Assembly (NCBI GenBank): GCA_963677895.2
Contig: CAXXGJ010000006.1
Span: forward strand, 160,001-224,000
DNA: 64,000 nucleotides
Direction of reading: 5' to 3'
From: Treponemataceae bacterium
GTDB lineage: Bacteria; Spirochaetota; Spirochaetia; Treponematales; Rectinemataceae
This document shows positions 1 to 64,000 of the stretch, piece after piece. How positions within the stretch are numbered: position 1 is the first letter of the stretch; every line of letters starts with the position of its first letter. The notes beneath the pieces are model-generated. The model did not search any database, was not told where the DNA came from, and saw only the letters and a list, made by a program, of their open reading frames with translations. The translations under genes were made by a program, and so were the position numbers.

Positions 1-603
1 CGGCGTGCCTTTCCAGCCCAGCCAGAACATGCTGAAAAGAGCGCCGGCGATCGACAGGGCTCCGAGGGGCCCTATGAAACCGACGTAAGGCATGTTCGAA
101 CCCGCAGCCGCCATCATCGCCCAGAGGTTCACCGGCGGCGCGGCCGCGCTCATCGCGGCGCAGAGAAAGATTATCGCGGTGACCTTCTGTTTCGGAATGC
201 CCATTTCGGCGAGGACCTTCGAGGCGAGGGCCCCGACCACCAGGACCGTCACCGAGCCGGAGCCCGTGAGGGCGCCCGGAATGAGGAGGATGAAGGTGAG
301 GAAAAGCAGGCAGAGAAAGCGGCTTGCGTGGAAGCGCTTCACGATGCCGCCGACGATGAAGTCGACGCCACCCGATTCCTTGACGATATTCATGAAAAAG
401 GTAGCGCTGAGAAAGATGAGCGTGACGTCGAAATAGGTGAAGGAACCGTCCACGATATGGCGGGCCGAAAAGCCGGAGGCGTTCGCGAGCCCTCCGCCCA
501 AGGCCGCCAGCAGCATCGACAGCTCCACCGTCACCTTGAAGCGGCTCGCCACGATGAAGATGAGAACCATGACTCCCAAGACGATCAGCGCGTGGTTAAG
601 CAT
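1..603 (-). CDS. TRAP DctM-like / ion-transporter-superfamily permease, N-terminal part (runs off the window)
   Basis: Not in the ORF track. ATG at 603 with AAGGAGG RBS. Translates MLNHALIVLGVMVLIFIVASRFKVTVELSMLLAALGGG...PGALTGSGSVT...AAAPPVNLWAMM, hydrophobic and multi-TM. Confidence 0.7.
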   Translation of the reverse strand, partial: MLNHALIVLGVMVLIFIVASRFKVTVELSMLLAALGGGLANASGFSARHIVDGSFTYFDVTLIFLSATFFMNIVKESGGVDFIVGGIVKRFHASRFLCLLFLTFILLIPGALTGSGSVTVLVVGALASKVLAEMGIPKQKVTAIIFLCAAMSAAAPPVNLWAMMAAAGSNMPYVGFIGPLGALSIAGALFSMFWLGWKGTP

Positions 604-648
604 CGGAGCCTCCTTGAACGCGAAATTGCAGGCCTGTCCGAGCCGCCG

Positions 649-1239
649 TCATTTGGAGAAAATCTGCGGGAAAATCTTCAAAAGGTCCAGCTGCTGGTCA
701 ATGAAGATCTGCGGAATCTTCTTCTCGGCCGCCGTCTTCGTGAAGTAACCGTCCTTGTTGGCCTGGTTGTGGGTGACAAGAACGTCGGCGAGCGGCGTCA
801 TCGCGCGGATGGACTGCTCGTCGGATTCATCGACCCGCCTCGAGGCTCCCTCAACCTGGGCGACAATCACCTTGATGCCCGCGCTCTTCGCTTTTTTCAC
901 GAGGTCGGTACAGCGCTTGATTTCCTCGCTCAGCTCGACGCCCGCCGATCCCATTCCCTTGAGGCTCGTTCCCGTGATCACGATGAGGGTCTTGTAGGGT
1001 TTCTTGGCCAGGACATCGGCCGTCGCCAGGTCCTCCAGATCCGCGTCCAGCTTGAGCTGACGGCAGAGCACTTTCACGTAAACGCCGCCGGGGCTCTGTC
1101 CGCAGGCGGTGATCAGGATCGGGGTCTTCAGCTCGGGCAGATTCTTGGGAAGCGCGGCCTGGGCCTCGGCGGCGGCGCCGCAGATCAGCCCGAACATGAT
1201 GAAAGCGGACGCGAGGAAAGCGAAACGAGTAGTGCGCAT
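649..1239 (-). CDS. Exported protein, DUF6305-like
   Basis: Signal peptide; motifs PILITACGQSPG and G.SLKGMG.AG; lies between a peptidase and a permease. Confidence 0.6.
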   Translation of the reverse strand: MRTTRFAFLASAFIMFGLICGAAAEAQAALPKNLPELKTPILITACGQSPGGVYVKVLCRQLKLDADLEDLATADVLAKKPYKTLIVITGTSLKGMGSAGVELSEEIKRCTDLVKKAKSAGIKVIVAQVEGASRRVDESDEQSIRAMTPLADVLVTHNQANKDGYFTKTAAEKKIPQIFIDQQLDLLKIFPQIFSK

Positions 1240-1366
1240 ATGGTGAATGACCTCCTGTCAGCGCTCGGGAAGGGGCGACATTCATGTCGCCCTCGCCCGA
1301 ACGAATGTGGCCGTTGGATCGGGCGGGACCACCTCCAGGCAGCCCCGCCCGATCCAGAACAGCCGC

Positions 1367-3028
1367 CTATTTCTCGTCTGGATAGATGATGTCTTTGTAC
1401 TTGTCGAATTTGGCCGAATCGCCGTATTTGACGGCAGCCAGCCACTCGTCGGGATAGCCCTTCGTCTTGTACCAGAGATAGCCGTCGTTGTACTTGGCCG
1501 TAAGCTCGTCGGCGAAGTTCCACCACTCGCTCACCACGCGGTTGATCGAATCGCCCGTATAGCGCGTGAGGTAGGCTTTCGCGAGAGCCGGATTGGTCGC
1601 GTACATCGCCGCGGCGGCGGCCTCGACCGGTCCCTGCATGGCCAGGAACTCGCCCTCGTACTGGGCCTGCTTGGCCTTGATGTCCTTGATCATGAAGGAA
1701 TAGGAAAGGTTCGCCCAGTTTTCCACGAAGTCGAAGGCCCACCAGGCCGAGTCGCGGCTGAACTGGTAGCGATTCTGGATGGCCAGGGATTTGGGAAGGG
1801 AGGTCACGCCGGCGTAGATCGGCATGTACACGGTCGCGTGGGGAGCGTCCTCGCCGAACCAGAGCACGCCGCCGACGGCGTCAGGCAGCCAGGAACGGGC
1901 CTGCGACACGAAGCAATAGGAACAGCGGAACATCGAAATCGCGCGTTCCCATCCGCCCGAGTTCGGAGCGGACTTGGTCGCCCAGCGGTTCGGGTTGCCA
2001 AAGGGTCCGGCTTCGACGCCCTTGGTGAGGTCGAACTGCGTGCCTTCATAGTGGTCGCGGTAGATGGCGAACACGTCGCCGAGGCTCACTTTCTTGTCCG
2101 GCGTCACGGCGAAGGGATAGCGCCTAGCGAAGGGATCGAAGTCGTGGGAGGGAGCGACCGTGGAATAGACGCGCCACTCTCGCCTCGAGTTGTAGGGATT
2201 ATCCTTCGGCGAATAGACTTCCCAGAAACGGAAGGTGGATTTGCCGTCCCAGAGACCCATTTCCTCGGCGAGGCTGAAGACGTTCGGGGAAGCCATGTAC
2301 CAATCGGGCTTCGAGAGATCGAGTTCGCCGATGCGCGAGCGGTTCGCGGAGACGAAAACCTTGTCGTCCGGAACGCGCTGGGCTACCCACACGGCTCCCG
2401 GCTTTCCGGAATCCCTGGTCCAGAGCGGTCCGCCGCCGATGCATTCGAAGACCCAGCCTTCGTTCTCGTCGGTCACCGTCAGGCACTCGCCGCCGTCCGC
2501 GTAGCCGTACTTCTCGGCGAGGGCGCCCATGATCTGCACCACTTCCCGCGCCGTCTTGCCGCGCTGGAGGGCGATCGCCTCGAGCTGTTCTATATAGAAC
2601 ATTCCGTTCGGATTGTTCATTTCCCTGCGGTTGCCGATGGTGGTTTCGCCGATCATGACCTGGAACTCATTCATGAAGGGATAGGCGATCTGGAAATAGG
2701 TATAGGTTTTCTCGACCTGCGGAATCTCGCCCGTGACGGTCACCTTGACGCTCGGGTTGTCAGAATAGAGCAGATCCTTCAGGATCTTGACGGTCTCGCC
2801 GGGCTTGAAGGTCGCGCCCGGGACGACGGTGAGGCGGGAATCGTAGTTGCCGTCGCAGGTGTGCGAGGTCATCACCGAGCCGTCGGTCGAGGCCAACTTG
2901 CCGATGATGAGCGCCGTGCATTCGCCCGGTTCGAGATCCGGCGAAGCGTACTGGGAAAAGTCCTGGGCGCCGGCGAACAAAGCCGCGAACACCAGGATAG
3001 CCGCCAAGAGCGCAGTTTTCTTCAACAT
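1367..3028 (-). CDS. Exported C69-family dipeptidase (Ntn hydrolase)
   Basis: Signal peptide then catalytic ECTALIIG..ASTDGS; MNEFQV.IGETT; WVAQRVPDD; N.SRI. Start trimmed to MLKKT. Confidence 0.85.
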   Translation of the reverse strand: MLKKTALLAAILVFAALFAGAQDFSQYASPDLEPGECTALIIGKLASTDGSVMTSHTCDGNYDSRLTVVPGATFKPGETVKILKDLLYSDNPSVKVTVTGEIPQVEKTYTYFQIAYPFMNEFQVMIGETTIGNRREMNNPNGMFYIEQLEAIALQRGKTAREVVQIMGALAEKYGYADGGECLTVTDENEGWVFECIGGGPLWTRDSGKPGAVWVAQRVPDDKVFVSANRSRIGELDLSKPDWYMASPNVFSLAEEMGLWDGKSTFRFWEVYSPKDNPYNSRREWRVYSTVAPSHDFDPFARRYPFAVTPDKKVSLGDVFAIYRDHYEGTQFDLTKGVEAGPFGNPNRWATKSAPNSGGWERAISMFRCSYCFVSQARSWLPDAVGGVLWFGEDAPHATVYMPIYAGVTSLPKSLAIQNRYQFSRDSAWWAFDFVENWANLSYSFMIKDIKAKQAQYEGEFLAMQGPVEAAAAAMYATNPALAKAYLTRYTGDSINRVVSEWWNFADELTAKYNDGYLWYKTKGYPDEWLAAVKYGDSAKFDKYKDIIYPDEK

Positions 3029-3521
3029 AGCAAATCCCCCTTTTCTTTCAATGTGCGTTTGCACTTCGAACTACAGCTTTTAGCATGCGACCCGCCATGG
3101 ATCCAAAATTTTCCGGCGGAGAAGATGGAGCGATCCTGTCCATATCAATTCTTTTTTATTTTATTCAATCTTAGTGCGTACGTTCGCCCTGTCAAGGAAT
3201 ATATGACCGTGTTTGAAATGTTATTTTTTGGATTTTTGCCGAGGTTTCACCGCATACGCTTCCATCGCTTTTATTTTGGCACGGAAAGCAAGCAAGACTG
3301 ACGGCAAACCATTGAGCGCGACCGCTGAAAAACGCGGCATCAAAATGAGGAGTGAAGCATGAAATCATTACTATTTATTTATATAAAAACAAGTTAATAA
3401 TATTAAACCTTAAGAAGGCCAATGCTCATACTCATTCTTTATGCCTTTCGCGGCTGCCCATGCCCGTCATTCATAAGCGCAGGTTTCGGCAGCGGCGCTG
3501 AAACACTCATCTACGTCGCTT

Positions 3522-4724
3522 TCACCCGGCGGATAAGCCGGCAAGGTAGTTCAGCGCGAATCCGGCCAGAAGCGCGGCGCCGCGGGCAAGCTGGTCGTCG
3601 CCCGCGTTGAAATGGGGCGAGTGATGCGGCTTGTCGGTTCCTTTGGCGGGATCGTTGATGCCCAGCATGCCGAACACGGCGGGTATTTTTTCGCCGTAAT
3701 AGCTGAAATCCTCCGAGCCCATGGCGATGGGGATTTCTTTCGTATTTTCTTTACCCAGCAGATCGGTTGCCGTGCGCAGCATCAAATCCGTCAACGCGGG
3801 ATCGTTCACCGTCACCCCATAAATCTGCGTGTAGGTAAGGGTGGATGCGCAGCGAAGGGCATCCGAGACGCCTCCGATGACTCTCGCCATGCGGGATTCC
3901 ATCTCGGAGCGCGTCGTCCGGTCGGTAGTCCTGACGTTGCCGGTGATAAGTGCCGTATCGGGTATGATATTGGGCGCGCTGCCCGTTTCTATCTTGCCCA
4001 CGCTCAGCACGACGCTTTCCAGGGGATTTATCTCGCGGCTCACTATCGTCTGGAGCATGGAAATGATGTAACTGGCGGCTATAGTCGGATCGATCGCCTT
4101 GTGAGGCATGGCCCCGTGGCCTCCCTGACCCTGGATCGAGACTTCCCAAATGTCGGCGGAAGCCATTATCGGACCATTTTTTATGGCTAGAACCCCCGCC
4201 GGGTGCTCCGACATCACGTGCAGTCCGGCGATCGCGCTCACCCCTTCCAGGACTCCTTCCTCGATGAGCTTCGGAGCGCCGGAGTTCCGCCCCGTTTCCT
4301 CGGCAGGCTGAAAAATCAGGCGGACGCGGCCGGAAAAGCTATCCTTCATGGCCATCAGTATCCGGGCGGCCCCGATCAATATCGCGGCGTGCGCATCGTG
4401 CCCGCACGCGTGCATCACGCCTTCGACGGTGGACGCGTAAGGGACATCGTTAGCCTCGACTATCGGCAAGGCATCGATATCGGCCCTGAGCGCGACACAG
4501 GGGCCTTCCCCGACGCCCGCAATTTCGGCGATCACGCCGGATCCCGTACCGGCGAAGCCTCTTTTGATATTCTCGCAGCCGAGTTCCCTCAAGAGCGATT
4601 CTATCTTTTGGGAGGTTTCGATCTCTTTCCATCCTAGCTCGGGATGAGCGTGTATTTCATGCCTCAAGGCGATCAGGTCTTTCTCGATTCCCTTGGATAA
4701 GTCAAGTATTCTTTCGGAATTCAT
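3522..4724 (-). CDS. M20D amidohydrolase
   Basis: HAHPEL, LRADIDALP, MHACGHDAH, FQPAEE, GGHGAMPH, SEDFS, HHSP motifs. Confidence 0.92.
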   Translation of the reverse strand: MNSERILDLSKGIEKDLIALRHEIHAHPELGWKEIETSQKIESLLRELGCENIKRGFAGTGSGVIAEIAGVGEGPCVALRADIDALPIVEANDVPYASTVEGVMHACGHDAHAAILIGAARILMAMKDSFSGRVRLIFQPAEETGRNSGAPKLIEEGVLEGVSAIAGLHVMSEHPAGVLAIKNGPIMASADIWEVSIQGQGGHGAMPHKAIDPTIAASYIISMLQTIVSREINPLESVVLSVGKIETGSAPNIIPDTALITGNVRTTDRTTRSEMESRMARVIGGVSDALRCASTLTYTQIYGVTVNDPALTDLMLRTATDLLGKENTKEIPIAMGSEDFSYYGEKIPAVFGMLGINDPAKGTDKPHHSPHFNAGDDQLARGAALLAGFALNYLAGLSAG

Positions 4725-4742
4725 CGGGTGCGTCCTTCTCGA

Positions 4743-5921
4743 TCAGAACATTTTAACGATAAAGCCGGCCAGTATCACTGAAGCCACGGTCACCGTGGTA
4801 AATCCCGCGATGAGCATTTTAGGCAGGATGCGCTTCAGGAGAAACTGCTTCTCGCTTTCATTTTGGGAGAGCGAGGCCGCGACTTCCTGGGAAATGATAT
4901 AGGTTCCGGGGAACCCGAAAAGGCAGGTGGAGCCGATGGCAAGGCTCAGTTCCCAAGAATATCCCAAGAGTTTGCTGAAAAGCAGGGCAACGGCGATCAT
5001 CCCGATCAGGGAAATCACAAAGGCGAGAAGCATGGGAAGCAATAGGGACAGGACGAGTTCCGGCGTGGCTTTGGAAAGGCTTATGAATATGGGGACGAGG
5101 AGGAAAAACATGGCGAGTCCGGCGGAGTTGGCCTTGTCCAGTACCTTGAATTCGATGAAGCCTATCTCATACGCGATGATGCCGAAAAAAAGCGCGACGA
5201 TATAGGGATGAATGACGTTCCCTATGAGGCCGGCGGCGCCCACGGCCAGCCACGCGATGAAAAACGTCTTGGCGAGGAGGATGAAGGGCGTCTGCAGAGC
5301 CTTGGGCAGCGGCGGAATCAGCCGCCAGGTCGGAACCTCCGGGTCGGAAGCATTCTTGGCGGAGTCTTTTTCCGCCAATCCTCCCGACCTGAAACCGGCG
5401 ATAAGCCTTTTCCCTTCGCGCTTGAGGCAAAACGACGCGATAGGCAGGCCTATGAAGCTTTGGAGAACCAGGAGAAGCGTGGCGAACACCATGAGCGTCT
5501 CCTGACCCTTGGCTTTCGCCGCTTCGCTGACGATGAGCGTCGCGACGACGCCGCCTGAAATTGGTCCGATGGCGGTAAGAGCCCGGTCCCGCCCGATGAG
5601 AGGAGTTCCGATGAAATAAAGCGTGACGGAAAGGGCGATAAGGGCCGAGATGGCTACGAGCACGGTTCTCCACTCATCCTTCAGGTCTTTGATCTTCATC
5701 AGGCTGCCCATATAGACCATGAGCATCGAGATGAGGGCCATCGCCACGGGAGCTATCTTGGAATCATCGAAGAGCGTCTTGGGGATGCCGACCCAAAAAC
5801 CGACCAAAAAAAGAAGCCCCGAGGTGAACATCATGGAAAAGAGGGCTTTCGTCTTGTGCGAAACATAGTCCCCGATCGCGTAGATGACGGCGATGATCAG
5901 GATAGCGGTAAGCGCTGGCAT
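4743..5921 (-). CDS. Multi-pass membrane protein, putative amino acid/peptide symporter
   Basis: About 11 hydrophobic segments, GGVVA and GFPGT re-entrant-like motifs; directly upstream of the amidohydrolase. Confidence 0.6.
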   Translation of the reverse strand: MPALTAILIIAVIYAIGDYVSHKTKALFSMMFTSGLLFLVGFWVGIPKTLFDDSKIAPVAMALISMLMVYMGSLMKIKDLKDEWRTVLVAISALIALSVTLYFIGTPLIGRDRALTAIGPISGGVVATLIVSEAAKAKGQETLMVFATLLLVLQSFIGLPIASFCLKREGKRLIAGFRSGGLAEKDSAKNASDPEVPTWRLIPPLPKALQTPFILLAKTFFIAWLAVGAAGLIGNVIHPYIVALFFGIIAYEIGFIEFKVLDKANSAGLAMFFLLVPIFISLSKATPELVLSLLLPMLLAFVISLIGMIAVALLFSKLLGYSWELSLAIGSTCLFGFPGTYIISQEVAASLSQNESEKQFLLKRILPKMLIAGFTTVTVASVILAGFIVKMF

Positions 5922-6164
5922 AAGAACCTCCCGTAGACCGTTGCGATAAAGTCACGCTGCACGGAAAAAGGATCAAGCCAATCCTGCGTTTCTATGCATC
6001 GATACATTCAAGCCTAGGCGATTCGCGATGTCAAGCTGAATTTTTCGATCTTTCGATAATATTTGCCAGTATTTGTGCCGCAAAAACACCTACTGCCCTC
6101 GCCGACGCGTTCCATATTGGCAGCCTACCATACTGCGGTTATAGTGGCCTCAAGAGGAATACGC

Positions 6165-7205
6165 ATGAAAGCCGCCATTTTCGACCAGTTCCGCGCTCCG
6201 ATCCAGATTTCCGAAGTGCCCGACCCCCAGGTTCCCGAGGACGGCGTCGTCCTGGCCGTGGACGCCACCGGCATCTGCCGGAGCGACTGGCACGGCTGGC
6301 AGGGCCACGACACCGACATCAAGCTGCCCCACGTCCCGGGGCACGAACTCGCGGGCACCATTGTCGAAGTGGGCAAGGGCATCAAGAACTGGAAGCGCGG
6401 CGAGCGCGTCACCATGCCCTTCGTGGCCGGCTGCGGGCACTGCGCCCCCTGCCAATCGGGCAACCAGCAGGTCTGCGACCACCAGTTCCAGCCCGGCTTC
6501 ACGCATTGGGGATCCTTCGCCCAGTATGTCGCCATCCACTACGCCGACATGAACCTCGTCCGCCTACCGGACAGCATGGATTCGGTGTCCGCGGCGAGCC
6601 TCGGCTGCCGCTTCGCCACCGCCTTCAGGGCTCTGGAAGCCCAGGCCAGGGTGCGCGCGGGCGACTGGGTCGCCATCCACGGCTGCGGCGGCGTCGGCCT
6701 CTCCGCCGTCATGATCGCCAAGGCCATGGGCGCCCGGATCGTCGCGGTGGACATCCAGAAGGACAAACTGGAAATGGCGCTGCAGCTCGGCGCCGACGTG
6801 GCCATCGACGGTCGCGCTACCCCGGACATCGTCGGCGCCATCAAGGACGTCACGGGCGGCGGCGCCCAGGTTTCCATGGACGCACTCGGCAGCCTCCAGA
6901 CCTGCTTCAACTCGGTGGCCTGCCTCGCCAAGCGGGGGCGGCACGTGCAGGTCGGCCTCATGCTGGGCGACCAGCACCATCCCGCCATCCCCATGGATCT
7001 CGTCGTCGCCCGCGAACTGGAAATCTACGGCAGCCACGGCATCCAGGCCCACCGCTACGACGTGCTCCTCGGCATGGTCGCCGCGGGAACCCTCCACCCC
7101 GAGCGCCTCGTCACCGACCGCTACACCCTCGCCGAAGGCATCGACTTCCTCCAGCGGATGGACCAGTTCCCGGGCACGGGGATCAGGGTGATCGACAGGG
7201 TATAG
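6165..7205 (+). CDS. Zinc-dependent alcohol dehydrogenase (MDR family)
   Basis: GICRSD, PGHE, CGHCAPC...C, GCGGVG. Start set at MKAAIF (6165) after GAGG. Confidence 0.92.
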
Positions 7206-7252
7206 CGATTCAATACCGTGGTAACTCGCTTCATCAACTAGAGTATTAACGC

Positions 7253-7281
7253 TTGACCGCATTGTAATATTAAATTACAAT
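7253..7281 (+). promoter_or_regulatory. Sigma-70 promoter of the TA operon with an overlapping operator palindrome
   Basis: TTGACC (7253-7258), 17 nt, TACAAT (7276-7281). Inverted repeat ATTGTAAT-N5-ATTACAAT at 7261-7281. Confidence 0.75.
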
Positions 7282-7300
7282 ATAACTCATGAGGTAATAT

Positions 7301-7615
7301 GTGAAGGTTGAGTTTAAAAATTCTCAACTCGAAAAACTCTATTCAACCGGACAATCGAAGAAGTACCCAGTAGGCTCGGCTATCGCGACAAAATTCGTGG
7401 CCGTCGTAGCCAGATTGAAAGCCGCTCAAGACATCCACGATCTTTGGAGACTGCCTTCGCTAAACTTCGAACGACTTCATGGTAACCCGAACAGGTATTC
7501 GGCGAGAGTAACGATCAAGTACCGAGTCGAGATGGAAATAGACTGGGAAAACCAGGAGAAAACCATTGGACTTATCGGTATCGTCGAGCTCTCGAGCCAT
7601 TATGGAGGAAGGTGA
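7301..7615 (+). CDS. higB: HigB-like (RelE/ParE fold) toxin
   Basis: 104 aa with LEKLY, LPSLNFERLHG, YSARVTIKYRV; toxin-first order; GTGA overlap with the antitoxin. Confidence 0.8.
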   Translation: MKVEFKNSQLEKLYSTGQSKKYPVGSAIATKFVAVVARLKAAQDIHDLWRLPSLNFERLHGNPNRYSARVTIKYRVEMEIDWENQEKTIGLIGIVELSSHYGGR

Positions 7616-8721
7616 CTATGGGCGAACTCAAGCCATTCATCAATATCGGACCCGGCATCGTTATAAAGGATGAACTGGAAGCGCTAGGTTGGTCGCAGGA
7701 TGATCTGGCACGCATCATGGGCATGTCACTGAAAGCCGTCAATGAAATCCTTAACGACAAGGTGGCGATAACAGTCGAAACAGCGCGGCTTCTGGGAAAA
7801 GCATTCGGGACATCGGCGGAAATATGGATAAACCTGGATACGGCATATCGACTTCGCCTCCGAGAAGATACCGAGCGCGAACGGGAAGCCGAACGTTATG
7901 CGGCAGTCATGAAGTACATGCCGGTCAGGGAGATGGTCAAGAAAGGATGGCTAGAAACCTACAACTCGTCATCGGAGCTTTTGGAAAAAGCCAAGAATTT
8001 CTGGAATGTTTCCGAGCCTGATTTCTCATTCTTGGGCAAGGCTAAGGAGCCCTGTTTCAGGCGTTCCGACGCTTATGAATTCTACGAGAAATATTACGCC
8101 CTCACCTGGACCCAAAAAGCAAAGGATACTGCTTCAAGTATACATTTGCCGGAATGGGACAGAACCGCGGCCAAAAAGATTGGAGCAAAGCTCGGCAATT
8201 TCTCTCGGCTCGAGAATGGCACCTCGACATTTATACAGGACTTAGAAGTGGCAGGCATAGGGTTTTTCGTACTGAGCCACCTGCAGAAAACGTATCTGGA
8301 CGGAGCGGCGATTTTCGTCGGCGCGAATCCATTCATCGTCTATACTGGCCGCTTCGATCGTTGTGACAATTTCTGGTTTACCGTAGCCCACGAGTTAGCC
8401 CACCTAGTTCTTGGTCACGTGAAGAAGGACGGACAGGAAATCCTTGATGACCTGAAACAGGAAGCCGGAAACGATCAGGAAAAAGCAGCAGATAAACTGG
8501 CTGAAACCTATCTCCACACTGTGGAAATTCTGGAATTTTGCGCGCCTTTTAAAAAGTATCTCTCGCGCGAGAGGATAGAGCGCTGCGCTGAAACAGTCGG
8601 AGTAAGCCCGGGTATTGTGGTTGGAACCTTACAGTATGCGGGTATCCTGCCGTACAAGAACCTAAATAACTATAAAAGACCAATACTCACGGCACTTCCT
8701 GCATCATGCATCAAGGGATAA
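7612..8721 (+). CDS. higA: HigA-like XRE HTH antitoxin fused to an ImmA/IrrE-type HEXXH metallopeptidase
   Basis: N-terminal PG..IKDELEALGWSQDDLA...W.NL...Y; C-terminal DNFWFTVAHELAHL and E..AD. Confidence 0.8.
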   Translation: MTMGELKPFINIGPGIVIKDELEALGWSQDDLARIMGMSLKAVNEILNDKVAITVETARLLGKAFGTSAEIWINLDTAYRLRLREDTEREREAERYAAVMKYMPVREMVKKGWLETYNSSSELLEKAKNFWNVSEPDFSFLGKAKEPCFRRSDAYEFYEKYYALTWTQKAKDTASSIHLPEWDRTAAKKIGAKLGNFSRLENGTSTFIQDLEVAGIGFFVLSHLQKTYLDGAAIFVGANPFIVYTGRFDRCDNFWFTVAHELAHLVLGHVKKDGQEILDDLKQEAGNDQEKAADKLAETYLHTVEILEFCAPFKKYLSRERIERCAETVGVSPGIVVGTLQYAGILPYKNLNNYKRPILTALPASCIKG

Positions 8722-8723
8722 AC

Positions 8724-9554
8724 CTAGACATCATCAAAAAGCTCTTTTTGGTATTCATATGGTATCGGTAATACACCAACAATAACCCAAGGGTTAGGAG
8801 CTAAAAAATGAAACTGTTGAGTCGTGCCAAGATAAAAATGGAGATCTTTCTGTACAAATGTGTCGAAGTATTTTGCCCGAACTTTTTCCAAGACTTGTCG
8901 ATCATCTATCCCTGGTTCCTTGAAACAATTCCAATACAACGCCCCAATTTCCCAATCGAGTATTTGAAGCTGACAACTACGCCCTCGATCATCTTCAAAT
9001 CTGTAAGAAAAGCTATATGGCAACTTTTTTATTAGCTTGAAGGTTCTTCGCCATTCATTATCGTCAAATAAATCAAGCTGATTATAAAAACCCCTCATTT
9101 CAGCAACTTTAGATTCATCCCACTCTCGTTCTTCACTTTCTGAGATAAAATCTATAACTCTCGTAGGTTTGAATATCGCCAACGAAGTTATGTTCCGCTT
9201 TGCATCAATGATAAGAGCATCCATATTTGTATATACTTTTGCAGTTTTTAAGAGAATTTCTCGGCGTGCATGCCAATTATTCTCAGTACCAATTCTACCT
9301 ACCGGTTTTAATTCTTCAGGATTTATCGGACTATATGATTCTGGTCTTGGATCTTTGGTTCTCCGGTTTGTCTGGCATTCAATCCAATCATATTTGCTAT
9401 ATTGTTCAGCTTCATCCAGCCTTCGAAACGGCACTGGGTATAACCTTACCCAAGAGCCATCCTCCCTGATACCAGCCGTGCATACGGTTTCGCCATACTT
9501 CATCGATAATGTCGGATACGTTTTAACGGTGATTAGGATACGTTCCTTTGACAT
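8724..9554 (-). CDS. Conserved hypothetical protein, partner of DUF488 (possible dual-OB nucleic-acid-binding protein)
   Basis: 276 aa, N-terminal ITVKTYP.LS.KYGETVCTAG...G.WVRLYP; starts 12 nt after the DUF488 stop. Confidence 0.6.
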   Translation of the reverse strand: MSKERILITVKTYPTLSMKYGETVCTAGIREDGSWVRLYPVPFRRLDEAEQYSKYDWIECQTNRRTKDPRPESYSPINPEELKPVGRIGTENNWHARREILLKTAKVYTNMDALIIDAKRNITSLAIFKPTRVIDFISESEEREWDESKVAEMRGFYNQLDLFDDNEWRRTFKLIKKLPYSFSYRFEDDRGRSCQLQILDWEIGALYWNCFKEPGIDDRQVLEKVRAKYFDTFVQKDLHFYLGTTQQFHFLAPNPWVIVGVLPIPYEYQKELFDDV

Positions 9555-9566
9555 ACACCAGCTCCG

Positions 9567-10463
9567 TTACAAATTTATTATTTTTATTTTCTCCTCATGC
9601 GTACTTTCAATTGCTTCAGCCACACAGTGCCTATGGCATTGTTCGGGCAAGTGTTCATAGCACGTCAAGGCAACACTCTCTCCCTCCCTAATCCATATAC
9701 GAATCAATTCTAGTGATTCGCTTTTATTTGGAAGAATATTTTTTTTATATTCTTCGAAAAGATGATCATACTCTGCTTGTGTATCAAGATTTTTTCGTTG
9801 ATCGGACGCAATTCCCAAATCAGGCAAATGCTCATACCTGATTCCAACTCCTGCACAAGCCTTAAGCAAGGTATTCTTAGAAAATCCATATTTCCGGCTT
9901 ATTGGATTGCGACGTACATCACAAAGTAGGCTTACGCCACTTCGAATTAAAATATTCAGATACGCTTCCAGGGACAATCCTTCATACCCAATCGTCAGTA
10001 AGCCAGGACACTTTCTTGGTTTCGCTTCTTCGATTCGCTTCAATGCCTTGATATCTGAATGAAGGACCCTCTCCGCTATTTCACTTTTAATCCCGTAGTA
10101 TGGATATTTTCGATACGTTTCTGCAACTAATTCATCACCTCTCAAGCTTGAGTATTTTTGCATAAAACTGCTGATTTTTGTTTTGATATCGGGAGATACC
10201 ATTGTCGATGCCTCAAATCCCGATTGCGTCAATCGCCAATAATGTTCGTCAGGTGACAGCATTCCAGATTCGACCAAATGTCTGCGATCGGCATAGGATG
10301 TGAAGGAAAAGGCACCATACCGATATGGAATAAACTCGTAAAATGCGTTGACATCACACTCCTGGCAACTGAGAAAAAGTAGTTTCTGGAAGTCAAGATT
10401 TCCGACAGGACCATTAGCTGATGCCAACAGTGCCAGCAAGTATTTTTGTCGATGAAATATCAT
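9567..10463 (-). CDS. DUF488-domain protein with an N-terminal winged-helix-like domain
   Basis: TIGYEG, LCDVRRNPISRKYGFSK, YEHLPDLG, LTCYEHLPEQCHRH; N-terminal FQKLLFL...YEFIPYRYGAFS. Confidence 0.8.
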   Translation of the reverse strand: MIFHRQKYLLALLASANGPVGNLDFQKLLFLSCQECDVNAFYEFIPYRYGAFSFTSYADRRHLVESGMLSPDEHYWRLTQSGFEASTMVSPDIKTKISSFMQKYSSLRGDELVAETYRKYPYYGIKSEIAERVLHSDIKALKRIEEAKPRKCPGLLTIGYEGLSLEAYLNILIRSGVSLLCDVRRNPISRKYGFSKNTLLKACAGVGIRYEHLPDLGIASDQRKNLDTQAEYDHLFEEYKKNILPNKSESLELIRIWIREGESVALTCYEHLPEQCHRHCVAEAIESTHEEKIKIINL

Positions 10464-10511
10464 AGTGTCCTATTTACATTATACGAGAATATTTCAGCTT
10501 TACAAGTTCTC

Positions 10512-10604
10512 TTACTTCAACGCCGTATAGATTTCTTAAAGACTCTCGATACTAACTTCCAGTTTTTCGATGATCTCACCAGCGAGAATGTCAGGGTAAA
10601 GTAA
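10512..10604 (-). pseudogene. 3' remnant resembling the C-terminus of type I R-M methyltransferase HsdM
   Basis: Reads LLYPDILAGEIIEKLEVSIESL*EIYTALK*; internal stop at 10536-10538 and no upstream gene body. Confidence 0.55.
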
Positions 10605-10655
10605 AGGGTCACCATCTCTGGGAGCTCGGCATAAAGCATGGCAGAAGCGCGCAAC

Positions 10656-10676
10656 GGGTTGAAGCGGTTGTTCGTA
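10656..10676 (-). mobile_element. Truncated attC site (R''-L'' half only)
   Basis: Plus strand GGTTGAAGC-GGTT-GTTCG matches GGTTGAAGC-ATTT-GTTAG of the intact attC. It lies 15 nt after the DUF1801 stop; the complementary arm is absent. Confidence 0.6.
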
Positions 10677-10691
10677 AAATATTATTTCTTT

Positions 10692-11075
10692 CTATATTCG
10701 TCTCAATTCTCCATTATTGATTCTTATGTTTTTGTAATCCCATTGTATGCTTAGTGCTTCATCAAGCCACTTATTAAGTTCGTTTTCGTTTGTTTCTTCA
10801 ATTTTTGTATATACCCTTTCCGCAGCTTTGAATTTCCCGATTGGACTTAGCCCCTTGTTGCTGAAGGATTGTCCACTCCAAAAAAGTAGTGCAATTCCAT
10901 TTTTCTTTTTTGAATATCCGACTATCGGATTTTCGTCTATAAACCATACAGGAGCACCATGGTACATTTTTGATGTAGCGTTCTTCAGTTTTAGATTAAT
11001 CAAACCGCAGAGTTTTATGCAAATGTCTTTCAGGGTGCCTTCAAATTGATTGTTGTATTCTTCAAATTGATCCAT
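10692..11075 (-). CDS. DUF1801 (YdhG-like) protein, probable cassette gene
   Basis: Start MDQFEE at 11075 with GGAGGA RBS; K.YHGAPVWFIDENPIVGY..K...LLFWSGQSF. Confidence 0.8.
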   Translation of the reverse strand: MDQFEEYNNQFEGTLKDICIKLCGLINLKLKNATSKMYHGAPVWFIDENPIVGYSKKKNGIALLFWSGQSFSNKGLSPIGKFKAAERVYTKIEETNENELNKWLDEALSIQWDYKNIRINNGELRRI

Positions 11076-11275
11076 AATCCTCCGATATCTTGCTTGATCG
11101 AAGCAACATCTTTTATATGCTGGACGTATTTGCGCGCGTAGCATCAGGCTAATAAGTATGATGTCCTTCTTCGTAAAATACTTTTGAATAATCTATTTTC
11201 CATTAATATATTGTAGTTAAAACAAATATAACTCTTTTATACAACATAGCTATTTCAGCTCCATATAGTTGATCC

Positions 11276-11400
11276 GACTAACATAAGCTTAACCTTTAAA
11301 GCCTGGCCCGAGCTACTGCGAGGGATTGGCGTGGTTTGTGCATGTGATTTCTGCACAAACCATGCCAAAAGGCTTTATAAGGTTGAAGCATTTGTTAGGA
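11276..11400 (-). mobile_element. Integron attC recombination site (125 bp)
   Basis: R'' TCCTAAC (11400-11394) and R' GTTAGTC (11282-11276). Bottom-strand hairpin with unpaired spacer ATAA/ATTT and extrahelical G11385 and T11378. Inner 17-bp stem 11326-11342/11352-11368. Begins 7 nt after the RT stop. Confidence 0.9.
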
Positions 11401-11407
11401 TTCTTTT

Positions 11408-12730
11408 TTAAGACATTGCACTCATATCTTGTTCAATATCAAGAATACTCTTGTGTATTAATTTTTTAAATTTGTATTGCGCGTCATCTATATTTTTAAA
11501 CTGAATACCGATATAACTTAGTAGTTTTATTATCATATCGTCAGAATATTCATCATAATTGGGTATATATTTTGATTTTATGCCTTTTTTAGTTATTTCT
11601 TTATATACTCTAGATATCTTTTTAATTTTAAGCTCTTCACATTTATACCTTTTCATCTGTCTATTTATAAAGTGATCTATTGAAAATAATTCTTGAATAT
11701 TTTCTGTTTGTGAAAAAAAGAACATCCATCCATACTTTTTGTTTTCCCAAATAAATCCGGTAATTCTCAAGTTTACTCTAAACTCTAGTTTTTTTGGATT
11801 TTTTTTTGCCTGATGCTTATATATTGTTAGAAGACGTATAATAGATTCTTTGAATTTCCTTTTGCTCTTTAATCGAATTGATACTTTTCTATTTGAAAAA
11901 CAATATCCAAGGTAATCAAACTTATCATGAATTGGTGCAACCTTATACTTATCCCCATCATTAAAGACTAACTTGTATTTTTCAATTTCTTTGAATAATT
12001 TATTTTCTAAATACTTCCTATTATCAAAATTACATAAAATTAAAATATCATCAACGTACCTATAGTACTTAATATTTCTTATCTTTGAGATCTCTTTATC
12101 AAATGGAGTTAGATATACATTTGCAAGAATATTTGCTATAGATAAACCTTGCGGAACTCCTTTATCCCTGACAAAAATATCATCAGCTTTGTAAGCAGAA
12201 TTTGTATTTTTAATAGACGCCATAAGCAATTTTATAACTTCAACTTTTCTAATTTTTGTTTTAACTTGTTTTAATAGTATCTCGTGATCTATGCTTGGGT
12301 AATAATTTTTAACATCTAGCTTAATAAAGCAATTATACTGTAAGTCTTTAATACTTTTTGATATATCTGCAATTTGAGTATGCAGCCTTCTTTTTACTAA
12401 TTGTTCGGTAAATGCACTTTCAAGTATTTCGAATAATGCTCTTAAGACTAATCGATCTCTCAAAGTTGGCTTTTCAACAATTCTTGGACAACTATTGTAG
12501 CCTTTTGAAAGTAATTTTGCTTTATAGACAGTAAAACTATACGTTCCTGCCTTACACTTAGTAATAATTAACTCTGTGTGCAATGCAAAATCACGTCGAA
12601 ACTGATGGCTTGTCATTCCATCAATTCCTGAAGTTGCATTTAATCCAATTTTATCATCAAATATTGATAATAAAGCTTTATTTGTAAATATTTTATTAAA
12701 TTTTTCTGCAGAATTTAACTTAATAGCCAT
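11408..12730 (-). CDS. Reverse transcriptase, UG17/DRT10-like defence-associated type
   Basis: GIDG, SKG...PRIVEKPTLRDR, FIKLDVKNYYPSIDH, GVPQGLSIANILANVYL, YYRYVDDILI, FDYLGY, C-terminal YGWMFFFSQ. Likely start MAIKL at 12730, overlapping the SLATT stop (ORF track extends to 12814). Confidence 0.88.
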   Translation of the reverse strand: MAIKLNSAEKFNKIFTNKALLSIFDDKIGLNATSGIDGMTSHQFRRDFALHTELIITKCKAGTYSFTVYKAKLLSKGYNSCPRIVEKPTLRDRLVLRALFEILESAFTEQLVKRRLHTQIADISKSIKDLQYNCFIKLDVKNYYPSIDHEILLKQVKTKIRKVEVIKLLMASIKNTNSAYKADDIFVRDKGVPQGLSIANILANVYLTPFDKEISKIRNIKYYRYVDDILILCNFDNRKYLENKLFKEIEKYKLVFNDGDKYKVAPIHDKFDYLGYCFSNRKVSIRLKSKRKFKESIIRLLTIYKHQAKKNPKKLEFRVNLRITGFIWENKKYGWMFFFSQTENIQELFSIDHFINRQMKRYKCEELKIKKISRVYKEITKKGIKSKYIPNYDEYSDDMIIKLLSYIGIQFKNIDDAQYKFKKLIHKSILDIEQDMSAMS

Positions 12731-13290
12731 ATAAATATTCCTATCGGGATAACTAAGTAAATCAGAATTATTATTAGCCAAACTACTATATTTCGTATAA
12801 TAAAATAGCTCCATTCAAAAAATGATGGATTTGGAACAGTATTATTCTCAGAAGGATTTGTGGTTTTTCTAAGAAAACACTGAATAATTACTTTTTTATA
12901 ATCATATTCTGAGTGATTTTCAGTTTCCCTAAGCAATTGATCATATTGATCTTCAATATTCGCTGTACTATCATTTCTGTTTTCTGCAGAATAAGCATCA
13001 CTTATTAGTTTCCCGATACTAATATATTGTTCTTTTACTTGTCGGCATTCTTGTTTAAAATCTTTCTGCGATAGTAAAAGCGATACAACTAATACAATAA
13101 TCGAACCGAGCACTGAAAAGGTGTTTCTAATAGAGGAATCAACATTAGAAGGTATGATAGATACAGCAATAAGTAAAATTGAATACCACGGAATCAAGTA
13201 AGTACAGATTTTATAATTGAAATTCAATCTTTTTTCCATATTAATACGTACTTTTCTTGTAATCCACATTCTATCACTTAGCTTATTCAT
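12715..13290 (-). CDS. SLATT-domain transmembrane effector
   Basis: N-terminal W.TRKVRINMEKRL helix, two adjacent TM helices, Y..LL..TENHSEYDY, further C-terminal TM; GGAG RBS. Confidence 0.8.
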   Translation of the reverse strand: MNKLSDRMWITRKVRINMEKRLNFNYKICTYLIPWYSILLIAVSIIPSNVDSSIRNTFSVLGSIIVLVVSLLLSQKDFKQECRQVKEQYISIGKLISDAYSAENRNDSTANIEDQYDQLLRETENHSEYDYKKVIIQCFLRKTTNPSENNTVPNPSFFEWSYFIIRNIVVWLIIILIYLVIPIGIFIWLLS

Positions 13291-13299
13291 AACTACTCC

Positions 13300-13432
13300 A
13301 AAAAAAAGGGGGAATTCTTATAGGAACACCTTAACAACGCTTCTTGCAAAGCTTATCTCTCGATAAAAGCATTACTGCTTTTTTGAATAGAACACCTACA
13401 ATGTAAGCTGTGTAAACACAAAGAATCCCCCC
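13300..13432 (-). ncRNA. Putative RT template ncRNA
   Basis: 12-bp closing stem GGGGGGAUUCUU/AAGAAUUCCCCC followed by U8. Three abutting 5-bp GNRA hairpins (13380-13339), a UGUG-UUUA-CACA hairpin and two AGGUGUUC repeats. Confidence 0.78.
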
Positions 13433-13446
13433 AATAATCACAAAGT

Positions 13447-13468
13447 AATCCTAACAATTATTATACCG
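13447..13468 (-). mobile_element. Cassette 5' recombination point (G/TTAGGATT), attI-like, with adjacent TATAAT
   Basis: GTTAGGATT (13455-13447) is the exact 9-bp complement of the R'' end at 11394-11402; TATAAT at 13465-13460. Confidence 0.65.
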
Positions 13469-13700
13469 TTTATCATAAACTACTATTTAGGTAATCTATT
13501 CGCCAGTAACATATGACACCATCATTAGATGTTATATCTCTTTGAGTGATTCCGCAACATTTTTCGTGATTCTTATAATCCTACGTAAGTAATGAAGAGT
13601 AATGCAACTAACGCGATGGGCGCCTTACCATGCATTAACAAAGCCAAGGGTCAATTTACAGCAACTGCCCGCAATCGACAAACTCTTGATATCGTTTTTG

Positions 13701-14444
13701 CTATTTTTTTAAAATACTTGACGCATCGACAATGACTAGCATTTTCTCTTTACACTCATCCCAAAGCCGCGGCTCAGTAACTAGCTCGCACATAAAATGC
13801 GCGACATTAGCCATGGCGGTGGCTTTAGGCTTGAAAAGACTGCTCACAAGGCTCTCGTGTACCTTGTACTCGCTCACGTCGCCCTCTGTGAGGCTATCCG
13901 GGCGCACGACAACCCACTGGATTGCGGGATCGACGAGGCCGATCCTGTCGCGAAGGTAGTCGGCCGCATTCTGATTATCCGAGGCGGGGGGCACGAGGCC
14001 GCGCATGACCCAGAGAAGGGCCTTTTCCAAAACCCCCCGCCGCGCATCGGCAGCGCCTGGCACGTTGACCGAAACACTGCTCATGAGCACGAACTTGACC
14101 GCTTTTTCGGGCTTGAGAGCCTGAACAGCCGCGCAAGCCCTGGCGACGACCTGCGCCACAAGATCCCTGGGCTGACCGAAAATGCCTTTCATTGTCGTGG
14201 TTGTGTGGCCGAGGCAGGAAATGATCGCGTCGCATCCGGCGACGTACCGGCTAAGCTCGTCGTCGCCTAACGACAATAAATCGGCCTCGATTACCTCAAG
14301 CCCCTCCTTGCCGGCAACTCCTTCGGGCAGCCTGGCGCTTGAACGGACGATCGCGCGGACGGTGACTCCGCGTTCCAGAAGCTGCCTGAGGACGCGGCCG
14401 CCGGTGCGCCCGGTGCCACCCAATAAAAGCACGGTGATGTTCAC
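13701..14444 (-). CDS. NAD(P)H-binding atypical SDR oxidoreductase
   Basis: GGTGRTG Rossmann motif; WVVVRPDSL; GTGA overlap with the upstream HTH gene. Confidence 0.85.
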   Translation of the reverse strand: MNITVLLLGGTGRTGGRVLRQLLERGVTVRAIVRSSARLPEGVAGKEGLEVIEADLLSLGDDELSRYVAGCDAIISCLGHTTTTMKGIFGQPRDLVAQVVARACAAVQALKPEKAVKFVLMSSVSVNVPGAADARRGVLEKALLWVMRGLVPPASDNQNAADYLRDRIGLVDPAIQWVVVRPDSLTEGDVSEYKVHESLVSSLFKPKATAMANVAHFMCELVTEPRLWDECKEKMLVIVDASSILKK

Positions 14445-14671
14445 GATTCTTCCTCCGAATAGTGGAACACCTCGTTCAGCGGCACGCCGAACACGTTGGC
14501 GATTCGGAAGGCCATCTCCAGCGAAGGAGAATAACGGCCCTGCTCTATCGCGATTATTGTCTGCCTGGTCACACGCACGCGGTCCGCGAGCTCGGCCTGG
14601 GTCATCTCGCCCGCGGCGAACCTGAGCGTCCGAATGCTGTTGGTCACCCTCATCGACGAGTCCATGATCAA
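14441..14671 (-). CDS. XRE-family HTH transcriptional regulator
   Basis: MTQAELADRVRVTRQTIIAIEQGRYSPSLEMAFRIA. Confidence 0.92.
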   Translation of the reverse strand: MIMDSSMRVTNSIRTLRFAAGEMTQAELADRVRVTRQTIIAIEQGRYSPSLEMAFRIANVFGVPLNEVFHYSEEES

Positions 14672-15120
14672 TAACCCCTGCGGTAGATGACGATCTTGAC
14701 CACGGAGGACACGAGCCCCCCTATCATCATGGTCAAAAAGAGGGCGTTCGCGATCCAGAACTGGTCAGCCCTCACCATGGCGAGGGCTATGACGCCGAGA
14801 ATGCCCACCGACGCGACGTAGTAGCCGACAAGCTCGCCGCGGCGGTTGATGTGGTCATCCCTCTCGTCTTTGCGGCCGATATCGTCCGCCGAGCCCCTGT
14901 GTCGTATCTCGGCAGCGACGGCGGAGCCGATCGACATGAGTATCATGCCAACGATCGTCGCGACGATAATGGCTCCGATGGCCATGAGCATTGGTTTCTG
15001 ATAGGCGATATGGGCCAGCGGCACGCTTCCCATCTGATTGAGAACAAAGGAGCAATAAATTCCCGTGACCAGCACGGTCACAATGGTTGAAACCCAGGTG
15101 GCTCTCTCTTCGTACGACAT
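14668..15120 (-). CDS. Small 4-TM membrane protein with DERD motif (XRE operon partner)
   Basis: Start MSYEER at 15120 with GGAGG RBS; KDERD between the TM pairs. Confidence 0.7.
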   Translation of the reverse strand: MSYEERATWVSTIVTVLVTGIYCSFVLNQMGSVPLAHIAYQKPMLMAIGAIIVATIVGMILMSIGSAVAAEIRHRGSADDIGRKDERDDHINRRGELVGYYVASVGILGVIALAMVRADQFWIANALFLTMMIGGLVSSVVKIVIYRRGY

Positions 15121-15131
15121 CGAAACCTCCA

Positions 15132-15200
15132 ACATGTCAAGAATGTTTGACATGTGCTAATGTAAAGCTATCTATACATTATGTCAAGGATGTTATACAA
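15132..15200. promoter_or_regulatory. Three tandem operator palindromes, ATGTcAA-N6-TtgACAT
   Basis: 15132-15155 (perfect 9-bp arms), 15159-15180 and 15181-15200, upstream of the XRE operon. Confidence 0.75.
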
Positions 15201-15307
15201 AAAAATATTATTCAGTGAGCAGGGTGCGTGACCAAACGGGAGCCGATTCCCGATTGGTCATGACTTTTCGGGAATCCGTTTCATTTTAGTCCTTTGTAAA
15301 GCGCAGA

Positions 15308-15335
15308 AGCCGCCCGGAATGACGCCCGGGCGGCT
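15308..15335 (-). terminator. Hairpin terminator after alkaline phosphatase
   Basis: AGCCGCCCGG / CCGGGCGGCT inverted repeat. Confidence 0.6.
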
Positions 15336-15354
15336 CTCAATATTTTTAAAATTT

Positions 15355-16989
15355 TTATTTAATCAGATCGATCACGTTTTCGGCGACGAACCATTTGGTG
15401 CCGTTGAAAACCGCCACGCCATCCGAATCCACGGCCTCGCCGTTCAGATAGACGACGCTTTTATTGCGGGGTATGCGCAGTGTCTTGTCGCCCTTGGCGG
15501 CGACGAGCGCGATGTTTTCAGGATCGGTCTTGTCCACCGAAACGGAGGCGCCCATCTTGGAGAACATCGAGACCGCGTCCAGGAAGAGGCGGGAGGTCGT
15601 CGCCTCGAGATCGACGTTCATCGTCGCGGCCATATAGGTGGCTATATCAGTGTTCTTCACCAGGCCGGAGAGTCTTTTGCCGAAAGGATCGTAGCCGTAG
15701 AGGACGACATCCTCGCCGGTATGTCCGTTGGTGGTGAAACCGATCTTCGCGCGGGCGGCGACCATGGGACCGATCGCGTAATTCAAGGAACCGGACTTCG
15801 CGGCGGCAATCGCGGCGACCTCGGCTTCCGTCAGGTCGGAGATTCCCATGTTGGCGGCGACGACTTCCCTTATCGCCTCTTCCTTGGAACGATCGGCCGC
15901 CTTGGCCGCGAGCGTCGCAGCGAGCGCCGCCTCGAGCCCTTCGCCGGTGAGGCTCGCACGCTTGAGCGGATTGATGAAGGTGGTCCAGGAAGTCTTGTCG
16001 TAGCCGGAACTGATCGAGCGATCCCCAATCGAGATGCCCGAATTGCCATGGTCGGTAGCGGCGATGACGACGGTGTTGCCGTCCTGCTTCGCGAAGTCGA
16101 GGGCCACCTTCACCGCGTCGTCGAAGGCGATTATGTCGGTGACGAGAGCGACAGGATCGTTCGCGTGCGCCGCCCAGTCGATCTTGGAGCCTTCCACCAT
16201 GAGGAAGAATCCCTTCTTGTTCATCGAGAGGATTTCAATGGCCTTGGCCGTCATTCTGGCGAGCGAGGGTTCGTTTCCCGAATCCCTGTCGATGTCGTAG
16301 GACATCGCGGTGGAAGTCGTGGTCTTGCCGAAGGTGCCGACGAGCCTGTCGCCTCTGAAGGCGCGCAGGTCCGAGGCGTTGTCCACGTAGCCGTAGCCCC
16401 GCGACGCGAGAATGGCTTTCATGTCCTCTTTATCCTTTCTGGCTTCCGCGTTCAGGTAAGGCGTTCCTCCACCGAGGATGACATTGAGCCCGTTGTACAC
16501 AATCTGTTCGGTCAGGTTGTCGTAATTGGAGCGGGAAGGATCATGGGCGCTGAAATCGGCCGGCGTCGCGTGCATGAACTCGCTCGTGCTGATTATGCCG
16601 GTGGAGCGGCCGCTCAGGCGCGCGGCCTCGAGGATCGTCGCCACCGGGCGCGATTCATCGGCCTCGGGAACCGCGACCCCAGGAAGCAGGTACAGCTTGC
16701 CGATGCTTGCCACGTTTCCCGTCTGGGAAGCCCAGCCCGTGGCGAAGGCCGATCCGGCGGGCGCGGAATCGGCGATGGTCCCATCTGAACTCCATGTGCT
16801 CACGAGACCGCAGGCGATTTCATCCAGCGCCAGCGGGCTTCCTTTATAGAATCTGGCCAGGGTAGTGCCCGCCACGCTCATGCCGTCAGGAATGAGCATT
16901 ATCACGTTCTGGGCGAAGGCCCGCGCTCCCATGCCCAGAATCAGCATCGCCAGGACGACCCCGTTCTTCATGCTTCTTTTCATTTTCAC
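15355..16989 (-). CDS. phoA: Alkaline phosphatase (PhoA family)
   Basis: Signal peptide; NVIMLIPDGMS, ADSAPAGSAFATG, HATPA, GFFLMVEGSKIDWAAHAND, TDH, HTGEDV. Confidence 0.9.
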   Translation of the reverse strand: MKMKRSMKNGVVLAMLILGMGARAFAQNVIMLIPDGMSVAGTTLARFYKGSPLALDEIACGLVSTWSSDGTIADSAPAGSAFATGWASQTGNVASIGKLYLLPGVAVPEADESRPVATILEAARLSGRSTGIISTSEFMHATPADFSAHDPSRSNYDNLTEQIVYNGLNVILGGGTPYLNAEARKDKEDMKAILASRGYGYVDNASDLRAFRGDRLVGTFGKTTTSTAMSYDIDRDSGNEPSLARMTAKAIEILSMNKKGFFLMVEGSKIDWAAHANDPVALVTDIIAFDDAVKVALDFAKQDGNTVVIAATDHGNSGISIGDRSISSGYDKTSWTTFINPLKRASLTGEGLEAALAATLAAKAADRSKEEAIREVVAANMGISDLTEAEVAAIAAAKSGSLNYAIGPMVAARAKIGFTTNGHTGEDVVLYGYDPFGKRLSGLVKNTDIATYMAATMNVDLEATTSRLFLDAVSMFSKMGASVSVDKTDPENIALVAAKGDKTLRIPRNKSVVYLNGEAVDSDGVAVFNGTKWFVAENVIDLIK

Positions 16990-17157
16990 TCCTTATCCCC
17001 GCAGGGGTTGCCTGAGGATAGCTTGTGAATGTTAAGGGCTCTTTTTCTTTCCATGAAAAATTGGTAAAAACAGAGGTTCATGCCGCGTATGTTCGCTTCC
17101 CTACAGACCGAATGTTTGAAGCGATGCCGTACAAGTTCTGGAATCCTGAGAACGCAA

Positions 17158-17197
17158 AGAGAGGCTGTCTACTAAGTTCAAGCAGACAGCCCCTTTT
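17158..17197. terminator. Probable terminator of the lipoprotein gene
   Basis: GGCTGTCT ... AGACAGCC inverted repeat with A/T-rich flanks. Confidence 0.55.
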
Positions 17198-17222
17198 CAT
17201 ATGCCTTGCGCGTGTCTCGGGA

Positions 17223-17567
17223 TTATAGCCTGATGAATTCTCGAACCAGTCCGCCGCCCGAAGGGGTAAGGGTCATAATCGAATTGTCGCTGCTAAATGA
17301 ATAGAAATCGACCTGATTCTCCGAAGATCCAGTCCATGTCATGGTGAGAGTCGTGCTGTCAGAGATCCAGACTCCTGTGGTAGTGGCACCCACGCTCAGA
17401 ATCGTCACGGTTCCAAGGCTGGTACCGTCCGAATTGAAGTCATAATTAGTGGTTATGCCCAGCGTTGTGTTTTCCCATGTCCCGACTATAGGGTTCAGGA
17501 TCGAGGAAAGGTTGCAGCCGGTAACAATGAGCAACGCGACAAGTGCGATCGCAGCGAATTTTTTCAA
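17223..17567 (-). CDS. Small lipoprotein (lipocalin-like/DUF5640-like beta protein)
   Basis: TTG start with AAGGAG RBS; lipobox VTGC; NPIVGTW motif. Confidence 0.65.
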   Translation of the reverse strand: MKKFAAIALVALLIVTGCNLSSILNPIVGTWENTTLGITTNYDFNSDGTSLGTVTILSVGATTTGVWISDSTTLTMTWTGSSENQVDFYSFSSDNSIMTLTPSGGGLVREFIRL

Positions 17568-17617
17568 AATGTACTCCTTAGTCTGAGTACAAGTTACTCG
17601 CGGCGCATCGCATCGTC

Positions 17618-17633
17618 TGTGCGGTACCGCACT
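17618..17633. promoter_or_regulatory. Crp-like box TGTGCG-N4-CGCACT
   Basis: Near-perfect palindrome 50 nt upstream of the lipoprotein start; twin of the site at 18665. Confidence 0.6.
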
Positions 17634-17771
17634 GACTCCCTATCGGCAAAGCCGTATCCCCAGAATATCGCGAAGGGTATAGGATAAAAGATTTTTCCGC
17701 CCCGGATACTGGATTCGAGCAGAGTGGTTCAACCCGCGCCGCGAGTTCTTTTATAGGTGAGTGGATAATTA

Positions 17772-17800
17772 GGGCGCCCGCTGAGAATCAGCGGGCGCCC
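17772..17800 (-). terminator. Hairpin downstream of the Crp-family gene
   Basis: GGGCGCCCGCTGA-GAA-TCAGCGGGCGCCC, 13-bp stem. Confidence 0.6.
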
Positions 17801-17825
17801 CTACATTTGCCGCGATCGGCAAGCA

Positions 17826-18581
17826 TTATATAGCTGTGATATCGGGTAACAGCCGGACGAATTCTTCCTTCACGACTTTATAGCATTCGCAGACGCGCGC
17901 TTCGAGTCCGGGTCGGTCCAGAACGGTGAGGCAGCCACGGCTGTAGCTTATCAGGCCGGCATCCTGCAGTTTTCCCGCGGCTTCGGTAACGCCCTCGCGG
18001 CGCACTCCCAGCATGTCCGCGATCAATTCCTGGGTCATGTTGAGAACATTCCCGGATAGCCGATCCATGCTCAGCAAAAGCCAGCGGCAAAGCTGCTGGT
18101 CGATGCTGTGGTGCCTGTTGCAGATAGCCGTCTGAGCCATCTGCGCCAGCAAGGCCATGATATAGCGCATGAAAAGATGCTGCATCGCCGGATCGCGGTC
18201 AAATTCCCGTTTCAGCAGATCGCCGGGCAGGCGATAGGCGGTTCCTTCACTCTGAACCAGCGCGCGGCTCAGCATGGACGCTCCTCCCATGAACAGGGCC
18301 ACGCCCACGACGCCTTCCCTGCCGACAACGGCGATTTCGGCGGTGGAACCGTTTTCGAGCACGTTCAACAGCGAAACGATAGCGGTGGTGGGGAAATAAA
18401 TGTAATGGGTCTTGCCGCCCGCCTCGCTGATGGTCTCTCCCAGGAAGAGTTGCACGCGTTCAAGATGGGGCAGGAGTCTTTGATACTCAAACTCGGGAAG
18501 CGCCGCGAGCAGGTGGTTCTGGCGAGGGTTGGGGGCGTAGGGAGGGCTCGATAAAATGGCCAAAAAGCTCCTCCTTGCCAT
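17826..18581 (-). CDS. Crp/Fnr-family transcriptional regulator
   Basis: cNMP-binding-like N-terminus (GREGVVG); HTH TQELIADMLGVRREGVTEAAGKLQ. True start may be TTG at 18563. Confidence 0.92.
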   Translation of the reverse strand: MARRSFLAILSSPPYAPNPRQNHLLAALPEFEYQRLLPHLERVQLFLGETISEAGGKTHYIYFPTTAIVSLLNVLENGSTAEIAVVGREGVVGVALFMGGASMLSRALVQSEGTAYRLPGDLLKREFDRDPAMQHLFMRYIMALLAQMAQTAICNRHHSIDQQLCRWLLLSMDRLSGNVLNMTQELIADMLGVRREGVTEAAGKLQDAGLISYSRGCLTVLDRPGLEARVCECYKVVKEEFVRLLPDITAI

Positions 18582-18664
18582 TTATTTCAATTATTAATCA
18601 GTATTTTCGCAAGCCCGGGCAAAGATGTCAATATATAGAAAATCGGGACGTATCGACAGCGCTA

Positions 18665-18680
18665 TGTGCGCTACCGCACA
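18665..18680. promoter_or_regulatory. Crp-like box TGTGCG-CTAC-CGCACA
   Basis: Perfect 6-bp arms between the divergent Crp and kinase genes. Confidence 0.65.
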
Positions 18681-18732
18681 GATGGAAGCTCGTTTCGTCG
18701 ATATTCCTAAACTGGATGAAGGAGGATGCTTC

Positions 18733-20256
18733 TTGAACCAGCTCCTGCGTATTCTCATAATCGACGATTCGGAAGAAGACGCCAGCCTTATGCGGCAGTC
18801 ACTCCAGATCGGTGGCTATGATGCGATTTCCGAAATTGTCGATTCCTCGGAGGATATGCTTGCCGCCTTGAAGCATCAGAATTGGGATGTCATCACCTCG
18901 GACCACGGCATGCCTCATTTCAGCGCTCCGGCGGCGCTTAAGATCGCCACGGAAACATGCCCTCTCGTGCCTTTCATCATCGTATCCGGGGAAATCGACC
19001 TCAATCTCGCCGTCTCCCTCATGAGAAACGGCGCTAAAGACTACATCACAAAAACGGAGCTATCCCGATTGGTTCCGGTTATCGAGCGCGAACTCCACGA
19101 AGTGAAACTGCGCAAGGAAATCCAGAAGATAGAGAGCGCCCTGAAGCGCTCGGAAACCCGTTACCGGCGGCTCTTCGAGACCGCCGAGGACGGGATATTG
19201 ATACTCGACGCGATAACAGGCCAAATCCTCGACGTGAATCCCTTCCTTATCAAGATATTGGGATATTCCAAGGACGATTTTCTGGGAAAGATGCTCTGGA
19301 ATCTCGGTTTCTTTCACGACGAGGCAGAATCGAAAAAAGCTTTTGCCGAACTGCAGGAGAAAGGCTACGTCCGCTACGAGAACCTTCCTCTGGAAACAAG
19401 CAGCGGAAAAAAGATTTCCGTCGAATTCGTCAGCAATACCTATATGGTCAACGATATAAAGGTAGCCCAATGCAACATACGCGACATATCCGAACATCTT
19501 AAAGACGAAAAGGAAATCAACAAACTCAATTCGGAATTGGAGCAGCGCGTTCAGGAACGAACCCAGCAGCTCGAGGCCCTCAACAAGGAACTCGAAGCCT
19601 TCGGCTATTCCGTATCCCACGATCTGCGCGCCCCGTTGCGGCGCATCATGACGTTTACGGCAGCCCTTAAGGAAGACATCAAGACCAAACAATGCGCCGG
19701 AAGCAACGAACTGATTGAAAAAATCAACAGCAACACGCAGAGGATGGACCAGCTCATCGGCGCCTTGCTGGACCTTTCGCATCTAACGCGTCAACCGCTG
19801 AAACACGGTATCGTGGATTTGAGCGGCCTTGCCCACAGCATAGCCAACGAGCTTCTGCAAAGCCAACCCGATCGCAAAGTCGTCTTTACCATCGCCGATG
19901 GAATAAAGGTCAACGGAGATAGCCAATTGCTTCGCAGCGTTATGGAGAATCTATTGGGCAACTCCTGGAAATACACATCCAAGAAGGCCGCCGCCGCTAT
20001 TCAATTCGGCGTCTCGCAGCAATCCTCCGGCGACAACGCCTATTTCATCAAGGATAACGGCGCCGGTTTTGACATGGCCTATGCCAACAAGTTGTTCGGC
20101 GCCTTCCAGCGATTGCACAGCGAAAAGGAATTCCCCGGAATCGGTATCGGGCTGGCGACCGTGCAAAGAATAATCAACAGTCACAAGGGGCAAGTCTGGG
20201 CCGAAAGCGTCATGGGAGAAAGCACCATATTCCACTTTACGCTCGGAAAAGATTAG
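18733..20256 (+). CDS. REC-PAS-HisKA-HATPase hybrid sensor histidine kinase
   Basis: ILIIDDS...DVITSDHGMP receiver, PAS, SVSHDLRAPLR H-box, NLLGNSWKY, DNGAGF, GIGIGL. TTG start at 18733 after GGAGG. Confidence 0.9.
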   Translation: MNQLLRILIIDDSEEDASLMRQSLQIGGYDAISEIVDSSEDMLAALKHQNWDVITSDHGMPHFSAPAALKIATETCPLVPFIIVSGEIDLNLAVSLMRNGAKDYITKTELSRLVPVIERELHEVKLRKEIQKIESALKRSETRYRRLFETAEDGILILDAITGQILDVNPFLIKILGYSKDDFLGKMLWNLGFFHDEAESKKAFAELQEKGYVRYENLPLETSSGKKISVEFVSNTYMVNDIKVAQCNIRDISEHLKDEKEINKLNSELEQRVQERTQQLEALNKELEAFGYSVSHDLRAPLRRIMTFTAALKEDIKTKQCAGSNELIEKINSNTQRMDQLIGALLDLSHLTRQPLKHGIVDLSGLAHSIANELLQSQPDRKVVFTIADGIKVNGDSQLLRSVMENLLGNSWKYTSKKAAAAIQFGVSQQSSGDNAYFIKDNGAGFDMAYANKLFGAFQRLHSEKEFPGIGIGLATVQRIINSHKGQVWAESVMGESTIFHFTLGKD

Positions 20257-20357
20257 AAAACCAGCAGGACGCGGCGTCGGAATTCCATTGCGATCGCTCT
20301 CGAAGATCGATACAATTCCTTGAGATATGCCGTTGACGGCATGCGCAAGGAGTCACG

Positions 20358-21773
20358 ATGATCCAAAGACCGCACAGTATCTTCCTTGCGGGAGAAAAGC
20401 CCCGCCTTGTCGGAATAATCCAAAACCTCGCTCCTGAATTCGACTACATCAGCGTACTGGGGACCGACGACCGCGGCTTATCCTATTACGCGACGCCCGG
20501 AGAAACCCGGACCGCGGAACCGATGTGGGTCCAGCGCGGTTTCGTATTCAGGGCGCAGGACGAGGGCAAGGTCGCCGAATACGCCTGCCCGCTCCTCCCG
20601 GGCAAAACACCGGCCGAAACGGCCGAGATTGTGTCGAAGGAACTCCGAAAACTGCTCGATGGGGAAAATGCCCTGCGTTATCCGCCCATTCCCGACGAAG
20701 CCCTCGTCGAGGAATTCCATGGCTCCATCGATGAAGACCCCTTCGCCGCCGATCCCGAGGCGGTATTGTCCCGCCTTACGGCGATACGGGAAAAACTCAC
20801 CGACGGAAAGATCGTCGTGATGGCCCAGTCCCGCTACGAATTCGTCGATGTATCCAGGATCTTCATTTCCCCTCGCCGCTCCCTTTTCCAGAGTTTCGCC
20901 TGGTCTCAGGCATACCTCTTCGGCGTCGCGCGCAAAGGCCAGAGCTCTAAGATGTCCTATCGCCCCGTTTCGGGCAGAAAGGGTCTGGAAATTCTCCGCG
21001 AGTTGGAAGGCAAACTGCCGGAACTCACCGCTGAGCTTGCCTCCCTCCTCGATGCCGTCAGAATCGAGCCGGGCGAATATGAGGTCATCCTCGATTCCGA
21101 CATGACGGGCACCCTCGCGCACGAAGCCTTCGGTCACGGCGTCGAAACCGATATGTTCTTCAAGGGCAGGGCTAAAGCCGTCGAATACCTCGGCAAGCGC
21201 GTCGGTTCGGATCTCGTGACGATGTACGACGGCGCTGATGGCGTCGATCAGTGCGGCTCCTTCCTCTTCGACGATGAGGGAACCAAGGCCACGAAGACGA
21301 AAATCATCGACAAGGGCATTCTGCTCGGCGGCATCTCGGACGCGCTTTCGGCCCTAGCCCTCGGCATCCCCCTGACCGGAAACGGGCGCCGCGAGGCGTT
21401 TTCCCACAAGGCTTACGCCAGGATGACGAATACGTATTTCGCGCCGGGCTCGTCGAAGCTCCAGGACATGATTTCTTCCGTCAAAAATGGATGGATGCTC
21501 TCCAGGCTCACCTCGGGCATGGAAGATCCCCGCAACTGGGGCATTCAGCTGCTCTGCCTCGTCGGCAGGGAAATCGTGGACGGAAAATTCACCGGAAAGG
21601 TGGCGAGTCCTGTCGTCTGCTCTGGCTATGTCCCCGATGTGCTCCAGGCCATCGACATGGTTTCCGACGATTTCGAGCTCGCCGGTTCGGGGGCATGCGG
21701 CAAGGGACACAAGGAATTGGCGAAGGTTTCTTCCGGCGGCCCCTGCGTCAGGACAAAGATGAGGTTGGGATGA
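20358..21773 (+). CDS. tldD: TldD-family metalloprotease
   Basis: HEAFGHGVETD, FDDEG, TGNGRR, RMTNT, G.CGKG, GGP. Confidence 0.85.
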   Translation: MIQRPHSIFLAGEKPRLVGIIQNLAPEFDYISVLGTDDRGLSYYATPGETRTAEPMWVQRGFVFRAQDEGKVAEYACPLLPGKTPAETAEIVSKELRKLLDGENALRYPPIPDEALVEEFHGSIDEDPFAADPEAVLSRLTAIREKLTDGKIVVMAQSRYEFVDVSRIFISPRRSLFQSFAWSQAYLFGVARKGQSSKMSYRPVSGRKGLEILRELEGKLPELTAELASLLDAVRIEPGEYEVILDSDMTGTLAHEAFGHGVETDMFFKGRAKAVEYLGKRVGSDLVTMYDGADGVDQCGSFLFDDEGTKATKTKIIDKGILLGGISDALSALALGIPLTGNGRREAFSHKAYARMTNTYFAPGSSKLQDMISSVKNGWMLSRLTSGMEDPRNWGIQLLCLVGREIVDGKFTGKVASPVVCSGYVPDVLQAIDMVSDDFELAGSGACGKGHKELAKVSSGGPCVRTKMRLG

Positions 21774-23161
21774 TGAAAGACACAATAATCGCGGCAATAG
21801 GGAAAATAAATTCGGGAAAGGGGCCGAAGGTAGCCGACTGGCGGCTTATCGGCACGGAAATTTCGCGTGGCGAGCGGTATTTCGTCAAGACGGGCACCGA
21901 GCTGGCGAGGACCGTCGAGGAAACGCGGTATTCGCTCACGGTCTATGTGGACGCCGAGGTTTCGGGTAAAAAGGTTCGGGGCGACGCCACCGTCACGATC
22001 CAGCCCAGCCACGGGGAAGCGGAAATCGAGGCGAAAATCCTCCAGGCTGTCTTCGCCGCGTCCAAATCGAAAAATGCCTGGTTCGACCTGCCCGGTCCCT
22101 CCGCGCCCAAGGTTGTCCTCCCCGTTTCGGGCTTCGACAGGCTGGACGGGCAAAACCGGATGAAATCCGTCCGGGACGCCTTGTACGCCCCCGAGGCGGA
22201 AATCGCCGCGGGCGCTGCGGCGGCGGGCGCCGCGGCCGAACCTGACTCCACGGCCGGTCTTCCCCGCATCAACGCCCTCGAGATTTTCCTCTCCCGCGAG
22301 GATAAAACCTTCTCCAACTCCAGAGGCCAGGAATTCCGGACCTCCGCCTGGAAAGGATACTCCGAATTCGTCGTCGAGGCCGATTCCCGAAAGGGTATGG
22401 TCGAGCTTTTCGACGATATAGAATTCTCCGATCCCGATGCCGGACGCCTTGCCGAGGCCACGCGATCCAGGCTCGTCCAGGTAAGGGACAGGGCGATGGC
22501 GATCCCCATGGGCGCACTAAAGGACCTCCCCGTCATTCTCTCGGGCAGGGAAGCGGAAGAAGTCTTCGCCTGGTTCTTCGGAAATTCCACGACGAGCGCC
22601 ATCTTCACCAAGTCTTCGTCCTTCGTTCAGGGGGCCAATGTCCAACAGGCCGAAGGGGGCGGAAAGGTCGAGGATCCCCTCGACCTATGGGCCGAACCTT
22701 TCATCCAGGGACTCCCCGCCTCTTCGGCCTTCGACGCGGACGGATTCCCCCTCGAACGCTGCGCCGTCATCGAAGGCGGCTATCTCAAAACCCTTGTCGG
22801 CGCCATCCGCTACGCCGACTGGCTGGGCGTGGAGCGGAAAGGCTCATTCCCGCTGTTCTCCGTATCGCCGGGTTCCATGAGCATGGCCAAGATGTTCGCG
22901 AAGCCTCACCTGGCGCCCGTCATGTTCTCGGACTTCAGGCTCGACGCGGTCACGGGCGACTTCGGCGCCGAAATCAGGCTCGCTTATTGGTTTGACGGGA
23001 AAAAGCGCGTCCCAGTGACAGGCGGATCGATCTCCGGATCGGTATCCGAACTTCGGTCCGGCATGAGACGTTCCTCGGAATGCGCCCTCGCCTCCCGCTC
23101 TCTCTGCCCCAAGGCATTGCTGCTGAATGGCGTTTCGATTACGGGGGCGGCTTTTTTATAA
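21770..23161 (+). CDS. TldE/PmbA-like partner protein
   Basis: ATGA overlap with tldD; FDADG, TGDFGAEIRLAY, PVTGGSISG; no HEXXH. Confidence 0.75.
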   Translation: MMKDTIIAAIGKINSGKGPKVADWRLIGTEISRGERYFVKTGTELARTVEETRYSLTVYVDAEVSGKKVRGDATVTIQPSHGEAEIEAKILQAVFAASKSKNAWFDLPGPSAPKVVLPVSGFDRLDGQNRMKSVRDALYAPEAEIAAGAAAAGAAAEPDSTAGLPRINALEIFLSREDKTFSNSRGQEFRTSAWKGYSEFVVEADSRKGMVELFDDIEFSDPDAGRLAEATRSRLVQVRDRAMAIPMGALKDLPVILSGREAEEVFAWFFGNSTTSAIFTKSSSFVQGANVQQAEGGGKVEDPLDLWAEPFIQGLPASSAFDADGFPLERCAVIEGGYLKTLVGAIRYADWLGVERKGSFPLFSVSPGSMSMAKMFAKPHLAPVMFSDFRLDAVTGDFGAEIRLAYWFDGKKRVPVTGGSISGSVSELRSGMRRSSECALASRSLCPKALLLNGVSITGAAFL

Positions 23162-23190
23162 AATATGCGCGTTACTGAACATTTTTCGGA

Positions 23191-24378
<1,188 letters not shown>

Positions 24379-24583
24379 AATACCCTCTTTAGCAAGAATT
24401 TTTTACCCGCCCGCAATTTGGAGAACTCGGCGGGACCATCCCGAATCGGAAAACTTCCTTCGAAAAGGCTTTAGCGGGAGTTTATTGTTTCAGGCGCAAA
24501 GAGTCAACATCGGCGGCCCATGCCGGCCACCGGAAAATCGGAAGATATTTCATTGGAGGATCAATCTTTCCGATACTGATACC

Positions 24584-25684
24584 ATGGGCAGGAAACGCTC
24601 CCGCGGCATCGGTTCCGCGTTCACCTTCATCCTCGTCATTCTCTGCGCGGTGCTCTTTCGCCCCGCGCCCGCCGGCGCCGACGCGGGGGAAATCCCTCTG
24701 CCGACGCTTACGCCCTCCCGCACGAGGAATTCCATACTCGCCGCGGCCGAGCGCCATCTCGGCACTCCCTATGTTTATGGAGGAGAAAGCGTACAGGGCG
24801 TCGACTGTTCGGGATTCGTGTTTCTCGTTTTCCGGGAAGCCACCGGTCATTCTATACCGCGCACCGTGATCGAACAGGGCCTTTGGGCGATGATCATTCC
24901 CAAAAGGGAACTCAAGCCCGGCGATCTCGTCTTTTTCAACCTCGGCCCGGATGCCCCGGCGCCTAAATCCAAACTTTTCGCCAAGACCGCGGATGGAACG
25001 AAGGCCCTCGCAAGCGCGGCCGATCACGTGGGCATCTATGCCGGAGACGGGCTTTTCATGCACGCGGCGAGCGCCGGCGCGAAAACCGGCGTCATAAGGA
25101 ACTCTCTTTCCGAACCTTCGTGGGCCAGGCGCTTCCTCTTCGCGGGAAGAATCGTACCCGCGTCGGCGCTCTCCGGAATGGCCCTCGACTGGGGCGTATC
25201 GGCCAGTTTCGACGCCGAAATTCCCGAGGGCACAAGCCTGGAGGATCTCGGCTTCCGCGGCGCGGGCCTGAGGGTCGCCGTCACCTATCCCCTGTTCAAC
25301 AATTTTTCCATCGGTCTTCAGGGCCGCCTCGAATGGGACAGCCTCCTGGATACGGTCCGTCTGCCGCTGGAACTCCTCGTCGGCCAAAATCAGGGCTTCT
25401 CGCTGTTCGCGGGTCCGGCCCTCACCTTGGGATCGCCCTCCCTCCCAGCCTCGGAAACCGGCCCCGCGCGCGATTACGAAGCGGTCGGCGGCTGGCTGGT
25501 CTCGGCGGGCATACGCTGGTCCCCGCAGATGATCCGCTCAGGGGCCTCCAGCGCGGGGCTCTTCGCGGAACTTCGCTTCAACCGCTACCTGCCCCTGCCC
25601 GGCCAGGCCATCGACCAGGCAGCCGACCGCCGCGCGACCATCAGCCTGGGCCTAGGTCTTCGCTTCCGCTCCGTACGGTATTAA
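24584..25684 (+). CDS. NlpC/P60 (C40) peptidase with a C-terminal beta-rich domain
   Basis: Signal/TM segment; GTPYVYGG, DCSGFV, PGDLVFF, HVGIY, HA. Start set at MGRKRS. Confidence 0.82.
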   Translation: MGRKRSRGIGSAFTFILVILCAVLFRPAPAGADAGEIPLPTLTPSRTRNSILAAAERHLGTPYVYGGESVQGVDCSGFVFLVFREATGHSIPRTVIEQGLWAMIIPKRELKPGDLVFFNLGPDAPAPKSKLFAKTADGTKALASAADHVGIYAGDGLFMHAASAGAKTGVIRNSLSEPSWARRFLFAGRIVPASALSGMALDWGVSASFDAEIPEGTSLEDLGFRGAGLRVAVTYPLFNNFSIGLQGRLEWDSLLDTVRLPLELLVGQNQGFSLFAGPALTLGSPSLPASETGPARDYEAVGGWLVSAGIRWSPQMIRSGASSAGLFAELRFNRYLPLPGQAIDQAADRRATISLGLGLRFRSVRY

Positions 25685-25703
25685 AACATTCACGATACTG
25701 AAC

Positions 25704-25749
25704 AAAAAGGGCGGCAATCGGAAGGAAAACCCTTCGATTGCCGCCCTTT
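25704..25749. terminator. Bidirectional terminator
   Basis: AAAGGGCGGCAATCG / CGATTGCCGCCCTTT between convergent genes. Confidence 0.8.
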
Positions 25750-25824
25750 CGCCGATCAGGCGATAGCCCTCGCCCAAGCCAGAATCCGGCCCGGACCAGA
25801 GCCCTGTTTAGGCTAACGTCCCGT

Positions 25825-26664
25825 CTAGACAGCCACCGGGACCTTTTTCTTCTCGCCCATCACGTCCGTCTCGAGAAGCTTGTAGGAGTGAGTCGGGCAC
25901 TTCTGCACGCAGACGCCGCAGGAGGTGCACTTGGAATAATCGGTGACGGGAATGCCGTTCACCATCGCTATGCACTTTTCGGGACAGCTCTTCACGCAGA
26001 TTTCGCATTTGATGCAGCCCGTCTTGCAGGTCTTGATCACGTTCGCCTTCACCACGTTCCTGTTGGAGCAGAGGACGATGGAACCCTTCTTGCCTCTCGG
26101 AATCATGGCGAAAAGCTTCTGGGGGCATTCAGCGGCGCACATGCCGCAGCCCGTGCAGTTGTCGTAGTTCACATGGGGCAGTCCGTCGGCGCCCATCTCG
26201 AGCGCGTCGAACTTGCAGACCGCGACGCAGTCGCCGAATCCCTGGCAGCCCCAGGCGCAGGCTTTCACGCTTCCGGTCGAAAGCTTGGCGGCGCGGCAGG
26301 TCTTGATGCCCATGTACTCGCCCTTCTGGAGCGCGAGATCCTTCGTTCCCTGGCACTGAAGGACGGATACGAGATCCTCGACGACGGCGGAAACGCCCAT
26401 GATCTGGGACACGGCTTCGGCGGTGGAGGCTCCGCCCGCCGAGCATTTATTGGTCGGGGCGCGACCCGTACCGACGGCTTCCGCGTAGCCGTCGCACCCG
26501 GGGAATCCGCAGCCGCCGCAGTTGGCGCCGGGCAGGGCCGCGCGCACCTCGTCGATCTTGGGATCGCGTTCAACCTTGAATTTCTTTTCGAACCAGCCCA
26601 GCAGAATGCCGATTATAAAGGCGAGCAGGGCGGAAAACGCAGCGGTAATCAATATGGTTGTCAT
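25825..26664 (-). CDS. rnfB: Rnf complex subunit B
   Basis: LPGANCGGCGFPGC and multiple CxxCxxCxxxCP motifs. Confidence 0.93.
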   Translation of the reverse strand: MTTILITAAFSALLAFIIGILLGWFEKKFKVERDPKIDEVRAALPGANCGGCGFPGCDGYAEAVGTGRAPTNKCSAGGASTAEAVSQIMGVSAVVEDLVSVLQCQGTKDLALQKGEYMGIKTCRAAKLSTGSVKACAWGCQGFGDCVAVCKFDALEMGADGLPHVNYDNCTGCGMCAAECPQKLFAMIPRGKKGSIVLCSNRNVVKANVIKTCKTGCIKCEICVKSCPEKCIAMVNGIPVTDYSKCTSCGVCVQKCPTHSYKLLETDVMGEKKKVPVAV

Positions 26665-26676
26665 AGCCTACTTCCC

Positions 26677-27252
26677 TTATTTTATCAGGCCGGCGAAGCC
26701 CATGAAGGCCATGCCGATCATGCTCGTCGCGATGAAGAGGATGGGCGTTCCCTGGAGGAACTTCGGCACCGGGCTCGTTCTCATCCTCTGGCGCACGCCC
26801 GCCAGCAGTATCATCGCCAGGAGATAGCCCAGCGAGACACCCACCGCGTAGACGATGGACTGGATGAAGGTATAGTTGAGGGAGATGTTCTCGAAGACTA
26901 CCGCCGAAATGGCGCAGTTCGTCGTGATCAAGGGAAGATAGATGCCCATGGCGGCGTAGAGGCCGGGGATATTCTTCTTCAGATAGAATTCCACCAGCTG
27001 GACGAGGCTTGCCACCACGAGAATGAAGATGATGATCTCGAGAAACTGAAGATGGAGTGGCGCCAGAACGAAGTGGTAGAGCGGCCAGGTGACCGCGGTG
27101 GCCATCACCGTCACGAAGGTCACGGCCATGCCCATGCCGAAGGACTGGCCCACGTCGTTCGTCATCCCGATATAGGAGCAGAGCGCGATGAAGCGCATCA
27201 GGATGATGTTGTTGATGAGCACGCTGACGATAAGGATTTTCATCAGATCCAT
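26677..27252 (-). CDS. rnfA: Rnf complex subunit A
   Basis: LGIYLPLITTNCA-like motif; operon position. Confidence 0.92.
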   Translation of the reverse strand: MDLMKILIVSVLINNIILMRFIALCSYIGMTNDVGQSFGMGMAVTFVTVMATAVTWPLYHFVLAPLHLQFLEIIIFILVVASLVQLVEFYLKKNIPGLYAAMGIYLPLITTNCAISAVVFENISLNYTFIQSIVYAVGVSLGYLLAMILLAGVRQRMRTSPVPKFLQGTPILFIATSMIGMAFMGFAGLIK

Positions 27253-27875
27253 TATGCGCTCTCCTTTGCGTCCGCTTTCTTGTTGGAGCGTCCCTTCATC
27301 CAGATGTTGAACGAGATGAAGAGGCCGAAGATGAGGAATCCGCCGGGAGGCAGAATGAAGAAGAGGATGGGCTTGTACGATTCAGGCATTACCTGGATCC
27401 CCGCGAAGGTTCCGTTGCCGAGAAGTTCGCGCAAGGCGGACATTCCCACGAGCACCCATGTGTAGCCCAGGCCCATGCCCAGGGCGTCAAAGATGGCGGG
27501 GAGAACTTTCTGCTTGTAGGAGAAAGCTTCCACGCGGCCCATGATTATGCAGTTTACGACGATGAGGGGAATGAAGACGCCCATGCTCTTGGAGAGTTCG
27601 GGAAGATAGGCCTTCATCGTAAGGTCGACGATCGTCGTGAACGCGCCGATGATGATGAGGAATATGGGCATTCGCACCGAGCTGGGGATCACTTTCCTGA
27701 AACCCGAAACGATGATCTCGGAGAAGAGGAGCACGAATGTCATCGCGAGCCCCATGCCGACGCCGTTCGATACGTTGGAGGTCACGGCGAGGGCCGAGCA
27801 AAGGCCTATCATCAGGATGAGCAGCGGATTCTCGAATACGAGCCCCGCCTTGAATACTTTCCAGAGGTTTTTCAT
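27252..27875 (-). CDS. rnfE: Rnf complex subunit E
   Basis: GLCSALAVT, IPLIVVNCIIMGR, RELLG, ILPPGGF. Confidence 0.92.
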   Translation of the reverse strand: MKNLWKVFKAGLVFENPLLILMIGLCSALAVTSNVSNGVGMGLAMTFVLLFSEIIVSGFRKVIPSSVRMPIFLIIIGAFTTIVDLTMKAYLPELSKSMGVFIPLIVVNCIIMGRVEAFSYKQKVLPAIFDALGMGLGYTWVLVGMSALRELLGNGTFAGIQVMPESYKPILFFILPPGGFLIFGLFISFNIWMKGRSNKKADAKESA

Positions 27876-27876
27876 G

Positions 27877-28545
27877 TCACTTGCCTCCCGTCGTTTCGGC
27901 GGCGGTTTCGGCTGCCGCGGGCTGGCCTTCTGTGGTCGCGGGCGCTGTCGCGGACGCGACTGTCGAATTCTCGAGCCATAGCGCGGCGGCGTCGGCGGCC
28001 GTCTTTATGATGCGCGTCAGGGATTTGGAGGTTATCGTCGACGCGGTAATGGCCACGACGTCCTTCTTGACTTCAAAGGCATCGGTGATGAACTTCCCGG
28101 CGAACTGGCCGGGGAAGGTGATCTTCTCGGCCTTCTTGACGAAATAGCCCGCGTTTTTGGCGTTGGCGCCGAGGCCGGCCGTATCGTTGAGTTCGAGAAC
28201 GCTCACGCCGGCGATGCTGCGGTTGAGGTTTACCCCAACGAGAAGCTTGGCCGCGCCGCCGTAGCTGGAGCCCGTCGCCTTTATCGCCAGCCCGAGGGGG
28301 GCGAGCGCGGATTTGACGAAGAAGGCTTGTTCGAACTTGATGCCCTCGACGCTCGAGCTGACCGTCGACGAGACATCCTCGAAGCTTTCGGCGTCGGGGA
28401 AAATATTCTTGAGCGATTCGTTCAGGGCTTTCTCGCTCTGCATCGCTATGGCCGATTCGGTGACGGAGTAGACCACGGCAAGCGCCGCGCAGCCGACCGC
28501 CGCGAAAATGGCGAGGATGAGGCCCAGCCTTGTGATTCCTTTCAT
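27877..28545 (-). CDS. rnfG: Rnf complex subunit G (FMN-binding)
   Basis: N-terminal TM, SYGG, TAGLG, ITASTITS FMN motif variant. Confidence 0.88.
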   Translation of the reverse strand: MKGITRLGLILAIFAAVGCAALAVVYSVTESAIAMQSEKALNESLKNIFPDAESFEDVSSTVSSSVEGIKFEQAFFVKSALAPLGLAIKATGSSYGGAAKLLVGVNLNRSIAGVSVLELNDTAGLGANAKNAGYFVKKAEKITFPGQFAGKFITDAFEVKKDVVAITASTITSKSLTRIIKTAADAAALWLENSTVASATAPATTEGQPAAAETAAETTGGK

Positions 28546-29552
28546 CGGGAGGCCTCCTTGGACGGTTTCGCCGGCTTGACGGGAGGCAGGTATCCGTATT
28601 TCTTCACTCTAAGCTTGTTGAGATAGGGCGTCACGATGTTCATGGTGAGGATGGCGTAGGTCACGCCCTCGGGGAATCCGCCCAATTTCCTGATCAATAT
28701 GACGAGGAGACCGATCCCCACGCCGAAGACAGCCTGGCCCAAGGGAGTAAGCGGCCTGGTCGAATAGTCGGTCGCCATGAAGAAGGCGCCGAAAACGAGA
28801 CCGCCCGACAGAACCGCGAAGAAGGGGTTCATGCCGAATATCCACGCGAAGACGAAGGCCGATCCGATCACCGAGACGGGGACGATCCACTGGACGATGC
28901 CGATCGCGATGAGGAAGATTCCGCCCAGGAGGATGAGGAGGATGGAACTCTCCCCGAGCGAGCCGGAGCGATAGCCCATGAAGAGCTGGCGCATGAAGGC
29001 GCCGACATCGGAGGCGCCGAAATAGGTGGCCACGTCGGCGAGGGACGAACCTTGTTTAATGAGAGCGAGCGGCGTGGCCGTGCTCAAGGCGTCAGCCGCG
29101 AGGGGCAGGCCGTTGGGCATGGACCAGGTGGTGATCGCCGCCGGGAAGCTCATCAATAGGAAGGCGCGGCCGATCAACGCGGGGTTGAAGGGGTTCGCGC
29201 CCAAGCCCCCGAAGAATTCCTTGGCCACGACGATCGCGAAAACGGCGCCGAGGGCGGCCATCCAGAGCGGCGTCTTGGGAGGGAGAATCAGGGCGAGCAG
29301 AAGGCCGGTGATGACGGCGGAAAAATCGCCTACCGTTGTCGTGGCCTTGATCAGCTTCCGGAAAAGGTATTCCGCGGCGACGGCCGCCGCGACGGATACG
29401 AAAACAAGGGCGAGCGCCGAAAAACCATAGAGGTATACGCCATAGCCGACGGCGGGAATCAAGGCGATGATGACGGAGAGCATCATGCGCGAGGTGGTCA
29501 CCGGCGTGAACGAATGGGGGCTCGAAGAGAGCAACATGCCTTTAGCGGGCAT
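28542..29552 (-). CDS. rnfD: Rnf complex subunit D
   Basis: SSPH, FGGLGANPFNPALIGR, STATPL, FFMATD. Confidence 0.93.
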   Translation of the reverse strand: MPAKGMLLSSSPHSFTPVTTSRMMLSVIIALIPAVGYGVYLYGFSALALVFVSVAAAVAAEYLFRKLIKATTTVGDFSAVITGLLLALILPPKTPLWMAALGAVFAIVVAKEFFGGLGANPFNPALIGRAFLLMSFPAAITTWSMPNGLPLAADALSTATPLALIKQGSSLADVATYFGASDVGAFMRQLFMGYRSGSLGESSILLILLGGIFLIAIGIVQWIVPVSVIGSAFVFAWIFGMNPFFAVLSGGLVFGAFFMATDYSTRPLTPLGQAVFGVGIGLLVILIRKLGGFPEGVTYAILTMNIVTPYLNKLRVKKYGYLPPVKPAKPSKEASR

Positions 29553-30924
29553 TCTGGGCCTCCTTTTGCTTCAATGCGCGAAGAACCTGCTTGCCTACCC
29601 TGAAGCGCTGCACCAGATGGCGATGCGCCGGGCATACGAAGGAACAGGTTCCGCATTCGATACAGTCAAGGAGTCCGATCTTTTCGGCTTCCTTATAGTC
29701 TTCTTCCTCTATCGCCACGGCGAGAAGGGCGGGCGACAGCCTGCAGGAGCAGGCTCTCATGCATCTGCCGCAGCGGATGCATGTTTCCTCGTCGTAGTGC
29801 CTCGCTTCCTCGGCGTTGAGAAGAAGCACGCCGGAAGTGTTTTTCTGGACGGGAATCTGATAGTTGGGAACGGCGACGCCCATCATGGGACCGCCGTAGA
29901 TGATCATCGCGAGCGCCGCTTCGTCCACCTGGGCGAGTCCCGCGGCGATAATGTCGGCGACGGGAGTGCCAATCGGCGCGATCACGTTTACCGGCTTCGT
30001 GCATGCTCCGCCCGAAATCGTAAGCCCGCGCTCTATGAGAGGCTTGCCTTCCTTGAAGGCGTCCACCATGGCGCAAAGCGATCCGATATTTTGGACAACG
30101 CAGCCGACATCCATGGGAAGCCCGCCGGAGGGGACTTCCTTGCCGGTTATCGCCGCGATCAGCATTTTTTCGCCGCCCTGGGGATACTTCGTTTTCAGCA
30201 GCTGGACGCGGATTTTCATGCCAGCGCGCGTGCGCGGGCTGGAGGCTATCGCCTTTTCGAGGAGGGGAATGGCGTGAGCCTTGTTTTCCTCCACGGCGAT
30301 GATGCCTTCAGGGGCATTCACGATTTTCATCGTGATGGCCACGCCTTCGACCACATCCTCGGGACGCTCGATCATCGTCCGCTCGTCAATCGTCAGGAAA
30401 GGTTCGCACTCGGCTCCGTTCGCGATCACGAAGGAGATGGGTTTGGAGGGGGCCAGCTTTACGTGCACGGGAAAGCCCGCGCCGCCCATGCCCACGATTC
30501 CCGCCGCGCGGACGCGAGCCAGGGCCTCTTCCTTCGTGCAGCTGAATACATCGAGCGGCGGCATGAAATCGACGAGATCTTCCGGTGCCGGCGCCGCCTG
30601 TCCCTCTGCCGGAGGAGGCAGGGCTTCGATGATGATGCAGGGGCCATCGTTGTTGTTGGACTGGGTTCTCGGTTCGATCTTCTTGACGACGCCGGCTATG
30701 GGGGAATGGACGGGTACCGTCATTCTGCCATCGGCATCGGCAATTTTCTGCCCGCGTTTCACAATATCGCCGACCTTGACCAAAGCCTGGAGCGGAGCTC
30801 CGAAGTGCTGGTTAACGGGGACGACGACTTGTTTAACCTCGCGCAGACGTTCGACCGCAAGGCCGCTCGAACGGTCTTTTCTCTCGGGTGGGTGTGCTCC
30901 ACCTTTAAAGGTCTTTACTGTCAT
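29542..30924 (-). CDS. rnfC: Rnf complex subunit C
   Basis: GIVGMGGAGFP, NGAECEP, KYPQGGEK, GGPMMG, CIRCGRC, CIECGTCSFVCP. Confidence 0.95.
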   Translation of the reverse strand: MTVKTFKGGAHPPERKDRSSGLAVERLREVKQVVVPVNQHFGAPLQALVKVGDIVKRGQKIADADGRMTVPVHSPIAGVVKKIEPRTQSNNNDGPCIIIEALPPPAEGQAAPAPEDLVDFMPPLDVFSCTKEEALARVRAAGIVGMGGAGFPVHVKLAPSKPISFVIANGAECEPFLTIDERTMIERPEDVVEGVAITMKIVNAPEGIIAVEENKAHAIPLLEKAIASSPRTRAGMKIRVQLLKTKYPQGGEKMLIAAITGKEVPSGGLPMDVGCVVQNIGSLCAMVDAFKEGKPLIERGLTISGGACTKPVNVIAPIGTPVADIIAAGLAQVDEAALAMIIYGGPMMGVAVPNYQIPVQKNTSGVLLLNAEEARHYDEETCIRCGRCMRACSCRLSPALLAVAIEEEDYKEAEKIGLLDCIECGTCSFVCPAHRHLVQRFRVGKQVLRALKQKEAQNAR

Positions 30925-31130
30925 GGCGGAAAAAATCTCCTTTGCAGGTAATATCCGCTTTCGTGCGTGTCCCGTCGAAAATGAAAAGTGGACACGATGA
31001 ATGGGTGGGAAATCGCGAAATTCTAACCCAAATAATAAAGAACGGTCAAGCCGGAAAGTATGGAAATGTATTTATAAGTCTTTATATCATCTATGATAAG
31101 CGTCGCTTTTTTCGATATTATATTATCTAT

Positions 31131-31171
31131 AAAAAAAGCCGGCTTAAACCCTCAAGGGGAAGCCGGCTTTT
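31131..31171. terminator. Terminator after jag
   Basis: AAAAGCCGGCTT / AAGCCGGCTTTT. Confidence 0.75.
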
Positions 31172-31205
31172 CAATGGCATCCGGAGAGGATGCGCTACCG
31201 TCTGG

Positions 31206-31943
31206 TTACTTTCTGCCGCGGAACATCACGCGGACCTGCTTGTAAAGGCCTTCGCCTTCGCTCTTCGTCTCGATGTCGACGATGTCGTTCAACGTCGTGT
31301 GGATGATTCGGCGCTCGAAGGGATTCATCGGCTCCAGCAGGATCGAGCGTCCGGTCCTCCGCACCTGTTCGGCGGATTCATAGGCTATGCGGACGAGGGA
31401 TTCTTCCCTGCGGATCCTGTAGTTCTCTGAATCCAGGATGACTTTTATGTCTTCCCTGCCGAGCTTTCCGGCATAGACATTGGCCAGGAGCTGAAGGGCG
31501 TCGATATTCTTGCCCTTCTTGCCGATGATCATCGAGGTGTTTTCCGTCTCGATCTTCAGGCCAACCTTCTTCTCTTCCCTGAAGAGGACAGATACCTTGG
31601 CGGGATAGCCCATTTTGCCGACCACTTCCGTCGTCCATGCCACCATCTTCGTCTCGAACTCATCGATCGGCATCTTTTCCGCGTCGGAAAGCGGAGCGCG
31701 TTCGATCGGCGAGGAAGCCGAAGCGGCGGGAGCGGAGGAAGCAGCCTGCGGCGCCATGGCCGGATTCTTCGGCTCGGCTTCGCTAGTATGCACCCTGATC
31801 CGCACTTTTCCCTTCTTGAACAGACCCCCGGAGAGGGACTCCAGGATCTCCACGTCGAACTCGTCCGTTTCCAGTCCGAGTTCCGAGGCGGCAAGCTCGA
31901 TAGCCTCACGCTCCGTCTTGCCTTCAAATTCATATATCATCAC
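31206..31943 (-). CDS. jag: RNA-binding protein Jag/KhpB/EloR
   Basis: Jag_N, KH (IIGKKG) and R3H (ERRIIH) domains; follows yidC. Confidence 0.92.
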   Translation of the reverse strand: MMIYEFEGKTEREAIELAASELGLETDEFDVEILESLSGGLFKKGKVRIRVHTSEAEPKNPAMAPQAASSAPAASASSPIERAPLSDAEKMPIDEFETKMVAWTTEVVGKMGYPAKVSVLFREEKKVGLKIETENTSMIIGKKGKNIDALQLLANVYAGKLGREDIKVILDSENYRIRREESLVRIAYESAEQVRRTGRSILLEPMNPFERRIIHTTLNDIVDIETKSEGEGLYKQVRVMFRGRK

Positions 31944-31985
31944 GAATCTCCTAAAGAGAGGGATATTACTTGCTCGCGGTCAGCC

Positions 31986-34076
31986 TCAACGCTTCTTTCC
32001 GCCCTGTTTTCCGGTTTTTCCGTCGCCTGACGAAGCCCCGGGTTTCTGATCCTTGGCCGCCCTGCCCGCATCCGCGGCGTTGCTTGCCTCGGCTCCCTTT
32101 TTCTCGAGCCAGTTCTTCACCTTTTCGCTGAATCCTTCGGCGGAAGCCGGAGCAGCGCCGCGAACGGTGGTCTTCCCGGCGCTCTTCATGGCGATGGAAC
32201 CGCCCTGAACGGGCCTGCCCGCGGGAGCCTTGGCCGCCGCCAGCTTGTGATTCTTAAGCATATTGTTGATGACCATCTGCTGGAGAATCGTCAGGACGTT
32301 GCTTACGATCCAGTAGAGAAGCAGACCGGACGGAACGTCATAGAGCACGAAGAAGAACATGATAGGCATTCCGTACATCATAAGTTTCATCTGGCTGGCG
32401 CTCTGGCCGGGGCTTTGCGTGCTCTGGGTGAACTTGCCATACAAAAGCTGGCTTGCCAAATAAATGATGGGCAATGCCCTCAAATCGCTCCAACCGACGA
32501 GCGGAAGCTTGAAAGTACCGAAATTCCAGATGGATTCGGGGAGGGAAAGATCGCCGATCCAGCCCGCGATGAAGCTCGCGCCCCTGAGGTCGAAGTGATT
32601 GTTGAACAGGTTGTACATGGCGATGAAAAGCGGGAACTGTATGAGCATGGGGAGGCAGCCGGACATCGGATTGTAATTTTCCGACTTGTAGAACTCGGCC
32701 ATTTCCTGGTTCAGCTTCTGGGGATTGGACTTGTACTTGGCCTGCAGCTCCTGAATCTTGGGCTGGAGTTCCTGCATCCTGGCGGTGGAGATGGAACTCT
32801 TCTTCGTGAGCGGGAAGAAGAGAGCCTTTATGATGATGGTCACTATGATTATGGCCACGCCGTAATTCGGGATGAGCTTATAGGAAATATTCAGGAGAAA
32901 CTTGAGGATGGTCTCGAGCCAGCCCAGGAGGTTCGAACGCTCGGTCGCGTCCTCCAGGCGCATTCCCTGCAGCCCGAAGGCGTTCTTGTCGGAATACTCG
33001 TACTTGGCGAGCTCGCCGGCCGTTCTCGGTCCGAAGTAGAAATAATACTTGTCGGTCTGGCTGGATGAATTGATGACAGGCCTGGAGAGATACATCGTAT
33101 TCGTCTGCTTGATCGTCTGGTCCTGGGCTTGGAGGTAGCTGAAGGTAGCGAAGGGCGCTTCGGGTATCGCGATGAACGCGAAGTATTTCCCGGCGAGGGC
33201 GCCCCAGGTCGGCTGTTCTTTGATGACCTGGAAATTGCCCGCCTTCGCCGTCTCGAGCTTCTTCTTGCCGTTGACCTCGAGGATGTATTTCCTGTAGTCG
33301 GCGTTCTTCGGAAGATGATCGAAGCGGGGACCGATCTGCGGTCCGATGGAAAGCGTATAGGCGGTGCCGTTCGTATTCAGGGGAATCTGCGCGCCGTTGG
33401 CGCCCTCGAGGGTAACCGCCATGGCGAAGAGATACTCGCCGTCGCGGAAGGTGAAAGCTTTCCTATAAGTAAAGGGGATCAGCTCGCCCGTTCCGTTGGC
33501 CTTCGCGTAGAAGGTTCTGGAGAACTGTATCGTCTTCCTCTCCCCGTCGAGCCAGGTGACGTTCATCAATTCCTTGACAGGAAAGGCGTCCTGGGCTCCG
33601 AAGGCAAGCGAAACGCCGCTGGAGCCTTTTTCGCCCGGCACGATCAGGTCCACATAGCCGTCTTTGTCTTTGTGCGCTTTAAGCTTGAGGGAGACGATGT
33701 CGCCGCCGGCGTTGCTCAAAACCGCCTTGAGAAGATCGGTTTCGATCGTGTAGGTGGATTCGGCCTGGGGTACGGGAATCGCGGCCAGGCTCGCGTCCGC
33801 GCCCGCCGAAAGGGCTGGCGCTTCCGCCGCCACGACCGGCGCGGACTGCGTCGTCACCACGGTGGCCGCCGGCGTGAGCACCTGCCCGGCCTGCGTCGTC
33901 ACGACTTGCTGGTTCGTGGTCTGCTGAGTCTGGGCTTGCTGGGGAGCGGGCGGGAAAATGGCGTTCTGGACAATAAAGCCAACGCCCACGATCAGGGTCG
34001 ACAGCACTACCGCAATGATGGTGCGCCTGCTCTCTTCTTTGGTCTGGGATCCGTCGTTCAGATTGAATATGCTCAT
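31986..34076 (-). CDS. yidC: Membrane protein insertase YidC
   Basis: [38 protein letters not shown]. Confidence 0.95.
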
Positions 34077-34303
34077 GGTATTGGGTCAAAACCTCCCGGG
34101 TTTCTGGGATGACATCGTAAAATCCTCTTGACGGCAAGGTATCCGCCCTTGAAAGGTCCATACTTGGCGATTGCCTGGTAAGAATAGGCGGAACAGGTGG
34201 GATAAAACCTGCAGGACGGAGGAAAGAGAGGGGAAATGAGTATCTGGTAGAGCTTGATGAGGACGAGGAATGGAAATGAAAGTATCTTTCTCAGCACATT
34301 CAT
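34073..34303 (-). CDS. yidD: Membrane protein insertion efficiency factor YidD
   Basis: [22 protein letters not shown]. Confidence 0.95.
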
Positions 34304-34650
34304 CGCACTAACCCCGCCTTACGAAGAAGCAGGAGCATCAGGCCGGAACACTCCGCGAAACTGTCGTATTCTGGGTACAGCACGAAGGCCACATCGCTGC
34401 CGGGGGCAATTCTCTGCTTGTTGATACGCCACACTTCACGGGCAATCCGTTTTGCCCTGTTGCGTTGTACCGCCCCTTCAAACGAACGTACGGCGACAAA
34501 AACCGCCCGGCTCCTGCCAAGGGAATTTCGCGCGACGCGAAGAACCATCCCTTTGCAGGAATACCGGGCGCCTGTGCGGAAAATCCGGTCAATTTCCGAT
34601 TTGGTCCGAACTTTCTCGGACTTCGGAAAATCCTGTCTCGTTTTTTCCAT
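34300..34650 (-). CDS. rnpA: Ribonuclease P protein component
   Basis: [13 protein letters not shown] (RNR motif); start MEKTRQ at 34650. Confidence 0.9.
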
Positions 34651-34672
34651 ATCCCCATCCGGGGACATTCCG

Positions 34673-34828
34673 TCAATACTTCTTGTTCTCGTCGGCGACG
34701 CTGAGCTTGATCCGTCCCTTCGCTCTTCTTCTCTTGAGAACAAGGCGACCGCCCTTCGTGCTCATGCGGGCGCGAAAGCCAAATTTCCTGTTTCTCTTGG
34801 TTCTGCTGGGTTGATAGGTGCGCTTCAT
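34673..34828 (-). CDS. rpmH: 50S ribosomal protein L34
   Basis: Below the ORF-track cutoff; [51 protein letters not shown]. Confidence 0.97.
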
Positions 34829-35016
34829 GGCAACTTGCTCCTTATCCTATAGGCGACAGCGCGCGAACGCCGGTCGATTTCTGTTTCAGCCCCTTCGGGT
34901 CTACGGGCACACGTGAGGCAGGTTCGTGAGTATAAAACGATGGACCCGGCTTCGTCAATTGGCCATGATGCGGCATCCCCCTCCGCGCGCAACGCGCAAC
35001 GGACGCGGCTATAGCC

Positions 35017-35520
35017 CTATTTGTTGATGTTTTTCCTTATTCGGGCAAACATGGCCACCATATCTTGTGGAAGCTTTGTCTCATGGCCGGCTTTTTCGTC
35101 CATGGCTTTTTCGGCTTCCTTTTCTACTTCCTTTTCGGCCGCCGTTTCCGGGGCGGATTCGGGAGGACGGAGGCCCGAAACCCGTCCGGGCATCGAGGCC
35201 GAGGCGCTCGCCGACACCCCGCTCTCGCCAAGCCTGAAGGCGATGCCGCGAATCTTCAGGTCGGGATAGCGCCGCTGTATTTCCTCGAGGATCCTGTCCT
35301 GCTGGAGCTGGAGCAGCTGCATCCACCCCTGATGCTCGGTCTCCACGATCAGAATGCCGTGCCTGATGTCGGCCGGCTTGGAATGCTCGCCCAGCCTGGA
35401 GCCGGCTATGAGCTTCCAGGAATTCCCGAAACCTGAATACAGTTCCCCCTTTTTGACCATATCCTGGTCGAAGAACGAAGAGAGAAGTTCAGAGACTGTC
35501 TTGATTCTGGAATCGGCCAT
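35017..35520 (-). CDS. dciA: DUF721/DciA-family helicase-operating protein
   Basis: W..IAG..LGEHS.P..IRHG.L.V...H.GW.Q.L; follows recF. Confidence 0.8.
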   Translation of the reverse strand: MADSRIKTVSELLSSFFDQDMVKKGELYSGFGNSWKLIAGSRLGEHSKPADIRHGILIVETEHQGWMQLLQLQQDRILEEIQRRYPDLKIRGIAFRLGESGVSASASASMPGRVSGLRPPESAPETAAEKEVEKEAEKAMDEKAGHETKLPQDMVAMFARIRKNINK

Positions 35521-36634
35521 GGCTCACCTTATACACGATCGTATCCCCGTTCCCGTACTCCGTCCACGGTTCCTCGGGCAGAAAGGTGAAGAAAGCCTGA
35601 GCGCCTTGTCCCGGACCGGGCAGAAGATCCAGGAATCTCCGGCGCCTTCCCACGTCCAATTCCAGGAGCACGTCGTCCAGAAGAAGAACGGGCCACCGGG
35701 AAGCTTGGCTGGCGCGCGCCGCTTGGTCGGCGCAGGCTGCCTGGCCGGCGTAGGCCCGCGCCTCTATGACGCGCAATATGAGGGAAACGAGCCTCAGCTG
35801 GCCGGTGGAAGCCCTGTCCGTGAACACTTCGCCATCGCAGGAGAAGTTCCAGCGGTCCCGGTGGGGCCCCGTCCTCGTTGTGCCGAAGAGCACCTCGCTC
35901 TCCCTTCTCGCCGCCAGGAGTTCGACCGCGGAATCCAGGGAAGAATCCTGGGGCCAATTGGACGCGTAGGTCAGATCGACCTTCCGGCCAAGCAGCGCCA
36001 CCGATTCATAGAGACCGGGAAACTCCTCCTGGAAACGAAGGTGCAGGGCTCGCCTCGCCTTCATGAGTTCCAGACCGTAGGAAACGAAGAGGGGATCCAT
36101 GGCCTCGAGCAGGTCGTAGGCGCTTTCCTTCAGGGCGGCGTTCCTCTGCTTGAGAATTCTCTTGTACGATCGCAGAACATCGATGTAGGAAAGCGAAAGC
36201 ATGCCGGCGCATTGGTCGAAAAAAAAGCGCCGCCTTTCGGGATCGCCGGCGGCGAAGCTGAAGTCCTCGTGGCAGAAAACCACGGCGGGATTGTGGAATA
36301 CGAGCTCCTTCCTGTCCCTGAGCGGTTTGCCGTTCAGCCGGATGTCCTTCACGGAACCCTCCACGCGGACGGAAATCTCCTCATCCAAGGCCGAATCCCC
36401 GCCTGAAGCCGACCAGAGCCCTGTCAGGCCGAAGCCGGAAGCGCCGGCGGCTGGTATCTGCGCGTCCACGAGACCGCGAAAAGACGCCCCATAGCAGAGA
36501 AAATAAAGAGCTTCCAGGAAATTGGTCTTTCCCTGTCCGTTTTCCCCTATGAGGAATATTTTTTCGGCGTCAACGTCGATTTCCCCGTCTTCGAGATTAC
36601 GGAACGAAGCGAAGCGGGCGCGCTTGAAAGGCAT
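35489..36634 (-). CDS. recF: DNA replication/repair protein RecF
   Basis: FRNL, GENGQGKTN, GPHRD, STGQ, LLLDDVLLELD. Confidence 0.95.
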   Translation of the reverse strand: MPFKRARFASFRNLEDGEIDVDAEKIFLIGENGQGKTNFLEALYFLCYGASFRGLVDAQIPAAGASGFGLTGLWSASGGDSALDEEISVRVEGSVKDIRLNGKPLRDRKELVFHNPAVVFCHEDFSFAAGDPERRRFFFDQCAGMLSLSYIDVLRSYKRILKQRNAALKESAYDLLEAMDPLFVSYGLELMKARRALHLRFQEEFPGLYESVALLGRKVDLTYASNWPQDSSLDSAVELLAARRESEVLFGTTRTGPHRDRWNFSCDGEVFTDRASTGQLRLVSLILRVIEARAYAGQAACADQAARASQASRWPVLLLDDVLLELDVGRRRRFLDLLPGPGQGAQAFFTFLPEEPWTEYGNGDTIVYKVSHGRFQNQDSL

Positions 36635-37740
36635 CAGTCAATCTGCATCGGCATTACAATATGGAAATAGTCCCCCCTCGGTTCGGGCCTGAGCGTGATG
36701 GCGCGCGAGGGGTCGCTGAATTCCACGACGAAATTCTCGGAATCGAGGACGCGCAGCGGCTCCTCGACGTACCTGTAGTTCAACGCGATGGTCGTATCCT
36801 CGCCCTCGTACTCGCAGGGAATTTCCTCGCGCGCGGCGCCTATCTCGCTTTCCTCGGAAGAAAGGATGAGTCCCTCCCCCGACAGGGAGAAGAAGGTCCT
36901 GTTGGATTTCTGTTCCACGAAAATAGAGACGCGCTTGAGGGCTTCCATCAGGTCGGCCTTCTTCACGGAGAAAGAGAATTTCTGGCTCTGCGGTATGACC
37001 TTCTGGTAGTTGGGGAACTGTCCCTCGATAAGAACGCTCGAAATCTGGTAGCTGTTGAAGCGGAAGAAAATGCTCTTGTCGGTGATGGCCATGGAAATCA
37101 TGCCTTCGTCGGAAAGCCGCTTGTTTATGATGCCGAGAACCTTCGTCGGGATGATGACGGGCCTGAAATCAGGAATATTGGCTTCGAACTCGTTCTTGAC
37201 GAAGGCAAGGCGGCGTCCGTCCGTGGAGACCATGACGATCGCGCCCTCGGGAGTCTTTTCCATGAACACGCCGTTCATGAAATAGCGTGTTTCGTCGGTG
37301 GAGACCGAAAAAATGGTCTGCGTAATCATCCGCTTGAACTCGCGGGCGGGGATATCGAAGAAAAGCTCAGGTTCGGCCCTGGGCAGTTCGGGGAATTTTT
37401 CGCCCGACAGCGTCTTCAGCTGGAAACGGACCTTTCTCGCCACCGGCTTGAGCACGACCCTTCCGTCATCCTGTTCGACGGTGAGATCGCCGTCGGGAAG
37501 CGAGGAGAGAATTCCGGTAAGCTTATCGCAAAATACCGTAAGGGAACCCGGAACCACATCGCCGACCGGTATGGAAGTCTCGAAACTTACCTTCACGTCG
37601 GTGGCCCTGATCAGCAATTTCGAATCAGAAGCTTCAAGAAACACATTGGACATTATGGACAAAGCGTTTTTCGATGCTATCACTTCCTGGGCAAAGGCAA
37701 TTTCACGAAAAAGGCTGGTCTTATCGCAGGTAAATTTCAT
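36634..37740 (-). CDS. dnaN: DNA polymerase III beta clamp
   Basis: ATD, STDGRRLA, LIEGQFPNYQKVIP, IVMPM. Confidence 0.97.
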   Translation of the reverse strand: MKFTCDKTSLFREIAFAQEVIASKNALSIMSNVFLEASDSKLLIRATDVKVSFETSIPVGDVVPGSLTVFCDKLTGILSSLPDGDLTVEQDDGRVVLKPVARKVRFQLKTLSGEKFPELPRAEPELFFDIPAREFKRMITQTIFSVSTDETRYFMNGVFMEKTPEGAIVMVSTDGRRLAFVKNEFEANIPDFRPVIIPTKVLGIINKRLSDEGMISMAITDKSIFFRFNSYQISSVLIEGQFPNYQKVIPQSQKFSFSVKKADLMEALKRVSIFVEQKSNRTFFSLSGEGLILSSEESEIGAAREEIPCEYEGEDTTIALNYRYVEEPLRVLDSENFVVEFSDPSRAITLRPEPRGDYFHIVMPMQID

Positions 37741-37866
37741 CGGATCCCCCTGAGATGATATATATAGGTTTTATTCTACCAGAACTTCGTTCATTTTGAA
37801 ACAGTTCTACCTCTCTTTTTTCTTTTCCCTCTCTCTATTGATTCTTTATATAGCTTTATAAAAGAG

Positions 37867-38005
37867 TAATAATAGTAATAAGGAACCAAGATATGTGGAT
37901 AACTCATTTAATTGCATAGCGGCAATAAGAATATATACTGTGCAAAACCTGTTGACAGGGCGTTGTCTTTATCCACAGTATCCACCGCTTCCCTGGTTAT
38001 CCACA
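37867..38005. other. oriC sub-region between dnaA and dnaN: DnaA-trios plus DnaA boxes
   Basis: TAA-TAA-TAG-TAA-TAA at 37867-37881; TGTGGATAA 37894-37902; TTATCCACA 37969-37977 and 37997-38005; GTATCCACC 37978-37986. Confidence 0.88.
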
Positions 38006-38041
38006 ACCCGAAGGCGGTTCTGCACCGTTTATAAAGGACTT

Positions 38042-39553
38042 TTACTTGGACTCGCTTTCCCTGGCTTCCCTCAGGAGTTTTTGGATGGAAGCGTCGAAAG
38101 AAGGGTCGAATTTCACCATCTGCTCGATCTTCTGGCAGGAATGCATCACCGTCGTATGGTCCCTGCCGCCGAACTCCACCCCGATCTCCGTCGTGGAGTA
38201 CTCCGTCACTTCCCTGATGACGAACATGGCCACCTGGCGTGCGAGGGCGATATTCTTGCTGCGTTTCTTGCCTTTCAGGTCGGAAAGCGAAAGTTTGAAG
38301 AAATCCGCCACCATTCTAATGATGGAATCGACGGTTATGGCGGAATGCCGGTTGGTGTTGAACATTTCCTTGAGGAGATTCCTGGCGATGTCGACGGTGA
38401 GGTCCTTGTGGACGAGGTCGGCATATGCCGTCAGCTTCACCAGGCAGCCTTCGAGATCGCGCACGTTCGAAGAGACGTTGTTGGCGATGAGATCTATGAC
38501 CTCGTCGGCCACGTTGACGCTTTTTCCCGACTGGATGAGTTTCTGTTTGAGTATGGCCACCCGCGTTTCGTACATGGGCGGCTGCACGTCGACGATAAGC
38601 CCCTTGTCGAAGCGGCTTTTCAGCCGGTCCGAAAAGTCCTTCAGTTCCTTTACGTGACGGTCCAGCGTGAAGACCATCTGCCGCTCGGAATCGTAGAGGG
38701 CGTTGAAGGTATGGAAGAGTTCCTCCTGGACGCCGGGCTTGTTCTGGAAAAAATGTATGTCGTCGATGAGGAGGACGTCGGCGTTGCGGTATTTATTCTT
38801 GAACTCGTGGGTGGAGCGGTCGTGAATCATCTGGATGAATTCGTTGGTGAATTCCTCTGCGGTTATGCAGATCACCCTCTTTTCAGGGACGTTCTTGAAA
38901 ACGTAATTGCCGATGGCATGCATGAGGTGGGTCTTGCCCAAGCCGACGCCGCCGTAGATGAGGAGGGGATTGTAGACCCTGGCGGGGCTCTTGGCCACGG
39001 CTTCCGAGGCGTTGAAGGTAAAGCGGTTGTTGTCGCCGACGATGAAATTCTCGAACTTGTAATCCTGGCGCAGGGAAGGGTGGATTCTGGGCGTATTGTC
39101 GACAGCGATGCCCTGGTCCCTTTGCTGTTTTCTGCCGGAGACGTCGTAATAAAGGGAAGTCTTGGGCATCGCGGACCGCTCCGGCTCCGAAAGCGCCGGT
39201 TTTTCGGCGGGGGAAGAGAGGATTTCCGCGGGCGCGGACTCGGCAGCGGTCGAGGATACAGCCGTGGCCGCGGCTTCGACCGAGCGCGCCCTCGAGTCCA
39301 TAGCCCTTTCGGCGCTTACCTCGAGCCTCAGGTCCAGGGCGGTGAGCTCCCTGATGATATTCTGCATGAACGAATGGTATTTTCTATTGAACTGGTCGCG
39401 GAGGAAGGAGTTGGGGGCGTTGACGGCCAGGGTTCCTTCGGCGAGCGCTTTATAGGAGAGCCGGAACCACATAAGGTACTCTTGTTCCGGTATGTCTTTG
39501 CGCGCGATTTCCAGCGCCTCGCTCCATATAGCGGAGCCATCGAAGTCTGCCAT
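38042..39553 (-). CDS. dnaA: Chromosomal replication initiator DnaA
   Basis: YNPLLIYGGVGLGKTHL, LLIDDI, RLKSRF, GGRDHTTVMHS. Confidence 0.98.
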   Translation of the reverse strand: MADFDGSAIWSEALEIARKDIPEQEYLMWFRLSYKALAEGTLAVNAPNSFLRDQFNRKYHSFMQNIIRELTALDLRLEVSAERAMDSRARSVEAAATAVSSTAAESAPAEILSSPAEKPALSEPERSAMPKTSLYYDVSGRKQQRDQGIAVDNTPRIHPSLRQDYKFENFIVGDNNRFTFNASEAVAKSPARVYNPLLIYGGVGLGKTHLMHAIGNYVFKNVPEKRVICITAEEFTNEFIQMIHDRSTHEFKNKYRNADVLLIDDIHFFQNKPGVQEELFHTFNALYDSERQMVFTLDRHVKELKDFSDRLKSRFDKGLIVDVQPPMYETRVAILKQKLIQSGKSVNVADEVIDLIANNVSSNVRDLEGCLVKLTAYADLVHKDLTVDIARNLLKEMFNTNRHSAITVDSIIRMVADFFKLSLSDLKGKKRSKNIALARQVAMFVIREVTEYSTTEIGVEFGGRDHTTVMHSCQKIEQMVKFDPSFDASIQKLLREARESESK

Positions 39554-39586
39554 TCTTTCCTCTGTGATTATTTTTTATTAAACAGG

Positions 39587-39858
39587 GTATCCACAAGTTT
39601 TCCACAAGTAGCGTATATATCTTTATAATCAGCTTGGAGATTTCCGCAATAGGGAAAGTCATCAAAAGCATGAAAAAAACGCTTTTATTGTATAGTAAAC
39701 AGAGTATTAAATTAGCATAAAATATTTCAATATAACAAGATAATGGTCGTCGCGCATCGTTGTTGGCTGAAATTTCATAAAAGAGCGAAATTTTAAAAAA
39801 TGAGCGTTTTTCTCCGATACGCACATCTTCTGAACGAGTTATCCACAGTTTGTGCACA
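39587..39858. other. oriC sub-region upstream of dnaA: DnaA boxes flanking an AT-rich spacer
   Basis: GTATCCACA 39587-39595, TTTTCCACA 39598-39606, TTATCCACA 39839-39847, TTGTGCACA 39850-39858. Confidence 0.8.
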
Positions 39859-40000
39859 ATCTCGCGCCGGCGATCTTTGGGCGGGGGAAAAGAGGCCGCG
39901 ATCGCTTTACTATTATTGTTTCAATCGATATAATGACCCTGTTCAGGGGCGAATGGTTTTTCCTTGGGTTAAAGGCAAAACCCTCTGTATACAACAATAA

Positions 40001-41932
<1,932 letters not shown>

Positions 41933-41944
41933 GAAAGCGATAAA

Positions 41945-44524
41945 ATGGCAGAAACTGGAAGATTGATATCCGTCCCGATCGAAGACGAAATGAAGACCGA
42001 CTATCTCACCTACGCGATGTCGGTCATCGTGGCCAGGGCTCTCCCCGATGTCCGCGACGGACTCAAACCCGTCCACAGACGCATTCTCTACGCGATGGAA
42101 GAGCTGGGGCTGCGCTATAACGCGGCGACGAAAAAATGCGCCCGCATCACCGGCGACGCCATGGGAAAATACCATCCGCACGGCGACTTTTCCCTCTATG
42201 ACGCCCTTGTCCGCATGGCCCAGGATTTTTCCCTGCGTTATCCCCTGGTCTACGGCCAGGGCAACTTCGGCTCCATCGACGGCGATCCGCCCGCGGCCAG
42301 CCGCTATACCGAGGCCAAGCTCTCCCGCCTGGGCGAGGAGATGCTGGCCGACCTGGACAAGGACACCGTCGTCTTCGGCCCCAACTACGATGAGTCGCTG
42401 ACGGAACCGCTGGTCCTGCCCTCGGCCTTTCCCAACCTTCTCGTCAACGGATCCTCCGGCATCGCCGTCGGCATGGCCACCAACATGGCGCCCCACAACC
42501 TTCTGGAGGTGGGCGAAGCCATCGCCGCCTATATAGAAAACCCCGACATTGACCTCGAAGGCCTGATGAGGCATATCAAAGGCCCCGACTTCCCCACGGG
42601 CGGCATCATCTTCGGCAGGGAAGGCATCAGGGACGCCTACACGACGGGACGCGGAAAGATCATCGTCCGCGGCAAGTTCATCATCGAAACCATGAAAAAC
42701 GGCAGGGAGCAGATCGTCTTCACCGAAATTCCCTATGCCGTCAACAAGACTACCCTCATCACGCGCATCGCCGATCTCGTGAGGGACAAGATCCTCGACG
42801 GGGTCTCCGACCTCAGGGACGAGAGCGACAGGGATGGCCTGCGCATGGTGCTCGAACTCAAGAAAGGCGCCATCCCCAAGCTCGTCCTCAACAGGCTTTT
42901 TACCCATACGGCACTGCAGTCCACCTTCGGCGTCATCAATCTCGCTCTCGTGGATGGAAGGCCTAAGTGCTTATCCTTAAAGGAATTAATAGCGCTATTC
43001 GTCAAGCATCGCGTGGACGTGGTCACCCGCAGGTCGCGCTTCGAGCTGAGAAAGGCCGAAGAAAGAGCCCATCTCCTGCGCGGCATGGTCATCGCCCTGC
43101 GGAACATCGACGAGGTCGTGGCCATCATCAAGGCCAGCAAGAACGTGGAAGTGGCCAGGCTGGCGCTCCAACAGCGTTTCGAGCTCAGCGAGGTCCAGGC
43201 CCAGGCCATCGTCGACATGAGGCTTGGAAGACTCACGAGCCTCGAGACGGAAAAGATTCTCGCCGAATTGGCCGAAATCGAGGCGAAAATCGCCTATCTC
43301 CAGGAGCTTCTCGCCAGCGATGTCCTGATACTGAATGTCGTCAAACAGGAAACCATCGATATCGCGAAGAAATACGGCGACAAACGCCGTACCGAGATCG
43401 TCGCCTCCAATGTGGAAGCCATCAATATCGAAGACCTCATCAAACCCGAGGAAATGGCCATCCTGATTTCCAACAAAGGTTTTATAAAGAGGGTTTCCGT
43501 ACACCTTTACAGGTCCCAGGGCAGAGGCGGGAAAGGCTCCAATTCCACGACGCTGCTGGAAGAGGATTTTATAGAACAACTCTTTGTGGCCAATACACAT
43601 AGTTATCTTCTCTTCGTCACCAGCGCCGGAAAGGCTTATTGGCTGAAGGTGCACGAAATTCCCGAATCGAGCAGGCAGGCGCGCGGCGCTCACGTGAAGA
43701 GCCTGCTGGCTATCTCCCCCAACGAGGAGATAACGACCATCATCGACTTCAAGGAATTCTCGGACGATCAGTTCATCCTCATGGGTACGCTCAGGGGCGT
43801 GGTCAAAAAGGTAGCCCTGAAGGACTTCATAAACGCCAAAACGCGCGGAATCATCGCCATTTACCTCGACGACGGCGACAAGCTCGTGTCGGCCTGCCTC
43901 ACGAAGGGTTCGGACGAAGCCGTCCTCATCACGAGAAACGGCCAGGCCCTGAGAATCCACGAAGAGCAGGTGAGGGTGATGGGACGCGCTTCCCGAGGCG
44001 TTCGCGGCATCATGCTCGCCGACAGCGACGAGCTGACTGCCATGCTTCGCGTCAACGACGAAGAGCTTATGCTTCTTTCCACCACCAACGGCTACGGGAA
44101 GCGCGTGGCTTACGACAACTTCTCCAGCCATGGGCGCGGAACGAGAGGCCAGATGATCTACGTGCCGGACGATGTTTCGGGCGAAGTGGTCGGCGCCGTC
44201 TCCATTTCCGAGCGAGACGAGGCCATGATCATCACTTCGATGGGTAAAACCATCAAAATCGAGGCGGAAACGGTCCGAATCCTGGGCAAGGGAGCGCGAG
44301 GCGTGCGAATCGTCAACATCAACGCCCCGGATTACGTCATCGGGCTCGATAAGGTCGTGATGGATGAAAGCGAAAAAATCGCTCTTGCCGATACGCTGAC
44401 GGATGCCCTGGCAGATACGCCGACTGGCGGCGTGGGCGATATCGGGATCGAAGTCCTCAACGACGATGAAGAATCCGAGGGTTCTGTCCGGCCAACCGAA
44501 GAATCGGAGAATGATGAAAACTGA
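41945..44524 (+). CDS. gyrA: DNA gyrase subunit A
   Basis: [29 protein letters not shown] and GyrA-box QGRGGKG. Confidence 0.97.
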
Positions 44525-44551
44525 TCTTGATATGATCGCGGCATAAAGCAG

Positions 44552-44578
44552 GCTCCCGGGAAACCGGGAGCTTTTTTT
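44552..44578 (+). terminator. Rho-independent terminator of gyrBA
   Basis: GCTCCCGG-GAAA-CCGGGAGC followed by a T-run. Confidence 0.88.
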
Positions 44579-44579
44579 A

Positions 44580-44595
44580 TGTTTCACGTGAAACA
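44580..44595. other. parS centromere site 1
   Basis: TGTTTCACGTGAAACA, exact consensus. Confidence 0.92.
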
Positions 44596-44659
44596 TTATA
44601 GCGATGGTCCGTTAGGATTTTTGTCGTAAGTCCATGAAGCATCTTGCCGCTAAGCCGAA

Positions 44660-44675
44660 TGTTTCACGTGAAACA
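44660..44675. other. parS centromere site 2
   Basis: TGTTTCACGTGAAACA within a 26-bp perfect palindrome (44655-44680). Confidence 0.92.
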
Positions 44676-44734
44676 TTCGGAGGTGAAGCCGTCTGCCGCC
44701 GACAGTTTCGATAAAGCCGATCAGACGGCTGGAC

Positions 44735-45835
44735 TCAGAATTTTCTGGAGAGCGAGTATTCTATGAATTCCTTGAGGATCCCAAGCTTTTCGGCGTCGAG
44801 GCCGGCGGTATGGCGGGAAAGCTCGTCAAGGCACTGTTGGGCCTTTTGCGCATAGGCGGCGGAGAGCGCCCTTACCTGGGCATCGATCCCATGGGCTCTC
44901 ACAAGGCCGCGCACATGATCGACATCCTGCCTGGTGATATCCTGGTTGCCGAAGATCGCGTAGAACCCTGGCTTTTCCGAGTCTTCGAGAACTTGGGTGA
45001 GCAGGATCATGAAGGGGGTTTTCTTGCCTTCCCGTATATCCGATCCCACAGGCTTGCCAAGGTCTTCCTCGTCGCCGAACAGACCCAGATAATCGTCCTG
45101 AAGCTGAAAAAGAACGCCCAGATTCAGGCCGAGCGCCTCCAGCGCGGGGATCGCGTCGGCTCTTTCGGCGACGAGGGCTCCGGCGCAGAGGGGAAGGCAT
45201 ATCGTATAGCGGGCCGTCTTGTAGGTGTAAACCTCGATAGTTTGCTCGAGGGCGGGGATTTCCTGGCGGGAGCCGAGGCGCACGTCCTTTATCTGCGCTA
45301 GGCAGACGTCGACAAGTTCGCGCGAAAAGAGCTTTCCAATTTCATGACCAAAACTTGTAATTAGTTGCCAGGCAATGAAATAATAGATATCTCCAGCGCA
45401 TATTCCGATAGCTTCGCCAAGCTCGGCGGCGCTATGGTCGAGGTTGGCTGGGTCGGCGCCGCCGACATGCGCCGCTTCAATCCTTTCGAAAGTCTTGTGC
45501 ATGGTGGGTTGGCCGCGCCGCATCTCATCCTTGTCCATTATATCGTCGTGGACGAGGAGGCCGGCCTGGAAGAATTCAAGAGCAGCGGCGAGCCTCAGGG
45601 CTTTCTCGCGGCGCAGGGTGCTCTCCGTCTCGCCGGCCGAAAAGAGTTCGGAGCTCAGGCAGGCCAGAATGCCCCTCAGCATTTTCCCCGAGAGGATATA
45701 GTCTTTCATGACGGAGAATATCCGTCCCGAATCGCCGGAAAAGCCCGCGCAAGCGGTGCCGCTCGCGAATAGCTGCGCTTCTATGGCTTCGGCGATGTCC
45801 CTTCGCGCCGCGGATGAATACTCGGAGAGTGTCAT
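44735..45835 (-). CDS. Polyprenyl (GGPP-type) diphosphate synthase
   Basis: GKMLRG, LVHDDIMD...RRG, KTARYT, FQLQDD, DIREGKKT; start MTLSEY. Confidence 0.9.
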   Translation of the reverse strand: MTLSEYSSAARRDIAEAIEAQLFASGTACAGFSGDSGRIFSVMKDYILSGKMLRGILACLSSELFSAGETESTLRREKALRLAAALEFFQAGLLVHDDIMDKDEMRRGQPTMHKTFERIEAAHVGGADPANLDHSAAELGEAIGICAGDIYYFIAWQLITSFGHEIGKLFSRELVDVCLAQIKDVRLGSRQEIPALEQTIEVYTYKTARYTICLPLCAGALVAERADAIPALEALGLNLGVLFQLQDDYLGLFGDEEDLGKPVGSDIREGKKTPFMILLTQVLEDSEKPGFYAIFGNQDITRQDVDHVRGLVRAHGIDAQVRALSAAYAQKAQQCLDELSRHTAGLDAEKLGILKEFIEYSLSRKF

Positions 45836-45958
45836 TGTGCCCCTTTCGTCGTATGTTCTCTCTTTTATAACACGAGTTTCTGGGAGGGGACAGGGTTGGC
45901 CGACTTTTTCTCCCGCGGAAAAACCGGGGCGGGAGATGCGCGAGCCGATTAAAAGCAT

Positions 45959-45990
45959 AAAAAAGACCTTCAGGCGGGCCTGAAGGTCTT
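45959..45990 (-). terminator. Terminator after the sigma factor gene
   Basis: AAGACCTTCAGG-CGGG-CCTGAAGGTCTT with a T-run on the minus strand. Confidence 0.82.
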
Positions 45991-46040
45991 CTGGACTTCG
46001 CTTTCAGCGCGGCGCCAGGATAGACGCCGATTTTCAGCTT

Positions 46041-46913
46041 TCAGGCCACGTAGGCTTCGAGCTTCTCCATCACTTCGGGAACGGAAATCTTCTTGAGCGC
46101 GGCTTTTTCGATCTGGCGGATCCTCTCCTTGGTGAGGTGCATCCTGTCGCCGATTTCCTTGAGGCTCATCGGACGTCTTCCGTTGATGCCGAAGCGATAT
46201 TCTATGACCTGGCGTTCCTTGATGCTCAGCGTTTCGAGCACCGTGTTCAGGTCATCCTTTAGATTCAACGCGTAAGCGTAGTTTTCAGGAGACTGGTAAA
46301 GCGTGTTCTCCACGAAGTCGCCCACGACGCTGGCGTTTCTCTCGTCGTAAACCGGGCTGTCGAGGGAGACGAGATCCCTGGATACGGCGATGATGTCGGC
46401 CACGTGCTCGGGGTCCATGTTGAGGTAGGCGGCGACTTCCCTGATCTCGGCGTCTTCCGAAATGCCCTCGAAGCCTTTGCGCGCTTTTTCGATCTGCACG
46501 AGTTCGTTGGCGCGGTTGAGGGGGAGGCGGATCATCCTGCTCTTCTCGCAGATGGCTTTGAGAATAGCCTGGCGGATCCACCAGACGGCGTAGGAGATGA
46601 AGTGGAAACCCTTCGAGACATCGTAGCGTTCAATCGCGTTCATCAGGCCAATATTTCCTTCGGAGATGAGATCCGAGAGGGGCATGCCCTGATTCTGGTA
46701 CTTTTTGGCGACATTGACGACGAATCGAAGATTGGATTTAACCAGCATGTCCTTGGCGAACTTGTCGCCGGCCGCTGCCTTCAGCGCATATTCATTTTCC
46801 TTCTCTCTCGAGAGGAGGGGGATCTTATTGATTTCTTTGAGATAGATAGAGAGGACGTTTTCGTCGGAATCGCTGGAACTGAACATCATGTTGGAACCAC
46901 TTCTTTTGCTCAT
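46041..46913 (-). CDS. Group 2-like (RpoS/RpoD-family, no region 1.1) sigma factor
   Basis: YLKEI..IPLL, NLRFVV.VAKKY, DLISEGNIGL, FISYAVWWIRQAI, LTKERIRQIE; only 290 aa. Confidence 0.9.
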   Translation of the reverse strand: MSKRSGSNMMFSSSDSDENVLSIYLKEINKIPLLSREKENEYALKAAAGDKFAKDMLVKSNLRFVVNVAKKYQNQGMPLSDLISEGNIGLMNAIERYDVSKGFHFISYAVWWIRQAILKAICEKSRMIRLPLNRANELVQIEKARKGFEGISEDAEIREVAAYLNMDPEHVADIIAVSRDLVSLDSPVYDERNASVVGDFVENTLYQSPENYAYALNLKDDLNTVLETLSIKERQVIEYRFGINGRRPMSLKEIGDRMHLTKERIRQIEKAALKKISVPEVMEKLEAYVA

Positions 46914-46941
46914 TGTCTTCTCTCCTTGATACTAAGTATAT

Positions 46942-46957
46942 TGCAACATTCGTGCCA
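46942..46957 (-). promoter_or_regulatory. Sigma-54 (-24/-12) promoter
   Basis: TGGCAC-GAATG-TTGCA (GG-N10-GC), 28 nt upstream of the sigma factor ATG. Confidence 0.85.
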
Positions 46958-47194
46958 AAAACCTACGTCAAAGAGCGAAACTTGATACAAATTAATATCT
47001 TATTACTGTGTATATATTTATGTATATGGTGTCGACGGAGCGGCCAGGGCCGTATAAAAGAATTCCGGAGCACTACGCGTCGGATTTACGTCAGATCGTG
47101 TCAAAATGACATGCTGCTCTTTGCGGAGGCTAAAACTGTGTGGTTTTGAAACGGTTCTACAATAAAAGCCAGGGATCCGTATCGCTTTTCGGCT

Positions 47195-47896
47195 TTAGAG
47201 TTCACCGAGGCCGTGGACGCGGCCGCAGCAGCGGCCAAAAGGAAGACCCGAACCGCAGATGCAGCGCTGCGAGGGGTCGGCTCGCTGTATCTGGTCCCTG
47301 CCGAAGCTTGCCTTGATAGTCCTGTGTTGTCCTTCGCCGAGCCCGAAGCTGGGAAAGCTAGGTTTGAAATGACGAAAGAAAACCAGTTTCTCGCAGCAGT
47401 CATGATCTTCGAGGAGAGAGCCAGCCTTAATATTCTTCCAGGCGTCGATGACAATCCGCAGAACCGTCTCGCGTTCCTGGAAGGAATCGAAGCGGCTTCG
47501 CGGCTTTTTTGACAGATAAGACGCCATCTGGATATTCGTGAAAGCGTAAAAATCGTCGAGTTCGGCGGTAGGCTGCTTTTGCATGCCGTACCCGTTGATG
47601 TTTCGGAGATAGACGCGGCGCGCGTAGCCTCTCCGCCTCAGCTTTTGGGCCGAGGAAAGGCTTTTTATCGCGAGTTCGCGTTTATCGAGCCTGAAAAGGG
47701 CTACCGAAAGCCAATAAAGCGCGCGGGACAGTTCCTCGGAACAGGAGGGCGGCGTGGCCTCGACCGCCAGGCGCAACGTCTCTATCGCTTTATCTGGTCT
47801 GTGGAGGGCCAGTTCCCTAAGGCCTTTGCGAAGCAACTGCGCCTCATTTTGTCTTTCTTGTTTATCCATATATATGCTGCTGATAAAAATATACAA
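47195..47896 (-). CDS. Hypothetical protein, TPR-like N-terminus and C-terminal SEC-C motif
   Basis: CICGSGLPFGRCCG at the C-terminus; helical repeats at the N-terminus. Confidence 0.65.
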   Translation of the reverse strand: MYIFISSIYMDKQERQNEAQLLRKGLRELALHRPDKAIETLRLAVEATPPSCSEELSRALYWLSVALFRLDKRELAIKSLSSAQKLRRRGYARRVYLRNINGYGMQKQPTAELDDFYAFTNIQMASYLSKKPRSRFDSFQERETVLRIVIDAWKNIKAGSLLEDHDCCEKLVFFRHFKPSFPSFGLGEGQHRTIKASFGRDQIQRADPSQRCICGSGLPFGRCCGRVHGLGEL

Positions 47897-47917
47897 AGGG
47901 ATTCGCGCGTCGGCAAG

Positions 47918-50146
<2,229 letters not shown>

Positions 50147-50156
50147 GTGAGGGAAA

Positions 50157-51401
50157 TCAGATTTTCTTGAAGATGACGACGGCGTTCTGTCCCCCGAAAC
50201 CCATGGAATTCTTGATGAAAGCCCTTACCGGCATGTGGATGCCGACGTTCGGCACATAATCGAGATCGCATTCGGGATCGGGATTGTCATAGTTGATGGT
50301 CGCGTGGACGAAATCCTCGTTCATTCCCAGGATGGAGGCGATGGACTCTATGGCGCCGGCGGCGCCGATGCAGTGGCCGGTCATGGATTTGAGGCTGGAG
50401 ATCTTGAGCTTGCGGGCGTGGTCGCCGAAGGCGGCCTTTATCGCCTTGGTCTCTATCGGGTCGTTGAGCGGGGTGGCGGTGCCGTGCGCGCTCACGTAAT
50501 CGATATCCTCGGGCCGCATATCGGCGTCGGCGAGGGCGAGGCGGATGGCGCGCGCCACTCCCTTGCCTTCCGGGTCGGGGGCGGTGACATGGTGGGCGTC
50601 GCAGGTCTGGCCGAAACCGACTACCTCGGCGTAGATCTTCGCGCCGCGCGCCTTGGCGTGCTCGTATTCCTCGAGGAGGAGGACGCCGGCGCCCTCGGCC
50701 ATGACGAAACCGTCCCTGTCGCGATCGAAGGGGCGGGAGGCTTTCTGCGGATCGTCGTTGCGCGTGGAGAGGGCCTGGATGTTGATGAAGGAGGCCATGC
50801 ACATGCGCACGATGCTCGCCTCGGAGCCGCCCGAGAAGATCATGTCGGCGTAATTGTCGCGGATGAGGCGCATGGCCTGGCCGATGGCGTCAGTGGCGGC
50901 CGCGCAGGCGGTGACGATGCACTGACAGGGGCCGGTGATATTGAGCGTGAGGGCTATCTGGGCCGGACCGAAGTTGGCGAGGCCCTTGGCGACCGTGAGG
51001 GGGGGGACGCGGCCCGGCCCTCGCTCGGTCAGTCGGACCGCCGCTTCCTCTATGCTCGCCGAGCCGCCTTGGCCGGTGCCTATACAGACGCCCGTTCGTT
51101 CGGCGTCGAGCGCTTCCTTCGAAAGGCCGGCGTCCTGGAGGGCCTCGAGGGCAGCATAGACGGCGAACTGGGCGAAACGATCCATTTTTTTCGCTTCTTT
51201 GGCGTCCAGGCGCAGGGAGGCGTCAAAATTCTTGACTTCGCCGGCGATCTTCACGGCGAGGTCCGAGGATTCGATCATCGTTATGGGGCCGATGCCGGAG
51301 CGTCCTGCCTTCACCGAAGCCCAGAACGATGGAACATCGTTGCCGATGGGGCTTACGACGCCCAGACCTGTCACTACGACTCTTCTTTGATTCATGGTCA
51401 C
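50157..51401 (-). CDS. fabF: Beta-ketoacyl-ACP synthase II
   Basis: RRVVVTGLG, TACAA, SAHGTAT, KSMTGH, NSMGFGG. Confidence 0.95.
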   Translation of the reverse strand: MTMNQRRVVVTGLGVVSPIGNDVPSFWASVKAGRSGIGPITMIESSDLAVKIAGEVKNFDASLRLDAKEAKKMDRFAQFAVYAALEALQDAGLSKEALDAERTGVCIGTGQGGSASIEEAAVRLTERGPGRVPPLTVAKGLANFGPAQIALTLNITGPCQCIVTACAAATDAIGQAMRLIRDNYADMIFSGGSEASIVRMCMASFINIQALSTRNDDPQKASRPFDRDRDGFVMAEGAGVLLLEEYEHAKARGAKIYAEVVGFGQTCDAHHVTAPDPEGKGVARAIRLALADADMRPEDIDYVSAHGTATPLNDPIETKAIKAAFGDHARKLKISSLKSMTGHCIGAAGAIESIASILGMNEDFVHATINYDNPDPECDLDYVPNVGIHMPVRAFIKNSMGFGGQNAVVIFKKI

Positions 51402-52135
51402 ATCCCCATTCCGCCGTCGACCTGGAGGACGACGCCGGTTACGTATGATGAAAGCGGTGAACAGAGGAAAAGGGCGGCGTTCGCCGCTTCTTCCGCGCTG
51501 CCGACTCTCCCCAGAGGAATGGATTCTTTCAGTTTCTGCTTGAAATCCTCGGGTATCTTATCAGTCATCGAGGTTTCTATAAAGCCCGGAGCGATAGCGT
51601 TGACCCGCAGGTTCCTCGAGGCGACTTCCCGGGCGAGGCTTTTCGTGAAGCCTATGATGCCCGCCTTGGACGCTGAATAATTGGTCTGGCCGCCGTTGCC
51701 CGTGATGCCGACGACGCTGGATACGTTGAGGATGCAGCCGTCGCGCTGTTTCAGCATGGTTCGGAGGACTGCCCTGCAGAGGAGGAAGGCGCTCTTCAGG
51801 TTGGTGTCGAGCACGGCGTCCCAGTCCTCGGTTTTCATGCGCATGAGAAGACCGTCGCGGGTTATGCCCGCGTTGTTCACGAGAATGTCGATCCTGCCTT
51901 CCTTGGCGAGGACGGTCGAGACGGCGGCTTCTATCGATGCCTCGTTCGAGACATCGCAGGAGAGCCAGTAATCCCCGAGGACAGCGGCTTCTCCTTCGTT
52001 GGCCTGAGCGGGCGCGCTTCGGGAGAAAACGTAGACTTTAGCCCCCTCGGTCCGGAACCTGGCGGCTATGGCGGCGCCGATGCCGCGCGAGGCGCCAGTG
52101 ACGACGCAGATTTTATCGGAAAGCAGTTTATCCAT
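51398..52135 (-). CDS. fabG: 3-oxoacyl-ACP reductase
   Basis: TGASRGIG, NNAGITRD, NYSASKAG. Confidence 0.95.
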   Translation of the reverse strand: MDKLLSDKICVVTGASRGIGAAIAARFRTEGAKVYVFSRSAPAQANEGEAAVLGDYWLSCDVSNEASIEAAVSTVLAKEGRIDILVNNAGITRDGLLMRMKTEDWDAVLDTNLKSAFLLCRAVLRTMLKQRDGCILNVSSVVGITGNGGQTNYSASKAGIIGFTKSLAREVASRNLRVNAIAPGFIETSMTDKIPEDFKQKLKESIPLGRVGSAEEAANAALFLCSPLSSYVTGVVLQVDGGMGM

Positions 52136-52153
52136 TGAAGCATCCTCCGGAGG

Positions 52154-53074
52154 CTAGAGCGATTGTGATGAAATGGCGTCGAGGGTTCCGCCGGCAAGGC
52201 AGGGTACCTTCGATCCGAACGCTTTCCAGAGCCCCGCGAGCACCGTGCCGGGGCCGGTTTCGAAGCAGCGCTCGAAGCCGTCGGCGGCGATGGCGCTTTC
52301 CTCGCTGATCCATCGCACGGGGCTTACGATCTGCGCCGAGGCGAATTGCTTGGCCTGGGCGCCCGAAGCGATTTTCGTTCCCGTGACGTTGGAATAAATC
52401 GCGGCTTTGGGATCGTGAAAAACGACATCCTTTAAAATCTCCGCGAAAGCCTCGGACGCTGAAGCCATGATGGGCGAATGGAAGGCGCCCGAGACCTTGA
52501 GGCGCACGACGCGCTTGGCGCCGGCCGCCTTGAGCTTTTCCTCGGCTTGAGCCACGTCGGCCTCCGTTCCCGAAATGACGCATTGGACGGGGCTGTTGTA
52601 ATTGGCCACCCAGACGTTTTTCAGCCCGGCTTCGGCGATCGTCTGCTCGATTTTTTCGGGAGCCAGAAAGAGCACGGCGCTCATGGTCGATCCGCCCGAT
52701 TTCCGTCCGGCCTCGTCCATGAGACGGCCGCGCTCGGCCACGAGCCGGAACATGTCGAAGAATGAGAGTATTCCGGCTTCAGCCAGGGCGGGCCATTCGC
52801 CTACGGAGAATCCGGCGAACCCTGTGGCTACGATGCCGTGTTCGCGGGCGCAGAGGGCGGCGGTCGATCCCGCCAGGGCGAGGGCTATCTGGGTATTCTG
52901 TGTTTGTTTCAGGGCTTCCTCGTCGCTTTCGAAGAGGAGTTTCTTCATATCTATCCTGGAAGCTTCCGATGCCAGTTCGAAGAGCTGGCGGACAGCCTTG
53001 CTCGTTTCGTGGAAATCTTTGGCCATTCCGGGGTATTGGGCGCCTTGTCCGGGAAAAAGAAAGCAGGTTTTCAA
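52154..53074 (-). CDS. fabD: Malonyl-CoA:ACP transacylase
   Basis: FPGQGAQ, GFSVGE, VSGAFHS; TTG start at 53074 with GGAGGA RBS. Confidence 0.92.
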   Translation of the reverse strand: MKTCFLFPGQGAQYPGMAKDFHETSKAVRQLFELASEASRIDMKKLLFESDEEALKQTQNTQIALALAGSTAALCAREHGIVATGFAGFSVGEWPALAEAGILSFFDMFRLVAERGRLMDEAGRKSGGSTMSAVLFLAPEKIEQTIAEAGLKNVWVANYNSPVQCVISGTEADVAQAEEKLKAAGAKRVVRLKVSGAFHSPIMASASEAFAEILKDVVFHDPKAAIYSNVTGTKIASGAQAKQFASAQIVSPVRWISEESAIAADGFERCFETGPGTVLAGLWKAFGSKVPCLAGGTLDAISSQSL

Positions 53075-53230
53075 GGGTTTTCCTCCTGGGGATTTCTCAA
53101 ACTGCCAAGCTAGGCTCATACGCATAGTATAATTTACAAAAACCCGAAAAATGTAAAGAGCCGCCATGGAGGCGAAAAAATGCCGCTTTTCCCGCTGGCG
53201 AGGGCTTTCTCGCGCGGCTATACTCATCCT

Positions 53231-53545
53231 ATGCCTACCGATTCGACAATGATGATCGTGGAATGCATCCAATCCATACCAGCCGGCCGGGTGCTCTCCT
53301 ATGGGGGGATCGCGGAGATGTCGGGCAACCCGCTGGGGGCCTCAGGCGCTCGCCAGGTGGCCAGGATTCTCCATTCCATGTCGCGAAAATACGGCTTGCC
53401 CTGGTGGCGCGTCGTAAAAAAGGACGGTTCCATAGCCTTGGGCGCCGGCGAGGGAAAGGATCTTCAGCGTCAGCTCCTGGAAGCCGAAGGCATCGAATTC
53501 TCGGCGTCGGGAAAAATCGACATGACAAAATTCGGTTTCCGCTGA
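53231..53545 (+). CDS. Alkyltransferase-like (ATL/MGMT family) protein
   Basis: IPAGRVLSYGGIA, ARQV, PWWRV (Trp in place of the catalytic Cys), QRQLLEAEGI. Confidence 0.85.
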   Translation: MPTDSTMMIVECIQSIPAGRVLSYGGIAEMSGNPLGASGARQVARILHSMSRKYGLPWWRVVKKDGSIALGAGEGKDLQRQLLEAEGIEFSASGKIDMTKFGFR

Positions 53546-53565
53546 TTCAAAAGCGGCTCGTCGCC

Positions 53566-54465
53566 TTATCCCAGGAGAAACTGCGATCCGAGGATCCGCA
53601 GGCCTCTCGCGGCCATAAGCTCTGTGAACTCAGGTCTCAGAAAAAGGCCGCGCACGAGCAGGTGTTCGACGCCTTTTTTGTCGTAGTGGACGCGTATCCT
53701 GTCGAGAATGCGAAATTCCAGGCCTAGTTCGCGAAAATCCTTGGTCACGTAGAGGAAGCGCACTATGCCCAAGGACCTTCCCTCTACCTGAACGACGGCG
53801 CCCGCCGCGGCCGCTATCGGACTTCCCCCGGCCTCGGTGATGTAATAGATGAAGCTGTTGGCGCGGCGGGCTTCCATGAAGTCCAGCACTTCGCTTTTTT
53901 CCAGCAAGGCTGCCGCGGCGGGCAGCCAGTCGAGGGAATCGGTTCGGGCTTCCTCGACGAGGGCGGCCATGTCCAGGGGACTTTCTTCCATCGCGCAGTG
54001 TTCTACGGAAAACTCTTCGTCGAGGAGTTCCTCGTATTCCTCCGGTTCCGGCCCGAGGCGGGAAAGGCCCAAGGCCTCCCTCATGTCGTCCATCCAGGAT
54101 TCGATAAAACGCCTGAGGACGGCGTTCTTGTATTCCCTGAACTGCAGATCTTCCTGAGGATATTCGGAGAGCACCTGCCTGAAAGCCTTGAACACCCCTT
54201 TGCCGTGGGACAGCGCCTTGAGGAGAGCCCGTTTGAGTTCGAGATTCTTGAGGCGGCCGCAGAAGTTTTCCATCAAACGGAATCCATCGGCGGGAGTCCA
54301 TGCCGGCGGCGGGGCCAGATTCGCGGGGAGCTCGCCTTCAGGCCTGGTCACGAGTTCGCCCGTGCGCAGGTCGATGAGGCGGGACTTGGTCTGGTCTTCC
54401 ATCGCGAAAATGATGCGTTCCAGGATGGTCTCGGTCAATTCAAAGGTGGGTTCGCCGTTCAGCAT
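53566..54465 (-). CDS. UPF0158-like N-terminal domain fused to a GNAT-like domain
   Basis: DGFRLMENF...GKGVFKAFR; C-terminal FLYVTKDFRELGL. Confidence 0.65.
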   Translation of the reverse strand: MLNGEPTFELTETILERIIFAMEDQTKSRLIDLRTGELVTRPEGELPANLAPPPAWTPADGFRLMENFCGRLKNLELKRALLKALSHGKGVFKAFRQVLSEYPQEDLQFREYKNAVLRRFIESWMDDMREALGLSRLGPEPEEYEELLDEEFSVEHCAMEESPLDMAALVEEARTDSLDWLPAAAALLEKSEVLDFMEARRANSFIYYITEAGGSPIAAAAGAVVQVEGRSLGIVRFLYVTKDFRELGLEFRILDRIRVHYDKKGVEHLLVRGLFLRPEFTELMAARGLRILGSQFLLG

Positions 54466-54549
54466 GCCTCCATTGTACACCATGACGGGCTTTCGTGGTG
54501 TACGGAATTGTGGACAGAGGCGAATCGGCCCTGTATACTGGACAAAACA

Positions 54550-55467
54550 ATGAAAGCGAACCTCCACCTTCACTCAAAATTCTCCGACGGCAGCCTCTGG
54601 CCCGAGGAAATCGCCCTCGGGGCGGCGCGCGAAGGCCTGGAGGCGGCCGCCCTCACCGACCACGACACGATGGGCGGAACCGAGCGCTTCGTGAACGCAT
54701 GCGCCCGCCTGGGCGTTCTGGGCATAACCGCCTGCGAAATCGATGTGTCTGAGCCGGAAATAGAGTATAAAAGCGAAATCCTCGGCTATTTCCCCGGCAA
54801 GGCATCCTCTGAATGTCCCGCGACCTTCTCGATGCTGGCCACCGTCCTGGGGGAAAGGAAGAAGCGGCTTGAGTATTATCTTTATTGGGCGAGGACGATC
54901 TTCAGGCGCGAAGACCTGACGATGGACGATCTTCTCGGCGACAAGCTGGCCGGCATGGACAGGGACAAGCTGGAGGGGCTGGATTCCGTTTCCTGGAGCA
55001 AGGTGGATCTCTTTCTGTATCTCAAGGCGCGCCGGCTCATTCCCGCCTACGCGACGTACAAGGGTTTCAAGAAAGAGTGGTTCGTGCCCGGCAAGTTCCC
55101 CAAGTACAAGCTTTCCAAGCCCGGCGTCAGGGAATGCGTGCGCTCCATCCACGAGGATGGCGGTTTCGCCATAGTTCCTCATTTCGGACATTTCTGGAAC
55201 GACGATATCGATGCCATGGAGCGCCGCCGCGACAAGATTTCGTCGCAGCTGGGTTTTTTCCGGAACTGCGGCGTGGACGGCATCGAGCTGTACTGGTATT
55301 CGGGCCGGAAGAAGACCGACGAGATCAATGAACTGATGAAGGAGATGGCCGGCCCTCTCGGTTTCTTCTTCACCTACGGTTCGGACTGCCATGGACCGGG
55401 CACGGACAAGTATACTATGGACAAATTTTCCGGCGATTTCGCCGGTTTCCCGAAGAGTTCCCGATAA
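54550..55467 (+). CDS. PHP-domain phosphoesterase
   Basis: NLHLHSKFSDG, LTDHDT, GSDCHG; start at 54550. Confidence 0.88.
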   Translation: MKANLHLHSKFSDGSLWPEEIALGAAREGLEAAALTDHDTMGGTERFVNACARLGVLGITACEIDVSEPEIEYKSEILGYFPGKASSECPATFSMLATVLGERKKRLEYYLYWARTIFRREDLTMDDLLGDKLAGMDRDKLEGLDSVSWSKVDLFLYLKARRLIPAYATYKGFKKEWFVPGKFPKYKLSKPGVRECVRSIHEDGGFAIVPHFGHFWNDDIDAMERRRDKISSQLGFFRNCGVDGIELYWYSGRKKTDEINELMKEMAGPLGFFFTYGSDCHGPGTDKYTMDKFSGDFAGFPKSSR

Positions 55468-55486
55468 AAGACGACAGGAGTTTTTC

Positions 55487-56338
55487 ATGGCACATTGCAT
55501 CGTCCCCGCGGCCGAAGACATTCTCGACAAGGAATTCAAGGTGCTGGACAAGGGCTTCGTCAGGCTCGTCGACTATCTCGGCGGCGACGACCGCATCGTC
55601 CAGGCAGCACGGGTTTCCTACGGAAAGGGGACGAAGAGTTACCGCGAGGACGCCGGCCTCATCGATTATCTGCTCCGCCATGAACATACCTCTCCCTTCG
55701 AGCAGGTCGTGCTCACCTTCCACGTGAAGCTGCCCATCTTTGTGGCGCGCCAGTGGATCCGACACAGGACGGCCAGGGTGAACGAGGTGTCGGGCCGCTA
55801 TTCGGTCATGAAAGACGATTTCTATGTCCCGGCCCCCGGCGATCTCGCCTCGCAGAGCGACGACAACAAGCAAGGGCGGTCGGAGGAGCCGATGGCGGCG
55901 GACCAGGCGGCGAGGGTGCGCGAAATTCTGGAACGCGGGCAGAAGGAAGCGTACGGGGACTATTCAGGCCTGGTGGAGGAAGGGCTCGCGCGGGAAATCG
56001 CGCGCATCAACCTGCCCTTGTCGCTGTACACCGAATGGTACTGGCAGATCGATCTGCACAATCTTTTCAGATTCCTCATGCTCAGGCTGGATTCCCACGC
56101 GCAGAAGGAGATCAGGCTCTACGCGCAGGCCATGCTGGAAATGACGCGCGCCGTGGCGCCGAAGGCCACCGAAAGCTTCGAGCGCAACACCTTGAGCGCG
56201 GTCCGCTTTACCGGCGCCGAAATGGAAGAACTGAAACGAAGGCTGACGGCCGATGCGGACGGCGTTTCCATGCCGCTCCTCAAGGGCAAGGATCTCGAAC
56301 GCCTGGAGGAAAAGCTCCGCACGGGGAAGCAGCTCTAG
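55487..56338 (+). CDS. thyX: FAD-dependent thymidylate synthase
   Basis: HTSPFE, RQWIRHR...NEVSGRY, HAQKEIR. Confidence 0.95.
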   Translation: MAHCIVPAAEDILDKEFKVLDKGFVRLVDYLGGDDRIVQAARVSYGKGTKSYREDAGLIDYLLRHEHTSPFEQVVLTFHVKLPIFVARQWIRHRTARVNEVSGRYSVMKDDFYVPAPGDLASQSDDNKQGRSEEPMAADQAARVREILERGQKEAYGDYSGLVEEGLAREIARINLPLSLYTEWYWQIDLHNLFRFLMLRLDSHAQKEIRLYAQAMLEMTRAVAPKATESFERNTLSAVRFTGAEMEELKRRLTADADGVSMPLLKGKDLERLEEKLRTGKQL

Positions 56339-56380
56339 GCCGGGAAGGCTGTCCTGGGGCGGAGACGTCGGTTTTTATTC

Positions 56381-57487
56381 CTATAAACGCACATTTTTAT
56401 CCTCACCCATTCCGTAGAGGCGGGAAACGTCGATCGATTCGCCCTCCGGGGAGAGGAGCCTGCCTTCGAAACGGCCGAAGGGACCCGCGTAGTCGATCTC
56501 GGCGATGCCGAGCTTCACCTGGATATCGTGGGAAACCTCGGGATGGAAAATGAGATCCACCAAGCCTTCCGTGTCCTGGATGTTCCAGGGCGATTCGCGG
56601 CCATAGGGGCGCGTGATCTTGACCGGAGGAAGGGGGTAGATGGCTCTGTCGATCCAGAGGCGGTTTTCGTTGTAGCGGACCTGATCCTTCACCTGGTTGT
56701 CGGTGAGGTTGAAGCCGATCCTGCGTCCCGATTCGTCCATGCCGAAGGCGGTTATCCAATCGTAGTGAAGCCGGTAGGGATAGTAGCCTTTATGGTCGTC
56801 CAGGATGCCGGAGGATTGGCTGGGGTCGAAGGGGTATTCGCGTCCGGCGACCTTGATGGCTCCCGAGCAGGGCATGAGGATCTTCGCCGAATACATGGCG
56901 CGGCCGACGCCGAGGGGAAGGCAGACGAAGTATGGCGCGCAGGCTTCCTTCGTGAGGTCGAAGCTAAGGTCGATGTCGAAACTTTCCTTCAGCGTCTTCC
57001 GGTTGGCGGCCGGGCTTTTTTTAAAACGCGACGCTGGGGGATGGGAAGAGGCGCGGAGGCCCAGAAAATTCATTTCGGGGTCGAGGCGGATGGAGAGGTT
57101 GTCGCCTCCGGCCGTCGCGTGGCTTTCCGTAAACTCGAAATTGTGGGGAAAGGAAAACCGGCTTCCGGGAAAAATGTGGCGAAAGCCGTATTTTTTCTTT
57201 TCTTTTCTGTTCCACAGGTCTATCGATGCCATGGTGAGGAATTTGGCGTCGTAGAGGACGGCGAGGAGGAACCAGTCGTCATTGCCGGCCTCGATGGCCT
57301 GCCACTCCTTGAGCCGGAGCCGCTTCAGGAAACGGGGTATGAGGTAGTGGTAGGGTTTTCGGGCGTTGATGAGGTCGGTGATTCCGGGGAAGCCCTCCCA
57401 GGAGCCGTAGACGATGGAGCCGTCGCGGACGAGGGCGACGGGGGCGACGGGGGCGTTGGGAGGCTTTTGTGGTTGAGGGTCAGACAA
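56381..57487 (-). CDS. DUF2804-family protein
   Basis: RLKEWQ, DDHKGYYPY...YDW, GFNL, ENRLW, GPFGRF.G. Confidence 0.7.
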   Translation of the reverse strand: MSDPQPQKPPNAPVAPVALVRDGSIVYGSWEGFPGITDLINARKPYHYLIPRFLKRLRLKEWQAIEAGNDDWFLLAVLYDAKFLTMASIDLWNRKEKKKYGFRHIFPGSRFSFPHNFEFTESHATAGGDNLSIRLDPEMNFLGLRASSHPPASRFKKSPAANRKTLKESFDIDLSFDLTKEACAPYFVCLPLGVGRAMYSAKILMPCSGAIKVAGREYPFDPSQSSGILDDHKGYYPYRLHYDWITAFGMDESGRRIGFNLTDNQVKDQVRYNENRLWIDRAIYPLPPVKITRPYGRESPWNIQDTEGLVDLIFHPEVSHDIQVKLGIAEIDYAGPFGRFEGRLLSPEGESIDVSRLYGMGEDKNVRL

Positions 57488-58364
57488 GGCCGTTCTCGTA
57501 GAGCTTGTAGAGGGCCTGGGTGCCTAGCTCGCCCATTCCCTCGGCCGAGACTTTCGTGAACAGTTTTTCGGCGAGGTTGAGGAGGGGCAGGTTGAGTTTC
57601 ATCTGCCTGGCCGCGTCAGCGGCGATTCGCAGGTCCTTGAGGAAGTGTTTTACGTAGAAGCCGGGTTTGAAGTCACCGTCGAGCATGCGCGGCACCATGT
57701 TGTTGAGCTGCCAGCTGCCCGCGGAGCCGCTTCCGATGGAGAGGAGGACGGTCCGGGGGTCGAGGCCGGCCGCCTTCGCGTAGGTGATGGATTCGATGGC
57801 GCCCATGAGGCTGGCCGCTATGGATATCTGGTTGGCCATCTTGGTGTGCTGGCCGGCGCCGGGGCCGCCCTGTCGAACGACCGTTTTGCCCATGATGTCG
57901 AAAAGGGGCTTGACGGCGGCGAAGCTGTCTTCGTCGCCGCCTGCCATGATGGTGAGCGTCGCTTTTTTCGCGCCGATGTCGCCGCCCGAGACGGGGGCGT
58001 CGAGGGCGGCGAGGCCCTTGGCCTTGGCCGCGTCGTAAATTCGCACAGCCAGGTCGGGGCGCGAAGTGGTCATGTCGATGAGGATCGCTCCCGGTTTGGC
58101 GTTGGTGATGAGGCCGGAATCGCCGAAATATACTTCTTCCACGTCGGAAGGATAACCGACCATGGTGATGACGACATCGCATGCCTTGGCGAGGGCTGAA
58201 GGCGTCTCCATCCAGACGGCGCCGGCTTCTATGAGGTTTTTAGCCTTCTCGGCGGTTCTCGTATAGACAATCACCTTGCGGCCGGCGGAAAGCAGATGTC
58301 CGGCCATGGCGTTTCCCATGACGCCCAGGCCGATAAAGCCGATTGTTTTCGTTTCAGTAGGCAT
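57480..58364 (-). CDS. Beta-hydroxyacid dehydrogenase (3-hydroxyisobutyrate/tartronate semialdehyde reductase family)
   Basis: GFIGLGVMG, DAPVSGGDIGA, GQHTKMANQ, KDL. Confidence 0.9.
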   Translation of the reverse strand: MPTETKTIGFIGLGVMGNAMAGHLLSAGRKVIVYTRTAEKAKNLIEAGAVWMETPSALAKACDVVITMVGYPSDVEEVYFGDSGLITNAKPGAILIDMTTSRPDLAVRIYDAAKAKGLAALDAPVSGGDIGAKKATLTIMAGGDEDSFAAVKPLFDIMGKTVVRQGGPGAGQHTKMANQISIAASLMGAIESITYAKAAGLDPRTVLLSIGSGSAGSWQLNNMVPRMLDGDFKPGFYVKHFLKDLRIAADAARQMKLNLPLLNLAEKLFTKVSAEGMGELGTQALYKLYENGLV

Positions 58365-58512
58365 TTCATTCCTCCGGGAATTTTTGTGTACCTCTACTGT
58401 AGCCCTGCCCGCGGAAATGCGCAACCTTCGTATTTTTATGAAAAGTATTTTTTCATATTGTTGTGAAATGAAAAATCTTACCATATACTTGGCGCACAGG
58501 GGGCTGGCAAAG

Positions 58513-59751
58513 ATGATGTTGGACTCGGAAAATATTAATATTCGCCTCGAAGGGTACGCGGCGAGGCCTGACCATTATCTGATCGGCATCATGTCGGGGA
58601 CGTCGCTCGACGGCGTCGACGCGGTGCTCACGAAAATTTCCACGTTGGCCGACGGTTCCATCGCGGAAGCCCGGCTCGTCCACCAGGCCTCGATTCCCTA
58701 TTCGAGCGCTCTGAAGTCCTTGCTGCTCGCGCTCTGTTCGCCGGAGACGGCTCGGATCGACGATCTTGTCTATGCCCATTTTGGGCTCTCGGAATGGTAC
58801 GCGGCCGCGGTCCGGAAACTGCTCGACGCGAGCGGTTTTCCCGCCGAAAAAGTGGACGCGCTTTGCCTTCACGGCCAGACCGTCTGGCACGCGCCCGCCT
58901 TCAGACCCTTTCCCGCGCCTGACGGCGGCTTCGTACCCGTAAAAGGCACGCTCCAGATAGGTTCGGGCTCGCTGCTCCGGGAACGCGCTGGCATCCCCGT
59001 GATTTTCGACTTCCGTTCGAGAGACATGGCAGCGGGCGGGGAAGGCGCGCCGCTCGCGCCTTACGTGGACGCCCTCCTCTTCGGGAGCACGAAGCGAGGC
59101 CGGATCATCCAGAATATCGGCGGCATCGGCAACGCGACGGTGATACCGGCCGGGTCGAATCGCGAGGGAATCTTCGCCTTCGACACCGGCCCTGGCAACA
59201 TGATCATCGACGAGCTTATCCGAAGAAAGACCGGCGGCGCGGAACATTACGACGAAGGCGGCCGCCGCGGGCGCGCCGGCAAGGTCGACGCTGCCCTCGT
59301 CGCGGCCCTCATGGCCGATGACTATTATACCAAGGCCCCGCCCAAAAGCACGGGCCGCGAAATGTACAACTCGGCCTTCGTCGACCGCCTCATTGACGAG
59401 GCGCGAAGGCGAAGCCTCTCTTTCGAGGATATCGTCGCCACGGCCACGGCCTTCACGGCCGAGAGCATCGCCCGATCCTACCGCGATTTCATCTATGCGA
59501 GGACGAAGATCGACGACGTCGTCGTCGGCGGAGGCGGGGCGCTCAACGGCTTCCTCATGGACCTGCTGCGCGCTCGTCTGCCCGCCGGCGTCACCCTCAT
59601 GTCGACCGCGGATCTGGGCATCCCGGAGCAGGCGAGGGAGGCCATCGCTTTCGCCGTGCTCGGCCACGAGGCGCTCATGGGCAGGGCGGGCAACCTCCCG
59701 GCCGTGACGGGCGCGGCCCGGGATGTTATACTGGGCAACATCACGTTGTGA
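58513..59751 (+). CDS. anmK: Anhydro-N-acetylmuramic acid kinase
   Basis: GIMSGTSLDGVD, HGQT, D.AAGGEGAPL.P, NIGGI.N, FDTGPGN, PPKSTGRE. Confidence 0.95.
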   Translation: MMLDSENINIRLEGYAARPDHYLIGIMSGTSLDGVDAVLTKISTLADGSIAEARLVHQASIPYSSALKSLLLALCSPETARIDDLVYAHFGLSEWYAAAVRKLLDASGFPAEKVDALCLHGQTVWHAPAFRPFPAPDGGFVPVKGTLQIGSGSLLRERAGIPVIFDFRSRDMAAGGEGAPLAPYVDALLFGSTKRGRIIQNIGGIGNATVIPAGSNREGIFAFDTGPGNMIIDELIRRKTGGAEHYDEGGRRGRAGKVDAALVAALMADDYYTKAPPKSTGREMYNSAFVDRLIDEARRRSLSFEDIVATATAFTAESIARSYRDFIYARTKIDDVVVGGGGALNGFLMDLLRARLPAGVTLMSTADLGIPEQAREAIAFAVLGHEALMGRAGNLPAVTGAARDVILGNITL

Positions 59752-59822
59752 TAAGGCATGAACGCGAAGCGTTCACGCCGGACGCGGCTCCAGGCCGCGC
59801 CTACCAGCCAGACGGAGGAATC

Positions 59823-60323
59823 ATGCCGAATTCGATAGTGCAGTTCATCACCAGCAAGGGCGACATCAAGATGGAAGTGCTGGAAGACAAAACGCCGATA
59901 ACCGCGGCCAATTTTCTGAATTATGTGAAGTCGGGCTTCTACGACGGGACTATTTTCCACAGGGTAATTCCCGGTTTCGTCGCCCAGGGCGGCGGTTTCG
60001 TGCCCGGAATGGATCAGAAGAACACGAAGGACCCGATCGTGAACGAAGCGGCGAAAGGGCCTTCCAATTCCCGCGGAACCCTATCCATGGCCCGAACCTC
60101 CGATCCCAACAGCGCGACGAGCCAGTTCTTCATCAATTTCGTGGATAACAAAAGCCTTGATTATCGCGGCCCCGGACCCGGCGCCGGCTACTGCGTATTC
60201 GCCAAGGTGACCGAAGGCATGGATGTCGTGGACGCCATGGCCCAGGTTCCCACCGGCAGGCGCCCGCCTCACGCCGACGTTCCCAAGGAAGACATCGTTC
60301 TCATCGCCGCTAAAGTCCTGTAA
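59823..60323 (+). CDS. Cyclophilin-type peptidyl-prolyl isomerase
   Basis: FHRVIPGFVAQGGG, MART..PNSATSQFFIN. Confidence 0.93.
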   Translation: MPNSIVQFITSKGDIKMEVLEDKTPITAANFLNYVKSGFYDGTIFHRVIPGFVAQGGGFVPGMDQKNTKDPIVNEAAKGPSNSRGTLSMARTSDPNSATSQFFINFVDNKSLDYRGPGPGAGYCVFAKVTEGMDVVDAMAQVPTGRRPPHADVPKEDIVLIAAKVL

Positions 60324-60415
60324 ATAAGCCGACGACGCCCCGGTAGGGCTTCCGCCGCCGTCCGGGGCTTTCGCGATCCTCACCGCGTTTGAGACAAATT
60401 TATCCGATGTTCCTA

Positions 60416-60470
60416 TTGACAAGAACAGCTCGGGCTGGCTATCATAGCCATGTTACTATTAATAGTAACA
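60416..60470 (+). promoter_or_regulatory. Sigma-70 promoter with a downstream perfect 20-bp operator palindrome
   Basis: TTGACA 60416-60421, TATCAT 60440-60445; TGTTACTATTAATAGTAACA 60451-60470. Confidence 0.7.
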
Positions 60471-60517
60471 CAAACACAAAACCAAGCCTCCCAAGGCCGG
60501 TACACATCGAGGTATCA

Positions 60518-61501
60518 ATGTCGCGCAAAGCAATCGCCTCTTTCGCAGTCCTCGGCATCGTCATGCTCATCGTTTCCTGCGGATCCAGCGGCAAGAAAAC
60601 GGTGGGAATCGCCAAATTCGTGGCTCACCCGAGCCTTGACGCGGTCGAGCAGGGCATCATCGACGAAATCAAGGCGGCCAAGCCCGATGTCGAGCTGGAC
60701 CAGCAGAACTCCAATGCCGACATGGCCACGGCGGGACAGATCGCCCAGCGCTTCAAGGAGCGCAAGGTGGCCGTCGCGGTCGGCATCGCGACGCCTACCG
60801 CGCAGGCTTTGGTCAATCAGATAAAGGACAGGCCTGTCGTCTATTCGGTGGTCACCGACCCCGTTTCGGCGGGCTTGGTTGAAAGCATGGACAAGGGCGG
60901 GGCGAATGTCACCGGGACCTCGGACATGACGCCGGTGCGCCAGCAGCTCGATATGCTCCTGTCGATGGCGCCGGTAAAAAGGCTCGGCCATCTCTATGCC
61001 TCGGGCGAGGCCAACTCCGTGGCGATCGCCGCGATCGTAAAGGCCTATTGCGAGGAAAAGGGCATCGAATACGTCGAAGCCACGGTCACGAATTCCTCCG
61101 AAGTCAAATCCGCCCTCCTCTCCATCGCGGAACGGATCGACGGCTTGTACCTCGGCAACGACAACACGGTCTTCTCGGCGTTGAGCGCCGTCTCCGAAGT
61201 CACGCTCGCCAGGAAGATTCCCCTCATGTCAGCCGATCCCGTTTCGGCCGAGACAATTCCAGTGCTCGCCGCTCTGGGGTATGATTATTACCAAATGGGA
61301 AGAGAGACCGGAAAGATCGTCGTCCGGATCCTGAACGGTGAAAAAACCAAGGATATTCCCGGTTACCTGCCGACCGATCCCGAAGCCCTCGTCCTCGTTC
61401 TCAACCTGGACGTGGCCGCCAGCTTCGGCATAAAGCTGGATCCCGCCCTCATCGAGAGGGCCAAGGTCCTGATTTCCGGCGGTACGGTAACAAAGAAGTA
61501 A
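60518..61501 (+). CDS. ABC transporter substrate-binding lipoprotein (aromatic amino acid-binding-like family)
   Basis: Lipobox IVSC; HPSLD, IATPTAQA, VTDPV.AGLV, NVTGTSD, DNTV. Confidence 0.85.
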   Translation: MSRKAIASFAVLGIVMLIVSCGSSGKKTVGIAKFVAHPSLDAVEQGIIDEIKAAKPDVELDQQNSNADMATAGQIAQRFKERKVAVAVGIATPTAQALVNQIKDRPVVYSVVTDPVSAGLVESMDKGGANVTGTSDMTPVRQQLDMLLSMAPVKRLGHLYASGEANSVAIAAIVKAYCEEKGIEYVEATVTNSSEVKSALLSIAERIDGLYLGNDNTVFSALSAVSEVTLARKIPLMSADPVSAETIPVLAALGYDYYQMGRETGKIVVRILNGEKTKDIPGYLPTDPEALVLVLNLDVAASFGIKLDPALIERAKVLISGGTVTKK

Positions 61502-61508
61502 AGGAACC

Positions 61509-62492
61509 ATGCTAGAAGGAATTTTGGTCGAGGGTCTGGTCTACGGGATCATGGCCCTCGGCGTTTTCATCAGCTTCAGGATTCTGGATTTTGCCGATCT
61601 CACGGTGGAAGGATCTTTTCCCGCCGGCGCGGCCGCGGCCGCGGCCATAGTGACAGCGGCCGCGAGAAACGGCCTCGGAACGGGTTCGGCCGGAACTTCC
61701 GCGGCCTTGGGCGCCTCCGGGGCCTGGCTCGCGTCCCTCGCGCCCTTCGCCGCCATCCTGGCCGGTTTCGCGGCCGGCGGTCTCGCGGGGCTGGCCACTT
61801 CGCTGATACATCATAAGCTAAAGGTACCCCCGCTTCTCGCGGGCATCGTCACCATGACGGGATTCTATTCCATAAACCTGCGCGTCCTGGGCGGAAAGCC
61901 CAACCTGCCCCTCATAAGGAACAATCCGCTCCTGAATGGCGCGAGAACCTGGCTGGGTCCGGATGTTCCGCGGGATCTCGCCCTCCTCCTCGCGGCGCTT
62001 CTGGCGGCCCTCGCCATCGCCGCCCTCCTGGATCTTTTCTTCCATACGGAAACCGGAATCGCGCTGGGAGCCCTCGGCGACAACGAAGCCTCCGTGATAC
62101 AGGCAGGCGTCAATCCTTCGTCGCTCAGAACCTTGGGCATCGTGCTGGCCAACGGCCTCGCGGGGCTTTCTGGAGCATTGGCGGCCTCCTACCAGGGCTT
62201 CGCCGACGTCAACTTCGGCGCCGGCGTGGTGGCGGCGGGCCTCGCATCGGTGATGCTTGGCGAACTCATCCTGCGCTCGCAGTACATCGGGGTGCAGATT
62301 TTCCGCGTCCTCGTCGGCTCGATCCTCTTCAGGGCGCTGATGTATGCCGCCCGTTCCTGGGGGTATTTCGTGGGCATCACGCCGAACGACCTCCGCCTCC
62401 TCAACGCCCTCCTCATCGTGGGCGCGGTGGCCCTGTCCAAGTACACCGCGAAGCGCCCCCGAGCGGTTTCCGCCGGCGGAGGCCGCCCATGA
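61509..62492 (+). CDS. ABC transporter permease
   Basis: FRILDFADLTVEGSF, LLAGI, GFADV..G.G. Confidence 0.88.
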   Translation: MLEGILVEGLVYGIMALGVFISFRILDFADLTVEGSFPAGAAAAAAIVTAAARNGLGTGSAGTSAALGASGAWLASLAPFAAILAGFAAGGLAGLATSLIHHKLKVPPLLAGIVTMTGFYSINLRVLGGKPNLPLIRNNPLLNGARTWLGPDVPRDLALLLAALLAALAIAALLDLFFHTETGIALGALGDNEASVIQAGVNPSSLRTLGIVLANGLAGLSGALAASYQGFADVNFGAGVVAAGLASVMLGELILRSQYIGVQIFRVLVGSILFRALMYAARSWGYFVGITPNDLRLLNALLIVGAVALSKYTAKRPRAVSAGGGRP

Positions 62493-63280
62493 TCCGCATT
62501 GAATCGGCGCTCGTCGCCTTTCCCCAGGGCGGCGGCGAAGACCGCGTCGTCCTGCGGGACCTGTCGCTCGGCGTTCCCCGCGGACAGACCCTATCCATCA
62601 TAGGCTCCAACGGGGCGGGCAAGAGCACCCTCCTCAACGCCATCGCCGGCACCGTGCCCCTGCGTTCTGGCTCCATCGTCGTGGACGGCCGCGACTGCAC
62701 TCGCGACCCCGAATGGATACGGGCGCGCTACGTCGGCAGGGTTCGCCAGAACCCTCTCGCGGGGACGGCCGGCGAGATGACCTTGCTAGACAACCTGGCC
62801 CTGGCTTCCCGAAAAGGCCCAAGGCGGCTAAGGCTCGCCGTCACGCCCGCTCTTTCGAGAGAGCTGGGCGAACGCGTGGCGGAGCTGGGAATGGGGCTTG
62901 AAAACCGCCTGCGCGAGAACGTCTCCCGCCTCTCCGGCGGCCAACGCCAGGCTCTCACCCTGCTCATGGCTGTGCTTTCGCGCCCCTCTGTCCTTCTTTT
63001 GGACGAGCACACGGCCGCGCTGGACCCCGCCAACGCCGAAATCGTGGCCAGCCTCACGAAACGCTTCGTCGCGGAATTCGGACTCACCGCGCTCATCGTC
63101 ACGCACGATATGAAGCGGGCGCTGGACCAGGCCGAACGCGTCGTGATGATGCACGAAGGCGGCATCGTCGCCGACGTATCGGGCGAGGAGAAATCCCGAA
63201 TGAAGGTGTCGGATCTCGTGGAACTCTTTCGCGCGGCGCGAGGCAGCGAATACGCCGAGGACAGGGATCTCCTGCACTGA
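62489..63280 (+). CDS. ABC transporter ATP-binding protein
   Basis: GSNGAGKST, LSGGQRQ, LLLDEHTAALDP. Confidence 0.93.
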   Translation: MIRIESALVAFPQGGGEDRVVLRDLSLGVPRGQTLSIIGSNGAGKSTLLNAIAGTVPLRSGSIVVDGRDCTRDPEWIRARYVGRVRQNPLAGTAGEMTLLDNLALASRKGPRRLRLAVTPALSRELGERVAELGMGLENRLRENVSRLSGGQRQALTLLMAVLSRPSVLLLDEHTAALDPANAEIVASLTKRFVAEFGLTALIVTHDMKRALDQAERVVMMHEGGIVADVSGEEKSRMKVSDLVELFRAARGSEYAEDRDLLH

Positions 63281-63326
63281 CGATCGACGACGCGCCGGCC
63301 GCCCGAGCCGCCGCCCTTAAGCTTCT

Positions 63327-63355
63327 CGCCGGCCGCCCGCGCCGGCGTTTTTTTT
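63327..63355 (+). terminator. Rho-independent terminator
   Basis: CGCCGGC-N7-GCCGGCG followed by T8. Confidence 0.75.
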
Positions 63356-63470
63356 CGCCTCTTGACCGGGAGAGTAAAATATTTTTTTAGGTTCAAGCTT
63401 GTGCCTGGAAAATTATGCTATATAATGCAAGGGCTATTCCGAAGAAGTTATAGCAAAATGGAGGTATCCT

Positions 63471-64000
63471 ATGAGAAAAATGGCATTCCTAGCGCTGCTG
63501 ACGGCCTTGCTCGCCCTCGCCGTCCCGCAGGTTTTCGCCGCCGGAGCCGAAAAAGTGCTCACGCTCGGCGTGGATCAGGAGGTCATCGGCCTCGATCCGA
63601 ACATCGTGACATCCTTCTCCTCGCATCGACGCGTCGACCTGCTCTACAACAAGCTCGTCAGGCATAACGAAAACCTGGAAATCGTGCCGGATCTCGCCGA
63701 GGACATCGACATTCCCGACAACGTCACCTACATCTTCAACCTCCGTAAGGGCGTCAAGTTCCATAATGGACAGGAAATGACGGCCGACGACGTCGTGTTC
63801 TCTCTGAACAGGATCCTGGACACCAAGACCGCCTCGCCCGGCCGATCCTACCTCGCCACCGTCAAGTCGATCGAAAAACTCTCGGCCTATTCGGTGAAGG
63901 TCACGCTCCAGGCCCCCCTCGCTTCCTTCCTCGAAGGCCTCGCTTCCAACAACTGCGCCATCGTGTCGAAAGCGGCGGTCGAGCAGTACGGCAACCTCCA
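63471..64000 (+). CDS. Family 5 (oligopeptide/dipeptide) ABC substrate-binding protein, N-terminal part
   Basis: Not in the ORF track (runs off the end). MRKMAFLALL...GLDP...PDLAE...FNLRKGVKFHNGQEMTADDVVFS; GGAGG RBS. Confidence 0.9.
   Translation, partial: MRKMAFLALLTALLALAVPQVFAAGAEKVLTLGVDQEVIGLDPNIVTSFSSHRRVDLLYNKLVRHNENLEIVPDLAEDIDIPDNVTYIFNLRKGVKFHNGQEMTADDVVFSLNRILDTKTASPGRSYLATVKSIEKLSAYSVKVTLQAPLASFLEGLASNNCAIVSKAAVEQYGNL

Follow-up and report, generated by a model that had tools for sequence, protein, structure and literature searches.

DRT10 (UG17), a tripartite anti-phage system whose product is telomere-like repeat DNA, has been described previously (PMC12632851; 10.64898/2026.04.29.721553; 10.64898/2026.06.29.735271; 10.64898/2026.10.08.757509). 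In the accessible text of these papers, the C-terminal serine of Eco3DRT10 primes synthesis (PMC12632851), the loops of the Eco3DRT10 ncRNA measure 12 and 19 nt (10.64898/2026.06.29.735271), the characterised E. coli locus has a native promoter, and subtypes A, B and C are separated by published RNA models (both 10.64898/2026.04.29.721553). The words "integron" and "cassette" are absent from the DRT10 papers in which they were looked for. No paper joining DRT10/UG17 and integron cassettes was found in a search that covered little of the subscription literature and included the accessible parts of PMC13434031 and 10.64898/2026.03.17.712381; PMC13707901 names UG17 and integrons, but separately in the text available.

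Defence systems on integron cassettes are also known. In sedentary chromosomal integrons, 783 defence systems have been reported on single cassettes with at most two components, mostly Vibrio toxin-antitoxin and one-gene systems (10.1101/2024.07.02.601686); the available main text is without the terms "DRT", "retron" and "reverse transcriptase", and Table S4 of that study may list RT systems. Cassettes with an attC outside an integron platform and without an integrase nearby have been described as SALIN/CALIN and attG insertions, the attG sites requiring only GWT and differing from attI, according to the accessible part of 10.1101/2022.09.11.507474. For Treponema, the accessible part of PMC3607928 describes an intI transcribed toward attI, attC sites of 115-132 bp and, in some species, attC without intI.

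The locus reported here lies in a 64,000-nucleotide stretch of spirochaete DNA (the window). It resembles described DRT10 systems in having an ncRNA 5' of SLATT_5, overlapping SLATT and RT genes, a YVDD motif and a C-terminal serine, and is unlike published DRT10 in lying between integron sites. It shares with the anti-phage cassettes of sedentary integrons, which are activated by array position, the presence of a whole compact system on one cassette; an RT-bearing cassette is not among the Treponema-type cassettes in the available text of PMC3607928. DRT10 and defence cassettes are thus each known, their combination was not found in print, and no new mechanism is revealed. The integron defence-cassette repertoire, so far of small systems with one or two genes, nevertheless gains an RNA-templated DNA-synthesis system, and integrons are added to the routes by which such systems may spread. 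Our preferred reading, to which we assign a probability of roughly 0.86, is that a complete DRT10 system was captured as one cassette of the host lineage's long-attC family, with repeat synthesis and off-array insertion as its conjectural parts.

The cassette and its attC site

The whole DRT10 system is packaged as a single integron gene cassette of 2,173 bp on the minus strand (11283..13455); the counterpart at the homologous locus L114 measures 2,154 bp. Read on the minus strand from 13455, it consists of a non-coding stretch of 165 nt, genes for 191 and 440 aa, 7 nt and an attC, the lengths of which add up to 2,173 bp and leave no spare DNA. The cassette proper (13455-11283) excludes positions 11282-11276, which are the start of the next unit. 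Its G+C content is 28.9%, as compared with 56.0% for the genome.

The attC (11276..11400, minus strand) has its R'' box at 11400-11394, L'' at 11389-11382, L' at 11293-11287 and R' at 11282-11276, and 7 nt (11407-11401) separate R'' from the RT stop codon, a TAA ending at 11408. The textbook consensus of R'' is RYYYAAC, from which the first base deviates here. The plus strand of 11274-11402, i.e. the bottom strand of the cassette, folds as one long DNA hairpin (-37.8 kcal/mol, z -9.3, none of 200 shuffles as good) in which G11385 and T11378 are unpaired (extrahelical). A covariance model scored 11274-11402 at 122.2 bits on the bottom strand (E 1.3e-26, a rough value) and at 50.9 bits on the top strand, and found no other attC in the window; its 29 training sites came from other genomes, 25 of them from the same-genus genome G050 and four from L114, and it is not the model of IntegronFinder. 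An earlier sequence-only reading of this DNA had placed a canonical attC with four boxes and an extrahelical G and T 7 nt past the RT stop, and had named a covariance model score over 11276-11400 as a check; fold, boxes and the family model all bear this out.

The host assembly comprises 39 contigs and is 92.8% complete, and a scan of all of it for hairpins located a long array of 51 attC sites on contig C39. A profile built from 40 of these sites, the window's site being left out, scored the window attC at 104.2 bits (E 8.5e-30), and the nearest C39 site is 90% identical to it. Hence, 11276-11400 is a true attC belonging to the family of the host's own C39 array. Small arrays are also present on host contigs C2, C5 and C18.

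The 5' end of the cassette (R' core, 13447..13455, minus strand) begins at GTT, with the crossover between G13455 and T13454. The minus strand at 13455-13447 is identical to the plus strand at 11394-11402 over exactly 9 nt, with a mismatch at the tenth, so that the earlier claim of a 5' end forming an exact 9-bp complement of the R'' end holds to the nucleotide. Counted on both strands of the 3.5-Mb genome, this 9-mer has 12 occurrences. When the junction of the excised circle was modelled, it folded at -41.8 kcal/mol, against -37.8 kcal/mol for the resident attC. Among the cassettes of the C39 array, 43 of 50 have an exact end complement of at least 7 nt and 17 of 50 one of 9 nt, which is the maximum; the cassette interval has a median of 826 bp and exceeds 2 kb in 2/50. 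By these statistics the ends of the DRT10 cassette are normal and its size is large. The proposal that one cassette of about 2.2 kb holds exactly an ncRNA, a SLATT gene and an RT gene is supported by the complementary ends, the covariance model, the attC sites on either side of L114 and the near-identical copy that follows a different attC. The cassette ends thereby mark a natural minimal DRT10 unit of 2.17 kb and set an outer 5' limit for the ncRNA.

A second, decayed cassette follows (10625..11282, minus strand). It holds a DUF1801-like gene (11144-10692), with a Pfam DUF1801 score just below the cut-off, and then the left half only of an attC (10672-10625; 14.2 bits, E 0.06 with the C39-site profile), for which there was no covariance-model match.

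The attI-like site and the integrase

No attC lies upstream of the cassette, as judged by the C39 profile and the covariance model. The cassette is instead preceded by an attI-like insertion site without an adjoining intI (13456..13472, minus strand), either an orphan attI or an attI-like secondary site. A matrix trained on 21 host-family sites adjacent to intI ranked it 5th among the 73,319 GTT sites of the genome, a rank that is partly circular because the training sites had been chosen by a pattern; its score of 16.0 is near the bottom of the leave-one-out range. With the same matrix, three of 2,594 A+T-rich GTT sites score as high, the window site included. The starts of small arrays on contigs C13, C28 and C30 ranked 1st, 9th and 22nd. 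Since C13, C28 and C4 carry 95%-identical copies of one locus (three alleles with different cassettes), the attI-like array starts represent three independent places.

Genomes of the host family carry intI in 39 of 68 cases, directed toward an attI that lies 152-172 nt past the intI stop, which is the layout of Treponema-type integrons in the available text of PMC3607928. In the host assembly, intI was not found with TIGR02249, by inspection of PF00589 matches or with family IntI proteins, the best TIGR02249 matches being Xer-type recombinases far below the cut-off. A 295-aa recombinase on C30 was considered as an IntI and rejected, its sequence being without the IntI insert, which we take to be the recognising feature. 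Contig C39 starts within a cassette and the intI end of its array is unassembled; with a completeness of 92.8%, the host may still carry an intI outside the assembled contigs. At the DRT10 locus itself, no intI lies next to the attI-like site and the locus is not a complete integron.

According to our preferred reading, an integrase of the host family would have cut the cassette out of an array in circular form, the attC of the circle regaining a fully paired R box, and the folded bottom strand of the circle would then have been inserted at the attI-like site, which occupies a variable slot of the chromosome outside the main array. In the related genomes G050 and G009, different genes lie between those that flank this slot. 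The arrangement is like that of SALIN/CALIN and attG insertions, in which a cassette and its attC lie outside a platform with no integrase nearby (10.1101/2022.09.11.507474, accessible part); the window site is unlike attG in resembling the family attI over 17 nt.

That last feature favours the strongest competing account, which we hold to be possible at rather low confidence: 13456-13472 would be the true attI of a former integron that has lost intI by deletion, in which case ordinary attI x attC recombination brought in the cassette and what remains is a relic two-cassette array. The attG sites of the literature require no more than GWT and are distinct from attI, a low-G+C spacer of 245 bp separates the site from the next gene, the downstream unit is decayed, and loss of intI with attC remaining is reported for Treponema in the available text of PMC3607928. 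However, no remnant of intI was detected in 13456-13700 in six frames or with family IntI proteins at the protein and DNA level, and attC is absent from the corresponding slot in both G009 and G050. Two other, unrelated loci, on C30 and on C13/C28/C4, also start small arrays at such sites without intI, and the relic account would therefore need repeated clean deletions.

It is unlikely, in our view, that the host has lost intI altogether, so that a former cassette is now fixed in the chromosome and nothing moves any more. The lack of intI in the assembly and of an upstream attC would fit such a state, as would the decay of the neighbouring cassette and of a UG9 cassette on C30 and the degenerate last sites of the C39 array. 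Yet the intI end of C39 is missing from an incomplete assembly, the attC of the DRT10 cassette is intact, the cassettes differ among the three alleles of one locus, and copies found elsewhere differ at 11-12 of about 2,085 bases, which points to a recent move.

The sequence-only reading had taken the cassette structure to imply IntI-mediated mobility. This stands as history; at the present locus, however, the upstream attC is absent, the attI-like neighbour has no intI and intI was not found in the 92.8%-complete assembly. Mobility of the cassette in the past is thus well supported, and present mobility at this locus is not well supported. Being first behind an attI-like site and without an upstream attC, the cassette is probably more stable here than a mid-array one.

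The DRT10 cargo, its predicted product and its expression

The SLATT_5 membrane effector (12715..13290, minus strand; 191 aa) has hydrophobic stretches at about residues 27-50, 53-78 and 157-191 by hydropathy, and is assigned by Pfam SLATT_5 (6.2e-29), PADLOC RTasSLATT (4.5e-38) and NCBIfam NF033631 (above cut-off). The reverse transcriptase (11408..12730, minus strand; 440 aa) starts at the ATG at 12730, overlaps the end of the SLATT gene by 16 nt, has YVDD at residues 225-228 and ends in Ser440, a last residue that is nearly invariant in 24 homologues. PADLOC RT_UG17 scored it at 435.8 bits and the next family at 121.8 bits.

The predicted ncRNA (13308..13432, minus strand) is about 125 nt long and consists of a 12-bp closing stem (13432-13421/13319-13308) around five inner hairpins, followed by a U-run. 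The region folds as RNA with z -3.79 (0/200 shuffles), and the closing stem is kept in L114 through paired substitutions in its two strands. Over the 165 nt that follow the 5' boundary, identity to L114 is 81%, as compared with 65% for coding DNA. The ncRNA model was drawn from two sequences, those of the window and L114; the inner hairpins were placed partly by eye and the minimum-energy fold agrees with the hand model in part. When a two-sequence profile was run against 122 upstream regions, no further member came up, which precludes a covariation statistic, and Rfam gave no match in the whole window. The closing stem with inner hairpins, loops of about 12 nt (A) and 19 nt (B, 13338-13320) and an A-B-A' arrangement are as in DRT10.

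The putative A-B-A' template lies within loop B (13325..13336, minus strand), where a 2-nt linker is followed by a 4-nt direct repeat spaced 8 nt apart. L114 keeps A and A' with one base altered in B, a change that fits the published A-B-A' rule. Chance alone would not rarely produce a repeat of 4 nt in a loop of 19 nt. The predicted cDNA product is (CCTTAACA)n, an 8-nt repeat, the period holding in either of two possible registers; repeats of 9 nt (Eco3) and 7 nt distinguish other DRT10 systems, and the 8-nt product is a testable prediction. By analogy with DRT10 papers, two RT molecules would bind the structured RNA and prime from the C-terminal serine, the RT would copy loop B repeatedly into protein-linked (CCTTAACA)n DNA, and upon phage infection this repeat DNA may trigger the SLATT membrane effector.

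Judged by its gene content and predicted RNA, the cargo is the three-part DRT10 (UG17) system of ncRNA, SLATT_5 and RT. Some homologues carry a "retron-type" label in databases, and the RT might accordingly act as a retron or as another DRT type in place of DRT10-style repeat synthesis. We consider this very improbable, as the retron St85 model scored only 50.4 bits against the 435.8 bits of RT_UG17, SLATT_5 lies upstream of the RT in all 122 scorable homologous loci, and both the terminal serine and the A-B-A' loop are present.

The distance from the crossover to the closing stem of the ncRNA is 23 nt only, unlike the characterised E. coli DRT10 locus with its native promoter. A whole promoter does not fit into such a leader and the cassette must depend on its landing place. 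A promoter scan of 13250-13750 found no minus-strand promoter, and with the short leader this makes the cassette look promoterless. A lone TATAAT hexamer (13460..13465, minus strand), a possible -10 element with no -35, is situated within the attI-like site. By a spacing rule that we assume to apply, TATAAT at 13465-13460 is at the usual -10 distance from A13452. We put forward as a long shot the idea that cassette packaging, by removing the system's own promoter, makes DRT10 position-switched: silent in mid-array, it would be activated once the host-family integrase moves it to scattered attI-like sites, where TATAAT would also serve as the -10 of the ncRNA (start near 13452). Such orphan sites might then form a second, integrase-in-trans route for chromosomal RT-based immunity, with two or more uses in this genome (DRT10 at this locus and UG9 on C30). 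The locus in any event offers a concrete case for studying how a separately processed or separately started RNA is expressed from a promoterless cassette.

Copies elsewhere and cassettes among DRT10 loci

Metagenome comparison covered four of 21 listed sequencing runs. In a soil metagenome (run X5), a 2,110-nt contig spans 11369-13456 with 12 differences (99.4% identical), and its 22-nt loose end past 13456 looks like the right arm of a different attC. In a hydrocarbon metagenome from a separate study (run X4), a 2,104-nt contig spans 11374-13456 with 11 differences, mostly those of X5. In groundwater (run X9), the first 131 letters of a 1,467-nt contig correspond to 13327-13457 and the following >1.3 kb are unlike the window. 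On the flanks of the cassette, coverage by runs X4 and X5 is nil or almost nil, which alone proves nothing. A joint between 11396 and 13460 in run X2 (depth 3.5, 23-nt side) was considered as an excision joint and rejected, as it does not match the joint expected; X2 shows no difference from the window and may be where the window sequence came from.

At L114, the RT of which is 66% identical, the homologous cassette lies in mid-array with attC on both sides, and its first 12 bases and R'' are as in the window. Identity between the two loci begins exactly at the GTT of the 5' end; outside the cassette it is 48% in the 150 nt past 13455 and 47% past the attC, as compared with 47.5% in a shuffled control. 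The sequence-only reading had named flanks conserved beyond 13455 as the finding that would speak against a boundary there, and had suggested a search for the cassette in other arrays. Identity drops to shuffle level past that position, and the search yielded both the 99.4% copy behind another attC in soil and the 66% homologue in mid-array. As judged from these alignments, the DRT10 unit moves as one, a near-identical cassette having been shown in another att context. The notion that the locus is no cassette, an unrelated attC having come to lie after the RT with a 9-nt match by chance, could draw on the many DRT10 loci without cassette ends and on the 4.8 of 147 matches of 7 nt expected by chance, but it is extremely improbable and is refuted by the identity that starts at GTT and drops at the boundaries, the attC at the same boundary in L114 and in the X5 copy, and the rarity of the end 9-mer (12 in the genome).

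Homologous loci were surveyed as the best 160 of at least 881 confirmed, found with an alignment query; a single-protein query confirmed none. Within this set of the best 160 of at least 881, a relaxed scan for attC picked out 4 of the 156 loci that could be scored, the window included, against 0 of 468 shuffles, and 10 of 147 loci passed an end-match test at 7 nt, as compared with the 4.8 expected by chance. A strict scan flagged five of the 156 loci, of which two were discarded by eye as A+T-rich noise, and missed L035 and L045. Both cassette ends are present at four other DRT10 loci of about 150, firmly at L114 and L190 (fold z -8.8 and -8.1; attC on both sides) and more weakly at L035 (z -2.0) and L045, where the automatic fold took the wrong end. 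Partial sites at L043, L082, L102 and L115 were not counted, and L042, L081 and L093 have end matches without an attC. Cassette packaging is therefore a minority state of DRT10, most of the roughly 150 loci examined not being cassettes. The earlier view that multi-gene cassettes carrying an ncRNA are unusual stands in part, and is tempered by published two-component defence cassettes and by these four loci.

In a FastTree phylogeny of 153 RTs, the four cassette loci fall into four separate well-supported groups among loci without attC, which suggests repeated capture of DRT10 as a cassette. Neither the 68 other genomes searched in the host family nor 400 genomes of the order yielded the RT; among 400 genomes of the phylum it was present in one (L215, without attC by the strict scan). 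Protein records P0002-P0005 and P0121 lie on further contigs and include an identical RT on a 1.6-Mb contig. Distant homologues of the RT are present in six plasmid records.

Surroundings of the window cassettes

A variable slot that follows an alcohol dehydrogenase gene extends over window positions 7206-15230, and its counterparts in two other genomes of the family hold one ATPase-like gene (G050, of the same genus) and a hipA-like gene (G009), both labels being read from the sequence. The stretch 7301-10463, which adjoins the cassettes, carries genes for a HigB-like toxin and an HTH/IrrE-type antitoxin (7301-8721, plus strand) and the PDC-M19A/B candidate defence pair (10463-8724, minus strand). 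No attC was detected in this stretch by the covariance-model scan of the window, and it is a small defence cluster within the variable slot. The DUF1801-like gene of the window is followed by the left half alone of an attC (10625-10672).

DRT10 loci with full or partial cassette ends in other genomes

The RTs of loci L081 and L190 are sisters and their upstream RNA regions are near-identical. L190 is flanked on both sides by attC; in L081, located on a complete Nitrincola chromosome, an attC hairpin was searched for and none was found despite the presence of a 9-nt end match, and this locus is possibly a domesticated former cassette. A further candidate DRT10 cassette is L045:49-2330, in which the gene 5' of the RT seems to begin shortly past the cassette 5' end, and hence its RNA may be located elsewhere.

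Other arrays and attI-like sites of the host assembly

An attC array takes up the whole of the 46-kb contig C39 (L217-L219). It comprises 51 sites, each about 120-150 bp long; the beginning of the array is unassembled and its final sites are degenerate. One locus is present three times, at C13:13342, C28:14314 and C4:7973 (L220, L221), in copies that are 95% identical, probably as a result of a strain mixture in the assembly. An attI-like site follows the same gene in all three copies, the cassettes behind it differ, and the locus is an orphan insertion hot spot.

DRT10 is not the only RT defence system of the assembly: another, on contig C30, lies behind an attC that is intact (C30:15694-19037, equivalent to L216:2195-5538; minus strand). 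Its UG9 RT (PADLOC RT_UG9_small) is split over three reading frames and accompanied by a PolA-like partner (RTasPolA). The end of the unit resembles a degenerate attC, and the small array to which the unit belongs begins at an attI-like site (C30:19191).

Three intI genes scored over the cut-off in each of G027, also of this family, and G050 (L197-L199 and L194-L196, respectively). Several IntI frames of the host family, at 400-570 aa, are longer than the 315-position IntI model.

Follow-up and report, generated by a model that had tools for sequence, protein, structure and literature searches.

A probable DRT10 (UG17) reverse transcriptase system on a single integron-type gene cassette of a Treponemataceae bacterium

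Introduction

Reverse transcriptases (RTs) of the UG17 class, also known as DRT10, form a tripartite system alongside a non-coding RNA (ncRNA) and a SLATT protein, and produce a cDNA of tandem repeats, according to the available text of two reports (PMC12632851; 10.64898/2026.04.29.721553). DRT10 was characterised in preprints from 2025-2026. The systems used here for comparison are Eco1-3DRT10 (Tang et al. 2025, PMC12632851) and the UG17-A system of Escherichia sp. E3659 (Sanchez-Nieto et al. 2026, 10.64898/2026.04.29.721553); the latter study distinguishes three RT groups, UG17-A, UG17-B and UG17-C, each with its own type of ncRNA. The order SLATT-RT with overlapping genes has been called predominant in UG17. 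For the action of the cDNA on SLATT, the literature so far offers no more than a model. RTs of the UG family in DRT9 (UG28) and DRT2 (UG2) class 2 also make repetitive cDNA from an ncRNA template, and the DRT9 ncRNA is reported to be similar to that of DRT10; as far as their available descriptions go, both come without a SLATT partner.

The terms integron, attC and cassette are absent from the main text of both DRT10 papers. Anti-phage systems that occupy one cassette with its attC are described for sedentary chromosomal integrons (Darracq et al. 2024, 10.1101/2024.07.02.601686), and the available text of that study contains no occurrence of DRT, SLATT, UG17 or retron. Among spirochaetes, Treponema was in 2013 the sole clade then known to carry integrons, according to the accessible part of PMC3607928.

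Here we analysed a stretch of 64 kb from a Treponemataceae bacterium, referred to below as the window. We find that one of its loci is very probably an intact DRT10 (UG17) anti-phage system on a single integron-type gene cassette. DRT10 itself is already known, and a UG17 locus from Spirochaetes is listed in Table S1 of Tang et al. (PMC12632851); what is new is a member from a poorly sampled RT clade and its cassette context. This locus leaves the present understanding of the DRT10 mechanism unchanged. With it, DRT10, which has ties to the origin of telomerase, reaches into that clade, and its context implies that an RNA-protein defence system of three parts can travel as a single integron cassette. 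The cassette context bears on the spread of such systems and on the control of toxic effectors in cassette arrays.

Locus and cassette boundaries

On the minus strand of the window, the ncRNA (13308-13432) is followed by the SLATT gene (12715-13290) and the RT gene (11408-12730). The E. coli DRT10 systems have the same order of ncRNA, SLATT_5 and RT, and their SLATT and RT genes also overlap. An initial annotation of this DNA had described a compact structured segment, a SLATT-like ORF and an overlapping RT on the minus strand, all AT-rich in a GC-rich host. The ORFs and the RNA fold confirmed this layout, and the GC content is 25-31% over 11500-13500 against about 60% in the flanks. The span 11408-13455 that had been assigned to the system runs from the RT stop to a cassette junction (G13455|T13454). 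The same annotation had referred to a literature on UG17 RTs with SLATT partners, an ncRNA and tandem-repeat cDNA, which exists in the available text of the reports (PMC12632851; 10.64898/2026.04.29.721553). Its probable spirochaete host agrees with one named cluster mate of the window's M20 amidohydrolase, a protein of at least 90% identity that NCBI labels 'Spirochaetaceae bacterium'.

The integron-type cassette covers 2173 bp (11282..13454, minus strand) and holds the ncRNA, SLATT, RT and its own attC site. Its limits were drawn from its junctions, from contig ends and from L086, a homologous locus in another metagenome with 66% identity in the RT and 51% in the SLATT protein. At the 5′ junction (G13455|TT), the sequence GTTAGGA exactly complements TCCTAAC, the R'' box of this same cassette, and the 3′ crossover (G11282|TT) lies within GTTAGTC. 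Contigs from two other studies, X4 (2104 nt) and X5 (2110 nt), span only 11374..13456 and 11369..13456, respectively, with about 99.5% identity to the module (11-12 differences over about 2.1 kb). A further contig, X9, agrees with the window up to 13457 and diverges beyond this point. Homology between the window and L086 begins at GTTAGGATTAC, which is the same in both, and the cassette boundaries are shared. The GC content of the cassette is 28.9%, compared with 56.0% for the genome. Summed contig depth at 11300-11457 far exceeded that of the gene body in four of four runs. The cassette nature of the module had not been part of the initial annotation.

A second cassette follows at 10624..11281 on the minus strand, with a DUF1801 gene (10692-11144; Pfam 2.2e-05, 25.2 bits, under the cut-off of 27.2 bits) and a truncated attC (10675-10624; profile positions 5-56 of 136, E 0.0046). 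In the 39-contig assembly, which is 92.8% complete, the best match to integron integrase (TIGR02249) scored 103 bits against a cut-off of 265. No attC or attI was found upstream of 13455, on the 5′ side of the cassette. Because no integrase exceeds the cut-off and no attC lies upstream of 13455, the site is a lone attC plus a truncated attC without an integrase, and not a complete integron. We also detected no integrase among the ORFs of the island, and no tRNA anywhere in the 64-kb window.

Expression

Only 22 nt separate the start of the cassette from the basal stem of the ncRNA. Upstream of the ncRNA, the promoter scan reported no minus-strand site; in total it listed 12 promoter-like sites against 15.4 expected. 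A terminator scan, which is blind to a stem enclosing 100 nt, found none.

These observations raise the possibility that a genuine DRT10 module is silent here, a promoterless cassette outside an integron platform that is stored as cargo and does not act in defence. Such a reading would suit the short distance from the junction to the ncRNA without a reported promoter-like site, the lack of an integrase over the cut-off and of an upstream attC or attI, and the description of integron cassettes as mostly promoterless in the available text of PMC11511950 and PMC1382264. However, the ncRNA, SLATT and RT are all intact, and the module is nearly unchanged in the contigs of the two other studies. In addition, a perfect TATAAT (13465-13460), 4 nt beyond the junction, might direct transcription from roughly the first base of the cassette, and the DRT10 ncRNA in E. 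coli has its own promoter. We consider a silent module unlikely.

Tentative, and rather unlikely, is the idea that in this clade the whole telomerase-like DRT10 system, with the gene for its template RNA, has been streamlined into one mobile cassette, with expression of the ncRNA set by the landing site. If so, arming of SLATT would need an upstream promoter or read-through where the cassette lands, and arrays could store DRT10 in a silent form and switch it on by cassette shuffling.

The attC site

The attC recombination site (11276..11400, minus strand; R'' TCCTAAC at 11400-11394, R' GTTAGTC at 11282-11276) was assigned from nhmmer matches, their consensus and the fold. Its boxes read TCCTAAC ... 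GCTTCAACC ... GGTTAAGC ... GTTAGTC. Searching the genome with this site by nhmmer gave 51 matches at E<1e-8, 50 of them besides the window's own, and 45 of the 51 are located in a single orientation on one contig, C39. The consensus of all 51 copies retains cCTAAC, GCTTCAACC, GGTTAAGCC and GTTAG. As single-stranded DNA, the bottom strand folds into an imperfect hairpin of -34.4 kcal/mol.

Integron attC boxes follow a consensus that includes GTTRRRY for R'. The window's GTTAGTC is one base off this consensus and the genome has no integron integrase over the family cut-off, so the repeat after the RT might instead be a generic interspersed repeat of REP or MITE type, in which case the cassette reading would be wrong. 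We regard this as improbable, since the 45 copies on C39 run head to tail, every 0.55-3.6 kb, and of the 43 intervals with an ORF, 39 have their longest one on the same strand. Moreover, the conserved boxes cCTAAC and GTTAG stand on either side of imperfect inverted repeats, R'' in both the window and L086 exactly complements the junction at the opposite cassette end, and L086 has five such attC-type sites in an array, bounding single-gene units.

The attC reading places the window's cassette close to those of Darracq et al., with which it shares the combination of one anti-phage system and one attC, and the presence of a large cassette array in the genome (10.1101/2024.07.02.601686). Compared with the cassettes in the available text of that study, it differs in holding an ncRNA gene and in its location away from the main array, where no integrase is close by. 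Similarly, chromosomal cassette arrays in a spirochaete lineage are common to the window's host and to the Treponema integrons as described in the accessible part of PMC3607928, whereas no integrase was found in the assembly of the window's host.

The non-coding RNA

The 125-nt ncRNA (13308..13432, minus strand) was recognized as DRT10-type by a covariance model (R1), by its fold and by its homologue in L086. A basal stem, P1, of 12 bp (13432-13421 / 13319-13308) encloses five stem-loops and two single-stranded loops. The fold energy is -50.1 kcal/mol, compared with -37.6 ± 3.8 kcal/mol for 200 shuffled sequences (z = -3.25), none of which reached a value as low. The E. coli DRT10 ncRNAs are 137-143 nt in length and likewise combine a long basal stem with small stem-loops. 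Against known Rfam families, the region gave only chance-level matches (E 5.6-9.3, far below the gathering scores). A CTAWTNA motif considered as a marker of Loop A was too variable across loci and was discarded.

R1 was built from the upstream RNAs of 15 distant relatives, with the window and L086 left out. RNAalifold on a MAFFT alignment provided three of its six helices, and the remaining three were added manually on the basis of single-sequence folds; the structure of the model is partly our own reading. In the 64 kb, on both strands, R1 found a single match, at 13311-13430 on the minus strand (24.3 bits, E 0.0031), which covers the full length of the model (1-143 of 143) with two pairs flagged as non-standard. 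In a sevenfold larger search at E<=0.01, the window's ncRNA was not among the matches. Because the reverse strands of true members reach 29-35 bits in that larger search, the score of about 24 bits reflects overall shape as much as sequence.

A long basal stem was called in 98 related loci; in most of them about 17-25 nt lie between its end and the start of SLATT, and in the window the distance is 17 nt. The L086 ncRNA aligns with that of the window element for element, and pairs are kept through compensatory changes. These are AU>GC, UA>CG and GU>GC in P1, and CG>UG and UG>CG in the last stem-loop; covariation within this clade is thin, coming from these two sequences.

Directly 3′ of P1 there is a tract of eight U (13307-13300), followed by GGAG (13299-13296), the ribosome-binding site of SLATT; together they occupy 13296..13307 of the minus strand. 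From its sequence, the U-tract may mark the end of the ncRNA. As a family feature it was rejected, since a T-run of at least four follows the stem in only 28 of the 98 related loci. The GC-rich base of P1 with the U-tract and the ribosome-binding site directly after it, together with a minimum-energy fold that also pairs the 5′ leader with the ribosome-binding region, could suggest a mere cis-acting leader or terminator of the SLATT-RT operon that offers the RT no template. Yet the architecture, position and order of elements agree with the RNAs of the 98 loci, R1 matches the segment, T-runs after the stem are scarce among the relatives, and in studied systems the corresponding RNA binds the RT and serves as its template. 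We thus hold the leader or terminator reading to be very improbable.

Template loop and predicted product

Within the DRT10-type ncRNA, Loop B (13320..13338, minus strand), the putative template loop, was read from the sequence. After the G that closes the stem-loop, it consists of a UU linker, the predicted template GUUAAGGU (13335-13328), A' GUU (13327-13325) and a 3′ linker CCUAU. The resulting A-B-A' series is GUU-AAGGU-GUU and starts 2 nt after the last stem-loop. In L086 the loop reads GUU-GAGGU-GUU, identical to the window in A and A' but not in B. According to the published rule, A and A' must match and B is free. For Eco3, the available text of 10.64898/2026.06.29.735271 gives a 2-nt 5′ linker, the A-B template, A' and a 4-nt 3′ linker. 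The layout proposed for the window fits both the A/A' rule and the 2-nt linker geometry. The E. coli systems share this arrangement, with A-B-A' placed 2 nt after a stem-loop, in the loop that precedes the 3′ strand of the basal stem.

A repeat of 3-4 nt within a U-rich loop of 19 nt is likely to occur by chance. Because the repeat alone could be fortuitous, only where it lies, and the fact that one relative (L086) conserves it, speak for the template reading. On this basis, the RT product is predicted to be a tandem-repeat cDNA with the 8-nt unit ACCTTAAC; the corresponding units measure 9 nt (Eco3) and 7 nt (E3659). The length of the repeat, the extent of the template and the Ser used for priming are predictions that can be checked.

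Reverse transcriptase

The RT (11408..12730, minus strand) is a UG17-class enzyme of 440 aa, as assigned by PADLOC RT_UG17, Pfam RVT_1 and a tree. Its ORF is open up to 12814 (11408..12814, 468 aa); the form of 440 aa starts at the ATG at 12730 and has the same length as its database cluster representative. The initial annotation had based its UG17/DRT10 call on motifs. RT_UG17 was the best model by more than 300 bits over every other one (4e-131, 435.8 bits, profile 3-429 of 429), ahead of generic RT (121.8 bits), Drt3a (115.2 bits), Drt2 (86 bits) and Drt9 (64.5 bits), and RVT_1 matched at 2.1e-20. Together with the SLATT_5 and ncRNA matches, this upheld the call. Although Drt3a and other DRT models match weakly and some sources label relatives as 'retron-type reverse transcriptase', an RT of another class (DRT3/UG3, retron, group II intron or DGR) can be set aside almost entirely, given this end-to-end UG17 match, the accompanying SLATT_5 partner and UG17-type ncRNA, and a whole 64-kb window without any Rfam match at gathering score, whether to a group II intron or to another family.

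In the database, the UG17 RT has 1539 relatives at E<=1e-20. A tree of 90 rows places it among UG17 sequences in a clade of five rows with P0002-P0005 (SH-aLRT 100), and its wider clade of 21 rows is apart from the Bacillota rows and the main Pseudomonadota clades. The nearest relatives, with 50-73% identity, come from metagenome assemblies only. Outside this small clade, identity is at most 41% for all relatives, all named ones included, and among these are the E. coli DRT10 RTs, the source of all functional knowledge. Species-genome contigs scanned for close relatives with the single RT gave 111 pattern matches, none of them confirmed; retrieving related loci from genome contigs required an alignment as the query.

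The motifs named in the initial annotation, LDVKNYYPSI, PQG, YVDD and FDYLGY, are found at aa 138, 193, 225 and 271 of the 440-aa form. In the catalytic YVDD (aa 225-228; 12047..12058, minus strand), V226, D227 and D228 are invariant and Y225 is nearly so among 29 aligned UG17 RTs. The C-terminal residue is Ser440 (codon 11411..11413, minus strand), which from its conservation is the predicted protein-priming residue. Ten of ten clade members carry it, and in the 29-sequence alignment (A1) the C-terminus is S in 23 sequences, Y in five and SASG in one. In the systems studied, according to the available text of PMC12632851, synthesis starts from the C-terminal residue as primer, Ser in Eco3 and Tyr in Eco1. 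YVDD and a C-terminal Ser or Tyr are common to the window and E. coli DRT10. With YVDD and Ser440 present and all three parts intact, the earlier proposal of an intact member holds.

SLATT effector

The SLATT protein (12715..13290, minus strand; 191 aa) is a SLATT_5 effector. Pfam SLATT_5 matched at E 1.1e-31 over profile positions 6-192 of 192, and PADLOC RTasSLATT at 9.6e-43. Hydrophobic segments are located at about aa 28-50, 54-78 and 160-191. The gene is co-oriented with that of the RT, and its stop codon (TAA, 12717-12715) and the RT start (12730) overlap by 16 nt; this SLATT-RT order excludes the RT-SLATT arrangement. An abutting ORF upstream of the RT is present in 75 of 80 related genome loci.

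Proposed mechanism

By analogy with the E. coli systems, we infer that the window's locus would be expressed, produce a cDNA, couple this cDNA to SLATT and provide defence. The 125-nt ncRNA would form a pseudo-symmetric scaffold that binds the RT, and the RT's own Ser440 would prime DNA synthesis. The enzyme would then copy GUUAAGGU, the 8-nt template of Loop B, and halt at the stem-loop on the 5′ flank of this template. The end of the nascent DNA could re-pair with the downstream GUU (A'), and repetition of this cycle would give long single-stranded tandem repeats of the unit 5'-ACCTTAAC-3'. Following the published model, the SLATT membrane protein would be turned on by this cDNA or by the build-up of the cDNA when phage infects, so that the infected cell is stopped. 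In the available text of 10.64898/2026.04.29.721553, exonuclease I is the host factor of the DRT10 control model, and a protein of exonuclease I type is encoded in the genome of the window's host (PF08411, 217 bits).

A DRT10 reverse transcriptase and its SLATT partner

The initial annotation described two overlapping, AT-rich minus-strand genes for a SLATT protein and a reverse transcriptase (RT). Both are present, as a SLATT ORF of 191 aa (12715..13290) and an RT open frame of 468 aa (11408..12814), with a GC content of 25–31% over 11500–13500 versus about 60% in both flanks. The most likely start of RT translation is the ATG at 12730, from which the protein measures 440 aa; the database cluster representative is just as long, and the alignments of relatives begin there. 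With this start the RT overlaps the SLATT gene by 16 nt (SLATT stop codon at 12717–12715). All RT motifs named in the annotation were found, with YVDD at aa 225–228.

The RT matched the PADLOC profile RT_UG17 end to end (4e-131, 435.8 bits, profile 3–429 of 429); the runner-up models were generic RT (121.8 bits), Drt3a (115.2) and RT_UG4 (99.8), and Pfam detected RVT_1. The SLATT protein corresponds to SLATT_5 in Pfam (1.1e-31, profile 6–192 of 192) and to RTasSLATT in PADLOC (9.6e-43), and has hydrophobic stretches at approximately aa 28–50, 54–78 and 160–191. The UG17 and SLATT assignments, first proposed without any search, are borne out by these profile matches.

UG17 received the name DRT10 in 2025 and is described as a tripartite system of ncRNA, SLATT protein and an RT, each being required for defence (PMC12632851). 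The RT is reported to be primed by its C-terminal Ser or Tyr and to copy a short A-B-A′ template, located after a stable stem-loop, into long tandem repeats that are single-stranded (PMC12632851). Two structural preprints describe an RT:ncRNA complex of 2:1 stoichiometry that is built on a pseudo-symmetric RNA, with template limits fixed by the distance from flanking stem-loops (10.64898/2026.06.29.735271; 10.64898/2026.10.08.757509). The RT studied here ends in Ser440, a residue invariant in 10/10 members of its clade; 23 of 29 wider relatives end in S, five in Y and one in SASG. In E. coli, an exonuclease I-type host factor is reported to restrain DRT10 (10.64898/2026.04.29.721553). The host genome encodes such a gene at C18:49584-50417 (PF08411, 217 bits, 546-aa frame; locus L181), so the host factor of the published control model exists here. 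Judged from its sequence, the locus is an intact new member of the known DRT10 system, in agreement with the first interpretation, and profile matches, SLATT_5 and the ncRNA described below all support this. Its mechanism would be that of the E. coli systems, from which we take it by homology.

Relatives of the RT

A protein search returned 1539 RT relatives at E≤1e-20 from 7176 candidates. The nearest four, each from short metagenome-assembly contigs, are 73, 65, 64 and 50% identical, and all others are at most 41% identical. In a tree of 90 rows (IQ-TREE, LG+G4, short search, SH-aLRT support only) the window RT and these four proteins formed a 5-row clade with support 100, nested within a 10-row clade. 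The sister of the latter (support 98) comprises 11 rows (Nitrospirota, Thermodesulfobacteriota, Chloroflexota and further MAGs), and the bulk of the 52 Pseudomonadota rows falls in the other half of the tree. No comparable match occurred in 60 relatives of the host, two genomes giving partial-model matches at 142–158 bits, and neither of the two same-genus genomes matched the UG17 RT. Tang et al. (PMC12632851) already list at least one Spirochaetes UG17 locus in their Table S1.

An upstream ORF abuts the RT in 75 of 80 related genome loci; L010 and L011, outside these 75, likewise carry SLATT upstream. Gene order varies: in L019 and L027 (Balneola and Paceibacterota MAGs) the ncRNA model matched between SLATT and RT (L019:1323-1463, 45.6 bits; L027:718-855, 32.6 bits), so that these loci read SLATT–ncRNA–RT, and in L063 (Paenibacillus) the RT precedes SLATT. 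A metagenome scan yielded 245 relatives among 569 pattern matches, of which the best 80 were used. These include the close relative L086, whose RT and SLATT are 66% and 51% identical to those of the window.

A structured RNA upstream of SLATT

The initial annotation also noted a compact structured non-coding segment. Consistent with this, the 190-nt segment upstream of SLATT has a folding energy of -50.1 kcal/mol versus -37.6 ± 3.8 for shuffled sequences (z = -3.25; 0/200 as low). Single-sequence folds of 98 distinct related loci show a long basal stem (P1) around several hairpins, ending roughly 17–25 nt before the SLATT start in most of them. The corresponding 125-nt ncRNA lies at 13432–13308 (minus), 17 nt ahead of the SLATT ATG.

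For a covariance model, R1, we used 15 sister-clade RNAs, excluding the window and L086; three helices came from RNAalifold and the other three were entered by hand from single-sequence folds. Across both strands of the whole window R1 gave a single match, at 13311–13430 (minus; 24.3 bits, E 0.0031), which covers the full model and includes two pairs that were flagged non-standard. When 97 sources (453,509 bases) were searched, 32 matches reached E≤0.01, and the window was absent from them. Eight of the 32 lie on the reverse strands of training members (29–35 bits), so at about 24 bits a score says as much about overall shape as about sequence; such reverse-strand matches fit the pseudo-symmetric RNA of the cryo-EM preprints. 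The window score is modest, and the case for a candidate ncRNA rests on position, strand and one-to-one element order together with that score.

The RNA upstream of SLATT in L086 aligns with that of the window element for element. Between these two sequences, the only ones compared for covariation, pairing in P1 is kept through AU>GC, UA>CG and GU>GC with 3 bp lost on both strands, the last stem-loop shows CG>UG and UG>CG, and four hairpin loops are unlike. In one minimum-energy fold, the 5′ leader GAUUACUUU (13443–13451) pairs with the SLATT ribosome-binding region GGAGUAGUU (13291–13299, both minus strand), which could mask translation of the effector.

By our reading of the sequence, the last stem-loop (13352–13339, minus) and its closing G are followed by a 5′ linker UU, an A-B template GUUAAGGU (13335–13328), an A′ segment GUU (13327–13325) and a 3′ linker CCUAU before the 3′ strand of P1. 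This geometry is 2 + 8 + 3 + 5 nt, versus 2 + 9 + 4 + 4 reported for Eco3DRT10 (10.64898/2026.06.29.735271). The L086 loop reads GUU-GAGGU-GUU; thus A and A′ are conserved and B is variable, in agreement with the published rule (PMC12632851). The cDNA is predicted to consist of tandem ACCTTAAC units. Their register is ambiguous, as UGUU-AAGG-UGUU yields an identical repeat, and it is not improbable that so short a repeat arises by chance within a U-rich loop.

The DRT10 locus is an integron-type cassette

To our reading, the sequence 3′ of the RT stop (TCCTAAC, GCTTCAACC, a central hairpin, GGTTAAGC, GTTAGTC) follows the R″/L″/L′/R′ layout of an integron attC site. We compared contigs of four metagenome runs across 11300–13650. 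Summed depth over 11300–11457 was 14,625 in run X4 and 57–433 in the others, versus 2–12 over the genes, and this interval comprised many variant short contigs with many differing continuations, as explained by the attC-like sequence. Contigs of two studies (2104 and 2110 nt) span 11374/11369–13456 only. The exact complement of the R″ box, GTTAGGA at 13455–13449, is where contigs stop and homology with L086 starts.

The host genome holds 51 copies of this attC (nhmmer, E<1e-8). Contig C39 (46.4 kb) carries 45 of them, all in one orientation and spaced 548–3648 bp apart, and the longest ORF shares the attC strand in 39 of 43 ORF-holding intervals; C6 (the window), C30, C13, C2, C5 and C28 have one each. 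L086 has an identical R″ box, also 3′ of its RT, and five attC sites of the same family delimiting single-gene units; the family is absent from the remaining 159 UG17 loci. Taken together, the attC layout, junction complement, genome copies and L086 sites indicate that the module is a 2173-bp cassette (13454–11282, minus; GC 28.9% versus 56.0% for the genome). A second cassette follows, with a DUF1801 gene (weak Pfam match under the cut-off) and a truncated attC at 10675–10624 (E 0.0046). In the assembly, which is 92.8% complete, no integron integrase scored above the cut-off, and the 5′ side of the DRT10 cassette lacks an attC; this could be a stranded cassette.

Packaging as an integron cassette is the sole feature for which we found no published precedent. 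Our literature search found no paper linking DRT10 with integrons, and the main texts of the two DRT10 papers do not mention them (PMC12632851; 10.64898/2026.04.29.721553). In a preprint on integron-borne defence (10.1101/2024.07.02.601686), the terms DRT, SLATT, UG17 and retron do not occur.

With 22 nt from recombination junction to ncRNA, how the ncRNA gets transcribed becomes a testable question. A perfect TATAAT lies at 13460–13465 (minus), 4 nt beyond the junction, and lacks a good -35 box. Transcription from it could begin near the first base of the cassette.

Contigs of the nearest relatives are also about 2.1 kb, the size of the cassette (P0002, 2109; P0004, 2137; P0005, 2122), as though repeated attC sites had broken these assemblies too. 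C39 (loci L178–L180) is a cassette array with 33.4% GC in a 56% GC genome; its 66 ORFs of at least 60 aa gave two weak PADLOC matches (TIR effector, 31.5 bits; mad2, 30.4 bits). The attC copy at C30:19034-18908 is followed directly by another defence-type RT, this one belonging to class UG9 (RT_UG9_small; L002, G000:C30:16549-19953). It extends over three consecutive ORFs (1895–2314, 1147–1929 and 707–1114, minus; profile 12–136, 142–389 and 411–540) and looks like a broken RT cassette.

The surrounding island

In the same-genus genome G001 (94% DNA identity), 40 bp replace the 8.0-kb stretch 7206–15230 of the window, synteny ending at 7205 and restarting at 15231. Besides the cassettes, this island holds an HTH_3 + Peptidase_M78 regulator (ImmA/IrrE-like; 7612–8721, plus), the candidate defence pair PDC-M19B/PDC-M19A (8724–10463, minus; 6.5e-110 and 3.1e-104) and three GC-rich genes (13701–15153). 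The pair, in which PDC-M19A carries DUF488, is convergent with the regulator gene and is not followed by an attC of the window's family. G001 has an insert of its own, of about 1.15 kb, between window positions 15299 and 15309.

Follow-up and report, generated by a model that had tools for sequence, protein, structure and literature searches.

Three elements follow one another on the minus strand within the 64,000-nucleotide stretch of DNA analysed here (the window): a folded RNA, a gene for a SLATT_5 protein, and a gene for a UG17 reverse transcriptase (RT) (Table 1). Both open reading frames are intact and overlap by 16 nt, the closing stem of the RNA ends 17 nt upstream of the SLATT start, and the G+C content of the unit is 25-31%, whereas the host genes on either side have about 50-60%.

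Table 1. Coordinates of the RNA, the two genes, and the cassette ends within the window, in the order in which they are read.
Feature	Position	Strand	Basis or remark
Cassette start, GTTAGGAT, fully complementary to R''	13448..13455	-	sequence
DRT10 ncRNA, six stem-loops, pseudo-symmetric, 125 nt	13308..13432	-	putative ends, from the closing stem
SL1 5' arm of 12 bp with one G-U; partner 13319-13308	13421..13432	-	pair probabilities 0.63-1.0
SL2, 4 bp, UUUA loop	13409..13420	-	fold
SL3, 6 bp, 2 G-U	13394..13408	-	fold; equivalent helix 100% paired in 9 model homologues
Anchor G and loop A (12 nt); predicted short abortive product	13381..13393	-	fold, parse
SL4, SL5, SL6, abutting 5-bp GNRA hairpins; 5' template boundary predicted at SL6	13339..13380	-	fold
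Loop B	13320..13338	-	G 13338, UU linker 13337-36, A=GUU 13335-33, B=AAGGU 13332-28, A'=GUU 13327-25, 3' linker 13324-20
SL1 3' arm	13308..13319	-	sequence
U8, possible 3' end signal	13307-13300	-	sequence; function putative
GGAG, precedes SLATT start	13299-13296	-	sequence; function putative
SLATT_5 two-TM effector, 191 aa	12715..13290	-	Pfam PF18160 110 bits, cut-off 29.5
UG17/DRT10 reverse transcriptase, 440 aa, YVDD, C-terminal Ser	11408..12730	-	start chosen to match P0001
attC: R'' ATCCTAAC (11401-11394), R' GTTAGTC (11282-11276)	11273..11405	-	attC profile 119 bits

The two proteins place the unit in a published family. The PADLOC profile RT_UG17 matches the RT over the whole profile (E 4e-131, 436 bits), the next UG family reaching 1e-33, and the SLATT protein also scores above the cut-off of NF033631 and matches PADLOC RTasSLATT at 9.6e-43. 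UG17 has been named DRT10 (e.g., PMC12632851). The RT carries YVDD at 225-228 and a primer candidate, S440. Residues N197, R371, K385, Y388, and S456, reported as needed in Eco3 (PMC12632851), map by eye, based on the Eco3 row in the supplement of that paper and an alignment of 154 RTs, to N200, R361, R374, Y376, and S440, the K385 position thus being an arginine in the window RT. In a tree of these 154 sequences, the window RT is nested among UG17 RTs in a clade of 27 (support 0.98) that stands apart from the Eco1-like and Eco3-like loci, at 2.7-2.9 substitutions per site from these nearest tested homologues. No UG17 orthologue was found in 60 related genomes searched (best score, 67 bits), and no DRT10 chain was among the 15 matches of a PDB sequence search.

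An assignment to DRT9, DRT3, or the retrons was considered and rejected: with PADLOC profiles, the same RT scores 115 bits with Drt3a and 64 bits with Drt9, the NCBIfam Drt3a and Drt2 models stay below cut-off, and the RNA has no match in Rfam up to E 1. DRT9 (UG28) and DRT3 (UG3/UG8) share with the present system a Class 2 RT, a structured ncRNA, sometimes a SLATT gene, and iterative repeat synthesis, but the window cassette has no poly-U or ACAC template and no second RT.

The RNA had been described in an earlier note as a closing stem around UGUG-UUUA-CACA and three abutting 14-nt GNRA hairpins (13380-13367, 13366-13353, and 13352-13339), and every one of these elements is present at its coordinates. 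What that description overlooked is a sixth stem, SL3 (GCUUAC-AUU-GUAGGU, with pair probabilities of about 0.4), and two single-stranded loops, so that the RNA parses as SL1-SL2-SL3, a G, the 12-nt loop A, SL4-SL5-SL6, a second G, and loop B. RNA folding, which the same note had called for, gives -40.1 kcal/mol for the minus strand of 13308-13432 (z -4.46), and none of 200 shuffles is as stable. The strand preference by energy alone is only moderate, because the plus-strand RNA of the same region reaches z -3.81 and the DNA fold z -2.97. Among 82 segments of 125 nt from both strands of the AT-rich island (8700-13700), attC alone scored as low as the RNA. The claim that the G-U pairs fit just the RT-coding strand is borne out: with SL3 included, there are four such pairs, and all become A-C on the plus strand. 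Within the ensemble, pairing is most secure in the closing stem and SL4 (probabilities of 0.6-1.0), followed by SL2 (0.6-0.7) and SL6 (about 0.45); SL5 reaches just 0.05-0.13 and is missing from the minimum free energy (MFE) structure, above which the six-stem structure lies by 0.5 kcal/mol. The resulting pseudo-symmetric fold of five to six stems with loops A and B, a computational one in which SL5 is weak and the layout is imposed by the parser, fits the layout of DRT10.

Comparison with homologous loci strengthens the case for structure at the RNA level. Two scans yielded 160 related loci, namely 148 with SLATT before the RT, 7 with the reverse order, and 5 without a detected SLATT; scanning genome contigs with a single protein gave no loci, and an alignment-based scan did find them. 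A six-stem parser, which imposes the layout that it reports, fits 89 of 129 candidate upstream RNAs, the window RNA included, and fails on 40. The covariance-model check named in the earlier note was run with a model built from 9 UG17 loci of a neighbouring clade, with the window and its closest relative left out. On the 64-kb window, this independent model has a sole match, at 13309-13431 on the minus strand, full length, with 31.1 bits and E 2.6e-5. In the 9-row alignment, 19 of 36 pairs are changed on both sides, versus 7.7 for shuffles and no more than 8 for slid controls, a count that leans towards structure because the structure was read off the same alignment. In a search of 100 of the 160 loci, the model returns 19 plus-strand matches, 9 of them its training rows, and 7 weaker echoes on the reverse strand. 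A structured RNA of ~120-150 nt thus lies directly upstream of SLATT and is homologous to those of other UG17 loci; the earlier proposal of selection on an RNA tied to a SLATT-RT locus is supported by this shared, covarying fold and by the identity of the RT as UG17/DRT10.

The closest locus for which DNA is available, L097, encodes an RT that is 66% identical, and its RNA scores 40.6 bits with the covariance model. The L097 RNA parses into the same six stems and retains the GNRA loops and the two GUU motifs. Relative to the window, two double and three single changes keep pairs and three outer SL1 pairs are lost; the double changes, each altering both sides of a pair, fall in SL1 together with one of the single changes, and the other two single changes fall in SL6. 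Three hairpin loops differ (GUAA to GAAA, GAGA to GAAA, and UUUA to GUGA, the last in SL2, from window to L097), and in the template loop, B carries a single change and the 3' linker three, with A, A', and loop A identical. The two-sequence consensus fold omits SL5, and the MFE structure of L097 by itself is a different fold from the six-stem model. GNRA caps account for 3 of 5 loops in the window RNA and 4 of 5 in L097 but for only 70 of 445 hairpin loops in the 89 parsed RNAs; GNRA richness therefore marks this lineage and not the DRT10 ncRNA family. Two other loci deserve a remark: at L081, a model match (2322-2465) lies between SLATT and the RT, not upstream of SLATT, possibly a third arrangement of the DRT10 ncRNA as judged from its position, and a complete SLATT-RT DRT10 locus with ncRNA (L060 and L134) occurs on a contig titled as Bathyarchaeia archaeon.

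The RNA had been put forward as unannotated, and it is indeed absent from Rfam; the novelty that this implied does not hold, as the family has been published as the DRT10 ncRNA (PMC12632851; 10.64898/2026.06.29.735271; 10.64898/2026.04.29.721553; 10.64898/2026.10.08.757509). According to these four papers, the RNA lies upstream of SLATT, is closed by a stem, and comprises two halves with five or six stems in all, a loop A of 12 nt, and a loop B that holds the template; each RNA is bound by two RTs, and an A-B-A' pattern two bases past the boundary stem guides protein-primed production of tandem-repeat DNA. The window system shares with the six-stem, Eco1-type form the order ncRNA-SLATT_5-RT with overlapping open reading frames, the closing stem, the succession SL1-3, loop A, SL4-6, and loop B, a 12-nt loop A, a size of 125 nt, a loop B that opens with G-U-U followed by A-B-A', and a C-terminal Ser in the RT. 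It differs in the very short stems of its RNA under GNRA caps, in the A-G instead of G-G predicted at the bases of SL3 and SL6, in its carriage as an integron cassette, and in its predicted repeat unit, ACCTTAAC. The part of the supplement of PMC12632851 that was searched holds no motifs of the window RNA and its 27-sequence clade.

How is the unit carried? In an intact integron cassette, R'' is expected to be complementary to the cassette's own start, and this is the relation found between the two ends listed in Table 1. They bound a cassette of 2,173 bp (13454-11282), with a putative crossover between 13455 and 13454. The attC forms a long imperfect hairpin on the bottom strand and was scored with a profile built from 45 array copies of the same repeat, which recurs 50 times head to tail on a 46-kb contig of the assembly (C39) that has no integrase. 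Stand-alone or small-cluster copies occur on C2, C4, C5, C13, C18, C28, and C30, besides the contig of the window. Three relatives (G001, G019, and G047) have the same repeat arrayed beside a TIGR02249 integron integrase above cut-off, and an IntI profile search of the present assembly (G000, 93% complete) returned none above cut-off. Contigs from three other runs cease matching at 13456-13457, and many short contigs pile up at 11280-11400. The 64-kb window contains no further attC, the cassette flanks are unique in the genome, and no empty insertion site was found in 40 related genomes; the window copy sits by itself outside its array, probably at a secondary site. In L097, by comparison, the same ATCCTAAC/GTTAGGAT motifs occur with attC on both sides, inside an array.

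Cassette-borne loci number 1 of 160 by the attC family profile and 2 of 120 (L097 and L032) by a crude generic test, the latter a lower bound because scanning for generic attC sites failed to detect the true one of the window; most of the DRT10 loci seen are therefore not evidently cassettes. The second locus that passes the generic test lies at about 1700-3990 of L032. Integron-borne anti-phage cassettes have been described, with defence genes between attC sites and expression governed by array position (Darracq 2025 and Kieffer 2025, as reported in part of the review PMC13434031). The window cassette likewise packs defence genes at an attC, but it holds an ncRNA plus two genes, and of the 49 spacings along the C39 array, 47 are shorter than its 2.2 kb. 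Titles and abstract openings gave no report of DRT10/UG17 as an integron cassette, which supplements may list, and the word "integron" is absent from the main text, in the parts consulted, of the four DRT10 papers and of PMC9226505.

In total, the observations outlined so far, together with the template pattern discussed below, make us highly confident that the folded RNA is both template and scaffold for a DRT10 anti-phage system that takes the form of an integron gene cassette. The family identity, gene order, fold, homology, template pattern, key residues, and cassette ends that form the basis of this conclusion were all computed here.

If the RNA belongs to DRT10, is the window copy active? 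The leader from the crossover to SL1 is 22 nt in both the window copy and L097, too short for a whole sigma-70 promoter, and nothing convincing stands at the usual place, where no minus-strand promoter is listed. The best -10-like hexamer just upstream matches at 3 of 6 positions, versus at least 4 of 6 in 48 of 87 other loci, and the cassette stands alone, outside an array, in an assembly without an IntI above cut-off. It could be argued on these grounds that a genuine DRT10 RNA is present here in a copy that is silent or barely expressed, a reading that is compatible with the family assignment and disputes only activity. We consider this unlikely, though it is the most serious of the alternatives, given that a perfect TATAAT occurs just outside the cassette (13465-13460), that 23 of the 87 other loci likewise have only 3 of 6 at -10, and that other runs contain near-identical, intact copies of the open reading frames and the RNA.

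Returning to the RNA as a DRT10 template, loop B reads G, UU, GUU-AAGGU-GUU, CCUAU, which is an A-B-A' pattern two nucleotides past the boundary stem. By analogy with the published systems, this geometry predicts protein-primed single-stranded DNA of the form (ACCTTAAC)n, with an 8-nt unit, and the period is unchanged if the loop B boundary is shifted (starts 2 and 3). The template loops of Eco1 and Eco3 also begin with G-U-U, with the template starting at the next base (PMC12632851), and loop A is 12 nt in Eco3 (10.64898/2026.06.29.735271). By itself the pattern is weak, because 14% of loop B shuffles yield an A-B-A' at this start (31% at starts 2-4). Across homologues, it is found in 31 of 39 well-registered loop B strings, versus 12.2 expected, the count being made on those of 81 distinct strings that start with G and have 17-24 nt. 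The genome contains no two tandem copies of the predicted unit. We also observed that AGGUGUUC occurs twice on the minus strand, at the SL3/loop A junction (13401-13389) and in loop B (13332-13320), which would allow pairing between the predicted cDNA and the arm of SL3; the likeness of the two stretches is not significant, as 8.75% of shuffles score as high.

Based on what is known of distant homologues, from which transcription, the complex of two RTs with one RNA, the priming step, the identity of the repeat unit, activation of SLATT, and defence would all be carried over to this locus, we posit the following mechanism. A single RNA would be bound by two RT molecules, one on each half. The RT at loop B would prime on its own C-terminal serine, S440, and copy GUUAAGGU as far as a boundary that lies two nucleotides 3' of SL6, whereupon the new cDNA end (...AAC) could re-anneal to the second GUU; repeated cycles of this kind would generate long single-stranded (ACCTTAAC)n DNA. 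The RT at loop A, in this model, would make a short product only, and the repeat DNA would, upon infection, activate SLATT, the membrane effector. The arrangement would work much like telomerase RNA, with a template and an alignment segment beside a boundary stem, but the window system is predicted to be protein primed, is bacterial, would have an immune role, and is not a member of that class.

Could both RTs make repeats, or could loop B be read in another register? Loop A contains a 3-nt direct repeat, UUC-UA-UUC, with a period of 5, which is identical in L097 and might specify a second, 5-nt repeat, and engineered RNAs with two competent loops do yield two products (10.64898/2026.06.29.735271). 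At the published boundary (the third base after the anchor G), however, the homology in loop A is 1 nt, and a contig from run X9 alters the second C of the loop A repeat (13385; one contig, depth 6), which together make a second repeat from loop A unlikely; on loop B, starts 2 and 3 keep the 8-nt period. We therefore regard another register or a second template as improbable. That the element is instead a cis-acting leader or terminator for SLATT-RT, or a set of cassette-linked DNA palindromes, and not an RT template, as the U8 directly after the closing stem, 17 nt before the SLATT start, and the good folding of the plus strand might suggest, is very hard to credit in view of the six-stem layout and template loop conserved in UG17 loci that are not cassettes, the excess of A-B-A' patterns among homologous loop B sequences, the G-U pairs that fit one strand only, and the homologous RNAs that are experimentally RT-bound templates (PMC12632851).

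With the RNA taken as a DRT10 template on a cassette, what might such carriage mean? The DRT10 system and its RNA family are already known, as is the integron carriage of defence systems, and the surprise is limited because the core biology of DRT10 has been published. What the locus adds is a DRT10 RNA that is compact and capped by GNRA loops, comes from a clade apart from the tested homologues, and is carried as a cassette. In cassette form, an immune system of three parts, RNA and protein, is able to travel through integron recombination. In the studied systems, repeat-DNA synthesis is constitutive and potentially toxic, which makes cassette position a candidate control. Thus, as a tentative idea that may well prove wrong, we speculate that in this DRT10 lineage, which has become an integron cassette, the template RNA lacks its own promoter and position would switch repeat-DNA synthesis on and off. 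If so, the system would be quiet deep in an array and active at the front of one or, as here, when inserted at a secondary site just behind a host -10 box. The cassette form also offers a simple route to asking how a system that makes DNA constitutively stays quiet. The predicted 8-nt units (ACCTTAAC here and ACCTCAAC in L097) likewise put the published rule for the template boundary to the test in a distant homologue.

The surroundings of the cassette hold further genes of possible interest. Directly after the attC lies a DUF1801-like gene (10692-11144, minus strand), behind which no attC of this family follows. A two-gene candidate defence system, PDC-M19 (8724-10463, minus strand; component A, a DUF488 protein, E 3e-104; component B, E 6.5e-110), adjoins the DRT10 cassette within a shared low-G+C island. 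On the plus strand, at 7301-8721, a HigB-like toxin is encoded together with an HTH/IrrE-type peptidase protein (PD-Lambda-2_B profile, E 1e-45), a candidate toxin-antitoxin or defence pair.

Follow-up and report, generated by a model that had tools for sequence, protein, structure and literature searches.

The locus raises the question of whether one small RNA can offer a bacterial reverse transcriptase (RT) two natural templates for repetitive cDNA synthesis. A preliminary description of the 64,000-nt stretch of Treponemataceae DNA that was analysed (the window) had proposed that it does, with twin A-B-A' templates in two linkers flanking a trio of hairpins, one predicting an 8-nt repeat and the other the 6-nt repeat (ACACCT)n. 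The letters behind the proposal are correct: plus-strand GAACACCT is found at both 13324-13331 and 13390-13397, and the terminal repeats UGUU-AAGG-UGUU (13336-13325) and UGU-AGG-UGU (13400-13392) are present as described. Our analysis supports the first template, with a predicted product (AACACCTT)n, and places the second segment in a stem.

All components of the locus lie on the minus strand, in the order ncRNA-SLATT-RT. The ncRNA (13308..13432; 125 nt, six stem-loops and two loops, with ends inferred from the closing stem SL1) precedes a gene for a SLATT_5 effector of 191 aa (12715..13290; Pfam PF18160, 1.1e-31; PADLOC RTasSLATT, 9.6e-43) and a gene for an RT of 440 aa (11408..12730), whose start overlaps the SLATT_5 stop. 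The RT has an intact YVDD motif (residues 225-228) and a C-terminal Ser440, and is the database protein P0001 (same start at 12730, same length, YVDD and terminal Ser). It matches the PADLOC profile RT_UG17 at 4e-131 over residues 35-468, with the runner-up profile at 8e-36. DRT10 is the new name of UG17 (Tang et al. 2025, PMC12632851), and the features of that group were found here: a UG17-group RT with an intact YxDD motif, an adjoining SLATT-5 gene and, by prediction and conservation, an SL1-closed ncRNA 5' of SLATT with pseudo-symmetric stems and two loops. A C-terminal Ser/Tyr residue is also present, as S440, which is nearly invariant in alignment A1 and is predicted to serve in priming. 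The identification of the RNA as a DRT10 template RNA was therefore right (RT_UG17 at 4e-131, SLATT_5, SL1-closed ncRNA), and on sequence grounds the module is an ordinary DRT10 (UG17) anti-phage system, if a divergent member. A retron identity was considered and rejected, as the retron St85 profile scored 50 bits against a cut-off of 235 and Rfam returned no match of any kind for the ncRNA (13432-13308).

Compared by eye, for the boundary residues, with the Eco3 sequence in Table S1 of Tang et al., P0001 has counterparts of Eco3 N197, R371 and the terminal S456 in N200, R361 and S440, and Eco3 K385 corresponds to R374 (a match or a conservative change). Eco3 Y388, which is essential for defence (Ramirez 2026, 10.64898/2026.06.29.735271), is in contrast not conserved in the window RT, where the same by-eye comparison places K377.

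The single-protein scan of the genome contig collection returned no homologue, the family search of 68 other genomes gave none at E<=1e-30, and a sample of the phylum held one in 400 other genomes. Matches at 49 viral loci and on six plasmids are distant (RT identity of at most 37%), and none of the 15 matches of a PDB sequence search is a DRT10 entry. The clade-specific RNA motif had no match in the genome contig collection, and the 86 matches of an Eco3-directed motif scan look like chance. Two DRT10-like RTs from the same branch as P0001 (L010 and L030) are on contigs titled as archaeal metagenome-assembled genomes (Methanobacterium and Bathyarchaeia).

For comparison, RT loci were gathered from genome and metagenome collections; at least 187 loci were examined, giving 146 distinct parses. 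A filter (folding energy of -30 or lower, at most 50 nt from the SLATT start, six stems) was passed by 87 among the loci listed, and in 70 of these an anchor could be defined at each of the two boundary stems. They amount to 64 distinct loop pairs, a set that includes the window RNA and that of locus L084, leaves out five-stem Eco3-type RNAs through the filter, and contains related sequences that are not independent. At another locus, L047, SLATT and RT are kept, and unrelated sequence (about 1150-1300) takes the place of the 5' half that the ncRNA of its close relative L046 has.

For the window RNA (13432-13308), the predicted fold has -40.1 kcal/mol (z = -4.46), and none of 200 shuffles folds as well. 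A parser blind to sequence motifs assigned to it SL1, SL2, SL3, Loop A, SL4-SL6 and Loop B. SL1 (13421..13432 pairing with 13319-13308) is supported by the fold and by the inverted repeat I19, and is followed by SL2 (13409..13420, parsed) and by SL3 (13394..13408), the 5' boundary stem of Loop A, which is supported by the parse, the fold and the pairing of homologues. At the base of SL3 lies an anchor G (13393), probably in an A.G pair for which A13409 of SL2 would be the 5' partner. Loop A (13382..13392; 11 nt, UUCUAUUCAAA) carries the family C-U-A motif and is predicted to be abortive. Then come SL4 (13366..13381) and SL5 (13354..13365), both parsed with a GNRA tetraloop, and SL6 (13339..13352), the predicted 5' template boundary stem. 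The anchor G at its base (13338, with A13353) is placed by the homologues and by analogy with Eco3 G104. Loop B (13320..13337; 18 nt) consists of a linker (13337-13336), A (13335-13333), B (13332-13328), A' (13327-13325) and a 3' linker (13324-13320); in folds of the free RNA, part of A is paired with the SL5/SL6 junction. Directly 3' of SL1 is a U8 tract (13300..13307), followed by a putative GGAG ribosome-binding site. The tract, unscored in a terminator scan, could be a partial terminator, judging by its letters.

The geometry of Loop B fits that published for DRT10, in which an A-B-A' segment of Loop B gives rise to kilobase repeats, the 5' template boundary is set by the distance from the stem-base anchor through a 2-nt linker, and, in Eco3, the linker is U105-U106 and the priming base C116 (Ramirez 2026). 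In RNA order, the window loop reads anchor G13338, UU, GUU-AAGGU-GUU and CCUAU; A therefore starts at an offset of 2 nt and is 3 nt long, and 7 nt follow the first A' base, flanks of 7 and 8 being the commonest in the set. In Loop B of 13308..13432 alone, a 3-nt A/A' in register is matched by 8.5% of loop shuffles, and support for the template is thus mostly comparative. An A of at least 3 nt starting 2 nt past the anchor is found in Loop B of 46 of the 64 RNAs (shuffled, 10.1±2.8, maximum 18), and by the same rule in Loop A of none (shuffled, 4.2±1.9); with A of at least 2 nt, the counts are 57/64 and 8/64. The absence of an in-register 3-nt A-B-A' from Loop A of all 64 natural six-stem RNAs extends the published asymmetry of the two loops. 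As positive controls, the offset rule gave ACACGATT, the complement of the Eco1 motif, for L096 and L109, and ACTTATT, a template as in Escherichia sp. E3659, for L040.

We consider the predicted Loop B product, (ACCTTAAC)n = (AACACCTT)n with a period of 8 nt, to be well supported. A fourth homologous base (U13336/U13328) would preserve this period even if the boundary slipped by one. By analogy with the cryptic site of Eco1, a 2-bp cryptic re-annealing site (13329-13328) might give rise to small amounts of a 6-nt slip product, (CTTAAC)n. The expectation that the repeats of the two proposed templates would not be encoded as arrays holds well beyond the window: arrays of at least three copies of the 8-nt unit or of ACACCT, in any rotation and on either strand, are absent from the whole 3.5-Mb assembly.

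The nearest relative among the matches listed is L084, the RT of which is 66% identical; the closest RTs, P0002-P0005, are 50-73% identical, and L084 is the one close relative compared as DNA. From SL2 through Loop B, its RNA differs from the window RNA at 11 positions. Five are in hairpin loops (the only differences in SL2 are of this kind), two fall in SL6 and preserve pairing, one affects B, and the 3' linker has the other three. A, A' and the length of Loop B are intact and B and the 3' linker are altered; the concrete predictions are (ACCTTAAC)n for the window RNA and (ACCTCAAC)n for L084. All 28 tested pairs are kept (a two-sequence count without statistical power), and in SL1 two pairs are altered on both sides. 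Because the SL3 stem is identical in both RNAs, the pair is uninformative on covariation in SL3.

The second motif proved not to be in a linker: six stem-loops were found in place of a hairpin trio between two linkers, and most of the second proposed template sits in SL3. In UGU-AGG-UGU, 13400 falls in the SL3 hairpin loop, 13399-13394 form the SL3 3' strand, 13393 is the anchor G, and 13392 alone belongs to Loop A. Positions 13399-13394 are paired with probabilities of 0.87-0.98 in unconstrained folding, of which the SL3 pairs themselves account for 0.37-0.44 and rival helices for the remainder; the RNA has -36.8 kcal/mol with SL3 formed versus -32.6 kcal/mol with SL3 open. Because the parser presupposes the six-stem architecture, the boundary role of SL3 was checked independently, by aligning 57 homologues on the C-U-A of Loop A. 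Unconstrained pairing in this alignment has probabilities of 0.84-0.99 from position -9 to position -5 and averages 0.13-0.27 at positions -3 to +6, and a G is found at -4 in 54 of the 57. The proposed second template covers -10 to -2, with the window anchor one base nearer the C-U-A than usual. We conclude that 13400-13392 is the predicted SL3 boundary stem plus anchor, equivalent to SL6 plus G13338, and that the twin-template claim depends on a boundary stem having been taken for a linker. Since the second core copy overlaps the SL3 3' strand and the first lies in Loop B, the two are not in symmetric positions. The symmetric pairs are instead the anchors G13393/G13338 and U13389/G13327, each of the latter 7 nt from the next stem.

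For (ACACCT)n to be made processively from this segment, SL3 would have to melt, at positions whose equivalents are paired at 0.84-0.99 in the 57 homologues. The stem is weak (two G-U pairs, 0.37-0.44), two products do arise from RNAs engineered with an A-B-A' in each loop (Ramirez 2026), and the motif is real, has 8 nt in common with Loop B, more than in any other of the 64 RNAs, and persists in L084 in a 2-nt version (GU...GU). But L084 has U13400 changed to A and reads AGU where UGU is needed, which also reduces its shared core to 7 nt; A' would take in the anchor G and lie 12 nt from SL4 versus about 7; and SL3, in parser-defined stems, varies pairwise across 27 RNAs (pair 1 is A-U in 11, G-U in 8 and G-C in 7). 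In a MAFFT run on 22 SL3 segments, the 5' strands did not align. The motif is, moreover, a normal SL3 ending: AGGUG is exact in 9 of the 64 RNAs and the pattern [AG]G[AG][CU]G occurs in 33, so the SL3 copy of the shared core is mostly typical of the family. We give a processive (ACACCT)n template next to no probability.

An A-B-A' with A of at least 3 nt is present in 62% of random 20-nt segments, and a 3-nt A-B-A' over the same SL3 strand in 25 of the 64 RNAs (shuffled, 17.9±3.7). The 8-nt word is the longest common to the SL3/Loop A side and Loop B in any of the 64 RNAs and is reached in this one only, with about 0.2 expected. A direct repeat of at least 8 nt nevertheless arises in 9.7% of 2,000 dinucleotide shuffles of the window RNA, and the sharing of the 8-mer on which the preliminary description relied is near chance (P≈0.10). 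The shared core might still act other than as a template, if 7 nt of nascent (AACACCTT)n paired with the anchor and SL3 strand in the other half of the RNA and so exerted feedback on, or were handed to, a second RT protomer. Sharing of at least 7 nt is confined to 4 of the 64 RNAs, with 8 nt here and 7 nt in L084, but chance alone would give about 1.3 of 64, the four include a pair of kin (the window RNA and L084), and Eco3, in the available text of Ramirez 2026, makes no chimeras even with identical A/A' in both loops. Such a role seems to us hardly probable.

At the boundary offset, Loop A itself (13392-13382) shows no homology between A and A', and the loop lacks the second, single-stranded A-B-A', 2 nt from the anchor and about 7 nt from the next stem, that a two-template RNA calls for. 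By analogy with Eco3 U43, its priming position would be U13389, 7 nt from SL4, a flank seen in 40 of 59 Loop As. The distance from the anchor to the C-U-A is 1 nt shorter than in 47 of the 64 RNAs, and the register of Loop A is for this reason slightly uncertain. If SL3 adopted a shifted, G.G-closed register, UUC-UA-UUC (13392-13385) would begin exactly 2 nt from the anchor and could template a 5-nt repeat, (GAATA)n, from within a single-stranded loop in a sequence that L084 keeps. Against this, Loop A is conserved family-wide anyway, and SL3 would have to close two bases earlier, at a cost of 5.5 kcal/mol. A' would also be only 5 nt from SL4, and in Eco3 deletion of two or more bases in the 3' linker abolishes synthesis (Ramirez 2026). 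In a related-strain contig from run X9 (one contig, depth about 6), C13385 is A, which breaks A'. We regard (GAATA)n as very unlikely.

Taken as a whole, the prospect that this is a natural DRT10 RNA with both loops processive, making the 8-mer together with (GAATA)n or, with still lower odds, with (ACACCT)n after SL3 has melted, is improbable. If it were true, the production of two signals by one defence system would call for an explanation, but the evidence speaks against it. The accessible parts of the literature describe two-product DRT10 RNAs of the engineered kind only, and the family survey of Ramirez 2026 (Fig. 2b) could hold natural exceptions. The best candidate that we saw for a natural second template is in L003 and L085 (ncRNA at about 1257-1401), where UAUC-UAUC stands in tandem in Loop A, with 2 nt of homology at the boundary offset and a flank of 5 nt, and Loop B reads CUUAU-CUUAU. 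Similar 2-nt Loop A patterns occur in L016, L051, L076, L080 and L102.

We thus favour, at a probability of roughly 85%, a one-template DRT10 in which Loop B is copied repetitively, Loop A is abortive and the cDNA activates SLATT; genes, fold potential, conservation and geometry are observed, and the mechanism is modelled on published systems. In DRT10, two RTs bind one pseudo-symmetric RNA (Ramirez 2026; Chen 2026, 10.64898/2026.10.08.757509), wild-type Eco3 Loop A, as described in Ramirez 2026, has no A-B-A' and gives short abortive products only, and RNAs engineered to carry an A-B-A' in both loops yield both products, with no chimeras reported there. By analogy, two RT molecules would sit on the window RNA, one held at the base of SL3 and one at that of SL6. 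The Loop B protomer would prime on its own C-terminal Ser440 opposite G13327, copy B and A, and halt 2 nt from anchor G13338; the 3' end of the cDNA (...AAC) would then slip back onto A' (GUU) and the cycle repeat, yielding protein-linked, single-stranded (ACCTTAAC)n = (AACACCTT)n. The Loop A protomer would prime near U13389 and add a few nucleotides, with no realignment possible. Accumulating cDNA would, as in the published model, switch on the SLATT membrane effector during infection. The earlier suggestion of two RT protomers on one RNA accordingly agrees with the published DRT10 architecture, with which the window system would be analogous. Given the published 2:1 complex, that idea is correct but known, and novelty would lie only in two natural processive templates.

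Among the systems described, Eco1DRT10 (PMC12632851; Ramirez 2026) resembles the window system in SL1-3 plus SL4-6, a short Loop A, a Loop B template, an 8-nt repeat and SLATT. Its repeat sequence is different, its A/A' is 2 nt versus 3 nt here, it primes on Tyr444 whereas the window RT ends in Ser, and the window RT belongs to a separate branch, at a tree distance of 2.8 from loci with the Eco1 template. Eco3DRT10 (same two papers) shares the 2-nt 5' linker, the 7-nt stretch that follows the first A' base, the terminal Ser and the N197/R371 counterparts, but has five stem-loops, a 9-nt repeat, a 4-nt A/A' and a Loop A of 12 nt, against 11 nt in the window RNA. The UG17-A DRT10 of Escherichia sp. 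E3659 (Sanchez-Nieto et al. 2026, 10.64898/2026.04.29.721553) has the same ncRNA-SLATT-RT order, overlapping genes, SLATT-5 and a 3-nt A/A'; its repeat, unlike ours, is the 7-nt AGTAATA. The E. coli H120 DRT10 (Chen 2026), to which we liken the window system by inference, is a 2:1 RT:RNA complex with product in one pocket only, and the 7-nt 3' flank of its loop 2 equals that of the window Loop B; it differs in its Tyr467 primer, five stem-loops and subtype UG17-B. Telomerase works in a similar way, through alignment-plus-template realignment and a stem-loop template boundary, but the window RT is a bacterial UG17 enzyme, presumably protein-primed, whose repeat has no genomic array, and is not a member of that group.

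The whole ncRNA-SLATT-RT module (13455-11276) is an integron gene cassette. At its 5' end, a core site GTTAGGA (13449..13455, minus strand) is the exact complement of the R'' box of an attC site that closes the cassette (11276..11400, minus strand; R''/L''/L'/R' boxes, hairpin of -37.2 kcal/mol). We take the boxes to be those of general attC anatomy. Both a bottom-strand hairpin and a 5' GTT core complementary to R'' were thus found; a simple form of the core-complement test flags 4 of 57 loci. SL1 starts 22 nt past the crossover. In L084, the same core site and the next 5 nt precede the RNA, and the cassette is flanked by attC sites. A 2,104-nt contig from another study spans 11374-13456. In the genome, the attC has 45 matches, most in an array on contig C39 (46 kb), where sites of this attC family number at least 35. 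The DNA upstream of the window cassette is single-copy. A complete integron at the locus, with IntI and attI adjoining the cassette, was considered and rejected; in the assembly (92.8% complete), no TIGR02249 match for an IntI integrase rose above the cut-off. The window cassette apparently lies outside any array, with no adjoining integrase. The portions of the literature available to our search included no paper joining integron cassettes to UG17/DRT10, and the locus presents a DRT10 travelling as such a cassette.

A cassette placed in this way could be intact but silent, which would concern expression and not the mechanism. Only 22 nt separate the cassette start from SL1, no attC lies upstream, and a sigma-70 promoter scan of the minus strand scored no promoter. 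A perfect TATAAT (13465-13460, minus strand), 5 nt upstream of the core site, may supply a promoter to the cassette, and has no scored -35 partner. But both open reading frames are intact and a cassette about 99% identical occurs in another study's run (X4), and we attach very little probability to silence at this site.

Beyond the attC, a DUF1801-like gene (11144-10692, minus strand) is followed by what appears to be the first half of another attC (about 10675-10620, minus strand); because of that half site, 11144 to about 10620 may be a second, truncated cassette. The segment has no other BLAST match in the genome. Next is the two-gene PADLOC candidate defence system PDC-M19 (10463-8724, minus strand), a DUF488 protein and its partner (3e-104 and 6.5e-110), which together with DRT10 makes a predicted small defence cluster. 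On the plus strand, 7301-8721 carries a HigB-like toxin gene and a gene for a HigA/HTH-ImmA/IrrE peptidase fusion, a PD-Lambda-2_B-like pair.
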